From Mustelus asterias (lineage: Eukaryota): DNA of 64,000 nt. The notes under the pieces were generated by a model. That model did not search any database. It was not told the origin of the DNA and saw nothing but the letters and a program-made list of their open reading frames with translations. This document shows positions 1-64,000 of the stretch, piece by piece. Within the stretch, counting starts at the first letter, position 1, and each line of letters starts with the position of its first letter. Location: contig NC_135823.1 in NCBI RefSeq assembly GCF_964213995.1, positions 248,001-312,000 on the forward strand. The letters run 5' to 3'. The position numbers and the translations under genes were made by a program.

Positions 1-820
1 GAAAATTTGGGCAAAGAAATGGCAGATGGAGTTCAATCCTGATAAATGCGAAGTGATGCATTTTGGTAGAAATGATGGAGGGAGGAGCTATATGATAAAT
101 GGCAGAACCAGAAAGGGTGTAGATACGCAGAGGGACCTGGGTGTGCAAGTCCACAGATCCTTGAAAGTGACGTCACAGGTGGAGAAGGTGGTGAAGAAGG
201 CATATGGCATGCTTGCCTTTATAGGACGGGGCATAGAGTATAAAAGTTGGGGTCTGATGTTGCAGATGGATAGAACGTTGGTTCGGCCGCATCTGGAATA
301 CTGCATCCAGTTCTGGTCGCCACACTACCAGAAGGACGTGGAGGCTTTGGTGAGAGTACAGAGGAGGTTTACCAGGATGTTACCTGCTATGGAGGGGCTT
401 AGTTATGAGGAGAGATTTAGTAAACTGGGGTTGTTCTCCCTGGAAAGACGGAGGATGAGTGGAGACTTAATAGAGGTGTATAAAATTATGAAAGGCATAG
501 ATAGGGTGAACGGTGGGAAGCTTTTCCCCAGGTCGGTGGTGACGTTCACGAGGGTAATAGGTTCAAGGTGAAGGGGGGGAGGTTTAACACAGGTATCAGA
601 CGGACATATTTTACACAGAGGGTGGTGGGGGCCTGGAATGCGCTGCCAGGCAAGGTGGTGGAGGCGGACACACTGGGAACGTTTAAGACTTATCTAGACA
701 GCCATATGAACGGAGTGGAAATGGAGGGATACAAAAGAATGGTCTAGTTTGGACCAGGGAGCGGCGCGGGCTTGGAGGTTCGAAGGGCCTGTTCCTTTGC
801 TGTATTGTTCTTTGTTCTTG
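1..820 (+). mobile_element. CR1/HER1-like LINE 3' fragment (RT C-terminus and 3' UTR)
   Basis: ORF 26-571 has CR1 motifs MEFNPDKCEVMHFG, LVRPHLEYC.QFWSP and RGDLIEVYKIM, followed by a ttctttgttc-type tail. Confidence 0.9.
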
Positions 821-984
821 TTGAGTCAGACACGTCCCCCAAGCAAGCCAACGTCGCTTGAAAATTAACACTTATCTCCTTGCTCCCTCTCCAATGCCTT
901 GCCGCCTGTTCCTCGCTTATCAAGAGTTACACCAAACCCCGGTGACCTCTGGCAGCGATGTGACTGGATATCACTTGGCCACTG

Positions 985-1240
985 GATCTGCGGTCGGGTT
1001 TGACTCCCGGTTTGTGTCACTGCCTGTACAGAGTTTGTACGTTTTCCTCGTGCGTCCGTTTCCTCCGGGACCTCCGGTTTCTTCCCACAGTCCGAAAGAC
1101 GTGCTGGTTAGGTGCCTTGAGTATGCTAAATTCACCCTCAGTGTACCCGAACAGGCGTTGGAGTGTGGCAACTGTGGGATTTTCAAATAATTTCATTGCA
1201 GTGTTAATATAAGTCTACTTGTGACTAATAAACAATCAAC
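985..1240 (+). mobile_element. HE1-like tRNA-derived SINE (degenerate)
   Basis: B-box-like gggtttgactcccgg, then the SINE body cttcccacagtccgaaagacgtgctggttagg shared with other copies in the window. Confidence 0.75.
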
Positions 1241-1614
1241 TTAAATAAATGAATAAACTAATGACATTCCAGTTAAAGTATTGGCATCATCATTGGGTTT
1301 CCGCCTGCTTTGTGTCAGAACCCAGGAGCGGTGGGAAAGGCATTTCCGGTTTATCCTGATAACTCTTACGCCCGTCGCGAATCCCTTGTTTCCGCCGACG
1401 CCCCATTCACCAGCGCAGCGGGATTCCCGCCGGTCGCCTGAAGATGTCAGAGAGTCGCCCCCTTCTGCTCAGGCAGAGAAATCCACCAGTCACATAATCG
1501 CACAGGATTCATATTGGTAATTAAAACAGATTTCAGTTCCACTCAGATTATGTTTAAGCATAACAATTATTGGTCAATGGAAACATTTGGTGCAGTGTTA
1601 GAATCGAAGAATGA

Positions 1615-1620
1615 TTTATT
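1615..1620 (-). promoter_or_regulatory. Candidate polyadenylation signal of gene A
   Basis: AATAAA on the minus strand about 340 nt downstream of the predicted stop at 1962-1964. Confidence 0.4.
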
Positions 1621-1961
1621 TTGCTTACATAAAGGAATCTTAAAACAAATAACAATCCCGTCATTAACTGGAGTTACAGAATCCGTATTGAAAGCTGAGG
1701 TACAAAAACAAGGAAGGCCCCAGTGTGTCATTTCACACTTGAATGACCTTACTATAGTAGAATATCTTTCACAATGCTGAAGAAAACTCGCTACACATTT
1801 GATAAAATGAGCCAGTCTTTCTAATCTGCGGCCAGTATGCGGGAAAAGTTAAGCTGTTTGAGGGGAATGTACTTGCTCCCATGTTGAATTCCACAGAGCA
1901 GAGCATACATTGGTAATTCCAGTCTCCTGCGTCATACATCACAGACAAAATTCCCCGATTC

Positions 1962-2033
1962 TCATTTCCGGTTCTTCTTTTTTGACCTTATTTCCAATGC
2001 AGCCAAATCCAGGGACGCGTAGAGGGGTCCACC
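1962..2033 (-). CDS. Gene A terminal cytoplasmic exon: GGPLYASLDLAALEIRSKKKNRK*
   Basis: Acceptor atatttcccagtctcag, phase 0, 72 nt ending in TGA. YASL motif is typical of immune-receptor tail exons. Confidence 0.7.
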   Translation of the reverse strand, partial: GGPLYASLDLAALEIRSKKKNRK

Positions 2034-2143
2034 CTGAGACTGGGAAATATATTCAACAGAAATGATCGAAGTGGTTCAAATAATGGGCTTTTACCCCAAA
2101 TTAATTCCAATGCATTTTATTACAAGGGGTTCAATGCACTCAC

Positions 2144-2193
2144 CTGTATTCCACGCTGCGTTTTCAAGTTTCTGTCTGTTTGACGGTGATCCC
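2144..2193 (-). CDS. Gene A cytoplasmic exon: (G)DHRQTDRNLKTQRGIQ
   Basis: Acceptor cccatag, donor CAG|gtgagt, 50 nt, phase 1->0. It joins the TM exon to the YASL exon in frame; the downstream intron is 110 nt. Confidence 0.65.
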
Positions 2194-2289
2194 CTATGGG
2201 TTAAGCATTAAACTATGAATTTAGATATCACCCAACCTATACAATCTATAATTACATAAAGACATCGTGTACCGATATGCCAAAAATGT

Positions 2290-2560
2290 AAAGTTTATTT
2301 AACAGTGTCACAAGTGGACTTACTTGCAAAGAAGTTACTGTCTAAATCCTCTCGTCGTCATGCTCTGGCGCCTGTTCAGTCACACTGAGGGAGAATTTCA
2401 CATCACCCGCGCACCTAACCAGCACATCTTTCGGACTGTGGGGGGAAACTGGAGCATCCGGAGGAAACGCATGCAGACAGTGACCCAAGCCGGGAGTCGA
2501 ACACGGATTCTTCACGCTGTGAGGCAGCTGTGCTAACCACTGTGCCACCGTGCCACCCCA
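2290..2560 (-). mobile_element. HE1-like SINE
   Basis: Reverse complement of head ggggtggcacggtggcacagtggttagcacagctgcc plus the conserved body. Confidence 0.8.
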
Positions 2561-3059
2561 ATATGTTCACAGGCCGCACAGCCACTTAAATTTTGCCAAC
2601 ACGGCAGATCTGCCACAACGTTTCATTGTCAGTTAGACATAGCTCTGGAGACGAAGCGGATCAAAGGATCAAACGGGGGAAGCCGTGATCAGGCTATTCA
2701 GATGGGTGATCAGCCATGACCATGGTGAATGGCGGAGCAGAATCAAAGGACAGGATGGCATCCTCCTGCTCCTATTTTGTATGTGTCTATGTTATGCGGC
2801 AAATGCTTGATTGAGGAAAATCTCACACCAGTACTTGTCACTGACTGTCCACCTGGTATCCCACAACCTGTATTAATATCAACAGTTTTCCCTTTATTGA
2901 AACCCAACAGATACATTAGTGATTGTTGAACTTGCTGAAGGTCAGAAACACACATTGTAGACGGAAATAGTAAGCACACACATTGAGGCGAATTAAATGA
3001 AACAAAGTAGGGGACAGCCATTCCCTGGCTCATTCTTCGGGCCAATGCCTTGGCCAATC

Positions 3060-3770
3060 AGTCAAACGACCTCTTTTTAATTTTTCAGCAAGTAGTAAAT
3101 AAGACAAGTGATCTGTTGGTCTTCATAGCGACATGATTCGAGTATAGGAATGGGATGTTTTACTGGAATTGTATAGGGCGTTCGTGAGAAATATTGTGTA
3201 CAGTCTTGTAATTCCTATCTGAGGAACGATCTACCTGCTATACAGGGAGTACAGCGAAGGCTTACCAGCTGATTCCTGGATGGCAGGGCTGTTACATGAG
3301 GAGAGACAAAGTCGGTTCGGATTGTATTCACTGGAGTTTAGAAGAGTGAAAGCGGGATTTCAAAGGAACAGATAAAGTTTTGACAGGATTCGATAGGGTA
3401 GATTGAGAAAGAATGTTCCCAATGGTGAAGGAGTCCAGAAAAAGGGATCATAGATTGAGGATACAGGGGAAACGTTTTCGAACTGAGGTGAGGAGAAACG
3501 CCTTCACCCAGAGGGTGGTGAATGTGTGGAATTCGCTACCACAGAAAGTAGTTGAGGCCAAAACGTTCTGTGATTTCAAGAAGAATTTAGATGTAGCTCT
3601 TGGGGCTAAATGGATTAAAGGATGTGGGGTGGGGGGCGGGGTGGGGGGATGGAGGGGTGGGGGAGGGGGATCAGGATATTGAATTTGATGATCAGCCATG
3701 ATCATAATGAAGAGCAGAGCAGGTTCGAAGGACCGAATGGCGTTATCCTCCTTCTCGTTTCTATGTTAAC
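3060..3770 (+). mobile_element. Degenerate CR1-like LINE 3' fragment
   Basis: FRTEVRRNAFTQRVVNVWNSLP motif in ORF 3413-3682, with frameshifts upstream. Confidence 0.8.
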
Positions 3771-4415
3771 AAATGTAGGCAGATAACGGGCAATCATCAG
3801 TTAACTGCAGCATTCTCCATAAAAAGGCTGCAACCAATCAGAGTCCTTTTGCTAAACAGGGAAATAATGTCTCAGGAAGAATGCACAATTGTTCCCCTTA
3901 CATCTGTTATTCTTGTGTTTTTTTGCTGATGAACACAAGGCCAAAAGCCTGGATGATGTGTTTTTTTTCAGCAAATCTCAAGGAGTGCAGTTATTCAAAT
4001 TTTCTTTCAAACAAGTCTCTGCAGTTAACTGTCAGCACCAATGCCCTGGCACGTTCTCCATAGGAACGCGTATGCCAATTAACTTCCACTTCAATTCTTT
4101 CATTCGGATCCTTAATCTCCGCTAACATTTCAAAGAAACCTACCCGTGTGTCGCTCCTTACGTCCCTCGTGCTGCCTTCTCTCGCTCAAGCTAAAATTGG
4201 ATGTGGGAAAAGAACACCAAACAAATGTTAGATCTTGGATATTCTATCTCAGGTGCTGCACCTTGTTGAAAATAGGATTGTCTCGTGATCTTACAGAAAT
4301 CATAGAAAATAGAGACTCACACCGCTGGAATCAGTTTGCAAATTGAAACCGGTTTGACAAAATGTAAAACAGAGAAAGGTGGACGATGGTGAAATTTGCA
4401 CATGGTTCTACTCAC

Positions 4416-4446
4416 GTTTCATTGTGGGATCCCCTGTCTCTGTCTT
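4416..4446 (-). CDS. Gene A candidate 31-nt cytoplasmic micro-exon (EDRDRGSHNE); frame ambiguous
   Basis: Acceptor ttcgattttag, strong donor AAC|gtgagt, 102 nt from the TM exon. At 31 nt it shifts the frame; an internal AG gives a 24-nt in-frame version. Confidence 0.4.
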
Positions 4447-4548
4447 CTAAAATCGAAGAACATATGATTAGCTAATTAAAAACTACAAAGAGGAAATCGT
4501 ATTGGAGAAACAGGTATTAAAATATTCCAGATAATTATGAATCCTCAC

Positions 4549-4650
4549 CTGATGTGTCATTTTTACAACTCCAAATGGAAATAAGGACCAACAGTAGAAT
4601 CAGTATGACCAGGACAGTAATTCCAACATAAATCGTCTGTCTGCACCATT
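4549..4650 (-). CDS. Gene A transmembrane exon: (E)WCRQTIYVGITVLVILILLLVLISIWSCKNDTS
   Basis: Acceptor tttttctctatag, donor CAG|gtgagg, 102 nt, phase 1->1, about 21 contiguous hydrophobic residues. Too short to appear in the ORF track. Confidence 0.85.
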
Positions 4651-4911
4651 CTATAGAGAAAAACACTTAGAAACTGCCATCTGTCAAATCATTCCTTTCC
4701 GGGGTTCACTGAAGGGAAACGTGACCCAGTTAAAAAGGTGGAGTCACCAAAGCGGTGGGTAAATGTGGAAACTAAAACACAGTTAGTGGAATGGATAGTG
4801 GAGAATGAACACACAGAATGGAATTGATGGCAAAATATTTGCTAGTGGATATCAACTAATTAACAACACTATCAGAGTTGCCAATATTCACAGTGTATCA
4901 GAATGTATAAT

Positions 4912-5410
4912 ACCATAAGACCATAAGATATAGGAGCAGAATTAGGCTACTCGGCTAATCGAGTCTGCTCTGCCATTTAATCATGGCTGATATTTTTCTC
5001 ATCTCCATTCTCCTGCCTTTTCCCCATAACCCCTAATCCCTTATGAATCAAGAACCGATCTGCCTCTGTTCCAAAAAGATTCAATGACCTGCCCTTCACA
5101 GCCCACTACGTCAAAGATTCACCACTCTCTGGCTAAAGAAATTCCTCCTAATCTCTGTTTTAAAGGATCGCCCCTTTAGGGCAACCTGATTCCAGTTTTT
5201 CCTCCTCGTGGAAACATCCTCTCCACGTCCACTCTATCCAGGCCTCGCAGTATCCTCTAGGTTTAATAAGATCCCCCCTCATCCTTCGAGACTCCAACGA
5301 GAACAGACCCTGAGTTCTCAACTGTTCCTCATACGACAAGTTATTCATTCCAGGGATCATTCTTGTGAACCTCCTCTGGACCTTTTCCAAGTCCAACACT
5401 TCTTTCCTTA
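4912..5410 (-). mobile_element. CR1-like LINE 3' fragment
   Basis: LEKVQRRFTRMIPGM..LSYEE motif and (accataag)n tail. Confidence 0.85.
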
Positions 5411-5689
5411 GACACGATGAAAGCATCATAGAAAATTCTTATTTGTGAACAGAGTCATGGAAGGATAATGCCCAGAAGGAATCTAGTCGATCCATCCTTC
5501 CAATGTTGTCTCTTTGATTGTCGCAACTCCAACTCCTCGTTTCACCCATGGTCCTGGAAACGAATCCCCTTCAAGTATTTGCTCAGTTCTCCTATTGGAC
5601 ATTCCTATTGAATCTGTGCACTCCGTCTTTTCCAGATCCTCCTTCCCAAAGCGCCATTGTGTAAAAAAAAAATCATCAGAGCATTGAGT

Positions 5690-6290
5690 GCAGGAGTTGA
5701 GACGTAATGTTCCAACTGTACGAGACATCAGGAAGGCCACATCTGGAGTACTGCGTATAATTCTGGTCGCCCTGCCATAGGAAGGATGCTATTAAACTGG
5801 GAACGGTGCACAAAAAGAATTACAATGATGTTACCGGGACTGGAAGGTTTGAATTATAAGCAGAGGCTGGATAGGCTGGGACCTTTTTTTCCTGAGCGTA
5901 GGACGATGAGGGGTGAACTTAGAGAAATGTATAAAATCATGAGATGCATCAATAAGGCGAGTAGCCTATGTCTTTTCCTCAGGGTACGGGAGTCCAAAAC
6001 TAGAGGGGATAGATTTAAAGTGAGAGTGGAAAGATTGGAAAGGGACGTGAGGGACAAGTTTTTCCACACAGAAGGTGGTGCATATTCGGAATGAGCTGCC
6101 AGAGGTGGCGGTAGAGGTGGGAAGAATTACAACATTTAAAAGACATTTGAACAGGTACACGGATGGGAAAGTATTAGACGAATATGGGTCAAACGCTGGC
6201 AAATGGGAGTAGTTCAGATTAGGAAGCCTGGTTGACATAGATTGGATGGGCAGAAGGGCCTGTTTCGGTGCTGTATATCTCTACGACTCG
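5690..6290 (+). mobile_element. CR1-like LINE 3' fragment
   Basis: ORF 5786-6094 reads MLPGLEGLNYKQRLDRLG...SKTRGDRFKV. Confidence 0.8.
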
Positions 6291-7439
6291 ATGTCTCCCT
6301 CTCGCTCTTTGTACCAAGCCTCTTCAGTCTGTGTCCCCCTGGTTACTGACCCTACTGTCGACACATGCTGACCCTACTGTCAGTGGAAGAGATTCTCATT
6401 TTTTTTTACTAATCAAATGCTCTCATGTTTGGAACTTCGATTACATGTCTTAACCTTGATTGCTCGAAGGAGTACAAGCCCAGCTCTTCCCCTCTCTCCA
6501 CTTTAACTGAATTCACTCATTCCCAGTACCATCCTGGTAATTCTGCTTTGTGTCTCCTCCAAGCGTTTGATATTCTTCCCAAAATATGGTGCTCGCAACT
6601 GAAGACAATGCTATTAACGTGGCTAACCAGTGATTCGAATATATTTAAATTAACGTCCCAGCTTGATTTCTCAATTTTAAAAGTTCAGGATACATGTTTA
6701 TGCCTTCAGCAGCCTCCTGAGTTTATCCTTCCATCGACCAAGATTTATGGAATCTCAGAATGATTGCAGCACACACGGAAATCATTTAGCTGATGCTAGA
6801 AAGACGGAGGCTAAGGGGCGACATGATAGAAGAAGTTTATAAAATTATGAGAACAATTGATAAGGTAAAGAGTTAGAAGCCTTTTCTCAAGGACAGGAAT
6901 GACAATTACAAGGGGGCACAATTTCAAAGGAAGGGAGAAATGCTTAGTGGAGATGTGCGGGGTGGTGAGGCCCTGGAATGCACTGCCATGTGAGGTGGTT
7001 GAGGCAGACACGTCAGCGACATTTAAGACTTATTTGGATAGACACATGAATGGGGGTGGTGCGACGGGGGTGGGGGGTGGAGGGCGGGGTGTGGGTGGGG
7101 GTGGAGGGTGGAGGAGGGATACAGGCGGTTGGTCTAGATAGGACAACGTGATCGGTGCATGTTGGTGGGCCGAAGGGCCTGTTCCTGTGTTGTACAGTTC
7201 TTTATCTTTGTTGTTTGGTATCTGCACTACAGGTCTCCAAGAACAACTAAGTCACATTCCTCTAATATTCCCCTCGACCTTGCTTTTTTTACCCATTCCA
7301 TATAAATCTCCAATTCGCTGTGGGCAGCCTCGAGTGATTGGGCCTCCAGTGCAGTTCCAGATTCTGCATTTCAGATCCTCACTATTCGCTGCACATTAAA
7401 TGGCAGAATGAAAAAAAGATGAAGTGGAAGTTAGTTGGT

Positions 7440-8330
7440 GGAGGCGTTGCCATGGGCACCAGTGGAAATGGTCGGGAGCTTTAGGTTTCTAGGTGTTCAC
7501 ATTACCAACAATCTGCCTTGGTCCCTCCACGCCGATGCTATCGTTCAGAAAGCCCACCAATGCCTTTACTTTCTCAGCGGGTTAAGGAAATTCGGAATGT
7601 CCGTTACGCCTCTCACCAATTTTCACAGATGCAGTATAGAAAGCATCCTTTAGGGGGGTATCACAGCATCGTATGTCTCCTTCTCTGTCCAAGGCCACAA
7701 GAATCTACAATGGGTTGTGAACGAAGCCCAATCCCATCACGCAAACCAGCCTCCCATCCATTGACTCCATCTACACTTCCCACTGCCTCGGAAAAGCGGC
7801 CACCATAACCAAGGACCCCATGCACCCCGGACATTCTCTCCTCCACCTTCTTCGTCGGGAAAAAATATATAAAAGTCTACGGTCACGTATCAATCGACTC
7901 AAGAACAGCTTCTTCCCTGCTGCCATCAGACTTTTGAATGGAATTGCTATATTTTCAGTTGATCTTTCTCGACAGGTTATGTATGACTGTCGCTCGAGAT
8001 TCTACACACTCTCGTTTCCTTTTCCCCATGTACTCTATAAATGGTGCGCTTTGTATTGCACGCAAGATACAATAATTTTCACTGTATCCCAATACATGTG
8101 ACAATAATAAATCAAATCTATATGGTCTGTGAACGGTATGCTTTGTCTCTAGAGCGTGCAAGATACAATACTTTACACTGTATCCCAATACATGTGACAA
8201 TAATAAATCAAATCAAATCTACGTACTCTATGAACGGTATGCTTTGTCTGTATAGTGCGCAAGAATCAATACTTTCCACATTAGCCCAATATATGTGACA
8301 ATAATAAATCAATTCAAGTCAAATCAAATT
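7440..8330 (+). mobile_element. Rex1/Babar-like LINE 3' part with triplicated terminal unit
   Basis: FRFLGVHITNNLPWSLH..IVQKAHQCLYFL..LRKF and RLKNSFFPAAIRLLN motifs, plus aataaatcaaatc tails. Confidence 0.75.
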
Positions 8331-9029
8331 GATGGGGACTGACATTTAACTGTCATTAATGCCGCCATTGTTTCTTTTGCCAATCTATTTAAATTCTCGG
8401 CCCTCTCCGCCTTTGTGAATCGTTTCATCTTCGCTGCTCTGTCCAGACTATTCAGGATTTTCACCACATTTCTCACATCTCCTCTTCACCTTCAGCTATT
8501 TCAGGAAACCAGCCCTCGCTTGTCAACGCTGTCCAGTTGACTGAAGTTCCTCATCTTTATATGACCATTTCGTGAATATTTCTTTCTGCACCCTCTTCAT
8601 ATTTCTCCTAAATTGTGGTGCTATTAACTGAACACAGTTAAGACCGAATCAGAATTCTGCAGAATTTTGCTATTGATTTGATGTATCATTATTGTCACAT
8701 CTATTGGTATGGAGTGAAACGTATTGTTTCTTGTGCACTATACAACAACACTGACATTTCACAGCATACACAGATTTGATTTGATTTGATTTGATTTATT
8801 CTTGTCACACCTATTGGGATACAGTGAAAAACTTTCCCTCTTGCGCGCTACACAGACAAAACATACCGTTCACAGAGTACATAGGGGATAAATAAATGAG
8901 AGGATGCAGAATATATTGTCACCTTCATAGCGAGGGAGTAGAGGAAGATCAGCTTGATATAAGGTAAAAGCAAAATACTGGAAAATCTCAGCAGGTCTGA
9001 CAGCGTCTGAGGGTAAACACAGTAAGAAG

Positions 9030-9230
9030 TTTAACCCCACTTTACCCCAATCCAACGCCGGCATCTCCACATCAGCGTCTGAGGGGACAGAATAGAACCA
9101 AAGTTTCGAGTCTATTTGACTTTTCGTCAGAGCTTTGAAGAAGGGTCATCTAGACTCGAAGTGTTGGCTCAATTCTCTACCCACAGATGCTGTCGGACCT
9201 TTTGAGATTTTCCAGCATTTTTTGGTTTGG
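9030..9230. mobile_element. Penelope-derived inverted-repeat remnant with hammerhead-like cores
   Basis: PLE terminus (ttaccccaatccaacgccggcatctccacatca) and an inverted pair of CUGANGA..GAAA-like motifs near 9100-9165. Confidence 0.5.
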
Positions 9231-9509
9231 CATAAGGTATGTCCATTCAAAAGTCTGATGGCAGCAAGAAAAAAAACTGTTCTTGAGTCGGTTGGTATGT
9301 GATCTCAAACTTTTGTATCTTTTTCCCGACGAAAGAAGGTGGAAGAGATAATGTCCGGAGTGAGTGGGGTCCTCGATTATGCTGACAGCTTTTCTAAGGC
9401 AGCGAGAAGTGTAAACTTGCTTCACTCCTTTTCGATTCTGTGACTCGATTTCGAAATCTCTGGATCTTCTATGCTTTCCTAACCGCCTGTCATCTCCAAC
9501 GATTTGCAG

Positions 9510-10000
9510 GTGGCAGCATGGTGGTAGTAGTGCTGCCTCACAGCGCCAGGGAGCCACGTTCGATTCCCGCCTTGGATGCCTGTCTGTGTGGAGTCAGCAC
9601 ACTTCCCCCCGCTCTACATGTCTTTCCTTCGTGTGCTCTGCTTTCCCCCACAGTCCAAAGATGGGCAGGTTAGTTGGATTGGCCATGCTAAATTGCCCCT
9701 CAGTGTCCATCAATGTGTGGTTCAGTTGGATTGGCCAAGCTAAATTGCCCCTTAGTGTGCAGCAATTTGCGGTTGAGATGGATTGGTCATGCTAAATTGC
9801 TCCTTAGTTGTTCAGAATGCGAATGTTCGGTGGATTTGTCATGCTAAACTGCCTCGGAGCGTCCCAAGTTGTGTAGGTTAGGGGGATTCACGGGTAAATA
9901 CGTGGGGTTACGGGGATCGGGCCTGGGTAAGATGAGAGTCGGTGAAGACTTGGTGAAATAAATGTCCTCCTTCTGCACGGTAGGATTGTATGATTTGTAT
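9510..10000 (+). mobile_element. HE1-like SINE with internally multimerised ~52-bp unit
   Basis: Head gcagcatggtggtagtagtgctgcctcacagcgccaggga, then about 4-5 copies of ggattggccatgctaaattgcccct.agtg. Confidence 0.75.
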
Positions 10001-10746
10001 AGATTCACGGCTAGGCAATTATTTACCGTGCGACGGATGAGTTGGAATCGTTTCCAACAAACCAAGTTCAATATTTGCTCTAAATTCATATCAAAGAGAA
10101 GCATTGGGCGAGACGTAGTCCATTCAGCCCATCGAGTTTATTTCCAAATGATCATGGCTGATTAATAATGATGTATAAAGTTACTGACATTAGGATGCAA
10201 AATGTAAATTAAACTTATGTATGAGGAGGTAGTTATAGATTGATCAATAGGCTTCCTGGAGCAAAATGAAGTAATTTATTAACCGCTTTTCTGGGCAAAT
10301 ATGTCAATTTCACCTCTTGTCTATTGTCTGTTTGTAAGTTACCTGCAGTGTAGATCTGATCTCACCCCATTCCGAGATTCACTTCCCGAAAAGGAAGTTG
10401 GGAGCAAATAATAACCTTTAAAAGGCACATCACATCATGACATGAAGGAGAAAACTTGGAAGGGCTAGGGGTAAAATGGTGGGCAGAATAGCACAGCTCT
10501 TTCGAAGAGAGAGTCTCGGCATAATGGGCTGAATGAGATCGTTCTGGATGCATTGCTCAAAGATCTTACATTTTTTCAGAAATATAAAGTGAAACGGGGA
10601 AGTGTGTATCAAAGACGAATACATTTTTGGCAGGTGCAATTCTAATGCAGTCTGACATATTTTAACAATTGAACGCACACCCACGCTCTGATAAATATCT
10701 ATCTATCTCACACATACGCTCAGATATTTATCTACACACGCACATG

Positions 10747-10874
10747 NNNNNNNNNNNNNNNNNNNNNNNNNNNNNNNNNNNNNNNNNNNNNNNNNNNNNN
10801 NNNNNNNNNNNNNNNNNNNNNNNNNNNNNNNNNNNNNNNNNNNNNNNNNNNNNNNNNNNNNNNNNNNNNNNNNN
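10747..10874. other. Assembly gap inside the gene A C1-TM intron
   Basis: Run of N flanked by gctcagata/CA-rich repeats. Confidence 1.
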
Positions 10875-11468
10875 GCTCAGGCAAATAACATTATAAACTC
10901 ACGCTCAGATATTTATCTATATACACACACACTCAGCTATAAAACTATATGCACACAAGCTCAGATACATAACTATCTACACAGACGTTCAGAGTTATAC
11001 TTATGCACACGCACGTCTAAGTCTGAGGTCACCACCGACCGATTCAAGAACAGCTTCTTCCCTGCTGCCATCGGGCTTTCGAATGAATCTACCTTATATT
11101 AAGCTGATCTTTCTCTACACGCTAACAATGACTGTAACACTACATTCTGCACCCTCTCCTTTCATTCTCCCCTCCGGACTCTATGAACGGCATGCTTTGT
11201 CTGCATAGCGCAGAAGGAACATTACTTTTCAGTATATCCTATGTGACAATAATAAATCAAATGAAATCAAACGAACATGCGATCAGATATATATCTGCAC
11301 AAACACACACAGACACAGACACACACACACACACACACACACTCACACACACACTCATATATACTTATACACACACATACATATTCCCAGATGCCTGGGA
11401 TCTACTAAATTAATCCAATTGACTCTAAAGTTGAACAAAAGTCTTCAATGTACAGAGTAGCATCTCAC

Positions 11469-11798
11469 CTTTCCATTTTTCAGTTGCTTTGGGATTCGAA
11501 ACACTCTTCGTCCAATATTGCCCTGGAGTCCCCAGTTCAACAATACAAGTACAGACAGCGCCGCTTTTCCAGGTTTCCCCCGACACCATGACGTGACTTC
11601 TGATTCTGTAGGTCCCGTCGCCCTCCATTGTCCCGGGATCACTCGATCCCTCAGTGACCAAGCCGGAAATATTCCAGAAAATAGCAATCTGGTTGGAAGA
11701 AACTCCACTGACCAAACACACTAAGGGCACGGTATCATTCACATCCAGCTGAGCCGGCGGGACAAATATCAGCACAGTCGTCTTCTTCGTAGAACTGT
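11469..11798 (-). CDS. Gene A C1-set Ig constant-domain exon
   Basis: Acceptor ctctgtccag, donor AAG|gtgaga, 330 nt, phase 1->1. Reads TVLIFVPP...VPLVCLVSG...IFWNISG...GDGTYRIRSHV...ETWKSGAVCTC; CLV, W, DGTY..RS and W.SG..C are C1-set hallmarks. Confidence 0.92.
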
Positions 11799-11888
11799 CT
11801 GGACAGAGATTGGGACACAGTTCACGATTAATTCACACCAAATGGCGTTGCTGTGCAGAATCTGAATTCATTTCACTTGCTCTCTTAC

Positions 11889-12215
11889 CTCCAACCAGCA
11901 GTGTTGGTCCATTCTTGAGCGGTTGATAGCCATCTGTATCAGCACAGTAGTAGGAACCCGAGTCATTCGCCTGAACATTGCGAATTTCCAGTAACAATTC
12001 ACCTTTGCCGTGGCCTTTTTTTGAAATAAACTTACAACCGTCTCCCTGACAGGATTGGATATCGATTAGTTTCGGAATTTCACCAACACTTTGTTTGTAC
12101 CAGAAATAGCTAGCCACGAATTCCACCTCGTAACTGTGGTGACAGGTTAAATTCACCGCCTGTCCGACTTCAGCTGTTATTGTGAAGGGCCTTTGAGGTA
12201 GAGAGGGCTCAGAAT
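11889..12215 (-). CDS. Gene A V-set exon including a degenerate J-like G strand (LKNGPTLLVG)
   Basis: Acceptor ctctctagttacag, donor GAG|gtaaga, 327 nt, phase 1->1. Motifs VNLTC, WYKQ, LEIRNVQANDSGSYYC. Intron to C1 is 90 nt; no RSS seen. Confidence 0.92.
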
Positions 12216-12434
12216 CTGTAACTAGAGAGGTTATTGACACATTACCACGGATTATTTCGACATAGAAAGCTGCCGTTTGAAGACAAAAACGCCCGTAAAT
12301 TAAGAACAATCTCATTAATGTCTTCAATTATACTTCCTTAGATTTATTTTCCAAGTTGTGTTTTCTTCGCTTGAAAGGAGGAAACAGAAAATCCCTTGTA
12401 CCGATCACTAAGTCGCATTTGCAGTGCTGTAGCC

Positions 12435-12745
12435 GGGCGGCATGGTTGTTGGAACCATTGCTTCACAGCGCTCGGGACCCGGGTTCAATTGCTGGCTTGG
12501 GTCACTGTCTGTGCACGTTCTCCCCGTGCCTGCATGGGAGATTCCTCCCACTCTCCGAAACCCGTGCTGGTTAGGTGCATTGGCCGTGCGAAACTCTGCC
12601 TCTGTGTACCAGCACTGACGCGGGAGTGTGGCGACTCCGGGCTTTTCACAGTAACTTCATTGCAGTGTCGATGTAAAAGTAAAGATTATTTATTAGTCAC
12701 AAGTAAGGCTCACATTAACCCTATAATGAAGTTACTGTGAAATTC
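12435..12745 (+). mobile_element. HE1-like SINE in gene A intron 1
   Basis: gggcggcatggttg...gggttcaattgctggcttgggtcactgtctgtg. Confidence 0.75.
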
Positions 12746-12829
12746 CCCTGGAAGCCGACTTGTGACACGAATGCTTAAAAACTAATTTTGCTGCTGCCAT
12801 TTTAAATGTCTCACCTGGCAAATACTCAC

Positions 12830-12884
12830 CATGAGCCCGCAACAGGTGGAGAATGAGTATCAGGCATAAAGATTGCTGGGACAT
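12830..12884 (-). CDS. Gene A leader exon: MSQQSLCLILILHLLRAH
   Basis: aaaATG start, hydrophobic core, 55 nt, phase-1 donor G|gtgagt matching the V exon phase. Confidence 0.85.
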
Positions 12885-14199
12885 TTTGCAGAGGTGAGCA
12901 ATATCTCCCTGTTTCCACTCACCAGTTTATTTTTGCTGAGCGGCCAAGGACTGACCTGGTCTCAGTCCCAGTTAATTGTTGCACTTTGAGATTGGGCGGA
13001 AACTATGACAAGAGACACAATGGAAAGTATGACACAATGCTGGTGGCGTAGCGCTGCGGAATGCGACATGCATTTGACGCACTGTGGTCGCCGCCGACGT
13101 GTCACAATGGTCAAGTGATAGAATATCCACGCAGAGTTTGGCTGGTTTCTCGTTCCGAGGGCATCACAAGCTAATCATTGTGTGGATATGTGCTGAATAT
13201 GTAAGTTACAGTTTAATGTATTCTCAGAATGTGTGATATGGCGGCTTAGTTTAGAAAGATGAGCGCGGGGATCTCACTGAAACTTACAGAACACTGAAAA
13301 GCCTGGGTAGAGTGGATATGGAGAAGATCTTCAGAATAGAATAGAATAGAATCACTGCAGTGCAGAAGGAGGCCATTTAGCCCATCGAGGCTGCACTGAC
13401 AATGACCCCACTCCGGAACGCCACCTTACACTCCGAGCCCGCCGACACTAAGGGGCAATTTTGCATGGCCAATCCAACTAACCCATACATCTTTGGATTG
13501 TGTGAGGAAACTGGGGCACCGACAGGAATCCCATGCAGACGCGGGGAGAATGTGCAAACTCCACACATTCACCCAAGGCCGGAATTGAACCCGAGTCCCT
13601 GGTGCTGTGAAGCAGCAGTGCTAACCACTGTGCCACCGTCCATCAGTTGGAGAGACTCGCCTCCGAGTGCACAGACTCAGAGTAAAGGGGTGACCCTTTA
13701 GCACCGAGAAGAGAATGAATTCCTTCAGCCAGAGAGACGTTAATCTGTGCAATTTATTGCCACAAAAGGCCGTGGAGGCCAAGTCATTGAGTGTATTTAA
13801 GACAGAAATAGGTAAGTTCTTGATTGGAAAGTGGTTCAAAGATTTAGAGGAAAAGGCGGGAGAATGGGGTTGAGAAACATATCAGCCATGATCGAATGGC
13901 AGAGCAGACTCGATGCAGAATGGCGTAATTATGGTCCTTAATCCTATGGGCTTATGGCTTGGCCAACATGTATTAACCATCTCTATGATCCGATTGATTG
14001 ATGGTGTTGAGTTGTCTTTTTAGAACATAGAGTATATATCATGGAAGTGTACAGCACTTCGATGTTGTGCTGAACATGGCGGAAATTAAACTAATCCCTT
14101 CTGCCTGACCTTGGTCCATACCAAAGATGTGCGGGTTAGGTTGATTGGCCATGCTAAAAATTGCCCTTAGTGTCCTTAGATGTGTAGATTAGAGGGATT

Positions 14200-14765
14200 A
14201 ACGAACAAAGAACAAAGAACAGGACAGCACAGGAAATTGGCCCTTCGGCCCTCCAAGCCTGTGCCGCTCCTTGGTCCAACTAGACCAATCGTTTGTATCC
14301 CTCCATTCCCAGGCTGCTCATGTGACTATCCAGGTAAGTCTTAAACGATGTCAGCGTGCCTGCCTCCACCACCCTACTTGGCAGCGCATTCCAGGCCCCC
14401 ACCACCCTCTGTGTAAAAAACGTCCCTCTGATGTCTGAGTTATACTTCGCCCCTCTCAGCTTGAGCCCGTGACCCCTCGTGATCGTCACCTCCGACCTGG
14501 GAAAAAGCTTCCCACTGTTCACCCTATCTATACCCTTCATAATCTTGTCTACCTCTATTAGATCTCCCCTCATTCTCCGTCTTTCCAAGGAGAACAACCC
14601 CAGTCTACCCAATCTCTCCTCATAGCTAAGACCCTCCATACCAGGCAACATCCTGGTAAACCTTCTCTGCACTCTCTCCAATGCCTCCACGTCCTTCTGG
14701 TAGTGCGGCGACCAGAACTGGACGTAGTACTCCAAATGTGGCCTAACCAGCGTTCTATACAGCTG
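14200..14765 (-). mobile_element. Young CR1-like 3' fragment inserted into an HE1-like SINE
   Basis: ORF 14280-14735 and (gaacaaa)n tail. SINE sequence stops near 14200 and resumes near 14785. Confidence 0.85.
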
Positions 14766-15654
14766 CTATACAGTGGGATCAGTGGGTAAATATGTAGGGA
14801 TATGGGGGTAGGGTCTGGGTGGGATTGTGGTCGGTGCAGACTCGATGGGCCGAATGGCCTCTTTCTGTACTGTAGGGTTTCTATGATTTCTATGATATCC
14901 CCCTGTTCCTTGCATATTCATGTCCTTATCTAAAATCCCCTTTAACGCCCCTATCGGATCTGCCTCCAACACCACCTCAGACAGCGCGTTCCAGACACTT
15001 AGCACTCTCTGTGTAAAGAATTTGTTCCTCACTTCTCCTTTGAACTTTCCCCCTCTCACCTTAAGTGCATGCCCCTTAGTAGTTGACATTTCAAACGGGG
15101 GAAAAAAGGATTTTGAGTGCCAACTCTATTCATGACTATGATAATTTTTATAGACTTCTATCAGTTCTCCCCTCAGCCTTCACTGCTCCAGAGAAAACAA
15201 CTTCTGCATCTTCTCTGTGGTAGTCCATGTGCTACATCAGCAGTGCTAAATAAGGAGCGAGGACCACCATTTTGACCACGCCGTAGTGAAGGAACGACAA
15301 TAGATTTCCAACATATTGCCTCTGATTGGGAGGGGAGTTGATGGCGATGGTGTCCCCATGCATCCACTCTCTTTGTCCTTCAGGGCCAATAAGGTGTGGA
15401 TTTGCAAAGTGAATGACAGGAATATAGATTGAATGCAATAGTACACACTATGAGCCATTCTGAAAAAAAACTTTATTTTTACAATTATTGATATAGAAAC
15501 ATAGGCAACATAAGCAAGAAGAGCTCATTTGGCACTTTGAACCTGCTCCGCCACTCAGTTTGGTCAAAGCTAATCATCAAATTCAATGTCCTGATCCCCC
15601 CCTTTCCCCCATATTCCTGTTTAGCCCCAAGAGCTATTTCTTCTAATTCTTCGA

Positions 15655-16725
15655 ACTCCTTGTGGATTCAGAACTGGCTTGCCTGCAGAAAGCAGAGAGT
15701 GGTTGTAGACGGGTCTTTTTCTGAATGGAGGTCTGTCACCAGTGGATTGCCCCAGGGATCTGCTCTGGGACCCTTGCTGTTTGTCAATTTCATAAATGAC
15801 CTGGATGAGGAAGTGGAGGGATGGGTTGGTAAGTTTGCCGACGACACGAAGGTTGGTGGTGTTGTGGATAGATTGGAGGGATGTCAGAAGCTACAGCATG
15901 ACATAGATAGGATGCAAGACTGGGCGGAGAAGTGGCAGATGGACTTCAATCCGGATAAATGTGTAGTGGTCCATTTTGGCAGGTCAAATGGGATGAAGGA
16001 GTATAATATCAAGGGTAAGACTGTTAGCAGTGTAGAGGATCAGAAGGACCTTGGGGTACGGGTCCATAGGACTCTTAAATCGGCCTTGCAGGTGGAGGAG
16101 GTGGTTAAGAAGGCGTATGGTGTGCTGGCTTTCATCAATCGAGGGATTGAGTTTAGGAGTCCGGGGATAATGATGCAGCTATGTAAGACCCTCGTCAGAC
16201 CCCACTTGGAGTACTGTGCTCAGTTCTGGTCGCCTCATTACAGGAGGGATGTGGAAATGATTGAAAGGGTGCAGAGAAGATTTACAAGGATGTTGCCTGG
16301 ATTGGTTGGCATGCCTTATGAGGATAGGCTGAGGGAGCTCGGTCTTTTCCCCTTGGAGAGCCGAAGGATGAGAGGTGACCTGATAGAGGTGTACAAGATG
16401 TTGAGAGGTATAGATCGGGTGGATTCTCTGAGGTTTTTCCCAGGGCTGAAATGGCTGCTCCGAGAGGACAAAAGTTCAAGGTGCTGGGGAGTAAGTACAG
16501 AGGAGATGTCAGGGGTACGTTTTTCACTCAGAGGGTGGTGGGTGAGTGGAATCGGCTGCCGTTAGTGTTGGTGGAGGCAAATTCGATAGGGTATTTTAAG
16601 AGATTTCTGGATGAGTACATGGAACTTAATAGGATTGAGGGTTAGAGGTAAGCCTATATATAAGCCTTGGTTGGTCGGGATATGACCGGCCTCTTTGTGC
16701 TGTATTTTTTCTATGTTCTATGTTC
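15655..16725 (+). mobile_element. 5'-truncated CR1-like LINE (RT core to 3' end)
   Basis: SGLPQGSALGPLLF..FINDL and KFADDTK in ORF 15537-16565, frameshift near the 3' end, ttctatg tail. Confidence 0.9.
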
Positions 16726-18304
16726 CAAATCACAAAACGTTTTGGCCTCAACAACTTTCTGTGGTAGTGAATTTCACACATTGGCCCCTCTCTGGGTGAA
16801 GACATTTCTCTCCACCTCAGTTCTAAAAGGTTTACCCCTTATCCTCAAACAATCACCACTAGTTCTGTTCACCCCCACAATCAGGACCACTCTTTCTGTA
16901 TCTCCTCTGTCTAAACCTGGTGGAACTTTAGAAGTTACAGCGAGACCCCCTCTCACTCTCCTTAACGCTGAAGAATTCAATCCGAACCAACTTAGTCTCT
17001 CCTCACTTGACAGACCTGCCATCTCAGGAATCAGCCTGGTGCACCTTCGCTGTCCTTCCTGTATAGCAAGGACATGCTTCCCTCAGATAAGGGCAGCCAA
17101 TATTGTACACAACACTCCAGGATTATTTTTGAAATCACATAACGTTTTGGCCTCAACTACTTTATGTGGTAATGAATTCCACACTTTCATCACTCTCTGG
17201 GTGAGGAAATTTCTCCTCACTTCAGTCAAAAAACAGGGGCGGCACGGTCGCACAGTGGTTAGCACTGCTGTTTCACAGCACCAGGGACCTGCGTTTGATT
17301 CCCGGTTTTCGTCACTGTCTGTGTGGAGTATGCACGTTCTCGCCGTGCCCGCGTGGATTTCCTCTGGGTGCTCTGGGTTCCTCCCACATTCTGAAAGACA
17401 GACTAGTTCAGTGAATCGACCCGAACAGGCGCCCGACTGTGGCGACGGTGGGAATTGCAACTTTCACAGGAAGTTAATTGCAGTGTTAATATAAGCCTTA
17501 CTTGAGACTAATAAATTGACTTTAAACTTGAAAAGGTTTACCCATATCCTCAAGTATGATCCCTCGTACGGGACACAACCTGCTTGCACAGAAACTGGAA
17601 AATATTGGATGGACTGTGGGTGAATACATTTGAAATGCACAGTGGCGGCCTTAATGAGTTGTTTCGATGCTCCCTGTATGTAAAGAATGCACGGCTCGCT
17701 GATTGAGGGAATAATCATTTGTGAGTGAATCTGGGCATCTTTAACCTGTCTTCCAAACTGGGCCTTGAATAAACACATGGACCTAGTGTCGTATTTATGA
17801 GGACACTGTACATAAGGTCATTCATACAACAACCTGGTCTTTGTTCGTTGTATCAAAGCTGGCAGCAGACAGTCTGCTGCTTGCGGTTTCAAGCTGAGAG
17901 CCAAGCTGTGCCCTCGGCAGGCAGCTCTGTGCGTGCAGCGTCTCAACGGTGAAAACAAGCAAACCACTGAGAGTTTCTGGCTCGAATAATTTCCCATCAT
18001 TGGTGTAAAGTGGATGGAGTCTTGGCTAGCGACTTCCGCCCCTCGATGTCCTCTGCACACCTCAGAACATGCGAGCCGTCCTTGTGTGTGTAGAAGCTAA
18101 CAGCCGTGGCCAGAGCTAATGTGCCTCTTTGCCCTCTTTTTAGGTAATGTGCCTCTTTGCTGCCACGTCAAACCCTCTGTTGCAGGGTCGACTGACTCAC
18201 TTCATTTTCATTCGAGGTCATGCACTTATGCAGGACAATTCAGGCACTCAATTCCCGGTAATGTCAGAAGCCATTCGACAAATCTCTTTATATTAAAGAA
18301 GGAG

Positions 18305-18655
18305 AGGCTATGGCCGAGTGGCATTATCGCTGGACTATTAATCCAGACACTCAGCTAGTGTTCTGGTGACCCTGGTTCTAATCTCGCCACGGTACCTGGA
18401 TGAGTATGAATTCAATGAAAGATATCTGGAATTCAAAGTCTACTGATGACCATGAAACCAATGTCGATTGTCAGGAAAAACCCATCCACTTCGCAAATAT
18501 CCTTTCGCGAAGGAAATCTGCTGCCCTTATCTGTTCTGGCCTACATGTTCCTCCAGACTCACGGCAATGTGGTTGACTCTCAACTGCCCTCCGGCAACTA
18601 GGGATGCGCAAAAAATGCGGGACAGCCAGCGATGCCCATGTCCCATGAATGTATG
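18305..18655 (+). mobile_element. Second tRNA-derived SINE family (SacSINE1-like)
   Basis: Head tggccgagtggcattatcgctggact and 3' ggaaatctgc..caatgtggttgactctcaactgccctc. Related copies at 44168-44640 (+) and 46140-46470 (-). Family name is from memory. Confidence 0.6.
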
Positions 18656-19811
18656 ATCTTTTAGTCGCAACGTGCGTTCCCCATCATTATACTGAAGATT
18701 ATGTGACATGGGTTCCTGAGTGGTCTGACAGAGAATTTGCACGTTTCACAGAATTCACAGCAGAACTAGGTCATGTTTCCAATGAGAGAATCCAATAAGC
18801 AGCAACATTTGCCCCATTAACAGTTCCAAGTGTTTTGTCTGTTAGAATGATGCATTTTGACCCTTTGCAATAAGTGCCACTTCGATCGGGATTCTACTCT
18901 TTATTCTCATTGGAATTTCAAGTCTTAAAACAGTTGTTTAGGTGAGGACTGATGTTTAGCAGGCACATTTTAAAATAAATGCTTTTTTTTAAATGTGCAT
19001 TGATTTTGAACACCACTTGTAGCTCGTTTGTTTTTCCCTCAGAAATCTGAGTGAACAGCTCCCTCAAGGAAAAGTGAGCGAATGATCCATTTCATAATGT
19101 TGACCAGGAACATTGTTACTCTTTTGGTCGAGAGCGTCACCTTTCTCAGTGTGCAGATCACCAGCAATCTGTCCTGGTCCCGCCACGCCGATGCTATCGT
19201 TAGGAAAGCCCACCAACGCCTCTACTTTCTCAGATGACTGAGGAAATTCTGCAACTCTGCTACGCCTCTCACGAACTTTTACAGATGCATCATAGAAAAC
19301 ATCCTTTCCGAATGTCTCACAGATTGGTATGGCTCCTGCTCTGGCCAAGACTGCAAAAAACTACAAATGGTTGTGAATGAGGCCATCTGCATTTTATTGT
19401 TATCAGATAATTTAATCGAATCTGATGAACTCATTTATCTGTCACATTGGCAATTCCTGGAATAGGCTGTGGTGCATCAGCCACTGGACACTTCTAGTTG
19501 AAGTTTCTTACAACAGATTCAGCCTTGCATTTTGCACTGATGTGCTGGGCTCCGCCGTCATTGAGCTTAAAATATGATTGGAGCTTCCCAACCTGTTAAC
19601 TGTCGTATTTAATACCTCTATTCCCGACTGAATGGAGCAGGACTGCAGTTGACACTGATCTGCTCATTGTGGGGCCATTTAGCTCTGTCTATCGCATTCT
19701 GCGTTCGCTGTTTGTCACACAAGTCTTCCTGTGCTGTACCTTAACGACGTTACATTTTACTTTTAAGGTTCATCTCCAGCCAGTGCATCCTTCAAGTGGA
19801 TTTCAAGATAA

Positions 19812-21990
19812 GACCATAAGACCATAAGACATAGGAGCCGAAGTAAGGTCATTCGGCCCATCGAGTCCACTCCACCATTCAATCATGGTTGATTTCAACT
19901 CCATTTACCCGCTCTCTCCCCATAGCCCTTAATTCCTCGAGAAATCAAGGATTTATCAATTTCTGTCTTGAAGACGCTCAACGTCTTGGCCTCCACAGCC
20001 CTCTGTGGCAATGAATTCCACAGACCTACCACTCTCTGGCTGAAGAAATCTCTCCTCATCTCTGTTCTAAAGTGACTCCCTTTTATTCTAAGGCTGTGCC
20101 CCCGCGTCCTAGTCTCCCCTGCTAATGGAAACAACTTCCCTACGTCCATCCTATCTAAGCCGTTCATTATCTTGCAAGTTTCTATTAGATCTCCCCTCAA
20201 CCTCCTAAACTCCAATGAATATAATCCCACGATCCTCAGACGTTCATCGTATGTCAGGCCTACCATTCCTGGGATCATCCATGTGAATCTCCGCTGGACC
20301 CGCTCCAGTGCCAGTATGTCCTTCCCGAGGTGTGGGGCCCAAAATTGCTCACAGTACTCCAAATGGGGCCTAACCAGTGCTTTATAAAGCCTCAGAAGTA
20401 CATCCCTGCTTTCGTATTCCAAGCCTCTTGAGATAAATGACAACATTACATTTGCTTTCTTAATTACGGACTCAACCTGCAAGCTTACCTTTAGAGAATC
20501 CTGGACTAGGACTCCCAAGTCCCTTTGCACTTTAGCATTATGAATTTTGTCACCATTTAGAAAATAGTCCATGCCTCTATTCTTTTTTCCAAAGTGCAAG
20601 ACCTCGCACTTGCCCACGTTGAATTTCATCAGCCACTTCTTGGACCACTCTCCTAAACTGTCTAAATCTTTCTGCAGCCTCCCCACCTCTTCAATACTAC
20701 CTGCCCCTCCACCGATCTTTGTATCATCGGCAAACTTGGCCAGAATGCCCCCAGTCCCGTCATCTAGATCATTAATATATAAAGAGCACAGCTGTGGCCC
20801 CAACACTGAACCCTGGGGGACACCACTTGTCACCGGTTGCCATTCTGAGAAAGAACCTTTTATCCCAACTCTCTGCCTTCTGTCTGACAGCCAATCGTCA
20901 ATCCATGTTAGTACCTTGCCTCGAATACCATGGGCCCTTATTTTACTCAGCAGTCTCCCGTGAGGCACCTTGTCAAAGGCCTTTTGGAAGTCAAGATAGA
21001 TAACATCCATTGGCTCTCCTTGGTCTAACCTATTTGTTATCTCTTCAAAGAACTCTAACAGGTTTGTCAGGCACGACCTCCCCTTACTAAATCCATGCTG
21101 ACTTGTCCTAATCCGACCCTGCACTTCCAAGAATTTAGAAATCTCATCCTTAACGATGGATTCTAGAATTTTGCCAACAACTGAGGTTAGGCTAATTGGC
21201 CTATAATTTTCCATCTTTTTTCTTGTTCCCTTCTTGAACAGTGGGGTTACAACAGCGATTTTCCAATCCTCTGGGACTTTCCCTGACTCCAGTGACTTTT
21301 GAAAGATCATAACTAACGCCTCCACTATTTCTTCAGCTATCTCCTTTAGAACTCTAGGATGTAGCCCATCTGGGCCCGGAGATTTATCAATTTTCAGACC
21401 TTTTAGTTTCTCTCGCACTTTCTCCTTTGTGATGGCAACCATATTCATCTCTGCCCCCTGACTTTCCTGAATTGTTGGGATATTACTCATGTCTTCTACT
21501 GTGAAGACTGACGCAAAGTACTTATTAAGTTCCTCAGCTATTTCCTTGTCTCCCATCACTAGATTACCAGCGTCATTTTGGAGCGGCCCAATGTCTACTT
21601 TTGCCTCCCGTTTGTTTTTAATGTATTTAAAGAAACTTTTATTATCATTCCTAATGTTACTGGCTAGCCTACCTTCATATTTGATCCTCTCCTTCCTTAT
21701 TTCTCTCTTTGTTATCCTCTGTTTGTTTTTATAGCCTTCCCAATCTTCTGACTTCCCACTACTCTTTGCCACATTATAGGCTCTCTCTTTTGCCTTGATA
21801 CATTCCCTGACTTCCCTTGTCAGCCATGGCTGCCGAATTCCCCCTCTGATAACCTTTCTTTTGTTTGGGATGAACCTCTGCACTGTGTCCTCAATTACTC
21901 CCAGAAACTCCTGCCATTGCTGTTCTACTGTCTTTCCCACTAGGCTCTGCTTCCTGTCGATTTTTGTCAGTTCCTCCCTCATGCGCCTGT
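19812..21990 (-). mobile_element. 5'-truncated CR1-like LINE with uninterrupted RT ORF (~700 aa)
   Basis: ORF 19895-22084 has [45 protein letters not shown] and FADD, plus (cttatggt)n tail. No endonuclease domain. Confidence 0.95.
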
Positions 21991-22289
21991 AATTAAGATG
22001 GAGGAGTATTGATACATGAGCTGATTCGGACAGTCTGAGGTAAATAGCAGGACGTTTCCTTGTCCATGGGTGTGCTGTTGGCAAGTAACGTCTTGTGCTC
22101 TGGAGAAGATTTTGGGAACTCAGTGTATAAATCTGAGATTCTACCTCCGTTCCGACTGCATGCTACTGTAGCGCCACCTCAGGGATGGTGATGGTGGTGT
22201 CTAGGACTTCCTCTGCCGGATGTGATTCCCTGAGTATGACGATTACAACCTTTTCCTTTCCTATTCGGAAAGAAGGAGCCGGCGGTAGA

Positions 22290-22300
22290 AGGGGGAGGGT

Positions 22301-22333
<33 letters not shown>

Positions 22334-22395
22334 GGGGGGGGGGGGGGGTGGTGGTGGGGGGGGGTGGGGGGTGAGAGAGAGAGGGAGGTGGGTAG
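22290..22395 (+). repeat. Poly-G / G-rich tract
   Basis: Long G runs seen directly. Confidence 0.9.
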
Positions 22396-22730
22396 GGAAT
22401 GCATTTCCTCTAAATTTGGAAGAGGCCCCCAGACGTTCTTAAGGACTACTTTGATGGGTCAACAGATTTGAGTTCGCATTTTATTTCTGCTGTTGTTTTT
22501 GGTGTCTCTATCAATGTTGAGCGAATCTCCCTGACAATCTAGTCCTATTGTACTGTTTTTATACAATGGGGTGACATAAAAGCTATCTCAGAGGTCTGGA
22601 ATCATAAGTAGGCAAGGTCAGACTGGGCGCAGAGCGACTATTTCATTCACTAAATGAGAAAAAATGTATGCAATGTTTCTTTATGACGATCGATCACGGT
22701 TTCGGGGTCTCTATAACTGGGGTGTGTTTT

Positions 22731-24666
22731 TAGAACCATAGAACCATAGAAAATTACAGCTCAGAAACAGGCCTTTTGGCCCTTCTTGTCTGTGCCGAAC
22801 CATTTTATGCCTAGTCCCACTGACCTGCAATTGGACCATATCCCTCCACACCCCTCTCATCCATGAACCCGTCCAAGTTTTTCTTAAATGCATTTACCAC
22901 TTTATCCGGCAGCTCATTCCACACTCCCACCACTCTCTGCGTGAAGAAGCCCCCCCTGATATTCCCTTTAAACTTTTCTCCTTTCACCCTTAACCCATGC
23001 CCTCTGGTTTTTTTCTCCCCTAGCCTCAGTGGCAAAAGCCTGCTTGCATTCACTCTATCTATACCCATCAAAATCTTATACACCTCTATCAAATCTCCCC
23101 TCAATCTTCTACGCTCCAGGGTATAAAGTCCCAACCTATTCAATCTCTCTCTGTAACTCAGCTTCTCAAGTCCCGGCAACATCCTTGTGAACCTTCTCTG
23201 CACTATTTCAATCTTATTTACATCCTTCCTGTAATTAGGTGACCAAAACTGTACACAATACTCCAAATTCGGCCTCATATAAACTTACCATAACACTCCA
23301 ACTTTTATACTCGATACTCCGATTTAGAAAGGCCAATGTACCAAAGGCACTCGTTACGACCCTCTCCACCTGTGACGTCACTTTTAGGGAATTCTGTACC
23401 TGTATTCCCAGATCCCTCTGTTCAACTGCACTCTTCAGAGTCCTACCATTTACGCTGTACGTTCTTCTTTTGTTTGTCCTTCCAAAGTGCAATATCTCAC
23501 ACTTGTCTGCGTTAAATTCCATTTGCCATTTTTCAGCCCATTTTTCGAGTTGGTCCAAATCCCTCTGCAAGCTTTGAAAACCTTCCTCACTGTCCACTAC
23601 ACCTCCAATCTTTGTATCATCAGCAAACTGGCTGATCCAATTGACCACATTATCATCCAGATCATTGATATAGATGACAAACAACAATGGACCCAACACC
23701 GATCCCTGCGGCACACCACTAGTCACAGGCCTCCACTCAGAGAAGCAATCCTCCACAACCACTCTCTGGCTTCTTCCATTGAGCCAGTGTCTTATCCAAT
23801 TTACTACCTCCCCATGTATACCTAGCGACTGAACCTTCCGAACTAACCTCCCATGAGGGACCTTGTCAAAGACCTTGCTGAAATCCAGGTAGACAACATC
23901 CATTGCCTTCCCTTCATCCACTTTCCTGGTAACCTCCTCAATAAACTCTAATAGATTGGTTAAACATGACCTACCACGCACAAAGCCATGTTGACTCTCC
24001 CTAATAAGTCCCTGTCTATCCAAATATTTGTAGATCCTATCCCTTATCACACCTTCCAATAACTTGCCCACCACCGACGTCAAACTTACTGGCCGATAAT
24101 TTCCCGGATTTCTTTTGGAACCTTTTTTAAACAACGGAACAACATGAGCCACCCTCCAATCATCCGGCACCTCCCCCGTGAATACTGACATTTTAAATAT
24201 GTCTGCCAGGGCCCCCTGCAAGTTCAACACTAGCTTCCCTCAAAGTCCGTGGGAATACCCTGTCCGGTCCTGGGGATTTATCCACTCTGATTTGCCTCAA
24301 GACAGCGAGCACCTCCTCCCCTTTAATCTTTAAAGGTTCCATGGCCTCCCTACCAGTTTGCCGTATTTCCGGAGACTCCATGCCCGTTTCCTCAGTAAAT
24401 ACGGATGCAAAAAAACCATTTAGTATCTCCCCCATCTCTTTTGGTTCCATACACAGTCTACCACTCTGGTCTTCAAGAGGACCAATTTTATCCCTCACTA
24501 TCCTTTTGCTCCTAACATACCTATAGAAGCTCTTTGGATTTTCCTTCACTCTGTCTGCCAAAGCAACCTCATGTCTTCTTTTAGCCCTCCTGATTTCCCT
24601 CTTAAGTAGCTTCTTGCACTTTTTATACTCCTCGAGCATCTGATGTGTTCCTTGCTGCCTGTACAT
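22731..24666 (-). mobile_element. 5'-truncated CR1-like LINE, frameshifted
   Basis: Three overlapping ORFs (24193-24666, 23235-24230, 22811-23278) form one RT; (ttctatgg)n tail. Confidence 0.93.
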
Positions 24667-25814
24667 TGGATTGTTATTTCTGTTATTTCCGCTATTAACA
24701 GAATTTTAATTCCACATTTTCCGAATTCTAATTCCACATGTTCCGAATTCTAATCCATATCCCAAACGGATTTGCCTGGACATGTCGACTGATATTACCA
24801 CCGTTGCACTGCGCCCCTGTTTCACAAGTCAAGTGGTCTACTTCTCTTACATGACATTTTAATTTAAAAATTAATGGCATGGTTTTTCATTTGAAGTATT
24901 TCATGGCCAATATTCATCCCAGATTGCCTATGATCCACATGCCAGTTTCATGTTCTATGCATTACGAATGAACTGATATGATACTGATTTGACACCTATA
25001 TATATGATTTCATCTATTTCCCAGGTTCAGTGGTGGTGCACAACCATACACTTAAAGCATTTTTCTGCATTGGACAAAGGTCGACAGGAAGACAAGAAGG
25101 AGGCTAGAAATCAAGTGGATTATCTCAGATTTCCAAACGGGTCCACTCAGTCAGAGACAGGAACTAAACTGTCAATCTAAATATCGAAGACTCTCAACAA
25201 ACAACTAAACTATGTTAAGATAATGGGTTTCCATTAGTAATATCGAAAATAACAATTTTAGAAAGAAATGATTGATTTCAAAGTGTTTGGAACTTTCCAC
25301 AGACGAGTGAGTTTGAAAATCCCTGGGACGTTACTTCCCACATAAACACTGGATGGCTTGTGGTAATATTACTGGATTTATTTTATAGATTAAGTGGCTA
25401 TAGGGACTGCACCCTAAAGGTATGTTTACTCATGAGTCGAACCAGGTAAGAATCTTTGCTGGAAAATGTTCTGTGAGATTAATGTTAATGGTGTAATGTA
25501 ATCTTCTGTGTCTATTTTTTTGTGTAACTTTTAATAAATGCATAACTTTAATATTTAAAAGCATCAAAGGTGTTGTGGCATTTCTGGCACCTGATCTCGT
25601 ACACACACCTTCTTGCAGAAAGGAGCAAGTAAAAGATGGGTGGAATTATGTGATTTTTCATTGTCACATGCATTGGGATACAGTGAAAAGTATTGTTTCT
25701 TGCGCGCCATACCGACAAAACATACCGTTCATAGAGTACATAGAGAGAAGGAAAAGAGAGGGTGCAGAATATACTATAATATAATCTAATAGAACAGAAT
25801 AGAATAGAATAGAA

Positions 25815-26000
25815 TACAGGGCAGGTGTGACCTCTACACAAAAAAACGAGTGGCACTTGAATCCCAGGGGGACCAATATCCTGGCGGGAAGGTTGGCTGA
25901 GGCTACTGGGGAGAGTTTAAACTAGATAGGTTGGGGAGAGGGGATCGAGACGAGGTGACTGGGAGCGAGGAAGTTAGATTGCAATCAGAGAAGGGTTATA
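25815..26000 (+). mobile_element. Fragment resembling the CR1 ORF1 C-terminus (esterase-like)
   Basis: Translates as DLY....WHLNPRGTNILAGRLA...SLN*, similar to the DGLHLN..GT..LA motif of CR1 ORF1. Confidence 0.5.
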
Positions 26001-26235
26001 GACTCTTGTGTCTGTGTGTGAGCTTGCATGCATATATGAGTACCTGTGCGTGCGCATGGTAACAAGTGTCACATCACCAGGTTAAAGTCCAACAGGTTTA
26101 TTTGGAATCACGAGCTTGCGGAGCGCTGCTCCTTCATCAGGTGAGGTGGACTTGTTGGACTCTAACCTGCTGTTGTGAGATTTCTTATTGTGCCCACCCC
26201 AGTCCAATGCCAGCATTTCGACATCATGCCTACCT

Positions 26236-26605
26236 ATGTGTGTGTACTTGTGTGTATTAGAGCACGTGAGTGAGCCAGTGTGTGTCTGTGCATGTGTGTG
26301 TGTGTCCGTATGTGTTTGTGCGTGTGTCTTTGCCCGTTCGTGTCTGTGTAGATATGTGCATGTCTGTATGTGGCTGTGTATGTGTCTGTGTTTATGAACT
26401 GGTGTTTCTGTGTGTGTGAGTGTGATTGAGTCTGTGTTTCTGTGTGCGTGTGTCTGTGTATGTATTTAAGTCTGTGTGTATGACTGTGTGTTTCTGGTCT
26501 TTTGTGTCTGTGAATGCGCCGTTATTTCTGTGTATGTTTGTTTGTGCATGTGTTTATGTGCAGATGCCGGCATGCCTGTGTGTGAGTGTGAGTGTGGGTG
26601 TGTGT
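26236..26605 (+). repeat. Degenerate (TG)n microsatellite
   Basis: Direct inspection. Confidence 0.9.
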
Positions 26606-26734
26606 TCTCCTGCGAGGTGTGATTGATAATATTGTGCAGAAACATATTTCACCCTGTTTTCCCCAGATATTGGTAATTCCAACACTTAATTCAGGTGTCA
26701 TGTACCCCCGGTGTGTTTATTGTGAACTGTGGTT

Positions 26735-27410
26735 TAGAATCATAGAATCCATACAGTGCAGAAAGAGGCCATTCGGCCTATCGAGTTTGCACCGATCACA
26801 ATCCCACAGAGGCACTATCCCCATAACCCCACTTATTTACTCGGCTAACCCCCCTGACACTGAGGGAGAATTTAGCATGGCCAATCAACCTAACCACACG
26901 TCTTTGCACTGTGGGAGGAAACCGGAGCACCCGAAGGAAACCCACGCAGACACAGAGAGATCATGCAAACTCCACACAGATAGTGACCCAAGCCAGGAAT
27001 CGAACCTGGGCCCCTGGCGCTGTGAGGCAGCAGTGCTAACCACTGTGCCGTTTCATCAGTCATTTGGGGCGGCACGGTAGCACAGTGGTTAGCACTGCTG
27101 CTTCACAGCTCCAGGGACCTGGGTTCGATTCCCGGCTTGGGTCACTGTCTGTGTGGAGTTTGCGCATTCTCCTCATGTGTGTGTGGGTTTCCTCCGGGTG
27201 CTCCGGTTTCCTCTCACAGTCCAACGATGTGCGGGTTAGGTTGATTGGCTATGCTAAAATTGCCCCTTAGTGTCCTGGGATGCGTAGATTAGAGGGACTG
27301 ACGGGTAAAATATGCAGGGATATGGGGGTAGGGCCTGGGTGGGATTATGGTCGGTGCAGACTCGATGGGCCGAATGGCCTCTTTCTGTACTGTAGGGTTT
27401 CTATGAATTC
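26735..27410. mobile_element. Head-to-head pair of HE1-like SINEs (26735-27050 minus; 27067-27410 plus)
   Basis: Two near-complete copies with A/B boxes (ggcacggtagcacagtgg; gggttcgattccc), heads about 15 nt apart. Confidence 0.9.
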
Positions 27411-27729
27411 TGAAAGGGAAGCTTTCCCTGACAATTCTGTGAAAGATTTTATTGAAGGTTCTTACTGGCAGGGTAAATAGTGGGCGGGAGTGGAGGCAGT
27501 GTATTTTGCGTCCAACTCAGCCCCTCTCTCTGCATCATTGTAACCTGATCAAGCAGCACACAATGGAGATCTTCACTTCTGGTCCAGCAGATTTCATTTT
27601 GACACCTTTCCAGCTTTCATTCAAAGGGGAATGAAAACTGGAATGGTGTCAAAATGAAATCTATGCAATAGAAAGTTTTAATTTCATAGTTATTTCTAGG
27701 ACAAATAATTGCCTGGAAAACATTAAGTT

Positions 27730-29980
27730 ATAGAGTCATAGAGGTTTACAGCATGGAAACAGGCCCTTCGGCCCAACTTGTCCATGCCGCCCTTTTTTCA
27801 AAAACCCCTAAGCGAGTTCCAATTGCCCGCATTTGGCCCATATCCCTGTCTACCCATCATACACATGTAACTATCTAAATGCTTTTTAAAAGACAAAATT
27901 TTACCCGCCTCTACTACTACCTCTGGCAGCTTGTTCCAGACACTCACCGCTCTCTGTGTGAAAAAATTGCCCCTCTGGACACTTTTGTATCTCTCCCCTC
28001 TCACCTTAAACCCATGCCCTCTAGTTTTAGAATCCCCTACCTTTGGAAAAGATATTGACTATCTAGCTGATCTGTGCACCTCATCATTTTATAGACCTCT
28101 ATAAGTTCAACCCTCAGCCTCCTACGCTTCAGAGAAAAATGTCCCAGTCTATCCAGCCTCTCCTCATAACTCAATCCATCAAGTCCCGGTCGCATCCTAG
28201 TAAATCTTTTCTGCACTCTTTCTAGTTTAATAATATCCTTTCTATAATAGGGTGACCAGAATTTCATACAGCATTCCAAGTGTGGCCTTACCAATGTCTT
28301 GTACAATTTCAACAAGACTTTCCAACTCCGGTATTCAATGTTCTGACCGATGAAACCAAGCATGCCAAATGCCTTCTTCACCACTCTGTCCACCTGTGAC
28401 TCCACTTTCAAGGAGCTATGAACATGTACCCCTCGATCTCTTTGTTCTGTAACTCTCCGCAACGCCCTACCATTTACTGAATAAGTCCTGCTCTGGTTCA
28501 ATCTACCAAACTGCATCACCACGCATTTGTCTAAATTAAGCTCCATCTGCCATTCGTCAGCCCACTGGCCAATTGACAAAAACCCGTTGCAATTGGAGAT
28601 AACTTTCTTCACTTTCCACTATGCCACCAATCTAGGTGTCATCTGCAAACTTACTAACCATGCCTCCTATATTCTCATCCAAATCATTAATATAAATGAC
28701 AAATAACAGTGGACCCAGCACTGATCCCTGAGGCACACCTCTGGTCACAGGCCTCCAGTTTGAAAAACAACGCTCTACAATCACACTCTGGCTTTTGTCC
28801 AGAAGCCAATTTTGTATCCATTTAGATACCTCACCCTGGATCCCGTGAGATTTAACCTTATGCAACAACCTACCATGCGGTACCTTGTCAAAGCCCTTGC
28901 TAAAGTCCATGTAGACAACATCAACTGCGCTGCCCTCATCTACCTTCTTGGTTACCCCTTCAAAAAACTCAATTAAATTTATGAGACATGATTTTCCACT
29001 CACAAAGCCATGCTGACTGTTTCTCATCAGTCCTTGCATCTCTGAATGCCTGTAGATCCTGTCTCTCAAAATACCTTCCAACAACTTACCTACCACAGAT
29101 GTGAGGCTCACTGGCCTGTAGTTCCCAGGCTTTTCCCTGCAGCCCTTTTTAAACAAAGGCACAACATTTGCCACTCTCCAATCTTCAGGCACCTCACCCG
29201 TGACTATCGATGATTTAAATATCTCGGCTAGGGGACCCGCAATTTCCTCCCTTGCCTCCCACAATGTCCTGGGATACACTTCATCAGGTCCTGGGGATTT
29301 CTCTACCTAGATGCGCTTTAAGACTTCCAGCACCTCCTTCTCTGTAATATGTACACTCCTCAAGACATCACTATTTATTTCCCCAAGTTCCCTAAAATCC
29401 ATGCTTTTCTCAACAGTAAATACTGATGAGAAATATTCATTTAGGATCTCACCCATCTCTTGTGGATCCGCACATAGATGACCTTGTTGATCCTTAAGAG
29501 GCCCGACTCTCTCCCTTGTTACTCTTTTGCCCTTTATGTATTTGTAGAAGCTCTTTGGATTCGCCTTTGCCTTATCTGCCAAAACAATCTCGTGTCCCTT
29601 TCTGCCCCCCTGATTTCTCTCTTAACTCTACTCCGACACCCCCTACACTCTTCAAGGGATTCACTTGATCCCAGCTGCCTATGCATGTCATGCGCCTCTT
29701 TCTTCTTCTTGACCAGGGCTTCAATATCCCAAGTCATCCAGGGTTCCCTACTTCTGCCAGCCTTGCCCTTCACGCTAACCCTGAACCCTGGTTAACACAC
29801 TTTTGAAAGCCTGCTACTTACCAGACGATCCTTTGCCTTCCCACAATCTCCCCCAATTAACTTTTGAACGTTCCTGCCTGATCCCATCAAAATTGGCCTT
29901 GCCCCAATTTAGAATTTTAACTTTTGGGCTGGACCTATCATTCTCCATATCTATCTTAAAACTAATAGAATTATGGTCAT
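27730..29980 (-). mobile_element. 5'-truncated CR1-like LINE with stops and frameshifts
   Basis: ORFs 29534-29773, 29307-29582, 28632-29279, 28037-28612 and 27798-28004 are consecutive parts of one CR1 ORF2. Confidence 0.93.
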
Positions 29981-30034
29981 TTAAAGTTTATTTATTTATT
30001 AGTCTATTTATCTATTAGGCTTACGTTCACACTG

Positions 30035-30960
30035 TGTTATAGAATCATAGAATCCTACAGTGCAGAAAGAGGCCATTCGGCCCATCGAATCTGCACCAAC
30101 CACAATCCCACCCAGGCCATATCCACATGTCCCTACATATTTACCCACTAACCCCTCTAACCTATGTATCACGGGACACTAAGGGGCAATTTAGAATGGC
30201 CAATCAACCGAGCCCGCACATCTTTGGACTGTGGGAGGAAACCGGAGCACCCGGAGGAAACCCACGTAGACACAGGGAGAATGTGCAAACTCCACACAGA
30301 CAGCGACCCGTGCCGGGAATCGAACCCAGGTCCCTGGAGCTGAGACACAGCAGTGCTAACCACTGTATTGACGTCACTGTGAAAATCCTCTAGTCGCCAC
30401 ACTCCTGCGTCTGTTCCGGTAAACTAAAGGAGAATTTTAGCATGGCCAATGCAACTAAGCTGCACATCTTTGGACTGTGGGAGGAAACCGGAACACCCAG
30501 AAGAAAACCATGCAGACACGGGGAGAATGTGCAAGCTCCACACAGACAGTGACCCGAGGCAGAATCGAACCTGAGTTCCTTGCGCTGTGAGGCAGCAGTG
30601 CTAACCACTATGCCACCGTGCTGTTCCCAATTATGAAGCAATTATCATGGAAACATTAAAAAAAATAATTAAAAATCAAGCAAAAAATCGACTGTGTAGG
30701 ATTAAACATTGAGAATGTCTGGAGTGACATGGTAGTGCAGTGGTTAGCACTGCTGCTTCACGGCGCCGGGGACCTGGGTTCGATTCCTGCCTTGGGTCAC
30801 TGTCTGCATGGAGTCTGCACATTCTCCCCGTGTCTGCATGGTTTTCTTCTGGGTGTTCTGGTTTCCTCCCACAGTCCAAAGATGTGCAGGTTAGGTGCAT
30901 AGACCCGGACTGTGGCGATTAGGGAAATTTCACAGTAACTTCACTGCAGTGTTATTGTCA
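30035..30960. mobile_element. Cluster of three HE1-like SINEs (two minus, one plus)
   Basis: Conserved SINE body and tRNA boxes at about 30035-30366, 30370-30625 and 30725-30960. Confidence 0.85.
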
Positions 30961-30964
30961 GCCT

Positions 30965-31185
30965 CACACCACCAGGGTAAAGTCCATCATGAGGTTTCGG
31001 AGCGCTGCTCCTTCATCAGGTGAATGGAGAGGTAGGTTCACAAACAGGGCATATATAGGCAAATACGCAATTGTAGGTTTGTGAACCTATCTCTCCACTC
31101 ACCAGATGAAGGAGCAGCACTCCGAAAGCTCGCGATTCCAAATAAACTTGTTGGACTTTAACCTGGTGTTGTGAGACTTCTTACT
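30965..31185. mobile_element. Palindromic Penelope-terminus element with two hammerhead-like motifs
   Basis: Arms 30969-31045 and 31077-31168 are imperfect reverse complements. Each carries c(t/a)gatgaaggagcagc(g/a)ctccgaaa. Confidence 0.7.
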
Positions 31186-31519
31186 ATAATCAACAATCTC
31201 AAACTGCAGGTAAAATCTCCAATGGGGAATGAGCAACAGAGTTCACGTTCAGTGTCTGGTGATAAAAGGGCGAATGCGCCACCCGAGATCCTGATGGAAA
31301 CGTCAATCCCTTTTGCAATATTATTCAATAATCACCTTCCATCCATCGGTTCCCAGACGGGGTCATCGGGCTCGTTAGCAGCGCATGCAGCAGCCGTCCG
31401 CTGCTACCAGATGGCGGCATTGCACAACTTTATTCACAAGACTGTGATCAGAGCGGCTTTGACAACTTTCAAACTTATTCCTTCACACAGAGAAAACAGG
31501 GGAAGCTCTCACAAAATCT

Positions 31520-31925
31520 CAGACACACATACACGCACACACAGACACACACAGACACATATACACAGGCAAGCACACACATACACCCAGCCACGACACA
31601 GCCAGAATCTCTCTCTCTCTCACACGCATTCTCTCTCTCTCATCTCCACACAGCCAGAAACTCTCTCTCTCAAACGCACAAACGCTCTTTCTTTCTCTCG
31701 CTCTCTCTCACACACACAGATCCAGAATCGCTCTCTCTCTCACACACACAAAATCTCTCTCAAACACACAAACATCTTCCTCTCGCATACAGACACACAC
31801 AGCCAGAAGCTCTCCCCCGCCCCTCCCCCCCACACTGACACACAACCAGAATCTCTCTCTCTCTCTCGCTCACGCACACACTTTCTCCCTCTCACACATC
31901 CACTATTCACACATCCACCATTCAC
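31520..31925 (+). repeat. CA/CT compound microsatellite
   Basis: Direct inspection; it accounts for the His/Thr-rich part of ORF 31171-32514. Confidence 0.9.
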
Positions 31926-31929
31926 ACAT

Positions 31930-33165
31930 CACCTGGATCCACTACAGTTCGCCTATCGCCGCAACAGCTCCACAGCAGATGCCATCTCCCCGGCCCTGTT
32001 CTCAACCCTGGAAAAGCTGGATAACAAAGCCACCTCTGTCAGGCTCCTATTAACCGACTACAGCTCAGCCTTCATCGCCATTATTCCGACTAAACTCATC
32101 TCCAAACTCCATGTCCTGGGCCGCGGCTCCTCCCTCTGCAATTGGATCCTGAACTTCGTAACCCTCAGACCGAAATCAGTAACGATAGGCAACAACACCT
32201 CCTCCACGATCATCCTCAACACCAGTGACCCACAAAGCTCTGTCCTCAACCCCTTACTATACTCCTTATACACCTATGACTGTGTGGCCAAATTCCCCTC
32301 CAACTCGATTTTCAAGGTTGCTGATGACACAAGCGTCGTGGGTCGGATTTCAAACAATGATGAGACGGAGAACGGGAATGAGAGAGAGAATCTGGTGAAC
32401 TGGTGCCGCAGCAATAATCTCTCCCTCAATGTCAACAAAACGAAGGAGATAGTCATCGACTTCAGGAAGCGCAGTGGAGGATGCGCCCTGTCTACATCAA
32501 TGGGGACAGAGTAGAAATGGTCAAGAATCATAGAGGTTTACAGCATGGAAACAGGCCCTTCCGCCCAACTTGTCCATGCTGCCCTTTTTTAAAAACCCCG
32601 AAGCTAGTCCCAACTGCCTGCATTTGGCCCACATCCCTCTATGCCCATTTTACCCATGAAACTGTCTGAACGCTTTTAAAAAGACAAAATTGTACCCGCC
32701 TCAACTCCTACCTCTGGCAGCTCGTTCCAGACACTCACCAACCTCTGTGCGAAAAATTGCCCCTCTGAACCCTTTTGTGTCTCTCCCCTCTCATCATAAA
32801 TATATGAGCTACAACCTTTTAGGTATCCCGATTCTGTCTACAATTCCCGCTGCCTCGGAAAAGCAGCCAGCATAATCAAGGACCCCACACACCTCGGACA
32901 TTCTCTCTTCCACCTTCTTCCACCTGGAAAAAAAGATACAAAAGTCTGAGGTCAGCTTCTACCCTGCTGCCGTCAGACTTTTGAATGGACCTACCTCGCA
33001 CTAATTTGATGTTTCTCTACACCCTAGCTATGACTGTAGCACTACATTGTGCACTCTCGCGTTTCCTTCTCTATGAACGGTCTGCTTCATCTGTATTGCG
33101 CGCAAGAAACAATACTTTTCCCTGTATCCCAATACAGGTGACAATAATCAAACAAATCAAATCAA
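31930..33165 (+). mobile_element. Rex1/Babar-like LINE (RT) interrupted by a CR1 3' fragment (~32525-32800, minus)
   Basis: [27 protein letters not shown] and [19 protein letters not shown] motifs; 3' tail at about 33140. Confidence 0.85.
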
Positions 33166-33398
33166 CACACAGACACACACACAGTCAGAATCTCTCTCTC
33201 ACACACAGACACGCCAGAATCTTTCACACTTTTTCTCTCTCTCTCACACACACATGCACACACACAAAAACCGTTACCAATCTACACTCTGCTGGATAAT
33301 ATCAGAATCACACACCCACACACACAGACGCACAGACAGCCAGAGTTTCTCTCTCCCTCTCTCTCACACACACAGATACAATCTATCTCTCTCTCTCA

Positions 33399-33435
<37 letters not shown>

Positions 33436-33689
33436 ACAGCTTTACCAATCTACCCTCTGCTGGATAATGTCAGAATTACACACCCACCACCACCCCCCAC
33501 CCCCACCCCCCCTCCGCCCCACCACACACACAGATAGCCAGAATTTCTCTCTCTCACACACACAGACATAACCTTTGTCATTCACTCGCACTCTCTCACA
33601 CATCCACGCGCGCGCACACTTTTATCAATCTACCCTTTGCTGGACAATGTCAGAATCACACACCCACGCAGACATAGACAGCCAGAATT

Positions 33690-33727
<38 letters not shown>

Positions 33728-33950
33728 GAACACACATACAAGCACACACACCTTTACCAATCTACCCTCTGCTGGGTAATGTCAGAGTTACACACACACA
33801 CACACACAGCCACACAGCCAGAATTTCTCTATCTCTCTCTGTCGCACACACACACACACCTTCATCACTCTTCCCATTCCTGGAAAATGCCAGAAACAGA
33901 CATATACACATTTACAGATCCATACTCTCTGCTGGGTACTCTCAGAATTT
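33165..33950 (+). repeat. Complex minisatellite: unique core accaatctaccctctgctggataatgtcagaat embedded in CA/CT repeats
   Basis: Core recurs near 33275, 33443, 33622 and 33755, with degenerate copies near 33865 and 33915. Confidence 0.85.
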
Positions 33951-34629
33951 TATTGGACACGATATTACCGGAAACAACTTGGCTTAAGATTGTTTAGTTG
34001 TTTGTTCAGTGTATCACAGGCGGTACATTGAATGTAAGATTTCCATCTCCGCTAGCAGTGGTTCCATTCTTATAGAATCCATTTCTGATCCGCCTCTCTC
34101 TTCTTTGCGGCGTTTTCAATACAGCAACATTCACTCCTCGGTAAAGAGTCCGGTGCTGCAACCCCGCCCTAAACCTGTAAGACATTTTATCTGAGGGAAA
34201 TATACAGATATGCAAATTAGATTCGTATCAATTTATTTATTCTGCATCAAACACGAATCTGGTTTCACTGGGGATATGTATTAATTAAGAAAATAATTAA
34301 AGTAGAAGTAAATAAGATTATTTTTCAAATCAAAATATCCAGTCAGAAAACGAGACTATTTGGCTGTTAGACAGGACCAATCAATACAAGTCGACAGTTC
34401 TTCTGTATACCTGCCAGTCTCTGACGTCCCATGTTGAAGGGGAACTGTTCACAATTTCTCACTCAGTTCATGACTTCAAAAAAATGGAAACCGGTTTTCT
34501 GGTTCCCCTAGCGGTGAGAGAAGAACTTGTTCTGTATGGGACATTACTGAAACAAAAACTTCTTGCGGGTGAGAAGGGTCAAGATCCCTTCTTATTGTTT
34601 TGAATAACAGCGTCTCCTAATGGCGCGCC

Positions 34630-34945
34630 CACACACACATACACACACTCATACACTTACAGACTCACATGCACATTCATGCACACACATACTCATACAT
34701 TTAACCATACACACGCTCTCATACACTGACACGCACTTACAAGCACACACTCACATTCATACACTTACAGACTCACATACACACTCACACACACATACTC
34801 ATATAATTAAAAATTCCCACACTCATACACTGACACACACACACACACACACACACATACACTCATACTCACACACTTTCACATACACACACGCTCATAC
34901 ACTGACACACACTTATACACATTTGCACACACACTCATACACATG
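34630..34945 (+). repeat. Degenerate (CA)n microsatellite
   Basis: Direct inspection. Confidence 0.9.
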
Positions 34946-34954
34946 GTCTCGTCA

Positions 34955-37150
34955 ATGTACCATGCCTTGGGGTATCCTGTCCTGCAGGTAGACAATGGTG
35001 GCCGAGACGCAAGAGTATGTACTGTGTACCTGGTGGCTGGTACTCTCACGTGAGATGATGACATCCATGTTGATGATCCGGCACATCTTGCACAGTTTGC
35101 TGTGGAAATACTCACTGTATGGTGTCGTGGTCACTGTTATCCTGAAGGCTGGCTAGTTTGCTGCGAAAAATGGTCTGTTTGAGGTCGCGCGGTTGTTTGA
35201 AGACAAGAAGTGGGGGTGTGGGGATGGACTTGGCGAGATGTTCGTCTTCATCAATGACGTGTTGAAGGCTCCGGAGAAGATGTCGTAGTTTCTCCGCTCC
35301 GGGGAAGTACTGGACGATGAAGGGTACTCTGTCCACCGTCTCCCATGTTTGCCTTCTGAGGAGGTCAGTGCGTTTTTTTGCTGTGGCGCGTCAGAACTGT
35401 CGATGGATGAGTCGAGCGACATATCCTGTTCTTACAATGGCGTCTTGCAGCAACTGTAGGTTTCTGTTGTGTTCCTCCCCATCTGAGCAGATCCTCTGTA
35501 TACGTTGGGCTTGTCCATACGACAACATTCCCCATGACGAAGGCATTGCTGCAACTGCCTCAGTACTTAACGCCGACAACTGCCAATTTTCAGACGCAAT
35601 TCTACAACTCATCTGCTTCATCCTGGACCACAACGTCTTCATCTTCAACAACCAGTTCTTCATTCAAACACATGGGACAGCCATGGGGACCAAATTCGCA
35701 CCTCAGTATGCCAACGTTTTCATGCACAAGTTCGAACAAGATCTCTTCACCACACAGGACCTTCAATAGATGCTATACACTAGATACATCGATGACATTT
35801 TCTTCCTTTGGACTCACAGCGAAACATCAGTGACACAACTACATGTTGACATCAACAAGTTCCCTCCCACCATTAGACTCACCATGGAGTACTCTCCGGA
35901 ATCGGTTGCATTCTTGGACACACGCATCTCCATCATGGCCTGTCACCTCAGCACCTCACTGTACCGCAAGCCCACAGATAACCTCACGATGCTCCACTTC
36001 TCCAGCTTCCACTCTAAACACGTTAAAGAAGCCACCCCCAACGGACAAGTCCTCGGTATACACAGGATCTGCTCAGATAAGGTGGAACACAATAGAAACC
36101 TACAGACGCTGAAAGATGCAAGCGGAAGAACAGGATATGGTACAGGACTCATCAGTCGACAGTTCCGATGCGCCACAGCGGAAAACCACACCGACCTCCT
36201 CAGAACACACACACGGAACACGGTGGACAGAGTACCCTTCGGTGTCCAGTACTTTCCCAGAGCGGAGAAGCTACGACATCTTCTCCGGAGCCTTCAACAT
36301 GTCATTGATGAAGACGAAAATCACGCCAAGGCGATCGCCTCACCTCCACTTGCCTTCAAACAACCGCGCAACCTCAAACAGACCATTGTTCATAGCAAAC
36401 TACCCAGCATTCAGGAGAACAGCAACAACAACACAACACAGTCCCGCCACAGCAACCTTGCAAGACGTGATGGATCATCAACACGGGTGTCATCATCTCG
36501 CGTGAGAACATCATCCACCAGGTACACGGTACATACTCTTGCGACTCGGCCAACGTAATCTACATGATACGCTGCGGAAAAGGATGTCCCGAGGCATGGT
36601 ACATTGGGGAGACCATGCAGACGCTACGCCAATGGATGAATGGACACCACTCGATAATCACCAAGCAGGGGTGTTCTCTTCCTGTCGGAGAACACTTCAG
36701 CAGTCAAGGGCATTCACCCTCCGATCTTTGGGTAAGCATTCTCCAAGGCGGCCTTCAAGACATACGACAACGCAGAATCGCCGAGCAGAAACTGATAGCC
36801 AAGTTCCGCACATATGAAGGCGGCCTCAACCGGGATCTTGTGTTCATGGCACACTACCTGTAACCCCCAGGACTTGCCTGGGCTTGCAAATTCTCACTAA
36901 CAGTCCTGGCTTGAGACAATTCACACCTCTTTAACCCCTCTCTCCACTCACATTGTCTGCACCTGTAAAGACTTGATTATCTGTAAAGACTCGCATTCCA
37001 ACTATTATCTTGTAAATTGAGTCTGTGCCTCTATGCCCTGTTTGTGAACCCAATCCTCCACTCACCTTATGAAGGGGCAGTGCTCTGAAAGCTCGTGCTA
37101 CCAAATAAACCTGTTGGACTTTAACCTGGTGTTGTGAGACTTCTTACTAC
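34955..37150 (+). mobile_element. Penelope-like retroelement (RT plus GIY-YIG endonuclease) with an inverted 5' segment
   Basis: GTAMGTKFAPQYANVFM, RYIDDIFFLW, FLD, LYRKPT and YIGET.QTLRQ.MNGH motifs. 34955-35510 is an inverted copy of about 36040-36620. Terminus ccaaataaacctgttggactttaacctggtg. Contains stops and frameshifts. Confidence 0.9.
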
Positions 37151-37730
37151 ACTTGATGTGATGAGTACTTTGAAAAGTCTTTATTATTTCTCTTTTTACA
37201 ACATAACCTAAGTAGAAAACTTGAATGTGATTACTCTTTCTGTAATAACCAATTTGAAATATCTCAAAATTTCCTTTGCATTGCGTTGAAGCAACTCAGT
37301 ATACTGCATGATTTGTGAAGAGATCCTGAATGTTTCATTACTTCCTGTGGTGGCCATTTTGTCATATTTTTCATGATCTTTGAGATATTTTATGAATACG
37401 AAATTGGAAAAAATATTTTTTCCTTGGTGTGTTTTGATTTTTAATCTTTTGACTTGAAGCCGAGGTTTGATCCATAGTATAGGAATTGTGTGTTTTGGAG
37501 GAAGAACTGACCTCAGAGCTACTGTTCAATCCTAGTTCCTGATGGAGGGATTCCCTGCCCACATCTGTGTCCTTTGTAGGTATACTGCTAACATCTGTCG
37601 CAATGTCAGCCATATTATGATTGTAGCATGTGTTATGGTTCGGGTTAGAAACGCCAAAGTCTTTTATGAAGCCCACCTGAATGATAAGTTTTGCATTTTG
37701 AATTTGGTTCGGATAGGCGTGAGATGTTTC

Positions 37731-38757
37731 ATAAGAACATAAGAACTAGGTGCAGGGGAGCAGGCCACCGGCCCCTCGAGCCTGCTCCGCCATTCAATAA
37801 GATCATGGCTGGACTTTTTAATGGACTCAGCTCCACCTACCCGCCTGCTCACCATAACCCTTAATTCCTGTACTGTTCAAAAATTTATCTATCCTTGCCT
37901 TAAAAAACATTCAATGAGGTAGCCTCAACTGCTTCACTGGGCAGGGAATTCGACAGATTCCCAACCCTTCGTGTGAAGAAGTTCCTCCTCAACTCAGTCC
38001 TAAATCTGCTTCCCCTTATTTTGAGGCTATGCCCCGTAGCTCTAGTTTCACCCGCCTGTGGAAACAACTTTCCTGCTTCTATCTTATCTATTCCCTTCAT
38101 AACCTTACATGTTCCTATAAGATCACCCCTCATTCTTCTGAATTCCAATGAGTATAGCCCCAGTCTACTCAGTCTCTCCTCATAAGCCAACCCTCTCAAC
38201 TCCGGAATCAACCTAGTCAATGTCCTCTGCACCCCCTCCAGTGCCAGTATATCCTTTCTAAAGGCAGGAGACCAAAACTGTACACAGCACTCCAGATGTG
38301 GCCTAACCAGCACCTTATACAGCTGGAACATAATCTCGCTGTTTTTAAACTCCATCCCTCTAGCAATGAAGGACAAAATTCCATTTGCCGCCTTAATTAC
38401 CTGCTGCACCTGCAAACCAACTCCTTGTGATTCTTGCGCAAGGACACCCAGGTCCCTCTGCACAGCAGCATGCTGCAATTTTTTACCATTTAAATAATAG
38501 TCCATTTTACTATTATTTCTACCAAAATGGATGACCTCACGTTTACCAACATTGTACTCCATCTGCCAGACCCTCGCCCACTCACTTAGATTCTCTATAT
38601 CCCTTTGCAGACTTTCAGCGTCCTCGGCACACTTTGCTCTGCCACTCATCTTCATGTCATCTGCGAATTTTGACACACTACACTTGGTCCCCAACTCCAA
38701 ATCATCTATGTAAATCGGAAACAATTGCGGACCCAGCACTGATCCCTGAGACACACC
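37731..38757 (-). mobile_element. 5'-truncated CR1-like LINE
   Basis: ORF 37900-38781 has QGSVLGPQLF, FADD and RPHLEC; (cataagaa)n tail. Confidence 0.9.
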
Positions 38758-39899
38758 AGGTTTCCCTTCAGGAGTATTCAAAGACCCACTTGGGAGCTTT
38801 TATCAAACAAAGTTGAGGTAAGAATATAGTTGACATGTGTAGTAAGCAAAGTAGCAAGAACTTTTACAATTACAAAGGAGAAACAAAGCAACCATTACAA
38901 TGTATAACCCTTAATGAACATAGATAGGCTTTCCCAATGAAAACCAAAACCTCCCATTGACAAAACACGCTTTTCACAGGTTTAACAGCACAGACTAATG
39001 CTCACGTGACTAATGATAATTTGCGTCCCTTCGTTGAAATCTGCAGTTCTCTGGATTCACTCCAAACAATTTGAAGACAAGGCAGCTTCCCAAAACAGCA
39101 GAGAGACTCGTCCAGCTGCCAACAACATCAGATTTCGACCTTTCTGGAAAGCAACAGAACTTTCAAAACAATAGGGAAAAAGGGAAAACATTTCTTTTTA
39201 GCTTGCTGTCCCTTCTAAAACTCAACTCCAACCTGGAGCTCCAAACTGAAACTGAAAATGAAATCCCTATCACCTGATGTGCCCATATTTTTTTCTCCTT
39301 CCAACAGTAAAATCACATCAGGCTGTCAGCATGAATTTAAAGAAAAATTCTTAAAGGTACACTCACATCACACATGCAACTTCCAGGGTCGTAAAATGTG
39401 ATGTATATGGGAGTTGGTTTGAGGACTCTGGGTCTGTACTCAATGGAGTTTAGAAGGATGAGGGGGATCTCATTGAACCTCACCGAATTCTGAAAGGCCT
39501 GGTTAGGGTGGACATAGGGAAGATGGTTCGATTAGTAGGAGAGACTGGGATCCGAGGGCACAGCCTCAGAGTAAAGGGACGACTCTTTAGAACCGAGATG
39601 AGGAGGAAATTCTTCAGCTTGAGGGTGGTGAATCTGGGGAATTCATGGCCACAGAGGCCAGGTCATTTAAGACAGAGATAGATAGGTTCTTGATTGGAAA
39701 GGGGATCAAAGGTTACGAGGGAAAGGCGGGAGAATGGGGATGAGAGACCTATGAACCATGATTGAATGGTGGAGCAGACCCGATGGGCTGAATGGCCTAA
39801 TTCTGCTGATACATCTTATAGTCTTATTGTCTTTTTCTATGTAGATATTTTTATTTCCCTAATCCATTGATTTCACAGCGTAATAAGTAAACGTTGAGT

Positions 39900-40580
39900 T
39901 AGAGAGAGAGATTGAGGCAGAGCAGGTGAAATAGAGAGTGAGAAAGAGAGCGAGACAGAGGGAGAAAGAGAGAGAGAGAGAGGGGAGAGATAGAGAGAGG
40001 GGGAGCCAGAGATNNNNNNNNNNNNNNNNNNNNNNNNNNNNNNNNNNNNNNNNNNNNNNNNNNNNNNNNNNNNNNNNNNNNNNNNNNNNNNNNNNNNNNN
40101 NNNNNNNNNNNNNNNNNNNNNNNNNNNNNNNNNNNNNNNNNNNNNACAGAGAGCGAGAAAGAGAGAGAAAGAAAGAGAGAGAGAGGGAGAGAGAGCAAGA
40201 GAGAGTTAGACAGAGAAAAAGATAGGGAGAGAGAGAGAGACAGAGAGAGGGAGATAGAGAGATAAAGTGAGACAGAGAGAGGGAGAGAGAGAGAAAGACA
40301 CAGAGAGAGCCAAAGGAAGAGAGAGAGAGATAGCGGGAGGTGGACAGAGAGAGAGAGAGAAAGAGAAAGAGAGGGACAGAGCGAGCGAGAGAGAGTGAGA
40401 CAGCGAGAGAAACAGAGAAAGTCAGTGAGAGGGACAGAGCGAGAGAGCGAGGGTGGGAGGGAAAACGTTAGACAGAGAGACAGAGGGAGAGACAGAGAGA
40501 GAGAGGTAGAGAGAGAGAGGGAGAGAGAAAGAGAGAGCGAGAGACAGCGAGAAAAACAGACAGACAGAGAGACACCCGGA
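39900..40580 (+). repeat. GA-rich microsatellite spanning an assembly gap (40014-40145)
   Basis: Direct inspection. Confidence 0.95.
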
Positions 40581-40984
40581 GAGAAGAAACTGGCGGAAAC
40601 AAAGTCTCTGAATGTTTTTAAAAGTGTTTTCCTTGGACGGTTGATAGATTCTTGATAATTGGCAGGAACGTGGCGTTGAATTTACAATTAGGTTAGCCCC
40701 GATATGATTGACTGGGTGAGCAGGCGCGAAGAGGTGATGGCCTACTCCTTTTCTGAGTTCATATGTTCATATCCAGATATTGTTTTTACTGATGTTGCTT
40801 GAGGGAGAAATATGCCCACAAGTGGACCCACTCTGGTTGTCCTGCTCACAGTGACCATGGCATACTTTAAATTCCAGGTGAATAGACACGGGGCTTTTGT
40901 TTCAATTGATTGGAGAATATTGACATGTGATTCATTATGATCAGCTGTAAATAATCCACTCCTTCAGCATGAGGTTAGTGATAG

Positions 40985-43160
40985 AAGAAAGAGATAGAGA
41001 GTCTGGTGAACTGGTGCGGCGATAATAATCTCTCCCTCAGTGTCACCAAAACGGAGAAGGTAGTCATCAATTTCAGGAAGCGTAGTGGAGGACATGCCCT
41101 TTGCGTATATCAACGGGGACGAAGTTGAAATGGTCGAGAGCTTAAACTTCCCAGGTGCCCAAATCACCAACAACCCGTCCTAGTCCGCCCATGCTGATGC
41201 CTCTACTTTCCCAGGAGACGGTGGCATGCCTGCTACAACCCTCACCAACGTTTCCAGGGTGTAGATCATAGAACATAGAACATTACAGCGCAGTTCAGGC
41301 CCTTCGGCCCTCGACGTTGCGCCGACCAGTGAAACCAATCTAAAGCCCATCTAACCTACACTATTCCAATATCATCCATATGTTTATCCAATAACCATTT
41401 GAATGCTCTTAATGTTGACGAGTCCACTACTGCTGCAGGCAGGGCATTCCACGCCATTACTACTCTCTGAGTAAAGAACCTACCTCTAACATCTGTCCTA
41501 TATCTCTAACCCCTCAATTTAAAGCTATGTCCCCTCGTGTGAGCCATCACCATCCGAGGAAAAAGGCTCTCACTGTCCACCCTATCTAATCCTCTGATCA
41601 TCTTGTATGCCTCTATTAAGTCACGTCTTAACCTCCTTCTCTCTAACGAAAACAACCTCAAGCCCCTCAGCCTTTCCTCATGCGATTTTCCCACCATACA
41701 GGCAACATCCTGGTAAATCTCCTCTGCAACCTTTCCAACACTTCCACATCCTTCCTATCATGCGGCGTCCAGAACTGTACGCAATACTCCAAGTGCGGCT
41801 GCACCAGAGTTTTGTACAGTTGCAACATGACCTCCTGGCTCCGAAACTCAATCCCTCTACCAATAATAGCTCACACACCGTACGCCTTCTTAACAACCCT
41901 ATCAACCTGGATGCCAACCTTCAGGGATCTATGCACATGGACACCCAGATCCCTCTGTTCATCCACACTACCAAGTATCTTATCATTAGCCCAGTTCTCT
42001 ATATTCCTGTTACTCCTTCCAAAGTGAATCACTTCGCACTTTTCAGCATTAAACTCCATTTGCCACCTCTCAGGTATACCATAGAAAGTATCGTTTTCGG
42101 ATGTATCACGGCTTGGTATGGCTCCTGCCAAAACCGCAAGAAACTACAAAATATTGTGAACGTAGCCCAGACCATCACATAAACCAGCCTCCAATCCATT
42201 GACTTTGTCTACACTTCCCGCTGCCTCGGGAAAAGCATGATGAGGAGATGCCAGCGTTGGACTGGGGTAAATACAGTCCGAAGTTTAACAACACCAGGTT
42301 AAAGTCCAACAGGTTTATTTGGTAGCAAAAGCCACACAAGCTTTCGGAGCTCCAAGCCTCTTCTTCAGGTGAGTGGGAATTCTGTTCACAAACAGGGCAT
42401 ATAAAGACACAGACTCAATTGACATGACTAATGGTTGGAATGCGAATACTTACAGCTGATCAAGTCTTAAAGGTACAAACAATGTGAGTGGAGAGAGCAT
42501 CAAGACAGGCTAAAAAGATGTGTATTGTTTCCAGACAGGACAGCCAGCGAAACTCTGCAGGTCCAGGCAGGCTGTGGGGATTACAAACAGTGTGACATGA
42601 ACACAATATCCCGGTTGAGGCCGTCCTCATGTGTGCGGAACTTGGCTATCAGTTTCTGCTCAGCGACTCTGCGCCGTCGTGTGTCGTGAAGGCTGCCTTG
42701 GAGAACGCTTACCCGAATACTCGGGTAACTCGGGAAAAGCAGCCAGCATAACTAAGGACGCCACGCATCCCGGACATTCTCTCTTCCACCTTCTTCCGTC
42801 GGGAAAAACATACAAAAGTCTGAGGTCATGTACCAACCGATTCAAGAACAGCTTCTTCCCTGCTGCCATCAGACTTTTGAATGGACCTACCTCGCATTAA
42901 GTTGATCTTTCTCTACACCCTAGCTATGAATGTAACACTACATTCTGTATTCTCTCCTTTGCTTTCTCCCCTATGTACTCTATGAACAGTCTGCCTTGTC
43001 TGTAAAGCACACAAGAAAGAATACTTTTTCGACACTCTATCTGACTGTGACACTACATTCTCTAACTTCTCCTTTCCTTCTGCACTATGTACTCTATGAA
43101 CAGTATGCCTTGTCTGTTTAGCGCTCAAGAAGCAAAACCTTTCACTGTATCCCAAGTATA
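40985..43160. mobile_element. Nested stack: Rex1-like (+) interrupted by CR1 (-, ~41266-42072) and a Penelope 3' fragment (-, 42238-42728)
   Basis: Rex1 sequence resumes after each insert. The 13-bp duplication ctcgggaaaagca lies at 42225-42237 and 42729-42741. Confidence 0.85.
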
Positions 43161-44167
43161 AACGGGAGCAACTGTCTGCTACCTCAATCGTGCTAACCCT
43201 GCAAAGGCATCATTCTAAATGAGGAGTGAGGATGACACAAACTACAAAGAGATACCCAGGGCAGTGAGGAGCGGATGGTCTTTTTGCTGTTTTCCACATA
43301 CTAGCTTTTCTCTTTGGTGACTCGTCATCTGCGCTGGAAAACATGCTGGAAATGTACGTTTTGCAGATACTACGTGCAGTGGTTAAGAACTGGAAAATTC
43401 AGCGCTGTGTTTATTTTGTCTCAGCGCTTCCCGTTTATAGTTCAGGAGCCCGCTCATATCTCAGTCCGCCAAGACAAACACCTCACAGCTTATGCTTCAC
43501 TGGGCGCTTCAGACTGTTCAAACTGTGGAGAAAAGGCAAAGTTTATTTATTTTTTTATTATTAGTCACAAGTCGGCTTACGTTCACACTGCAATGAAGTT
43601 ACTGTGAAAATACCCTAGTCGCCACATTCCAGCTCCTGTTCGGGTAACACTGAGGGAGAATTTAGCTTGGCAAGTTCACCTCACCTGCACATCTTTGGGA
43701 CCATAGGAGGAAAACGGAGCACCCACAGGAAACCCGAAACCCACGCAGACACGGGAGAATGTGCAAACTCCACACAGACAGTGACTCGAGGGCGGGAATC
43801 GAAACTGGCGCTGTGAGGCAGCAGTGCCAACCACTGTGCCGACGTGCCGCCCTTTGTTGGGCAGCGTGGATAATTTGCTGAACTCAACAGCACGACTGGT
43901 TGCGCCATTCACCTGAGCATAGGGGATAGCAATCTAATACAGAGTGTTGCGTTGAATTCATTCCGGATATCTTCATTTATTTTGTTTTGAACCAGAAGGT
44001 GTCAGATTGAAGATAACACGAAAGAGGAGTGAACGTTTTAGTTATTGTTTCACCCGGTGTCTGTTTCCCTGTCTATCTCTCTGTGGCATAATTATCCTCT
44101 TACTCGATGGAGCATGGACAATCTGCTCCAGGCTGGTAATTATCCTTCACATTAAACGCAACCACGT

Positions 44168-44640
44168 GGGGAGGCAATGGCCTAGTGGCATTGACACTGG
44201 ACTTAATCCAGAAACTCAGCTAATGAGGCATAGATCGGGTGGACTCTCAGAGGCTTTTTCCCAGTGTGGAAATGGCTGCTACGAGAGGACACAGGTTTAA
44301 GTTGCTGGGGGGTAGGTACAGGGGAATTGTTCGGGGGAGTTTCTTCACACAGAGGGTGGTGGGCGAGTGGGATCGGCTGCCGTCAGTGGTGGTGGAGGCA
44401 AACTCAATAGGGTCTTTTAAGAGACTCCTGGATGAATACATGGAACTTAATAGGATGGAGGGCTATAGGTAGGCCTAAAAGGTAGGGATATGTTCGGCAC
44501 AACTTGTGGGGCCGAAAGGCCTGTTTTGTGCTGTAGTTTTCTATGTTTCTGTGCTTCTAATGTTCTGGGTACCCGGGTTCGACTCCCGCCACGGCAGAGA
44601 ATGGAATTTAAATTTAAATAAAAAAATATCTGGAATTAAG
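44168..44640 (+). mobile_element. tRNA SINE split by a CR1 3' fragment (44226-44556)
   Basis: ctaatg is duplicated at 44220-44225 and 44557-44562; the SINE B box resumes after the insert. Confidence 0.8.
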
Positions 44641-47600
44641 AATGGTTAGCACTGTGGCCTAACAGTGCCAGCGCTACTGTTGCCTAACCCGAGTTGAATT
44701 CTGGCCTCGGGTCACTCTCTGTGTCGAGTTGGCACACTTTCCCCATGTCGGCGTGGGTTTCCACCGGGTGCTCCAGTTTCTTCACACAGTCCTAAGATGT
44801 GCGGGTTAAGTTGATTGACCATGTTAAATTCCCAGTAGTGTCAGGGGGATTAGCAATGTAAAAACATGATGTTCAGGGGTTAGGACCTGGGTGGGATTGT
44901 TGTGGTGCTGGCTCGATGGGCAGAAAGGCCTCCTTCTGCACTGCAGGGATTCTGTGAATGTTGATCTGTTCATTATTCCTCATAAAAAGAAGAGGAATAA
45001 TCTGGAACCCCGACCCTTAAATAGTTGCTAAGAAAGGTGGGGTGGCGGTCATTGAAAACTACCAGAATTTCGATGTTGTTCGGTATTACGATGGAGGTTT
45101 ATTAAATGGAAAAGCGTGGATGGAGTTAATACAGATCAGTCAAGACAGACCAAACTCACCGAGTGGCTGAATGGACTCCACCTGCCCCAGTGTTCTTGTG
45201 GTGACAGCAGTGTATTCCAAGGCAAATTTAGGACTGATGCCAGGAGCCTATCACACAGGAAGTGATCGGCATTGAGAATGGTTTTCTGGGTAGAGTGAAT
45301 TGGGGGATAATTGAATGAAACCCCTGCATTCCTCAAGAAACAATTGTCCTGGTGGATGAGAAGTTCAAATCCTCATGGGGTGGATGGACTATCTTGAGCA
45401 CAAGAACTTTTCCCATTTTGAAAATCCCCTTCGTTGAAAGGTCAGTCACGAGGGAACATAGATTCAAGGTGAGGGGCAGGAATGTTTAGGGGGATGTGAG
45501 GAAAAGATTTTTCACTCAGAGGGTGGTGAGGGTCTGGAATGCGCTGGCTGGGAGGGTGGTAGATGCGCGTTGCCTCACATCTTTTAAAGAGGACCCGGAT
45601 AAGCACTTGACACGTCATAACATTCAGGGCTGCGGGCCAAGTGTTGGTAGATGGGATTTGGCGGGAGTTCAGGTCTCGGTGCAGACTCGATGGGCCGAAA
45701 GGCCTCCTTTGCACTCCATGATTCTATGATTCTGCATAATGTACACATGGCTTCAAATACTCTTCGCAATTTCTGTGCAGAGTGATTTTTTGGACCAGTG
45801 CAAGGCGCTGTGCTTTTGAAAATGTGTCTACGCGTTTGTATCAGGAATTGTCCAAGGTTCTATATTATTTCAGAGAATAACAATTATCCAATTATTCAAA
45901 AATCATCACATGACATTCGAGATTCTTAATAGTTATGATATTAAAAATATCATGGGGATATGTCGCACCGTATCAGTGAAAAATCATCTGAAATTTACTC
46001 ACTCGTTTGCCTAATCTTCTAACGTGACCTATGTATTCTATGAACAGTATGCCGTGTCTGTGTAATTGACGTTTGCAAAGTTCGCCAGCAAATCTGTTGC
46101 ATTCAAAGCCAATGGGTTATGCTTCAAGCTGTGTGGATTTTATTTATTCATTAGTGGGACATGGGCGTCGCTGGTTGGTCAGCATTTATTGCCCATCCCT
46201 AGTTGCCATTGGAGGGCAGTTGAGAGTCAACCACATTGCTGTGGCTCTGAAGTCACATGTAGGCCAGACCGGGTAAGGATATTAGTGAACCAGGTGTTAT
46301 TTGTTGGGACAATCGCCAATAGTCATCAGTAGTTTCTTAATCCCAGAGTTTGTTTTTTATTTAATCTAAATTTCACCATCTGCCGTGGTGGGATACGAAC
46401 TCTGGTCCCCATTAGCTAACTTTCTGGATTATGAGTCTAGCGATCATACCACTAAGCCTTCGCCTCCGCATTCAGGTCGGAACATTTACTAAGAATTAAG
46501 AAAAAAAAATCACCATTAAAATGGTGGTGTGGTGAAAGATGAATCATTCTCAAGAGCATTGGGAAAAAGCCAAGAGTTTAGACTAAATTCATTTAGACAA
46601 ATGACACTGGCTTGACGGGCAGAATGGCCTCTTTCTGTGCTGGAAATTGCCACAGTTCTAAGCTTCGAGTCTATAAAATCCATTTACCCGCGTTATCAGA
46701 CGGGAATATGGATTGCAGATAATGTTCTTTCAGGATTAAATATATCAGTGTCCAATACCAGGATACATCCAGTTAAGGCTCGGGACACATTTAATCTTGC
46801 AGATTTCATCTTCATGCAGCCGAAATCCTAAACCAATTACTAACCTGCCTGGTCAGCCCTTAATCCCATCTCCAACGCACACACACACATCCTAAAAATG
46901 TCTATGTAAATTAGCTGAAGAGCCACCGGAAACATATTTGTTCTAAACCCTTATAGAAACCGAAATCACACAGCTTACATTTGGTATTCAAAACCTGTTT
47001 CAATATTTAGATAACTCCGGCAAAGATATGTTTTGAATTATTTCTTGCACAATTACAGTAGAAAATGCAGAATAGAATTTTAAAAACCGCTATGAGAAAT
47101 TAGAAGCATGGAGAGGTGAAATTGCACTGCAGACGATATTCTGTCATAGGATGGCGGACATTAAGAGAAAATTCATTTTCCGGTTTGGTCGCCATCATAC
47201 TATAGAGCCACCAATCCGCCCGAATTTCCACCGGCTGCACTTTCGGAATTTCCCGTGCAACAAGAAGAATGTTTCTGAAGCACTAGACATCCGGTGAGTT
47301 CTCTCTCCCCTCGAGTTAGAGTTTTGGATCCTCGTTAAAGGCCAGGCGAGCGTAAAGCGTCTGTGGATGAAAAGTGATCAGTCCGTGCAATCCACACCAT
47401 TATTATAGGGATGGGCGAGACCATTCAGTCCCCCGCTCCACCCCTCCCCCTCCCCGCCCCACGCCCCCCACCCCCCCACCCCCGCCCTCTATTCAATCGG
47501 TTCATGGCTTAAAGGGAGCTCAACTCACAGTCACCCACCAATATTGAATAATCCTGAATCCACTCCCTAATGTAAATTTAACTGTCGCAGTTTTGAGAGT

Positions 47601-47994
47601 TCCAATTGCCCAATGTTCTATATAGCTTTTTAGTGACCGGAATTCCGCCCCGCGTTCTGTCAAGAAGTGTTTTGATTTTATTTATTATTGTCACATGTAT
47701 TACTATGCATTGAAAAGTATTGTTTCTTGCCCAGTATACAGACAAAGCATACCGTGTACGGTGGAGGAAAGGAGAGGGTGCAGATTATAGTGTTACAGTG
47801 ACAGCTAGGGTGTAGAGAAAGTTCAACTTAAATGAGGCAGGTCAATTCTAATGTCTGATGGCAGCAGGGAAGAAGCTGTTCTTGCGTGGGTTGGTACGTG
47901 ACCTCAGACTGATGTATCTTTTTCCCGAAGGAGGAAGGTGGAAAAGAATATGTCCAGGGTGCGTGGGGTCCTTGATTGTGCTGTCTCTTTTTTA

Positions 47995-49145
47995 CATAGA
48001 AACAGAGAAGATAGCAGCAGGAGGAGGTCATTTGGCCCTTCGAGCCTGCTCCACTATTCATTACGATCATGGCTGATCGTCCAGCCCAATAGCCTAATCC
48101 TGCTTTCTCCCCATAACCTTCGCCCCCAGGTGCTATATCCAGCCGCCTCTTGAATACATTCAATATTTTGGCATCAACTAATTCCTGTGGCAATGAATTC
48201 CACAGGTTCACCACTCTTTTGGTGAAGAAATGTCTCCTCATCTCCGTCCTAAATGGTCTACCCCGAAACCTCAAACTGTGACCCCTGGTTCTGAACTCCC
48301 CCACCATCGAGAAAATCCTCCCTGCATCCACCCTGTCTCGTCCTGTTAGAATTTTATAAGTCTCTATGAAATCCCCCCTCATTCGTCTGAACTCCAGCGA
48401 AAACAATCCTAACCGAGTCAATCTCTCCTCATTCATCAGTCCCGCCATTCCCGGAATGAGCCTGGTAAACCTTCGCTGCACTCCCTCGAGAGCACGAGCC
48501 TCCTTCCAAAGTGAATACGCTTGGTATGTGTCCTGCTCTGTCCACGACCACAAGAACTGGTCCAATCCCATCACTCAAACCAGCCTCCCATCTACTGACT
48601 CTGTCGGCACTTCCCGCTGTCTCGGAAAAGCAACCAGCATAATTAAGGACCCGACGCATTCCAGACTTACTCTCTCCTACCTTCTTCGGTCGGGAAAAAG
48701 ATACAAAACTTTGAGGTCACCTACCAACCGGCTCAAGAACAGCTTCTTCCCTGCTGCCATCAGACTTCTGAATGGACCTACCTCGCACTAAGTTGACCTT
48801 TCTCTACGCCCGAGCTATCACTGTAACACTACATTCTCCACTCTCTCCTTTCCTTCTCTATGAACGGTATGCCTTCTCTGTATAGAGCGCAAGAAACAAT
48901 ACTTTCCACTGTACCCCAATACATGTGACAATAATAAATCAAATCAATGTACTCTCTGAATGGTATGCTTTGTCTGTATAGCGCACAATAAACAATACTT
49001 TTCACTTTATCCCAATACATGTGACAATAATAAATCAAATCAATGTACTCTATGAATGGTATGCTTTGTCTGTATAGCGCGCAATAAACAATACTTTTCA
49101 CTGTAAGCTAATGCATGTGATAATAATAAATCAACTCAAATCAAA
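47995..49145. mobile_element. CR1 3' fragment (-) abutting a Rex1-like 3' part (+) with triplicated tail unit
   Basis: ORF 47828-48574 has CR1 motifs; RLKNSFFPAAIRLLNG follows; three ~93-nt tail copies at 48855-49145. Confidence 0.8.
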
Positions 49146-49343
49146 TGTCCCACGAATGAATTGAACAAAAAAGCGAACTTGGAAGTAGTGTCATTCGGCC
49201 TCGAAACTTTCTCTGTCCGTGATGCCGCCAGGCTTGTTGAGATTATCCAGAACTTTTTGTGTTGGTTATGAATTGTAAACCGCGGATTAATAGTTAATGA
49301 AATGTATCCGTGTGGTATAGCAACAACAATTCCATTCATTCAC

Positions 49344-49402
49344 CTCTTTATTCTGTTTGTGTTCTCTGGATTCTGTCAGTTTCTCATCACTGTTCGCGGT
49401 TC
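49344..49402 (-). CDS. Gene B cytoplasmic exon: (G)TANSDEKLTESREHKQNKE
   Basis: Acceptor ctctttctaacag, donor GAG|gtgaat, 59 nt, phase 1->0. Parallels the 50-nt phase 1->0 exon of gene A. Confidence 0.7.
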
Positions 49403-49541
49403 CTGTTAGAAAGAGTGATTTAAACTGAAATTTAAACTGGCGACATTTCACACCGAACGCGCTCAGAAGTGTCAATAACTCAGCGATAAATGGGCGGATT
49501 GAGAACGCCGCGCAGTAACAGCGTCCCCAAACAATCGCTAC

Positions 49542-49661
49542 CTCTCTGCCGGTTCCTGCAGATCCTTCTTCCGGCTACAAGGACCAAGCCCAGAAGGAGA
49601 AGCGCCGCAGCCGACAAACCCCCGGAAAACAGTAAATGACAGGTGGTCGGGAAGGGAGAAT
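49542..49661 (-). CDS. Gene B transmembrane exon: (D)SPFPTTCHLLFSGGLSAAALLLLGLVLVAGRRICRNRQR
   Basis: Acceptor tctttttgcag, donor GAG|gtagcg, 120 nt, phase 1->1. Hydrophobic stretch followed by basic stop-transfer residues. Confidence 0.82.
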
Positions 49662-51279
49662 CTGCAAAAAGAATTAAACTTTCACTCAAAGAAAATCAAG
49701 TGTGGAAATAATTAAACAAGCGAAGGAGTTTGCCCAATTTAACTGTCCAATTTGACAGGAAAATGGTATAAAGTTTTTGCACACTTTCCCATCATGTAAT
49801 AGAGTAGCACTTTTACAATAGGACACAAGGCGAGGGAGAGAGACAGTGACAGGGAGACTGAGCATTTTTTGAACAGGGCACACAGAGAGATGGAAGGAGA
49901 GAGTGAAAGATTCAGGGAGAGAGTAACCATAGAATCCCACAGTGCAGAAGAAGACCATTCGGGCCATCACGTCTACACTGACAATAATCCCACCCTATCC
50001 CCGTCACATCACGTATTTACCCTGCTAATCCCCCTGACAGTCGGGTCAATTTAGCATGGCCAATCAACCTAACCCGCACATCTTTGGACTGTGGGAGGAA
50101 ACCGGAGCACCCAGAGGAAACCCACGCATTCACGGGGAGAATGTGCAGACTCGACACAGACAACCCCCGAGGCCGGAATTGAAACCGGGGCTCTTGGCGC
50201 TGTGAGACATCAGTGCGAACAATTGTGCCACCGTGTTGCCCAATCGAGAGATTTTTAAAAAGCACTTTTCCAATGGGACACAGGGAGAGGCAGAGAGAGA
50301 GAGTGACAGAGGGACTGCGCACTTTTTGAACATAGAGAAAGGAGGAGAGTGTGAAAGATTCAGGGAAGAGAAAGAACCAATATGTTACAAAGCCCAGTTT
50401 AAACAACAGAGAAATAAAGCACGATGTAGAGTCATAGAGGCTTACAGCATGGAAACAGGCCCTTCAGACCAACTTGTCCATCCCGCCCCTTTTTTAACAA
50501 CTAAGCTAGTCTAATTTGCCCGTGTTTGGCCCATATCCCTCTGTACCCATCTTACCCATGTAACTGTCCAAACGCTTTTTAAAATACAAACTTGTACCCG
50601 CCTCTACTACTGCCTCTGGCAGCTCGTTCCAGACACTCAACACCTAGTGTGTGAAAAAATTGTCCCAGATATATTGACAGAATAAATGATTCAAAGATAG
50701 AGCAGCAATCTGAGAGAACACCGTTCAAAGATAGAGAGATAGACAGAGACGATAACTTATACAGATGTATTTAGCTCAATTTTCAATAGGGAAAGATTCA
50801 GAGAGCTTTTGAGAAAGAGCGAAAAGAAGAGAACAAAATAGATATCATTGGAGAGCGATAGGTAGACACTTAGATGAAGCACCATGTAACTAGCACAAAA
50901 ATAGTAAACATAGAACGCTGGAGAATGCAAGATAAACCAATAAATAGAGGGAAAGAGAGAGAGACAGAGAGAGAGAGGGCGATGAAGATCTGAAGTTAGA
51001 GTGAGAGTGAAAGAGAGTGACAGACTGACTGAGAAAGCTACACCAGGGTATAAATTGAATATTGATAGAGAGAAAGGGTGGGGGTTAGGTGGGGGGCGTG
51101 GGGGGGGGGGGGGGGGTTGGTGGTGGATGGTGGGGGAGAGAGATTGTAAACAGGGGAAGATAAACAACTAGACATATCGTAGTCTGCCTGCTGAACAGAA
51201 CAAGGCCTATCGGCCTATCGAGCCTGCGCGACAATAGCCCCACCCAGGTCCCAACCACTTAATCCCAAATATTTACCCT

Positions 51280-51940
51280 GACAGTAAGGGACAATCTACC
51301 ATGGCCAACGCACCTGGCCTACACATCTTTGGACACTAACGGACAATTTAGCATTGCCAATCCACCTAACTCGCACATCTTTGGACACTAAGGGGCAATT
51401 TAGCATGGCCAATCCACCTAACTCGCACATCTTTGGACATTAAGAGGCAATTTAGCATGGCCAATCCACTTAACCCGCACATCTTTGGACACTAAAGGGC
51501 AATTTGCCATAGCTAATCCAACTAACCTGCACATCTTGGACACTAAGGGGCAATTTACCATGACTGATCTACCTGACTTACACATCTTTTGACACTAAGG
51601 GGCAATTCAGCCTGGCCAATCCACCTCGCCTGCACAGTTGTGGACACAAAGGGGCAATTTAGCATGGCCAATCCAACTAACCTGCTGATTCATGACACTT
51701 GGGCTCAATTAACCATGGCCGATCCACCTGGCCTACACATCTTTGGACACTAAGGGGCAATTTAGCACGGGCAATCCACCTAATCTGCATATCTTTCGAC
51801 ACTAAGGGTCCATTTAGCACGGCCAATCCACCTAACCTGCACATCTTTCGACACTGAGGGGCAATTTAGCATGGTCAATCCACCTAACCCACACATCTTT
51901 GGAGTTTGGGAGGAAACAGGAGCACCCGCAGGAAACCCGG
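51280..51940 (-). repeat. SINE-derived ~52-bp minisatellite (about 12 copies)
   Basis: Unit gacactaaggggcaatttagcatggccaatccacctaacctgcacatctttg is the internal HE1 segment; the array ends in a partial SINE. Confidence 0.9.
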
Positions 51941-52461
51941 TGTAACTGAATGGGATTGAAGTAGAGAGAGACGAAGGGATGAATAAATGGTTCACCGCCG
52001 TGCTGAGATAGAGTACGACACCGGGGATATAATCACACATTTCAATTTGACACACAGGCAGATTGGTCCTTGACCTTCAGACATGTAACGGTGTCTTAGC
52101 CAGATACAAGAAGTGGGAGAGGGGAAGAGGCCATTCGGCCTATCTCGCCTATTCTGCCATCCAATAACACCATGGCTAACCGTGTACATAAACATCACTT
52201 TCCCGCCCTTTCTCTTACCCATTAATCTATCCCTTCTGGCGAATCTGTTTCAGTGATTAAACATCCAAGGCTCTCTACGGCAGCGAAGAAGAGTTAAAAT
52301 ATCAGAAAACGAAACTGGGAGGGCTGTGATAGGCCAGTGTTGATTTAGATTTCAATGGAGATGCCCGCAGAGACATTTGTAATTTACAAAGTTGGACTGC
52401 TCTTAGTAAAGTGTCCCGTTAATATTAAATGGATTGAAAAATGGCCATTGTGAATAGCTAC

Positions 52462-52767
52462 CTCTCTGAGATGAGACACTTTCACTGAGAATACTTTCAC
52501 TGGAGTTGACCTGAAAGGTGCAAGTACAGCGAGCGCCGCTTCTCCAAGTTTCCGCCGGGAGGCTGATGTAACTCCTGACGGTGTAGGTCCCGTCCGGCTC
52601 CAGTGTCCCTGAATCGGTCTGTCCCTCGGTATCCCGTCCCGAAACATTCCAGCGGACGGGAAAGGAATCGGGAGACACGCCTCTGACCAAACACAACAAC
52701 GGGACTCTTTCCATGGCGGAAATCTCATCCAGCGGCGGAGTGAGGAGGAATATGGTGGGAGAACCCG
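52462..52767 (-). CDS. Gene B C1-set Ig constant-domain exon
   Basis: Acceptor ggatttag, donor GAG|gtagct, 306 nt, phase 1->1. Reads PTIFLLTPP..VPLLCLVRG..VRWNVSG..PDGTYTVRSYI..ETWRSGARCTC; 35/62 identical to gene A C1 over the ungapped core (hand count). Confidence 0.92.
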
Positions 52768-52866
52768 CTAAATCCGGCAAAACAAAAGGGGAACCCATTG
52801 ACAAATGGAACAGGACACATTAATTGCTCTGAGGTCCCACATCAATGTAATAATAATGGAATTTAC

Positions 52867-53205
52867 CTGTAATCACTAACTTGGAGCCATTTCCGAATAT
52901 TTGGGTCATGTTCTGGTAATTGCGGATTGCACAGTAATATATCCCAGAATCATTTATCCGGGAATCCGCAATGGTTAGTGAATAAATACGCCGTTTTTCA
53001 GAAATCTCGCCGGAAAATCTCCCCTCAGCTGGGCTGTTCTGGTACGCTCTGTAAATGAAATCCATGTGGTTTCTCTCCCTCTGTCTGTACCAGAAGACAG
53101 AGCCAGCATCTTGACCCTGGATGCGGCAGCTGAGATTAACAGGACTCCCCGCAAGGAGCGTCAGAACCGGCGGAGACTGGGACAAGGTGACCTGAGACAT
53201 TGTAA
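52867..53205 (-). CDS. Gene B germline-joined VJ exon (YYCAIRNYQNMTQIFGNGSKLVIT)
   Basis: Acceptor (ct)n ttcccag, donor CAG|gtaaat, 339 nt, phase 1->1. Motifs QSP, LSC, WYRQ, GRFSG, SLTI, DSGIYYC, FGxG. Intron to C1 is 99 nt; no RSS. Confidence 0.95.
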
Positions 53206-54774
53206 CTGGGAAAGAGAGAGAGAGAGAGAGAACAACAGTCACCATAGGTTATGGAGCATTCCCTGAAGACAGCGGACTGAAAGCCAATTGGGAGGAAACC
53301 TCAAACCAGCCTTCCATCCATTGACACTTCCCGCTGCCTCGGGAAAAGCAGCCAGCATAATTAAGGACCCCACGCACCCCGGACATTCTCCTTCTTCCGT
53401 CGGGAAAAAGATAATAAGTCTAAGGTCACGTACCAACCGACACAAAACAACTTCTTCCCTGCTGCGGTCAGACTTTTGAATTTTCCGACCTCACACAAAA
53501 TTGATATTTCTGTACACCCTAATTATGATGGTAACACGACATTCTGCACTCCCTCCTTTCCTTCACTGTGTACGGTCTGCTTTGTCTGTATAGTGCGCAA
53601 CAAACAATACATTTCACTCGATAGTAATACACGTGACAATATTAAATCAAATCAAATGAAATCACAAAAATGCCCGATTCAGAAAAAGAAATCGCACCAT
53701 TAAAATCGCTCTGATTATGGTGTTAGTTGCCCCATTTTCCTCCTCCCTTTCGAAAGGTATAATACCAGTCCATTCACCAGTAAATCTGGTTTAAACACTG
53801 GGGAGGGGACACATGGAAACCAAGTGATGTTAATCACAAAGAGAGGTTCAGTGAAATTACGTTTCTCAACTATTGCTTACATCCCGTGTCTCTCCTTAAA
53901 TGAAAGCAAATGACTGGGGATGCCTGGAACTGAACAAAAAACAGAAGATGCTGGAAAACCTCAGTGGGGGTACGGGAATTGTGATCAGTGCCGACTCGAT
54001 CGGCCAAGTGGCCTCCTTGTGCACTGAACAGACTGACTCTCTGATTCTCGGTCTGAGAGCATCAGTGGAGGGAGAATAGACCCGACGTTTCCAGTCTGGA
54101 TGATTCTCGGTCAGAGCTCCATTGCCTCTCCGCCGATGCGCTCAGAATCCTAGAATGATAGAATCCCTACAGTGCTGAAAAAGGCCGTTTGGTCCATCGA
54201 GTCTGCACCGATCACAATCCCTCCCAGGCCCTAATGCCGCAAACCCATATATTTACACTGCTAATCTCCTGATACGAAGGGGCAATTTAGCATGTCCATT
54301 CAAACGAACCCGCACATCTTTGGACCGTGGAAGGAAACTGGAGCACCCGGAGGAAACCCACGCAGACACGGGGCGAACGTGTAAACTCTGCAGACAGTGG
54401 CCCAAGCCGGGAACCCAAGCCTGGCGCTGTGATGCATCAGTGCGAAGCACTGTGCCGCTGAGATGTTCCAGTACTTTCTATTTTTGCTTCGTTTCTGCTT
54501 CTCCTCCGTTGACTGTGGGCGCTAAAGTTTGTTCAACAGTTTATAACTGACTCTGACGTTCCACTTGAAGTTCGAGCTTTCTCTCCAAAGTGGTCAACAT
54601 TGTTAATGGAGCCCATTGACATATCATATCTCGTGAGAAATGGCAATTCGGATCAATTAAACTCTAATCATTGTTATTAATCGACGTTCCATTTTGTCAG
54701 TAACATTTGTTCCATTGTTAAGTTAAACTTGCACGCTGAATCACACCTTATAGCAGGGCAGAAGACGGGGAGAA

Positions 54775-54950
54775 GGTAGGTGGGGGGAAGGTGGAGGGTG
54801 GGGGAGGGTGGGGGGCGTGGGGGGGTGGGGGGCGTGGGGGGACGTGGGGGGGGTGGAGGGGGGGGGGTGCGGGGGAGGAGGGGTGGGGGGAAGGTGTGTG
54901 GGGGATGGGGTTGGGAGGTGGGGGGAGGTGGGGGGTGGGAGGTGGGGGGA
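54775..54950 (+). repeat. G-rich tract with G-quadruplex potential in gene B intron 1
   Basis: Many consecutive GGG+ runs with 1-4 nt spacers. Confidence 0.8.
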
Positions 54951-55303
54951 CCGTTCGGCCGTTCGAGTCGGTGTTGAATCTTTGAAAGATTTCGCTAACA
55001 TTACTGAATTTTCCCTCTTAAATACGTATCCAATTCCCCCATTTTGAAAGTTCCAATTGCCGCTTTTGAAAGTTCCTGTTGAATCTGCTTCCTCCGCCCT
55101 TTCAGGCAGAGCCTTCCAGATCGCAACAACTCAGATGGGTAAAAAAATATAACTCCCCTCATCTCCCTCTCTGTTACTATTACCAAATTCTTCAATCCAT
55201 GCTCCTTTGGCTCCAGACACTCCTGCCAACGGAAACAGTTTCTGCCTCTTCGCTCTATCTAAATCCTTCTCCACTCTATCTGAATGTAATGAGGATATCT
55301 CAC

Positions 55304-55346
55304 CCTGAAAGAGATGGAACAGTGCATAGATACCGAGGAAACTCAT
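55304..55346 (-). CDS. Gene B leader exon: MSFLGIYALFHLFQ
   Basis: acaATG start, hydrophobic, 43 nt, phase-1 donor CAGG|gtgaga. Splices to give MSFLGIYALFHLFQVTMS/QVTLSQSP. Confidence 0.82.
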
Positions 55347-55419
55347 TGTCCTTGCGCCAGACCGTGAGACTCTGAGCCCCGGATCCGAATCTGACAGAGA
55401 TCTCGCTCTTGTTCTCTCT

Positions 55420-55530
55420 GTGTGGGGGAGGTGTGAAATATGCGCATTGTGTATATGAATGAAAACACGACTGGGGTTTGAAAATAGAACCGAGGTAGGG
55501 AGCTCTCTGCGGTTTTCCTGTTTACTGTAG
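55420..55530 (-). promoter_or_regulatory. Gene B proximal promoter with T-box, RUNX, ETS and forkhead motifs
   Basis: AGGTGTGAAA at 55429-55438, TGCGGTT at 55508-55514, TTCCTG at 55515-55520 and TGTTTAC at 55519-55525, all 80-180 nt upstream of the ATG. Confidence 0.55.
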
Positions 55531-57074
55531 GTCCAAGTGCTGGCGTGCATTCGACATGTTCTACAAAATACCTCAAACATCTACTCACATCTGTTACACC
55601 AGACTTGGAGTGCAGAGCACGGTTCTTCCTAATCTGGTAAGGATTCTCAGGTAGTGGAAAAGGTGCAGTTAACATTTCACAACGAATGATGCCAGAAATG
55701 AGAGTGTGTAACTGTTAGTGAGTCTTGAAGTGTTTGGAGGTCTTTTTCTCGAAACAAAATTGAAAATTGAGGGCTGATCCACCGAAACATTTAGAAATAT
55801 GAAATGCTTCAACAAGGCAGAAGTAGGATTTCAAAATATTGCAGGATGAGTTCGTCGCCAAGCAGGAATTCAGGACAAAATTGTATTTTGGAAGAACAAA
55901 GAACAAAGAAAATTACGGCACAGGAACAGGCCCTTCGGCCCTCCAAGCCTGCATCGACCATGCTGCCCGACTTAACTAAAACCCCTTCCGGGGACCATAC
56001 CCCTCTATTCCCATTCTATTCATGTATTTGTCAATACGCCCTTAAAAGTCCCTACCGTATCCGCTTCCACTACCTCCCCAGGCACCCACTACTCTCTGTG
56101 TAAAAAATCTGTAAGAATGGGCAGAATATAGAATTCGGTCGCATGGGGAATGCTTTTGATTTGATTTGATTTGATTTATTATTGGCACATGTATTGGGAT
56201 ACAGTGAAAAGTATTATTTCTTGCGCGCTATCCAGACAAAGCATTCCGTTCATCGAGAAGGAAAGAAGGGAGTGCAGAATGTAGTGTCACAGTCAGAGCC
56301 AGGGTGTAGAAAAAGATCAACTTCGTGCAAGGTGGGCCCATTTTTCATTGTATAGTAATACATGTGACAATAATAAATCAAACCAAATCAAATGAAAATG
56401 TGCCGATTCAAAAAAAAATCGCACCATTAAAATCTTTCTGATAATGGCGTTAGTTGCCCCATTTTCCTCCCCACTTCCGCTTGAGACGAATGACAAAGAT
56501 GTATTTTAATTGGGCAGCTGGATAGACACGAAGGAGAGAAAGGAGAAGAAGGATATGTTGATGGGGTGATAGAAAGAAGGAATGAGGTACCTCTGGAACA
56601 TTAACAACAGCTGATAGGCCGAATGGTACCAATCTGTACTGTGCTTTTGATGTAATCGTGTTAGAAAAACATGAAATCAAAGCCATCCTTTGATACCCTG
56701 ATATGTGAGCAGTTAATGCTGCCTCTTTGCTTTGTATGGGTTGCAACAGGGCATGGTCCACATTTTTTCAGTGAGATTACAGTCGCCTTGTTTAATGTCG
56801 AGCCTGGCCCGAACATAGGATGTCCCCAGGTTCTTGGTAGCCGGTGATCTGTCTTTGCAAGTGCACTTACTTTTGAAATGTAGGAGATTCAGTCAGGATC
56901 ACGCAAAACAGAATGCCGAAAATTGACAAATGATAAAGCCTTGATAAGTTGACTTATAGAACCATAAAACTCCTATAGCGTAAAAGGAGGGCCATTCAGC
57001 CCATTGAGCCTTCACCGCCAGCAATCCCACCCAGGCGATATCGCGGTGACCCCACATATTTAGCCTGCTAATTC

Positions 57075-57440
57075 CCCGACACTAAGAGGCAATTTAGCAT
57101 GGCCAATCCACCTAACCTGCACATCTTTATCCATTAAGGTGCAATTTAGCATGGCCAATCCAGCATCCTGCACATTTTTGGATACTTAGAGACAATTTAG
57201 CGTGGCCAATCCACGTAACCCGAATATCCTTGGACACTAAGGGACAATTTACCATGATCAATGTACCTCACCAGCACACCTTTGGACACTAAGGGACAAC
57301 TTAGCATGGCCAATCAGTAAACTGGCACATATTTGGACACTAAGGGGCAATTTTGCATGACCAATCCAGAATACCTGCACATCTTTCGACACTAAGGGGC
57401 AATTAAGCTAGTCAATCCACCTAACCAGCACATCGTTGGG
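57075..57440 (-). repeat. Second array of the SINE-derived 52-bp unit (about 7 copies)
   Basis: Same unit as 51280-51940. Confidence 0.85.
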
Positions 57441-58064
57441 CATTGGCATTCAAACGGACAGCGTTCTAATTTACAGATACTGTCCCAGACACCTCGATGG
57501 CCATTTTTGTTGATTCCTGTTGCTTCTTTTGACAAATCCTCTGAAATCAATGCCATGTAACTCTCGATATTTTGCACTTTTCTACAAATATGTATTCGTC
57601 TTTTTTGCAGAAATTATGAATGGCAACAGAACACAGAAACAGACAAGGCTCTGAACACAAAACAAAAAAAAGTAACGTGATTTGTTGTATTTAAGCTAAT
57701 CCACGTCCTTTACCTTAATATAGGCTGCTGGCCGTAAGAGAATGGGAGAGTAATCATCTTTATTTATCATTACGCTTCCAGAAAGCCAGCAAACCCTTTG
57801 CTTTGTGAAAAACTTCCTTTATACTGACAAACAATCCTATTTAAATAGCAGTTGCCTGGTTACTTGTTCTCTACCATCCAAGACCACATCTACACATGCT
57901 CAGTGATGGCACTTGCTGTCGACTGTATGATGGTCAGTTGACATTCATGATTAACCAGGGTCAGAATCCCGCCTTTCATCTCCAGGGAGAAGAACAGGTG
58001 CAAAGTGGATTGACTCAATTCTGTTCCTCATATCAGCTCGTTCACAACCTGTGTGGATCCCTTT

Positions 58065-58515
58065 GGATGTTGCCTGGTATGGAGGGTCTTAGCTATGAGG
58101 AGAAATTGGGTAGACTGGGGTTGTTCTCCTTGGAAAGACGGAGAATGTGGGGAGATCTAATAGAGGTATACAAGATTATGAAGGGTATAGATAGGGTGAA
58201 CAGTGAGAAGCTTTTTCCCAGGTCGGAGGTGACGATCACGAGGGGTCACGGGCTCAAGCTGAGAGGGGCGAAGTATAACTCAGACATCAGAGGGACGTTT
58301 TTTACACAGAGGGTGGTGGGGGCCTGGAATGCGCTGCCAAGTAGGGTGGTGAAGGCAGGCACGCTGACATCGTTTAATACTTACCTGGATAGTCACATGA
58401 GCAGCCTGGGAATGGAGGGATACAAACGATTGGTCTAGTTGGACCAAGGAGCGGCACAGGCTTGGAGGGCCGAAGGGCCTGTTTCCTGTGCTGTACTGTT
58501 CTTTGTTCTTTGTTC
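58065..58515 (+). mobile_element. Young CR1-like 3' fragment, near-identical to 14200-14765
   Basis: Shared GAKYNSDIRGTFFTQRVVGAWNALPSRVV...YLDSHMSSLGMEGYKRLV with few substitutions. Confidence 0.9.
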
Positions 58516-59279
58516 TTTGATTGCTCTGGCCGTCCCCAGCTCCTTACTCATACCGTGCATTAAGTTAGATATATGCAAATCTAGAATCTTGGGTCGGAAT
58601 AGTTCGGAATGGGAGGTGATGGAGACTGAGGGGATAAGGGGGTGGCTTGATTGAGATGTGTAAAATTATGTGGGGCACAGATAGAGGAGATGGAAAGAAA
58701 CGTTTTAAGTGTATTTATTCGTGCCACTAGTAGGCTCACATTACACTCTAATAAAGTAACTGTGATAATCCTCTTCTTGCCACACTCTGGCGCCTGTTCT
58801 GGTAGACTGAGGGAAACTTTAGCATGGCCAATGCACCTAACCAGCATGTCATTTGGAGTTTGGGAGAAAGCTGGAGCACCCGGAGGAAACCCACGCAGAC
58901 ACGGAGAGAATGTGCAGACTTCAAACAGAGAGTGGCCCAAGCTGGGAATCGAACCCGGGTCCCTGCCGCGGTGAGGCAGTAATGCTAATCACTATGCCAC
59001 CGTACCACCCAGTTTTCCTTGGTGGGAGGATCAATGAACAGGGGGCATGGATTTAAGGTGAGGGACAGAATGTTTGGAACCATAGAATCCTTACAGAGCA
59101 GAATGAGGCCATTCAGTCCATAGTGCCTGCCCCAACTCGCTGAAAGAGCATCTGGACCGAAATCTATTTTCAGATCTTTTGTCCATGTTTGAATCAAGGC
59201 TGGAATGAAGTAGTCCTTGACTAAGACTGGGAGAACCCAAACTGAGCGCCAGTGGGAAGGTTATTACTTGACATGCATC

Positions 59280-59815
59280 GATTGGATTGGATTGGATTTG
59301 ATTTCATTTACTATTGTCACATGTATGAGTACACTTTGAGAAGCATATTTTCTTGTGCGCTATACAGGCAAAACATACCGTGCAAATGGAAGGAAAGGAG
59401 AGAGTGCAGAACGTAGTGTCACAGTCATAGCTCGGGTGTAGAGAAATATCCACTTAATACTAGGGAGGTCCATTCAAAAGTCTGAAGGTAGCAGTGAAGG
59501 AACAGTGTTTGAGTCAGTTGGTACGTGACCTCAGACTTTTGTAGCATTTTCCATACATGGAAGAGAGTATGTCCGGGGTGCGGGGGTCCTTGAATTACGC
59601 TGGCTGCTTTTTTGAGGTATCGGGAATTGTAGAACATGTCAATGGATGCAAGGCTGTTTGGAATGATGGACTGGACTTCATTCACGCTTTGTAGTTTTTT
59701 GCAGTCTTGGGCCGAGCAGGAGCCATGCCAAGTTGTGATGCAACCAGAAAGAATGGTTTCTGTGGTGCCTCTGTAGAAGTTGGTGAGAGTTGTAGCTGAC
59801 ATGCCACATTTCTTA
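59280..59815 (-). mobile_element. Rex1-like 3' fragment
   Basis: GMSATTLTNFYRGTTETILSGCITTWHGSC motif and the family tail. Confidence 0.75.
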
Positions 59816-60549
59816 GCAATGTCAATAATCACTGATGATGGAGAGTAAATGCATGGGGTGATAATGAACTCAGTTGAATTTGTCCTGGTAATAATGTACA
59901 GGACATACCTGAGAAATTTTACACATTACCGAATAGCTGCCTGTGTTATCGCTGTACCTTAACATGGAGAACTGCTCAATTATCAGCGGAATGGGTCTGG
60001 GGACACATTGCAATTAGCTGGTGTTTTCCTTTTTCATGTTTGACCAAATGTGAATTGATGGGATCAGGAGTGGATAGGGAGTATTCTCAGGACTACTCAC
60101 TCCCGGCTGGCTACCCCATGGCCGCCATCTTAGCTAGATATGTCCTGCGAGAGCAGAACGTACGTTGGAATGGCGATGATGGAGATTACTGACATTGGGA
60201 GATGTGAATGCTTGGTGTGAAAAGGAGATGATTTGCTGCAACGCGGCAGGTTAAATGACTAATCGCCAATTTACCAGATGGTGGCTCGTGTGGGGAATTG
60301 TTCATATAGCTTGGAAGAATAGACAATCTGACTATGTTTGCGTGAACTTGTAAAGGAACTCTGCTAATTCGCATCTGGATGCAGGAAAGAAGTGAGAATT
60401 CAAAAATAATAGTCAATATGTATTGCTACAATTGGACAGGATGTTATGCGATCACTCCTGAAATGATGTGTCCAGGTTTGAACTCCAAATTTAAGGAAGG
60501 ATAAATTTGCTCAAGAGGCGGTACAGTTAATGTCCTTTAGAAAATTAGG

Positions 60550-61500
60550 ACATAAGAACTAGGAGCAGGAGTAGACCATGTGGCCCCTCAAGCCTGCTCC
60601 ACCATGTAATAAGATCATAGCTGATCTTTTCATGGACTCAGCTCCACTTACCCACCCGCTCACCATAATCCTTAATTCCTTTACTGCATCTATTTTTGCC
60701 TTAAAAACATTCAAAGAGGTAGCCTCAACTGCTTCACTGGGCCGGGAATTCCATGGATTCATAACCCTTTGGGTGAAGAAGCTCTTCCTAAACTCAATCC
60801 CAAATCTGCTCCCCCTTATTTTGCGGTATGCCCCCATGTTCTAGTTTCACCCGCCAGTGGAAACAAACTCCTTGCTTCTATCTTATCTATTCCCTTCATA
60901 ATCTTATATGTTTCTATGAGATCCCCCTCATCCCTCTGAATTCCAATGAGTATAGGCACAGTCTACACAGTCTCTCCCCATAAGCCAAGCCTCTGAATTC
61001 CACAATCAACCTCGTGAATCGCCGCTGCACTCCTCCAGTGCCAGTATATCCTTTCTCACGTACGGAAACCAAAACTGTACACAGTACTCCAAGTGTGGCC
61101 TCTCCAGCACCTTAAACAGCTGCAACATAACCTCTCTGAATTAAATTCCATCCCTCTCGCAATAAAGCTCAAAATTCCATTTGCCTTCTTAATTATCAGC
61201 TGCACCTGCGAACCAACTTTTTGTGATTCATGCATAAGGGCACCCAGATCCCTCTGCACAGCAGCACGCTACATTTTTTACCATTTAAGAAAAAAGTAAA
61301 TTTTGCTGTTATTCCTACCAAAATGGATGATCTCACTTTTCCCAACATTGTACTCAATCCGCCACGCCCTTGTCCACTCACTTAGACTACCTATAACCCT
61401 TCGCAGGCGTTAATTGTCCTCTGCACACTTTGCTCGACCACTCATCATACTGTCACCTGCGGACTTGGTCCCCAACTCCTAATAATCTATCATTAACCCC
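60550..61500 (-). mobile_element. Degenerate CR1-like LINE
   Basis: QRDLGAL..IKKANGILSFIARG and FFTQRV motifs. Confidence 0.85.
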
Positions 61501-61794
61501 TTGAACGATAGGGTTTTCCTGTGATGAGAGACTGGGAAAATTATGTTTATATTCTTTGTAGAACAGAAAAATGAGACATCAACGCATTGAAACACAATAT
61601 TTTGAAGGATGGTGACATGCCAGATACGAAAGAGGTTGATTACATTAGCTGGAAAATATGTCACACAGCGACATGGCCTCAGGATCAAGAAATTACCATT
61701 TCAGAATGAGAGGAGGAGAATTTTCTCCGACCAGAGGATAATGAATGTTTTGGAATCTCTGCCCAAGTGACCTGTCGATGCTCAGTCACTCCTA

Positions 61795-63915
61795 AGACCA
61801 TAAGACATTGGAGCAGTATTAGGCCACTCGCCCATAGCGTCTGCTCCACCATTCAATCTTGGCTGATACTTTTCTCATCCCCATTCTCCTGCATTTTGCC
61901 CATAACCCCTGATACCCTTATTAAGCAAGAACATATCTATCTCTATCTTAAAGACACTCAGTGGTCTGGCCTCCACAGCCTTCTGTGACGAAGCGTTCCA
62001 CAGATTCACCACTCTCTGACTGAAGAAATTCCTCCTCATATCTGTTTTAAAGGTTCGTTCCTTTAGCCTGAGGATGTGCCCTCTGGTTCTAGTTTTTCCT
62101 ACCAGTGGAAATATCCTCTCCACGTCCACTCTATCCAGGCCTCGCAGTATCCTGTAAGTTTCAATAACAACCCCCCCCCCTCGCCCCCCCCCCCCCGCCC
62201 CCCGCCATCCTTCTAAACTTCAACGAGTACAGACACAGAGTCCTCAACCGTTCCTCATATGACAAGCCCTTCATTCCAGGAATCATTCTTGTGACCATCC
62301 TCTGGACTCTTTCCAAGGCCAGCACATCCTTCCCTGGATATGGGGCACAAAACTGCTCACAATACTCCAAATGCGGTCTGACCAGAGTCTTATACAGCCT
62401 CAGCAGTACATCCCTGCCCTTGTATTCTAGCCCTCTCGACATGAATGCTAACATTGCATTTTCCTTCCTAACTGCCGATTGAAACTGCACCTTAAGAAAA
62501 TCTTGAACAATGAGTCCCAAGTCCCTTTGTGTTTCTGATTTCCGAAGCATTTTTCCATTTAGAAAATAGCCTATGCCTCCATTTCTCCTTCCAACGTGCA
62601 TAACCTCACACTTTTCCACATTGTATTCCATCTGCCACTTCTTTGCCCACTTTCCTAACCTGCCCAGTTCTTTTTCCAACCCTCCTGCTTCCTCAAGACT
62701 ACCTGTCCCTCTCCATACCTTTGTATCATTTGGAAACTTAGCAACAGTGCCTTCAGATCCTTCCTCCAAATCGTTAATGTATATTGTGAAAATTTGTGGT
62801 CCCAGCACTGACCCCCGAGGCACGCCACTAGTCACCGGCTGCCATCCTGAAAGAGACGCCGTTATCTCCACTCTCTGTCTTCCGCCAGTCAGCCAATCCT
62901 CTGTCCATGCCAGGATCTTACTCTTAACACCATGCGCACTGAACTTATTTAACAGTCTCCTATGTAGCACCTTGTCAAAGGCCTTCTGGAAATCCACTGG
63001 TTCTCCTTTATCGAACTTCCTTGTTACCTCCTCAAAGAACTCTAACAGATTCGTCAGATATGAGCACCCATTGACAAAGCCTTGCTGACTCATTCCTACT
63101 TCATCATGAACTTCAAAGTACTCTGCAATCTCATCTTTAATAATTGTCTCTATAATCTTGCCAATGACCGACGTCAGGCTAAGTGGCCTATAAAACCCCA
63201 TCTGCTGCCTCCGTACCTTCTTAAACTGCGGTGTTACTGTCCTACTTTCCAATCCTCTGGTACTCTCCCTGCCTCCAGTGATTCCTGAAGTTCACCACCA
63301 TTGAGTCCACAATTTCCTCAGTTATCTCTTTTAGAACCCTGGGATGTAGTCCATCTGGTCCAGGTGACTTATCCACCTTCAGACCTTTCAGTTTCCCCAG
63401 AACCTTCTCCTTAGTGATGGCCACTCCACTCATCTGTGCCCCTTGGCTCTCCTGGAGCTCTGGCATCCCACTGGTGTCTTCCACCGCGAAGACTGATGCA
63501 AAGTAACTGTTCAGTTCCTCTGCCTTCGCTTTGTTTCCTGTTATTACTTCTCCAGCCTCACTTTCCAGTGGTCCAATGGCTATTTCTGCCTCTCTCTTAC
63601 CTTTTATATATTGAAACAAAACTCTTCCTATCTTCTTTTATACTACTCGCTAGCTTACACTCATATTTCATGTTCTCATCGCTAATTGTTTTTTTTTCAG
63701 TTGTGCTCTGCTCGCTTTTAAAGGCTTCCCAATCCTCTGGCTTCCCACTGATCCTTGCCACTTTGTAAGCTTTTTATTTTGCTTTTATGCTGTCCTTGAC
63801 TTCCCTCGTCAGCCATGGATGCCTCGTCCTCTCCTTAACATGTTGCCTCCTTCTTGGGATGAATTTCATTTGTGCCTCCCGAATAACTCTCAAAAACTCC
63901 TGCCATTGCTGTTCC
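61795..63915 (-). mobile_element. 5'-truncated CR1-like LINE, frameshifted
   Basis: ORFs 63242-63619, 62161-63252 and 61875-62129 are consecutive RT parts; (accataag) tail. Confidence 0.92.
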
Positions 63916-64000
63916 AAAGTCTTCGATATTTTACTCAGTATATTGAAGAGTAAGGTCTATTGATTTTTGGATAAGAACAGAAACGAGGTATTTGGAGATA

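Follow-up and report, generated by a model that had tools for sequence, protein, structure and literature searches.

The window, that is, the whole 64-kb stretch of shark DNA analysed here, very probably carries an intact shark gene of the PRARP family (PRARP1 type), encoding a non-rearranging VJ-C1 receptor that is likely paired with the product of a neighbouring gene and likely inhibitory. We refer to this gene as gene B and to the neighbour, which encodes an A-type chain, as gene A. Gene B was confirmed as an intact six-exon gene for an unsplit VJ-C1 membrane receptor, with a real VJ exon. It almost certainly belongs to the PRARP family, and there are good grounds for placing it in the PRARP1 lineage. 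Taken alone, gene B is an ordinary member of this family.

Fu 2019 is said to describe PRARP as having one VJ exon, unsplit, in which the J motif is canonical and RSS are lacking, a V-C1 ectodomain outside birds with a degenerate C1 in birds, a transmembrane segment (TM) and a cytoplasmic ITIM/ITSM-like motif, in the form of a linked pair, PRARP1 and PRARP2. The products reportedly form disulfide-linked homo- or heterodimers on B and T cells, chicken PRARPs also occurring as monomers and homodimers, and shark PRARP is said to be mentioned in Ohta 2019.

Structure of gene B, gene A and their cluster

The exons of gene B were mapped by tblastn of homologues that had been gathered with the gene B V domain, giving the following model.

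55304..55346, minus strand: leader exon, 43 nt, from the ATG to a phase-1 GT donor, split leader (homologue tblastn, splice sites)
52867..53205, minus strand: unsplit VJ exon, V-set, with an 11-residue CDR3 equivalent and an FGNG J motif
52768..52866, minus strand: V-C1 intron, 99 nt, GT-AG, without RSS
52462..52767, minus strand: C1-set exon, 306 nt
49542..49661, minus strand: exon for the stalk, with conserved Cys, and the uncharged transmembrane segment
49344..49402, minus strand: cytoplasmic exon 1 (homologue tblastn)
47316..47360, minus strand: last coding exon, with the tyrosine motif TLYARL (ITIM/ITSM-like) and the stop

The VJ exon is open over 339 nt, with an AG acceptor 5', a GT donor 3' and phase 1 at both ends, and encodes the Cys, the W, YYC, the CDR3 equivalent AIRNYQNMTQI (11 residues) and FGNGSKLVIT. 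Pfam reports V-set on the gene B V domain (E=1.6e-16) and C1-set on the adjoining exon (E=8.5e-10). Splicing of the six exons yields 912 nt with an open frame of 303 aa and GT-AG at every intron, and the product is 86.5% identical over 303 aa to a database protein annotated Mustelus asterias (P0002). The TM contains no charged residue, a Cys stands just before it and TLYARL ends the tail. The exon and its splice sites bear out the original prediction of a V-J-like exon that ends at a phase-1 donor and has an 11-residue CDR3 equivalent. Of the two sequons that had been assigned to the CDR3, NMT does lie there, but NGS belongs to the J motif (FG-N-G-S); the NMT sequon is not conserved, being present in 2 of the 16 B-type V exons translated from the shark's own genome. 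No exon-exon joint was among those listed from four runs of contigs, repeats having filled the listing. In one run, which comes from another organism and is guessed to be RNA, the exon bins are covered by pieces that end near exon edges, a weak hint only.

Arrays of a repeat unit of about 47 nt, abundant genome-wide, occupy positions 51280-51930 of the window, in the C1-TM intron of gene B, and 57050-57440, upstream of the gene, and fragments of LINE reverse transcriptase fill much of the window between 23 and 39 kb. Gene A is built like gene B and lies on the same strand, 41 kb downstream.

12837..12875, minus strand: probable leader exon, limits approximate (weak tblastn match, E=0.011)
11889..12221, minus strand: unsplit VJ exon of the A-type chain, the probable partner, with an extra Cys pair and a J motif without FGxG
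11469..11798, minus strand: C1 exon, 3' of a 90-nt intron
4549..4650, minus strand: exon for the stalk Cys and the uncharged transmembrane segment
4139..4198, minus strand: cytoplasmic exon, limits approximate
1962..2039, minus strand: last coding exon, with the tyrosine motif PLYASL

Profiles of the A-type and B-type V and C1 domains align with a probability of 100 and 32% identity. The A-type V domains (gene A; L021-L036) have an additional pair of Cys within the C'-D region and a short CDR2, and the FGxG motif, kept in turtle and alligator A chains, is lost in shark A-type V. The youngest A-type copies differ from each other mostly in CDR3; in the four youngest, 7 of 12 amino-acid-changing codons are in CDR1 or at the CDR3/J start.

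Among the 150 genome matches listed for the B-type V domain, 22 were B-type V exons on C23, the contig whose positions 248001-312000 make up the window, and one was on C73, and non-family V matches did not exceed 38% identity. The A-type V domain gave 27 matches which, after merging three frameshifted halves, represent 22 loci on C23 and one each on C73 and C3499. Genome searches with C1 placed C1 exons closely 3' of both A- and B-type V exons. Over the first 0.6 Mb of C23 the two types alternate on one strand, with about 105-115 kb per unit. V and C1 are open and a TM exon is present at 10 of the 22 B loci, and the tyrosine exon was present, within the 10 kb fetched, at 8 of these ten intact-looking loci; the remaining B loci examined carry stops, frameshifts or deletions. 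The A/B cluster is a birth-and-death family. One A-type and one B-type copy (L017, L029) are located on C73, a separate 7.8-Mb contig, and resemble the C23 pair at 3.2-3.3 Mb; no C1 exon was found within 10 kb of the B-type copy there. Gag-like and env-like open frames of endogenous-retroviral type lie between the two parts of the cluster (L117:8643-9998, L119:3845-5368).

Excerpts of PMC10751288 list PRARP among the MHC-associated VJ genes. In the shark genome the matches to MHC class I, 140 in number, were all on C8, and C23 gave no MHC-I, PBX, BET or Notch match, those for PBX, BET and Notch being on C8, C13, C19 or small contigs. Pex19 was not found in the genome, nicastrin was on a small contig, and the 20 stretches of C23 sampled for synteny markers were mostly repeats. 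MHC class I is accompanied on C8 by two BET and two Notch matches, which suggests that the MHC and its paralogous block share a chromosome. Other unsplit VJ exons were seen on C8 (L061, G000:C8:20457141-20457470; L103), C16 (L102) and C1 (L060), for which our labels are NKp30-like and UrIg-like (both of these on the MHC contig), UrIg-like again for another gene, and CD8-beta-like. The genome also has two TCR-beta-like constant exons, closely related to each other, on different large contigs (L096 on C24, L101 on C22).

Proposed pairing, signalling and diversity

ITIM/ITSM receptors recruit SHP-1/SHP-2 on tyrosine phosphorylation. We propose that the gene B product would be displayed on the surface of lymphocytes or other leukocytes, that the stalk cysteines would link an A chain to a B chain (or two B chains to each other) in a dimer whose ectodomain would be Fab-like, and that germline CDR loops would bind the ligand. 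Phosphorylation of the tail tyrosine motif would then recruit SHP-1/SHP-2 and lead to inhibition. Diversity would be created by whole-gene duplication and birth-and-death and not by RAG. All 33 B-type proteins that were aligned have the stalk Cys, which A also possesses, and the tail tyrosine motif is found in 60 of the 76 family proteins with a TM. Inhibitory signalling by gene B is probable, and an A/B heterodimer is slightly favoured.

Seven of these 76 proteins, some of which may be truncated models, combine an Arg in the TM with the lack of a tyrosine motif, which suggests a minority of activating forms; by its predicted TM and tail, gene B is of the inhibitory and not of the Arg-TM type. 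In a few copies (L147, G000:C23:71000-80999; L153; L159) and in P0017, P0065, P0068 and P0118 the Arg stands at the outer end of the TM, and such database proteins often have a short tail without tyrosine, as do activating receptors coupled to FcR-gamma. A 25-nt deletion in CDR3 is present in the own-genome copy that shares the change of P0017.

Gene B could belong to the PRARP family and yet act on its own, as a monomer or homodimer, or serve chiefly for adhesion or as a decoy, in place of an inhibitory heterodimer, a reading that we regard as possible but distinctly weaker. The monomers and homodimers reported for chicken PRARPs would suit it, as would the A chain, whose loss of the FGxG bulge and gain of a Cys pair may weaken V-V pairing, and the presence of one tyrosine motif per chain where SHP phosphatases prefer two in tandem. 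Against it, there are as many A loci as B loci (22 + 22), the two types alternate over the first 0.6 Mb, and the stalk Cys and one tyrosine motif are found in both chains, so that a dimer would carry two motifs. We retain the A-paired, inhibitory receptor as the preferred reading.

In nine intact B copies dN was 0.41 in the CDR loops versus 0.17 in the framework, and dN/dS was 1.07 (0.67-1.75) versus 0.37 (0.25-0.54), with the CDR value not significantly above 1 and the pairs compared not independent of each other. The CDR loops are relaxed or diversifying, positive selection not being proven. A structural model of the Heterodontus homologue P0005 (mean pLDDT 78) comprises V and C1 domains and a helix for the TM; the folds of TCR, Fab and CD8 match it at tied Z values of 15-18, which speaks for the fold only. 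It is conceivable, though we put it forward tentatively, that combinatorial pairs are formed between about ten intact B chains and a comparable number of A chains. They would form a RAG-independent germline repertoire of two-chain, Fab-shaped receptors with diversifying CDR loops, mostly inhibitory and with a few Arg-TM activating members. If this is true, such a repertoire would serve as a living model for the VJ-C1 heterodimer that came before TCR and Ig, and cartilaginous fish would have in it a receptor system of NK type.

Relationship to PRARP

By profile search, 44 proteins of cartilaginous fish and five more distant ones were obtained, four of these named from salmonids, and a representative library added further V-C1-TM proteins; 30 family proteins, three of them avian ones from the hawk search below, were looked up by name. 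Named relatives come from sharks, rays, sturgeon, paddlefish, bichir, gar, salmonids, a cyprinid, lungfish and coelacanth among fish, and from caecilian, newt, turtles, alligators, lizards and birds, including a hawk, among tetrapods. The hawk protein used as query gave 67 proteins, the named ones being all avian, and PF07654 was listed in none of the 67 rows of this result. The cluster of a galliform relative includes the record PRARP1 [Gallus gallus], QBF67926.1 (P0283). When chicken PRARP1 was searched against the shark genome it gave eight matches, of which the best seven were B-type V exons on C23, with the gene B exon second, and the eighth was a light-chain-like V; pairwise, it is 29% identical to P0002 over 220 aa (E=2e-19). 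The stalk Cys and a T-x-Y-A-x-[LV] tail are common from shark to chicken (TLYARL in gene B, TEYAMV in chicken PRARP1). The Pfam C1-set is absent from the chicken and eagle proteins and present in those of turtle, lungfish and sturgeon, in agreement with what Fu 2019 reportedly describes for PRARP. The unsplit VJ with canonical J, the lack of RSS, the C1, the TM, the ITIM/ITSM-like tail and the relationship to PRARP1 are all found in gene B. Two alternating chain types are present on C23, the A type having bony relatives (97/91); the comparison with chicken was made with PRARP1. PRARP had been named in the original prediction as one example of an unsplit VJ gene, and from the PRARP1 searches and the tree it turns out to be gene B's own family.

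Databases label family members as Ig or TCR chains, or as uncharacterised, so that the family is easily missed. A PDB sequence search retrieved antibodies only, and the Atlas generic Ig clusters.

The V-only tree (90 rows) groups the elasmobranch B sequences together (98/95) and A with bony A (98/94), and sets the family as a whole apart from Ig and TCR (93/80), with the loci that we labelled NKp30-like, CD8-beta-like and SIRP-like outside it. The C1-only tree (76 rows) supports the family at 100/98 for 50 family rows, the bootstrap being not fully settled. V+C1 trees (40 and 39 rows, chosen representatives) separate the family from IgL, IgH, IgNAR, TCR-beta and UrIg-like sequences at 99/99, with PRARP1 falling within bony B. 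The bony relatives were gathered with a profile of the gene B family, which biases toward their grouping, and the labels of own-genome outgroups are ours, assigned from sequence features. The AU test rejected the union of B with IgL (p=0.0004), with TCR-beta (p=0.0014) and with UrIg-like sequences (p=0.025), and gene B is not nested in shark IgL or TCR-beta. For V alone, B with TCR-alpha/delta-like V was not rejected (p=0.105). The trees took in no TCR alpha, gamma or delta constant domains, and no exon for a TCR alpha/delta constant domain was encountered in the 40 stretches of C71 searched for one.

B, bony B and PRARP1 make up one side of the best tree with support of 63/86, and a shark-only A/B duplication was not rejected (p=0.061); with these values, the sequence comparison does not show strict orthology of gene B to PRARP1. 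A third VJ-C1-TM group from coelacanth, lungfish, sturgeon, gar, salmonids and a cyprinid stands with or beside the family (P0106, P0126, P0123, P0127, P0139, P0049-P0052), several of its lungfish proteins having CxxC in CDR3; its teleost members would widen the range described for PRARP. It is improbable that gene B represents a separate VJ-C1 family that runs parallel to chicken PRARP without being orthologous, be it a sister lineage or a SIRP-related receptor. The 63/86 support, the 29% identity, the unconfirmed synteny and the ambiguous placement of the third group (coelacanth, lungfish, gar, salmonid) would accommodate such a family, but reciprocal best hits, the same domain order, and a stalk Cys and tail motif found from shark to chicken oppose it, as do the single C1, where SIRP has two, and the position of SIRP-like V outside the family in the V tree.

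Origin of the unsplit exon and comparison with known systems

According to the original prediction, the VJ exon resembles a V-J joint of TCR or IgL type that was completed by rearrangement and became fixed in the germline, a proposal that found no support, with no RSS-split paralogue seen in this genome and no nesting in shark IgL or TCR-beta. An RSS scan found none in the 64-kb window and none in eight further family stretches. In 155 kb of family loci it gave three weak matches, versus 1.9 expected from 30 shuffles, none of them at CDR3. The same scan detected a 23-spacer RSS directly behind TCR-like V exons of other contigs. Two candidates were discarded: an RSS-like 12-spacer match in the pseudogene L018 lies 3' of the J motif and not at CDR3, the count being at chance level, and L004, which matches only V residues 1-92 as a split relative might, actually has a 25-nt deletion in CDR3. 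No free J segment was found by DNA search, all 14 matches to the J and intron being at known V loci; this search ignores common words, so that there are at least 14 such matches. No octamer was found near the gene B leader, the octamer search giving 2 matches versus 3.6 expected. The CDR3 equivalent has 11 residues in 16 of 16 own-genome B copies and in 26 of 38 shark and ray database proteins (10 in two, 7 in eight ray proteins, two unparsed), and 8-11 residues in the 9 parsed of 11 bony-vertebrate relatives.

The lack of RSS-bearing split paralogues in the shark's own genome favours a gene that was never split. The part of PMC2193156 consulted reports that joined NS4 genes of the nurse shark have split relatives up to 99% identical and several origins, a pattern of close split relatives that was not found for the gene B family. 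IgL-type V and C, close RSS-split relatives or a free J, and a gene ending after one C exon, as in germline-joined IgL, are not seen in gene B; nor are the RSS-flanked segments and the charged TM residue for CD3 of a TCR chain. The branch preferred in the original prediction, an old non-rearranging gene, is supported by the lack of a split paralogue and by trees that place gene B outside shark IgL and TCR-beta. Its description as a pre-RAG relic is compatible with such an old gene, but the status of RAG-invaded gene is not shown, as the family is apart from Ig, TCR and UrIg alike and the trees are unrooted and cannot show that the lineage predates RAG invasion. The TM and tyrosine tail, taken as favouring the relic, are good evidence against IgL. 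The 99-nt V-C intron, likewise said to favour the relic, is a short-intron family trait (about 85-190 nt in aligned family copies, 90 nt in gene A) with little bearing on age.

It is very improbable that gene B was first joined in the germline by RAG, as an IgL or TCR gene, and acquired its TM and inhibitory tail afterwards: germline-joined Ig genes do occur in sharks (PMC2193156, in the part consulted), joined light-chain-like V exons exist in the same genome (L050, L051, L062), the gene B exon has a canonical J motif and a split leader, TCR V domains fit the P0005 model at Z 16-18, level with Fabs and CD8, and V-only trees leave a tie to TCR-alpha/delta V (p=0.105), but no split relatives were found, the best non-family V is at most 38% identical versus up to 99% in NS4 joined genes, the CDR3-equivalent length is fixed in 16 of 16 B copies, the C1 is not IgL- or TCR-beta-like, the TM is uncharged, the leader has no octamer near it, and the joined architecture is common to sharks and bony vertebrates, so that any joining event would have to predate their split. 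Recent germline joining as the origin of gene B is largely refuted.

[quoted passage not shown] The never-split PRARP-type family of gene B provides a second candidate beside UrIg/UrIg2, membrane-bound, two-chain, TCR-like in layout and greatly expanded in the shark, and the cluster supplies defined chains for the study of pairing, ligand and signalling. No description of a PRARP expansion in sharks was found in the literature searched, which comprised sources other than Fu 2019, Ohta 2019 and supplements.

Gene B resembles chicken PRARP in its unsplit VJ, the Cys of its stalk, its TM without charged residues, its tail tyrosine and its reciprocal best hits with PRARP1, and it has the V-C1 ectodomain of non-avian members. 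The two chain types encoded side by side may correspond to the PRARP pair. It differs from bird PRARP in its intact C1 and in a CDR3 equivalent of 11 versus 8 residues, and also in the number of V loci, about 44 with many broken, against mostly one B-type entry per bird species. Unlike PRARP as described, the shark cluster is off the MHC contig. NKp30 and CD8-beta have no C1, and SIRP has two. The three share with gene B an unsplit VJ-type domain on a membrane receptor, and are listed beside PRARP as VJ-type receptors in the portion of PMC11599192 at hand. Like gene B, the shark genes UrIg and UrIg2 have a non-rearranging VJ exon with a split leader followed by C1 domains, but UrIg has three and UrIg2 nine of these versus one in gene B, and they lie in the MHC and the antigen-receptor complex (PMC12227049, same sections); a clade of B with the UrIg-like loci was rejected (p=0.025), and PRARP is not mentioned in those sections of the text by Flajnik et al. 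(PMC12227049). Germline-joined shark Ig genes (IgL lambda, NS4) likewise have a germline-fused VJ followed by one C1, and their V and C are of Ig type, their products are secreted partners of H chains and, for NS4, their split relatives are close (PMC2193156, part consulted). In contrast, gene B has a TM and a tyrosine tail and groups apart from them.
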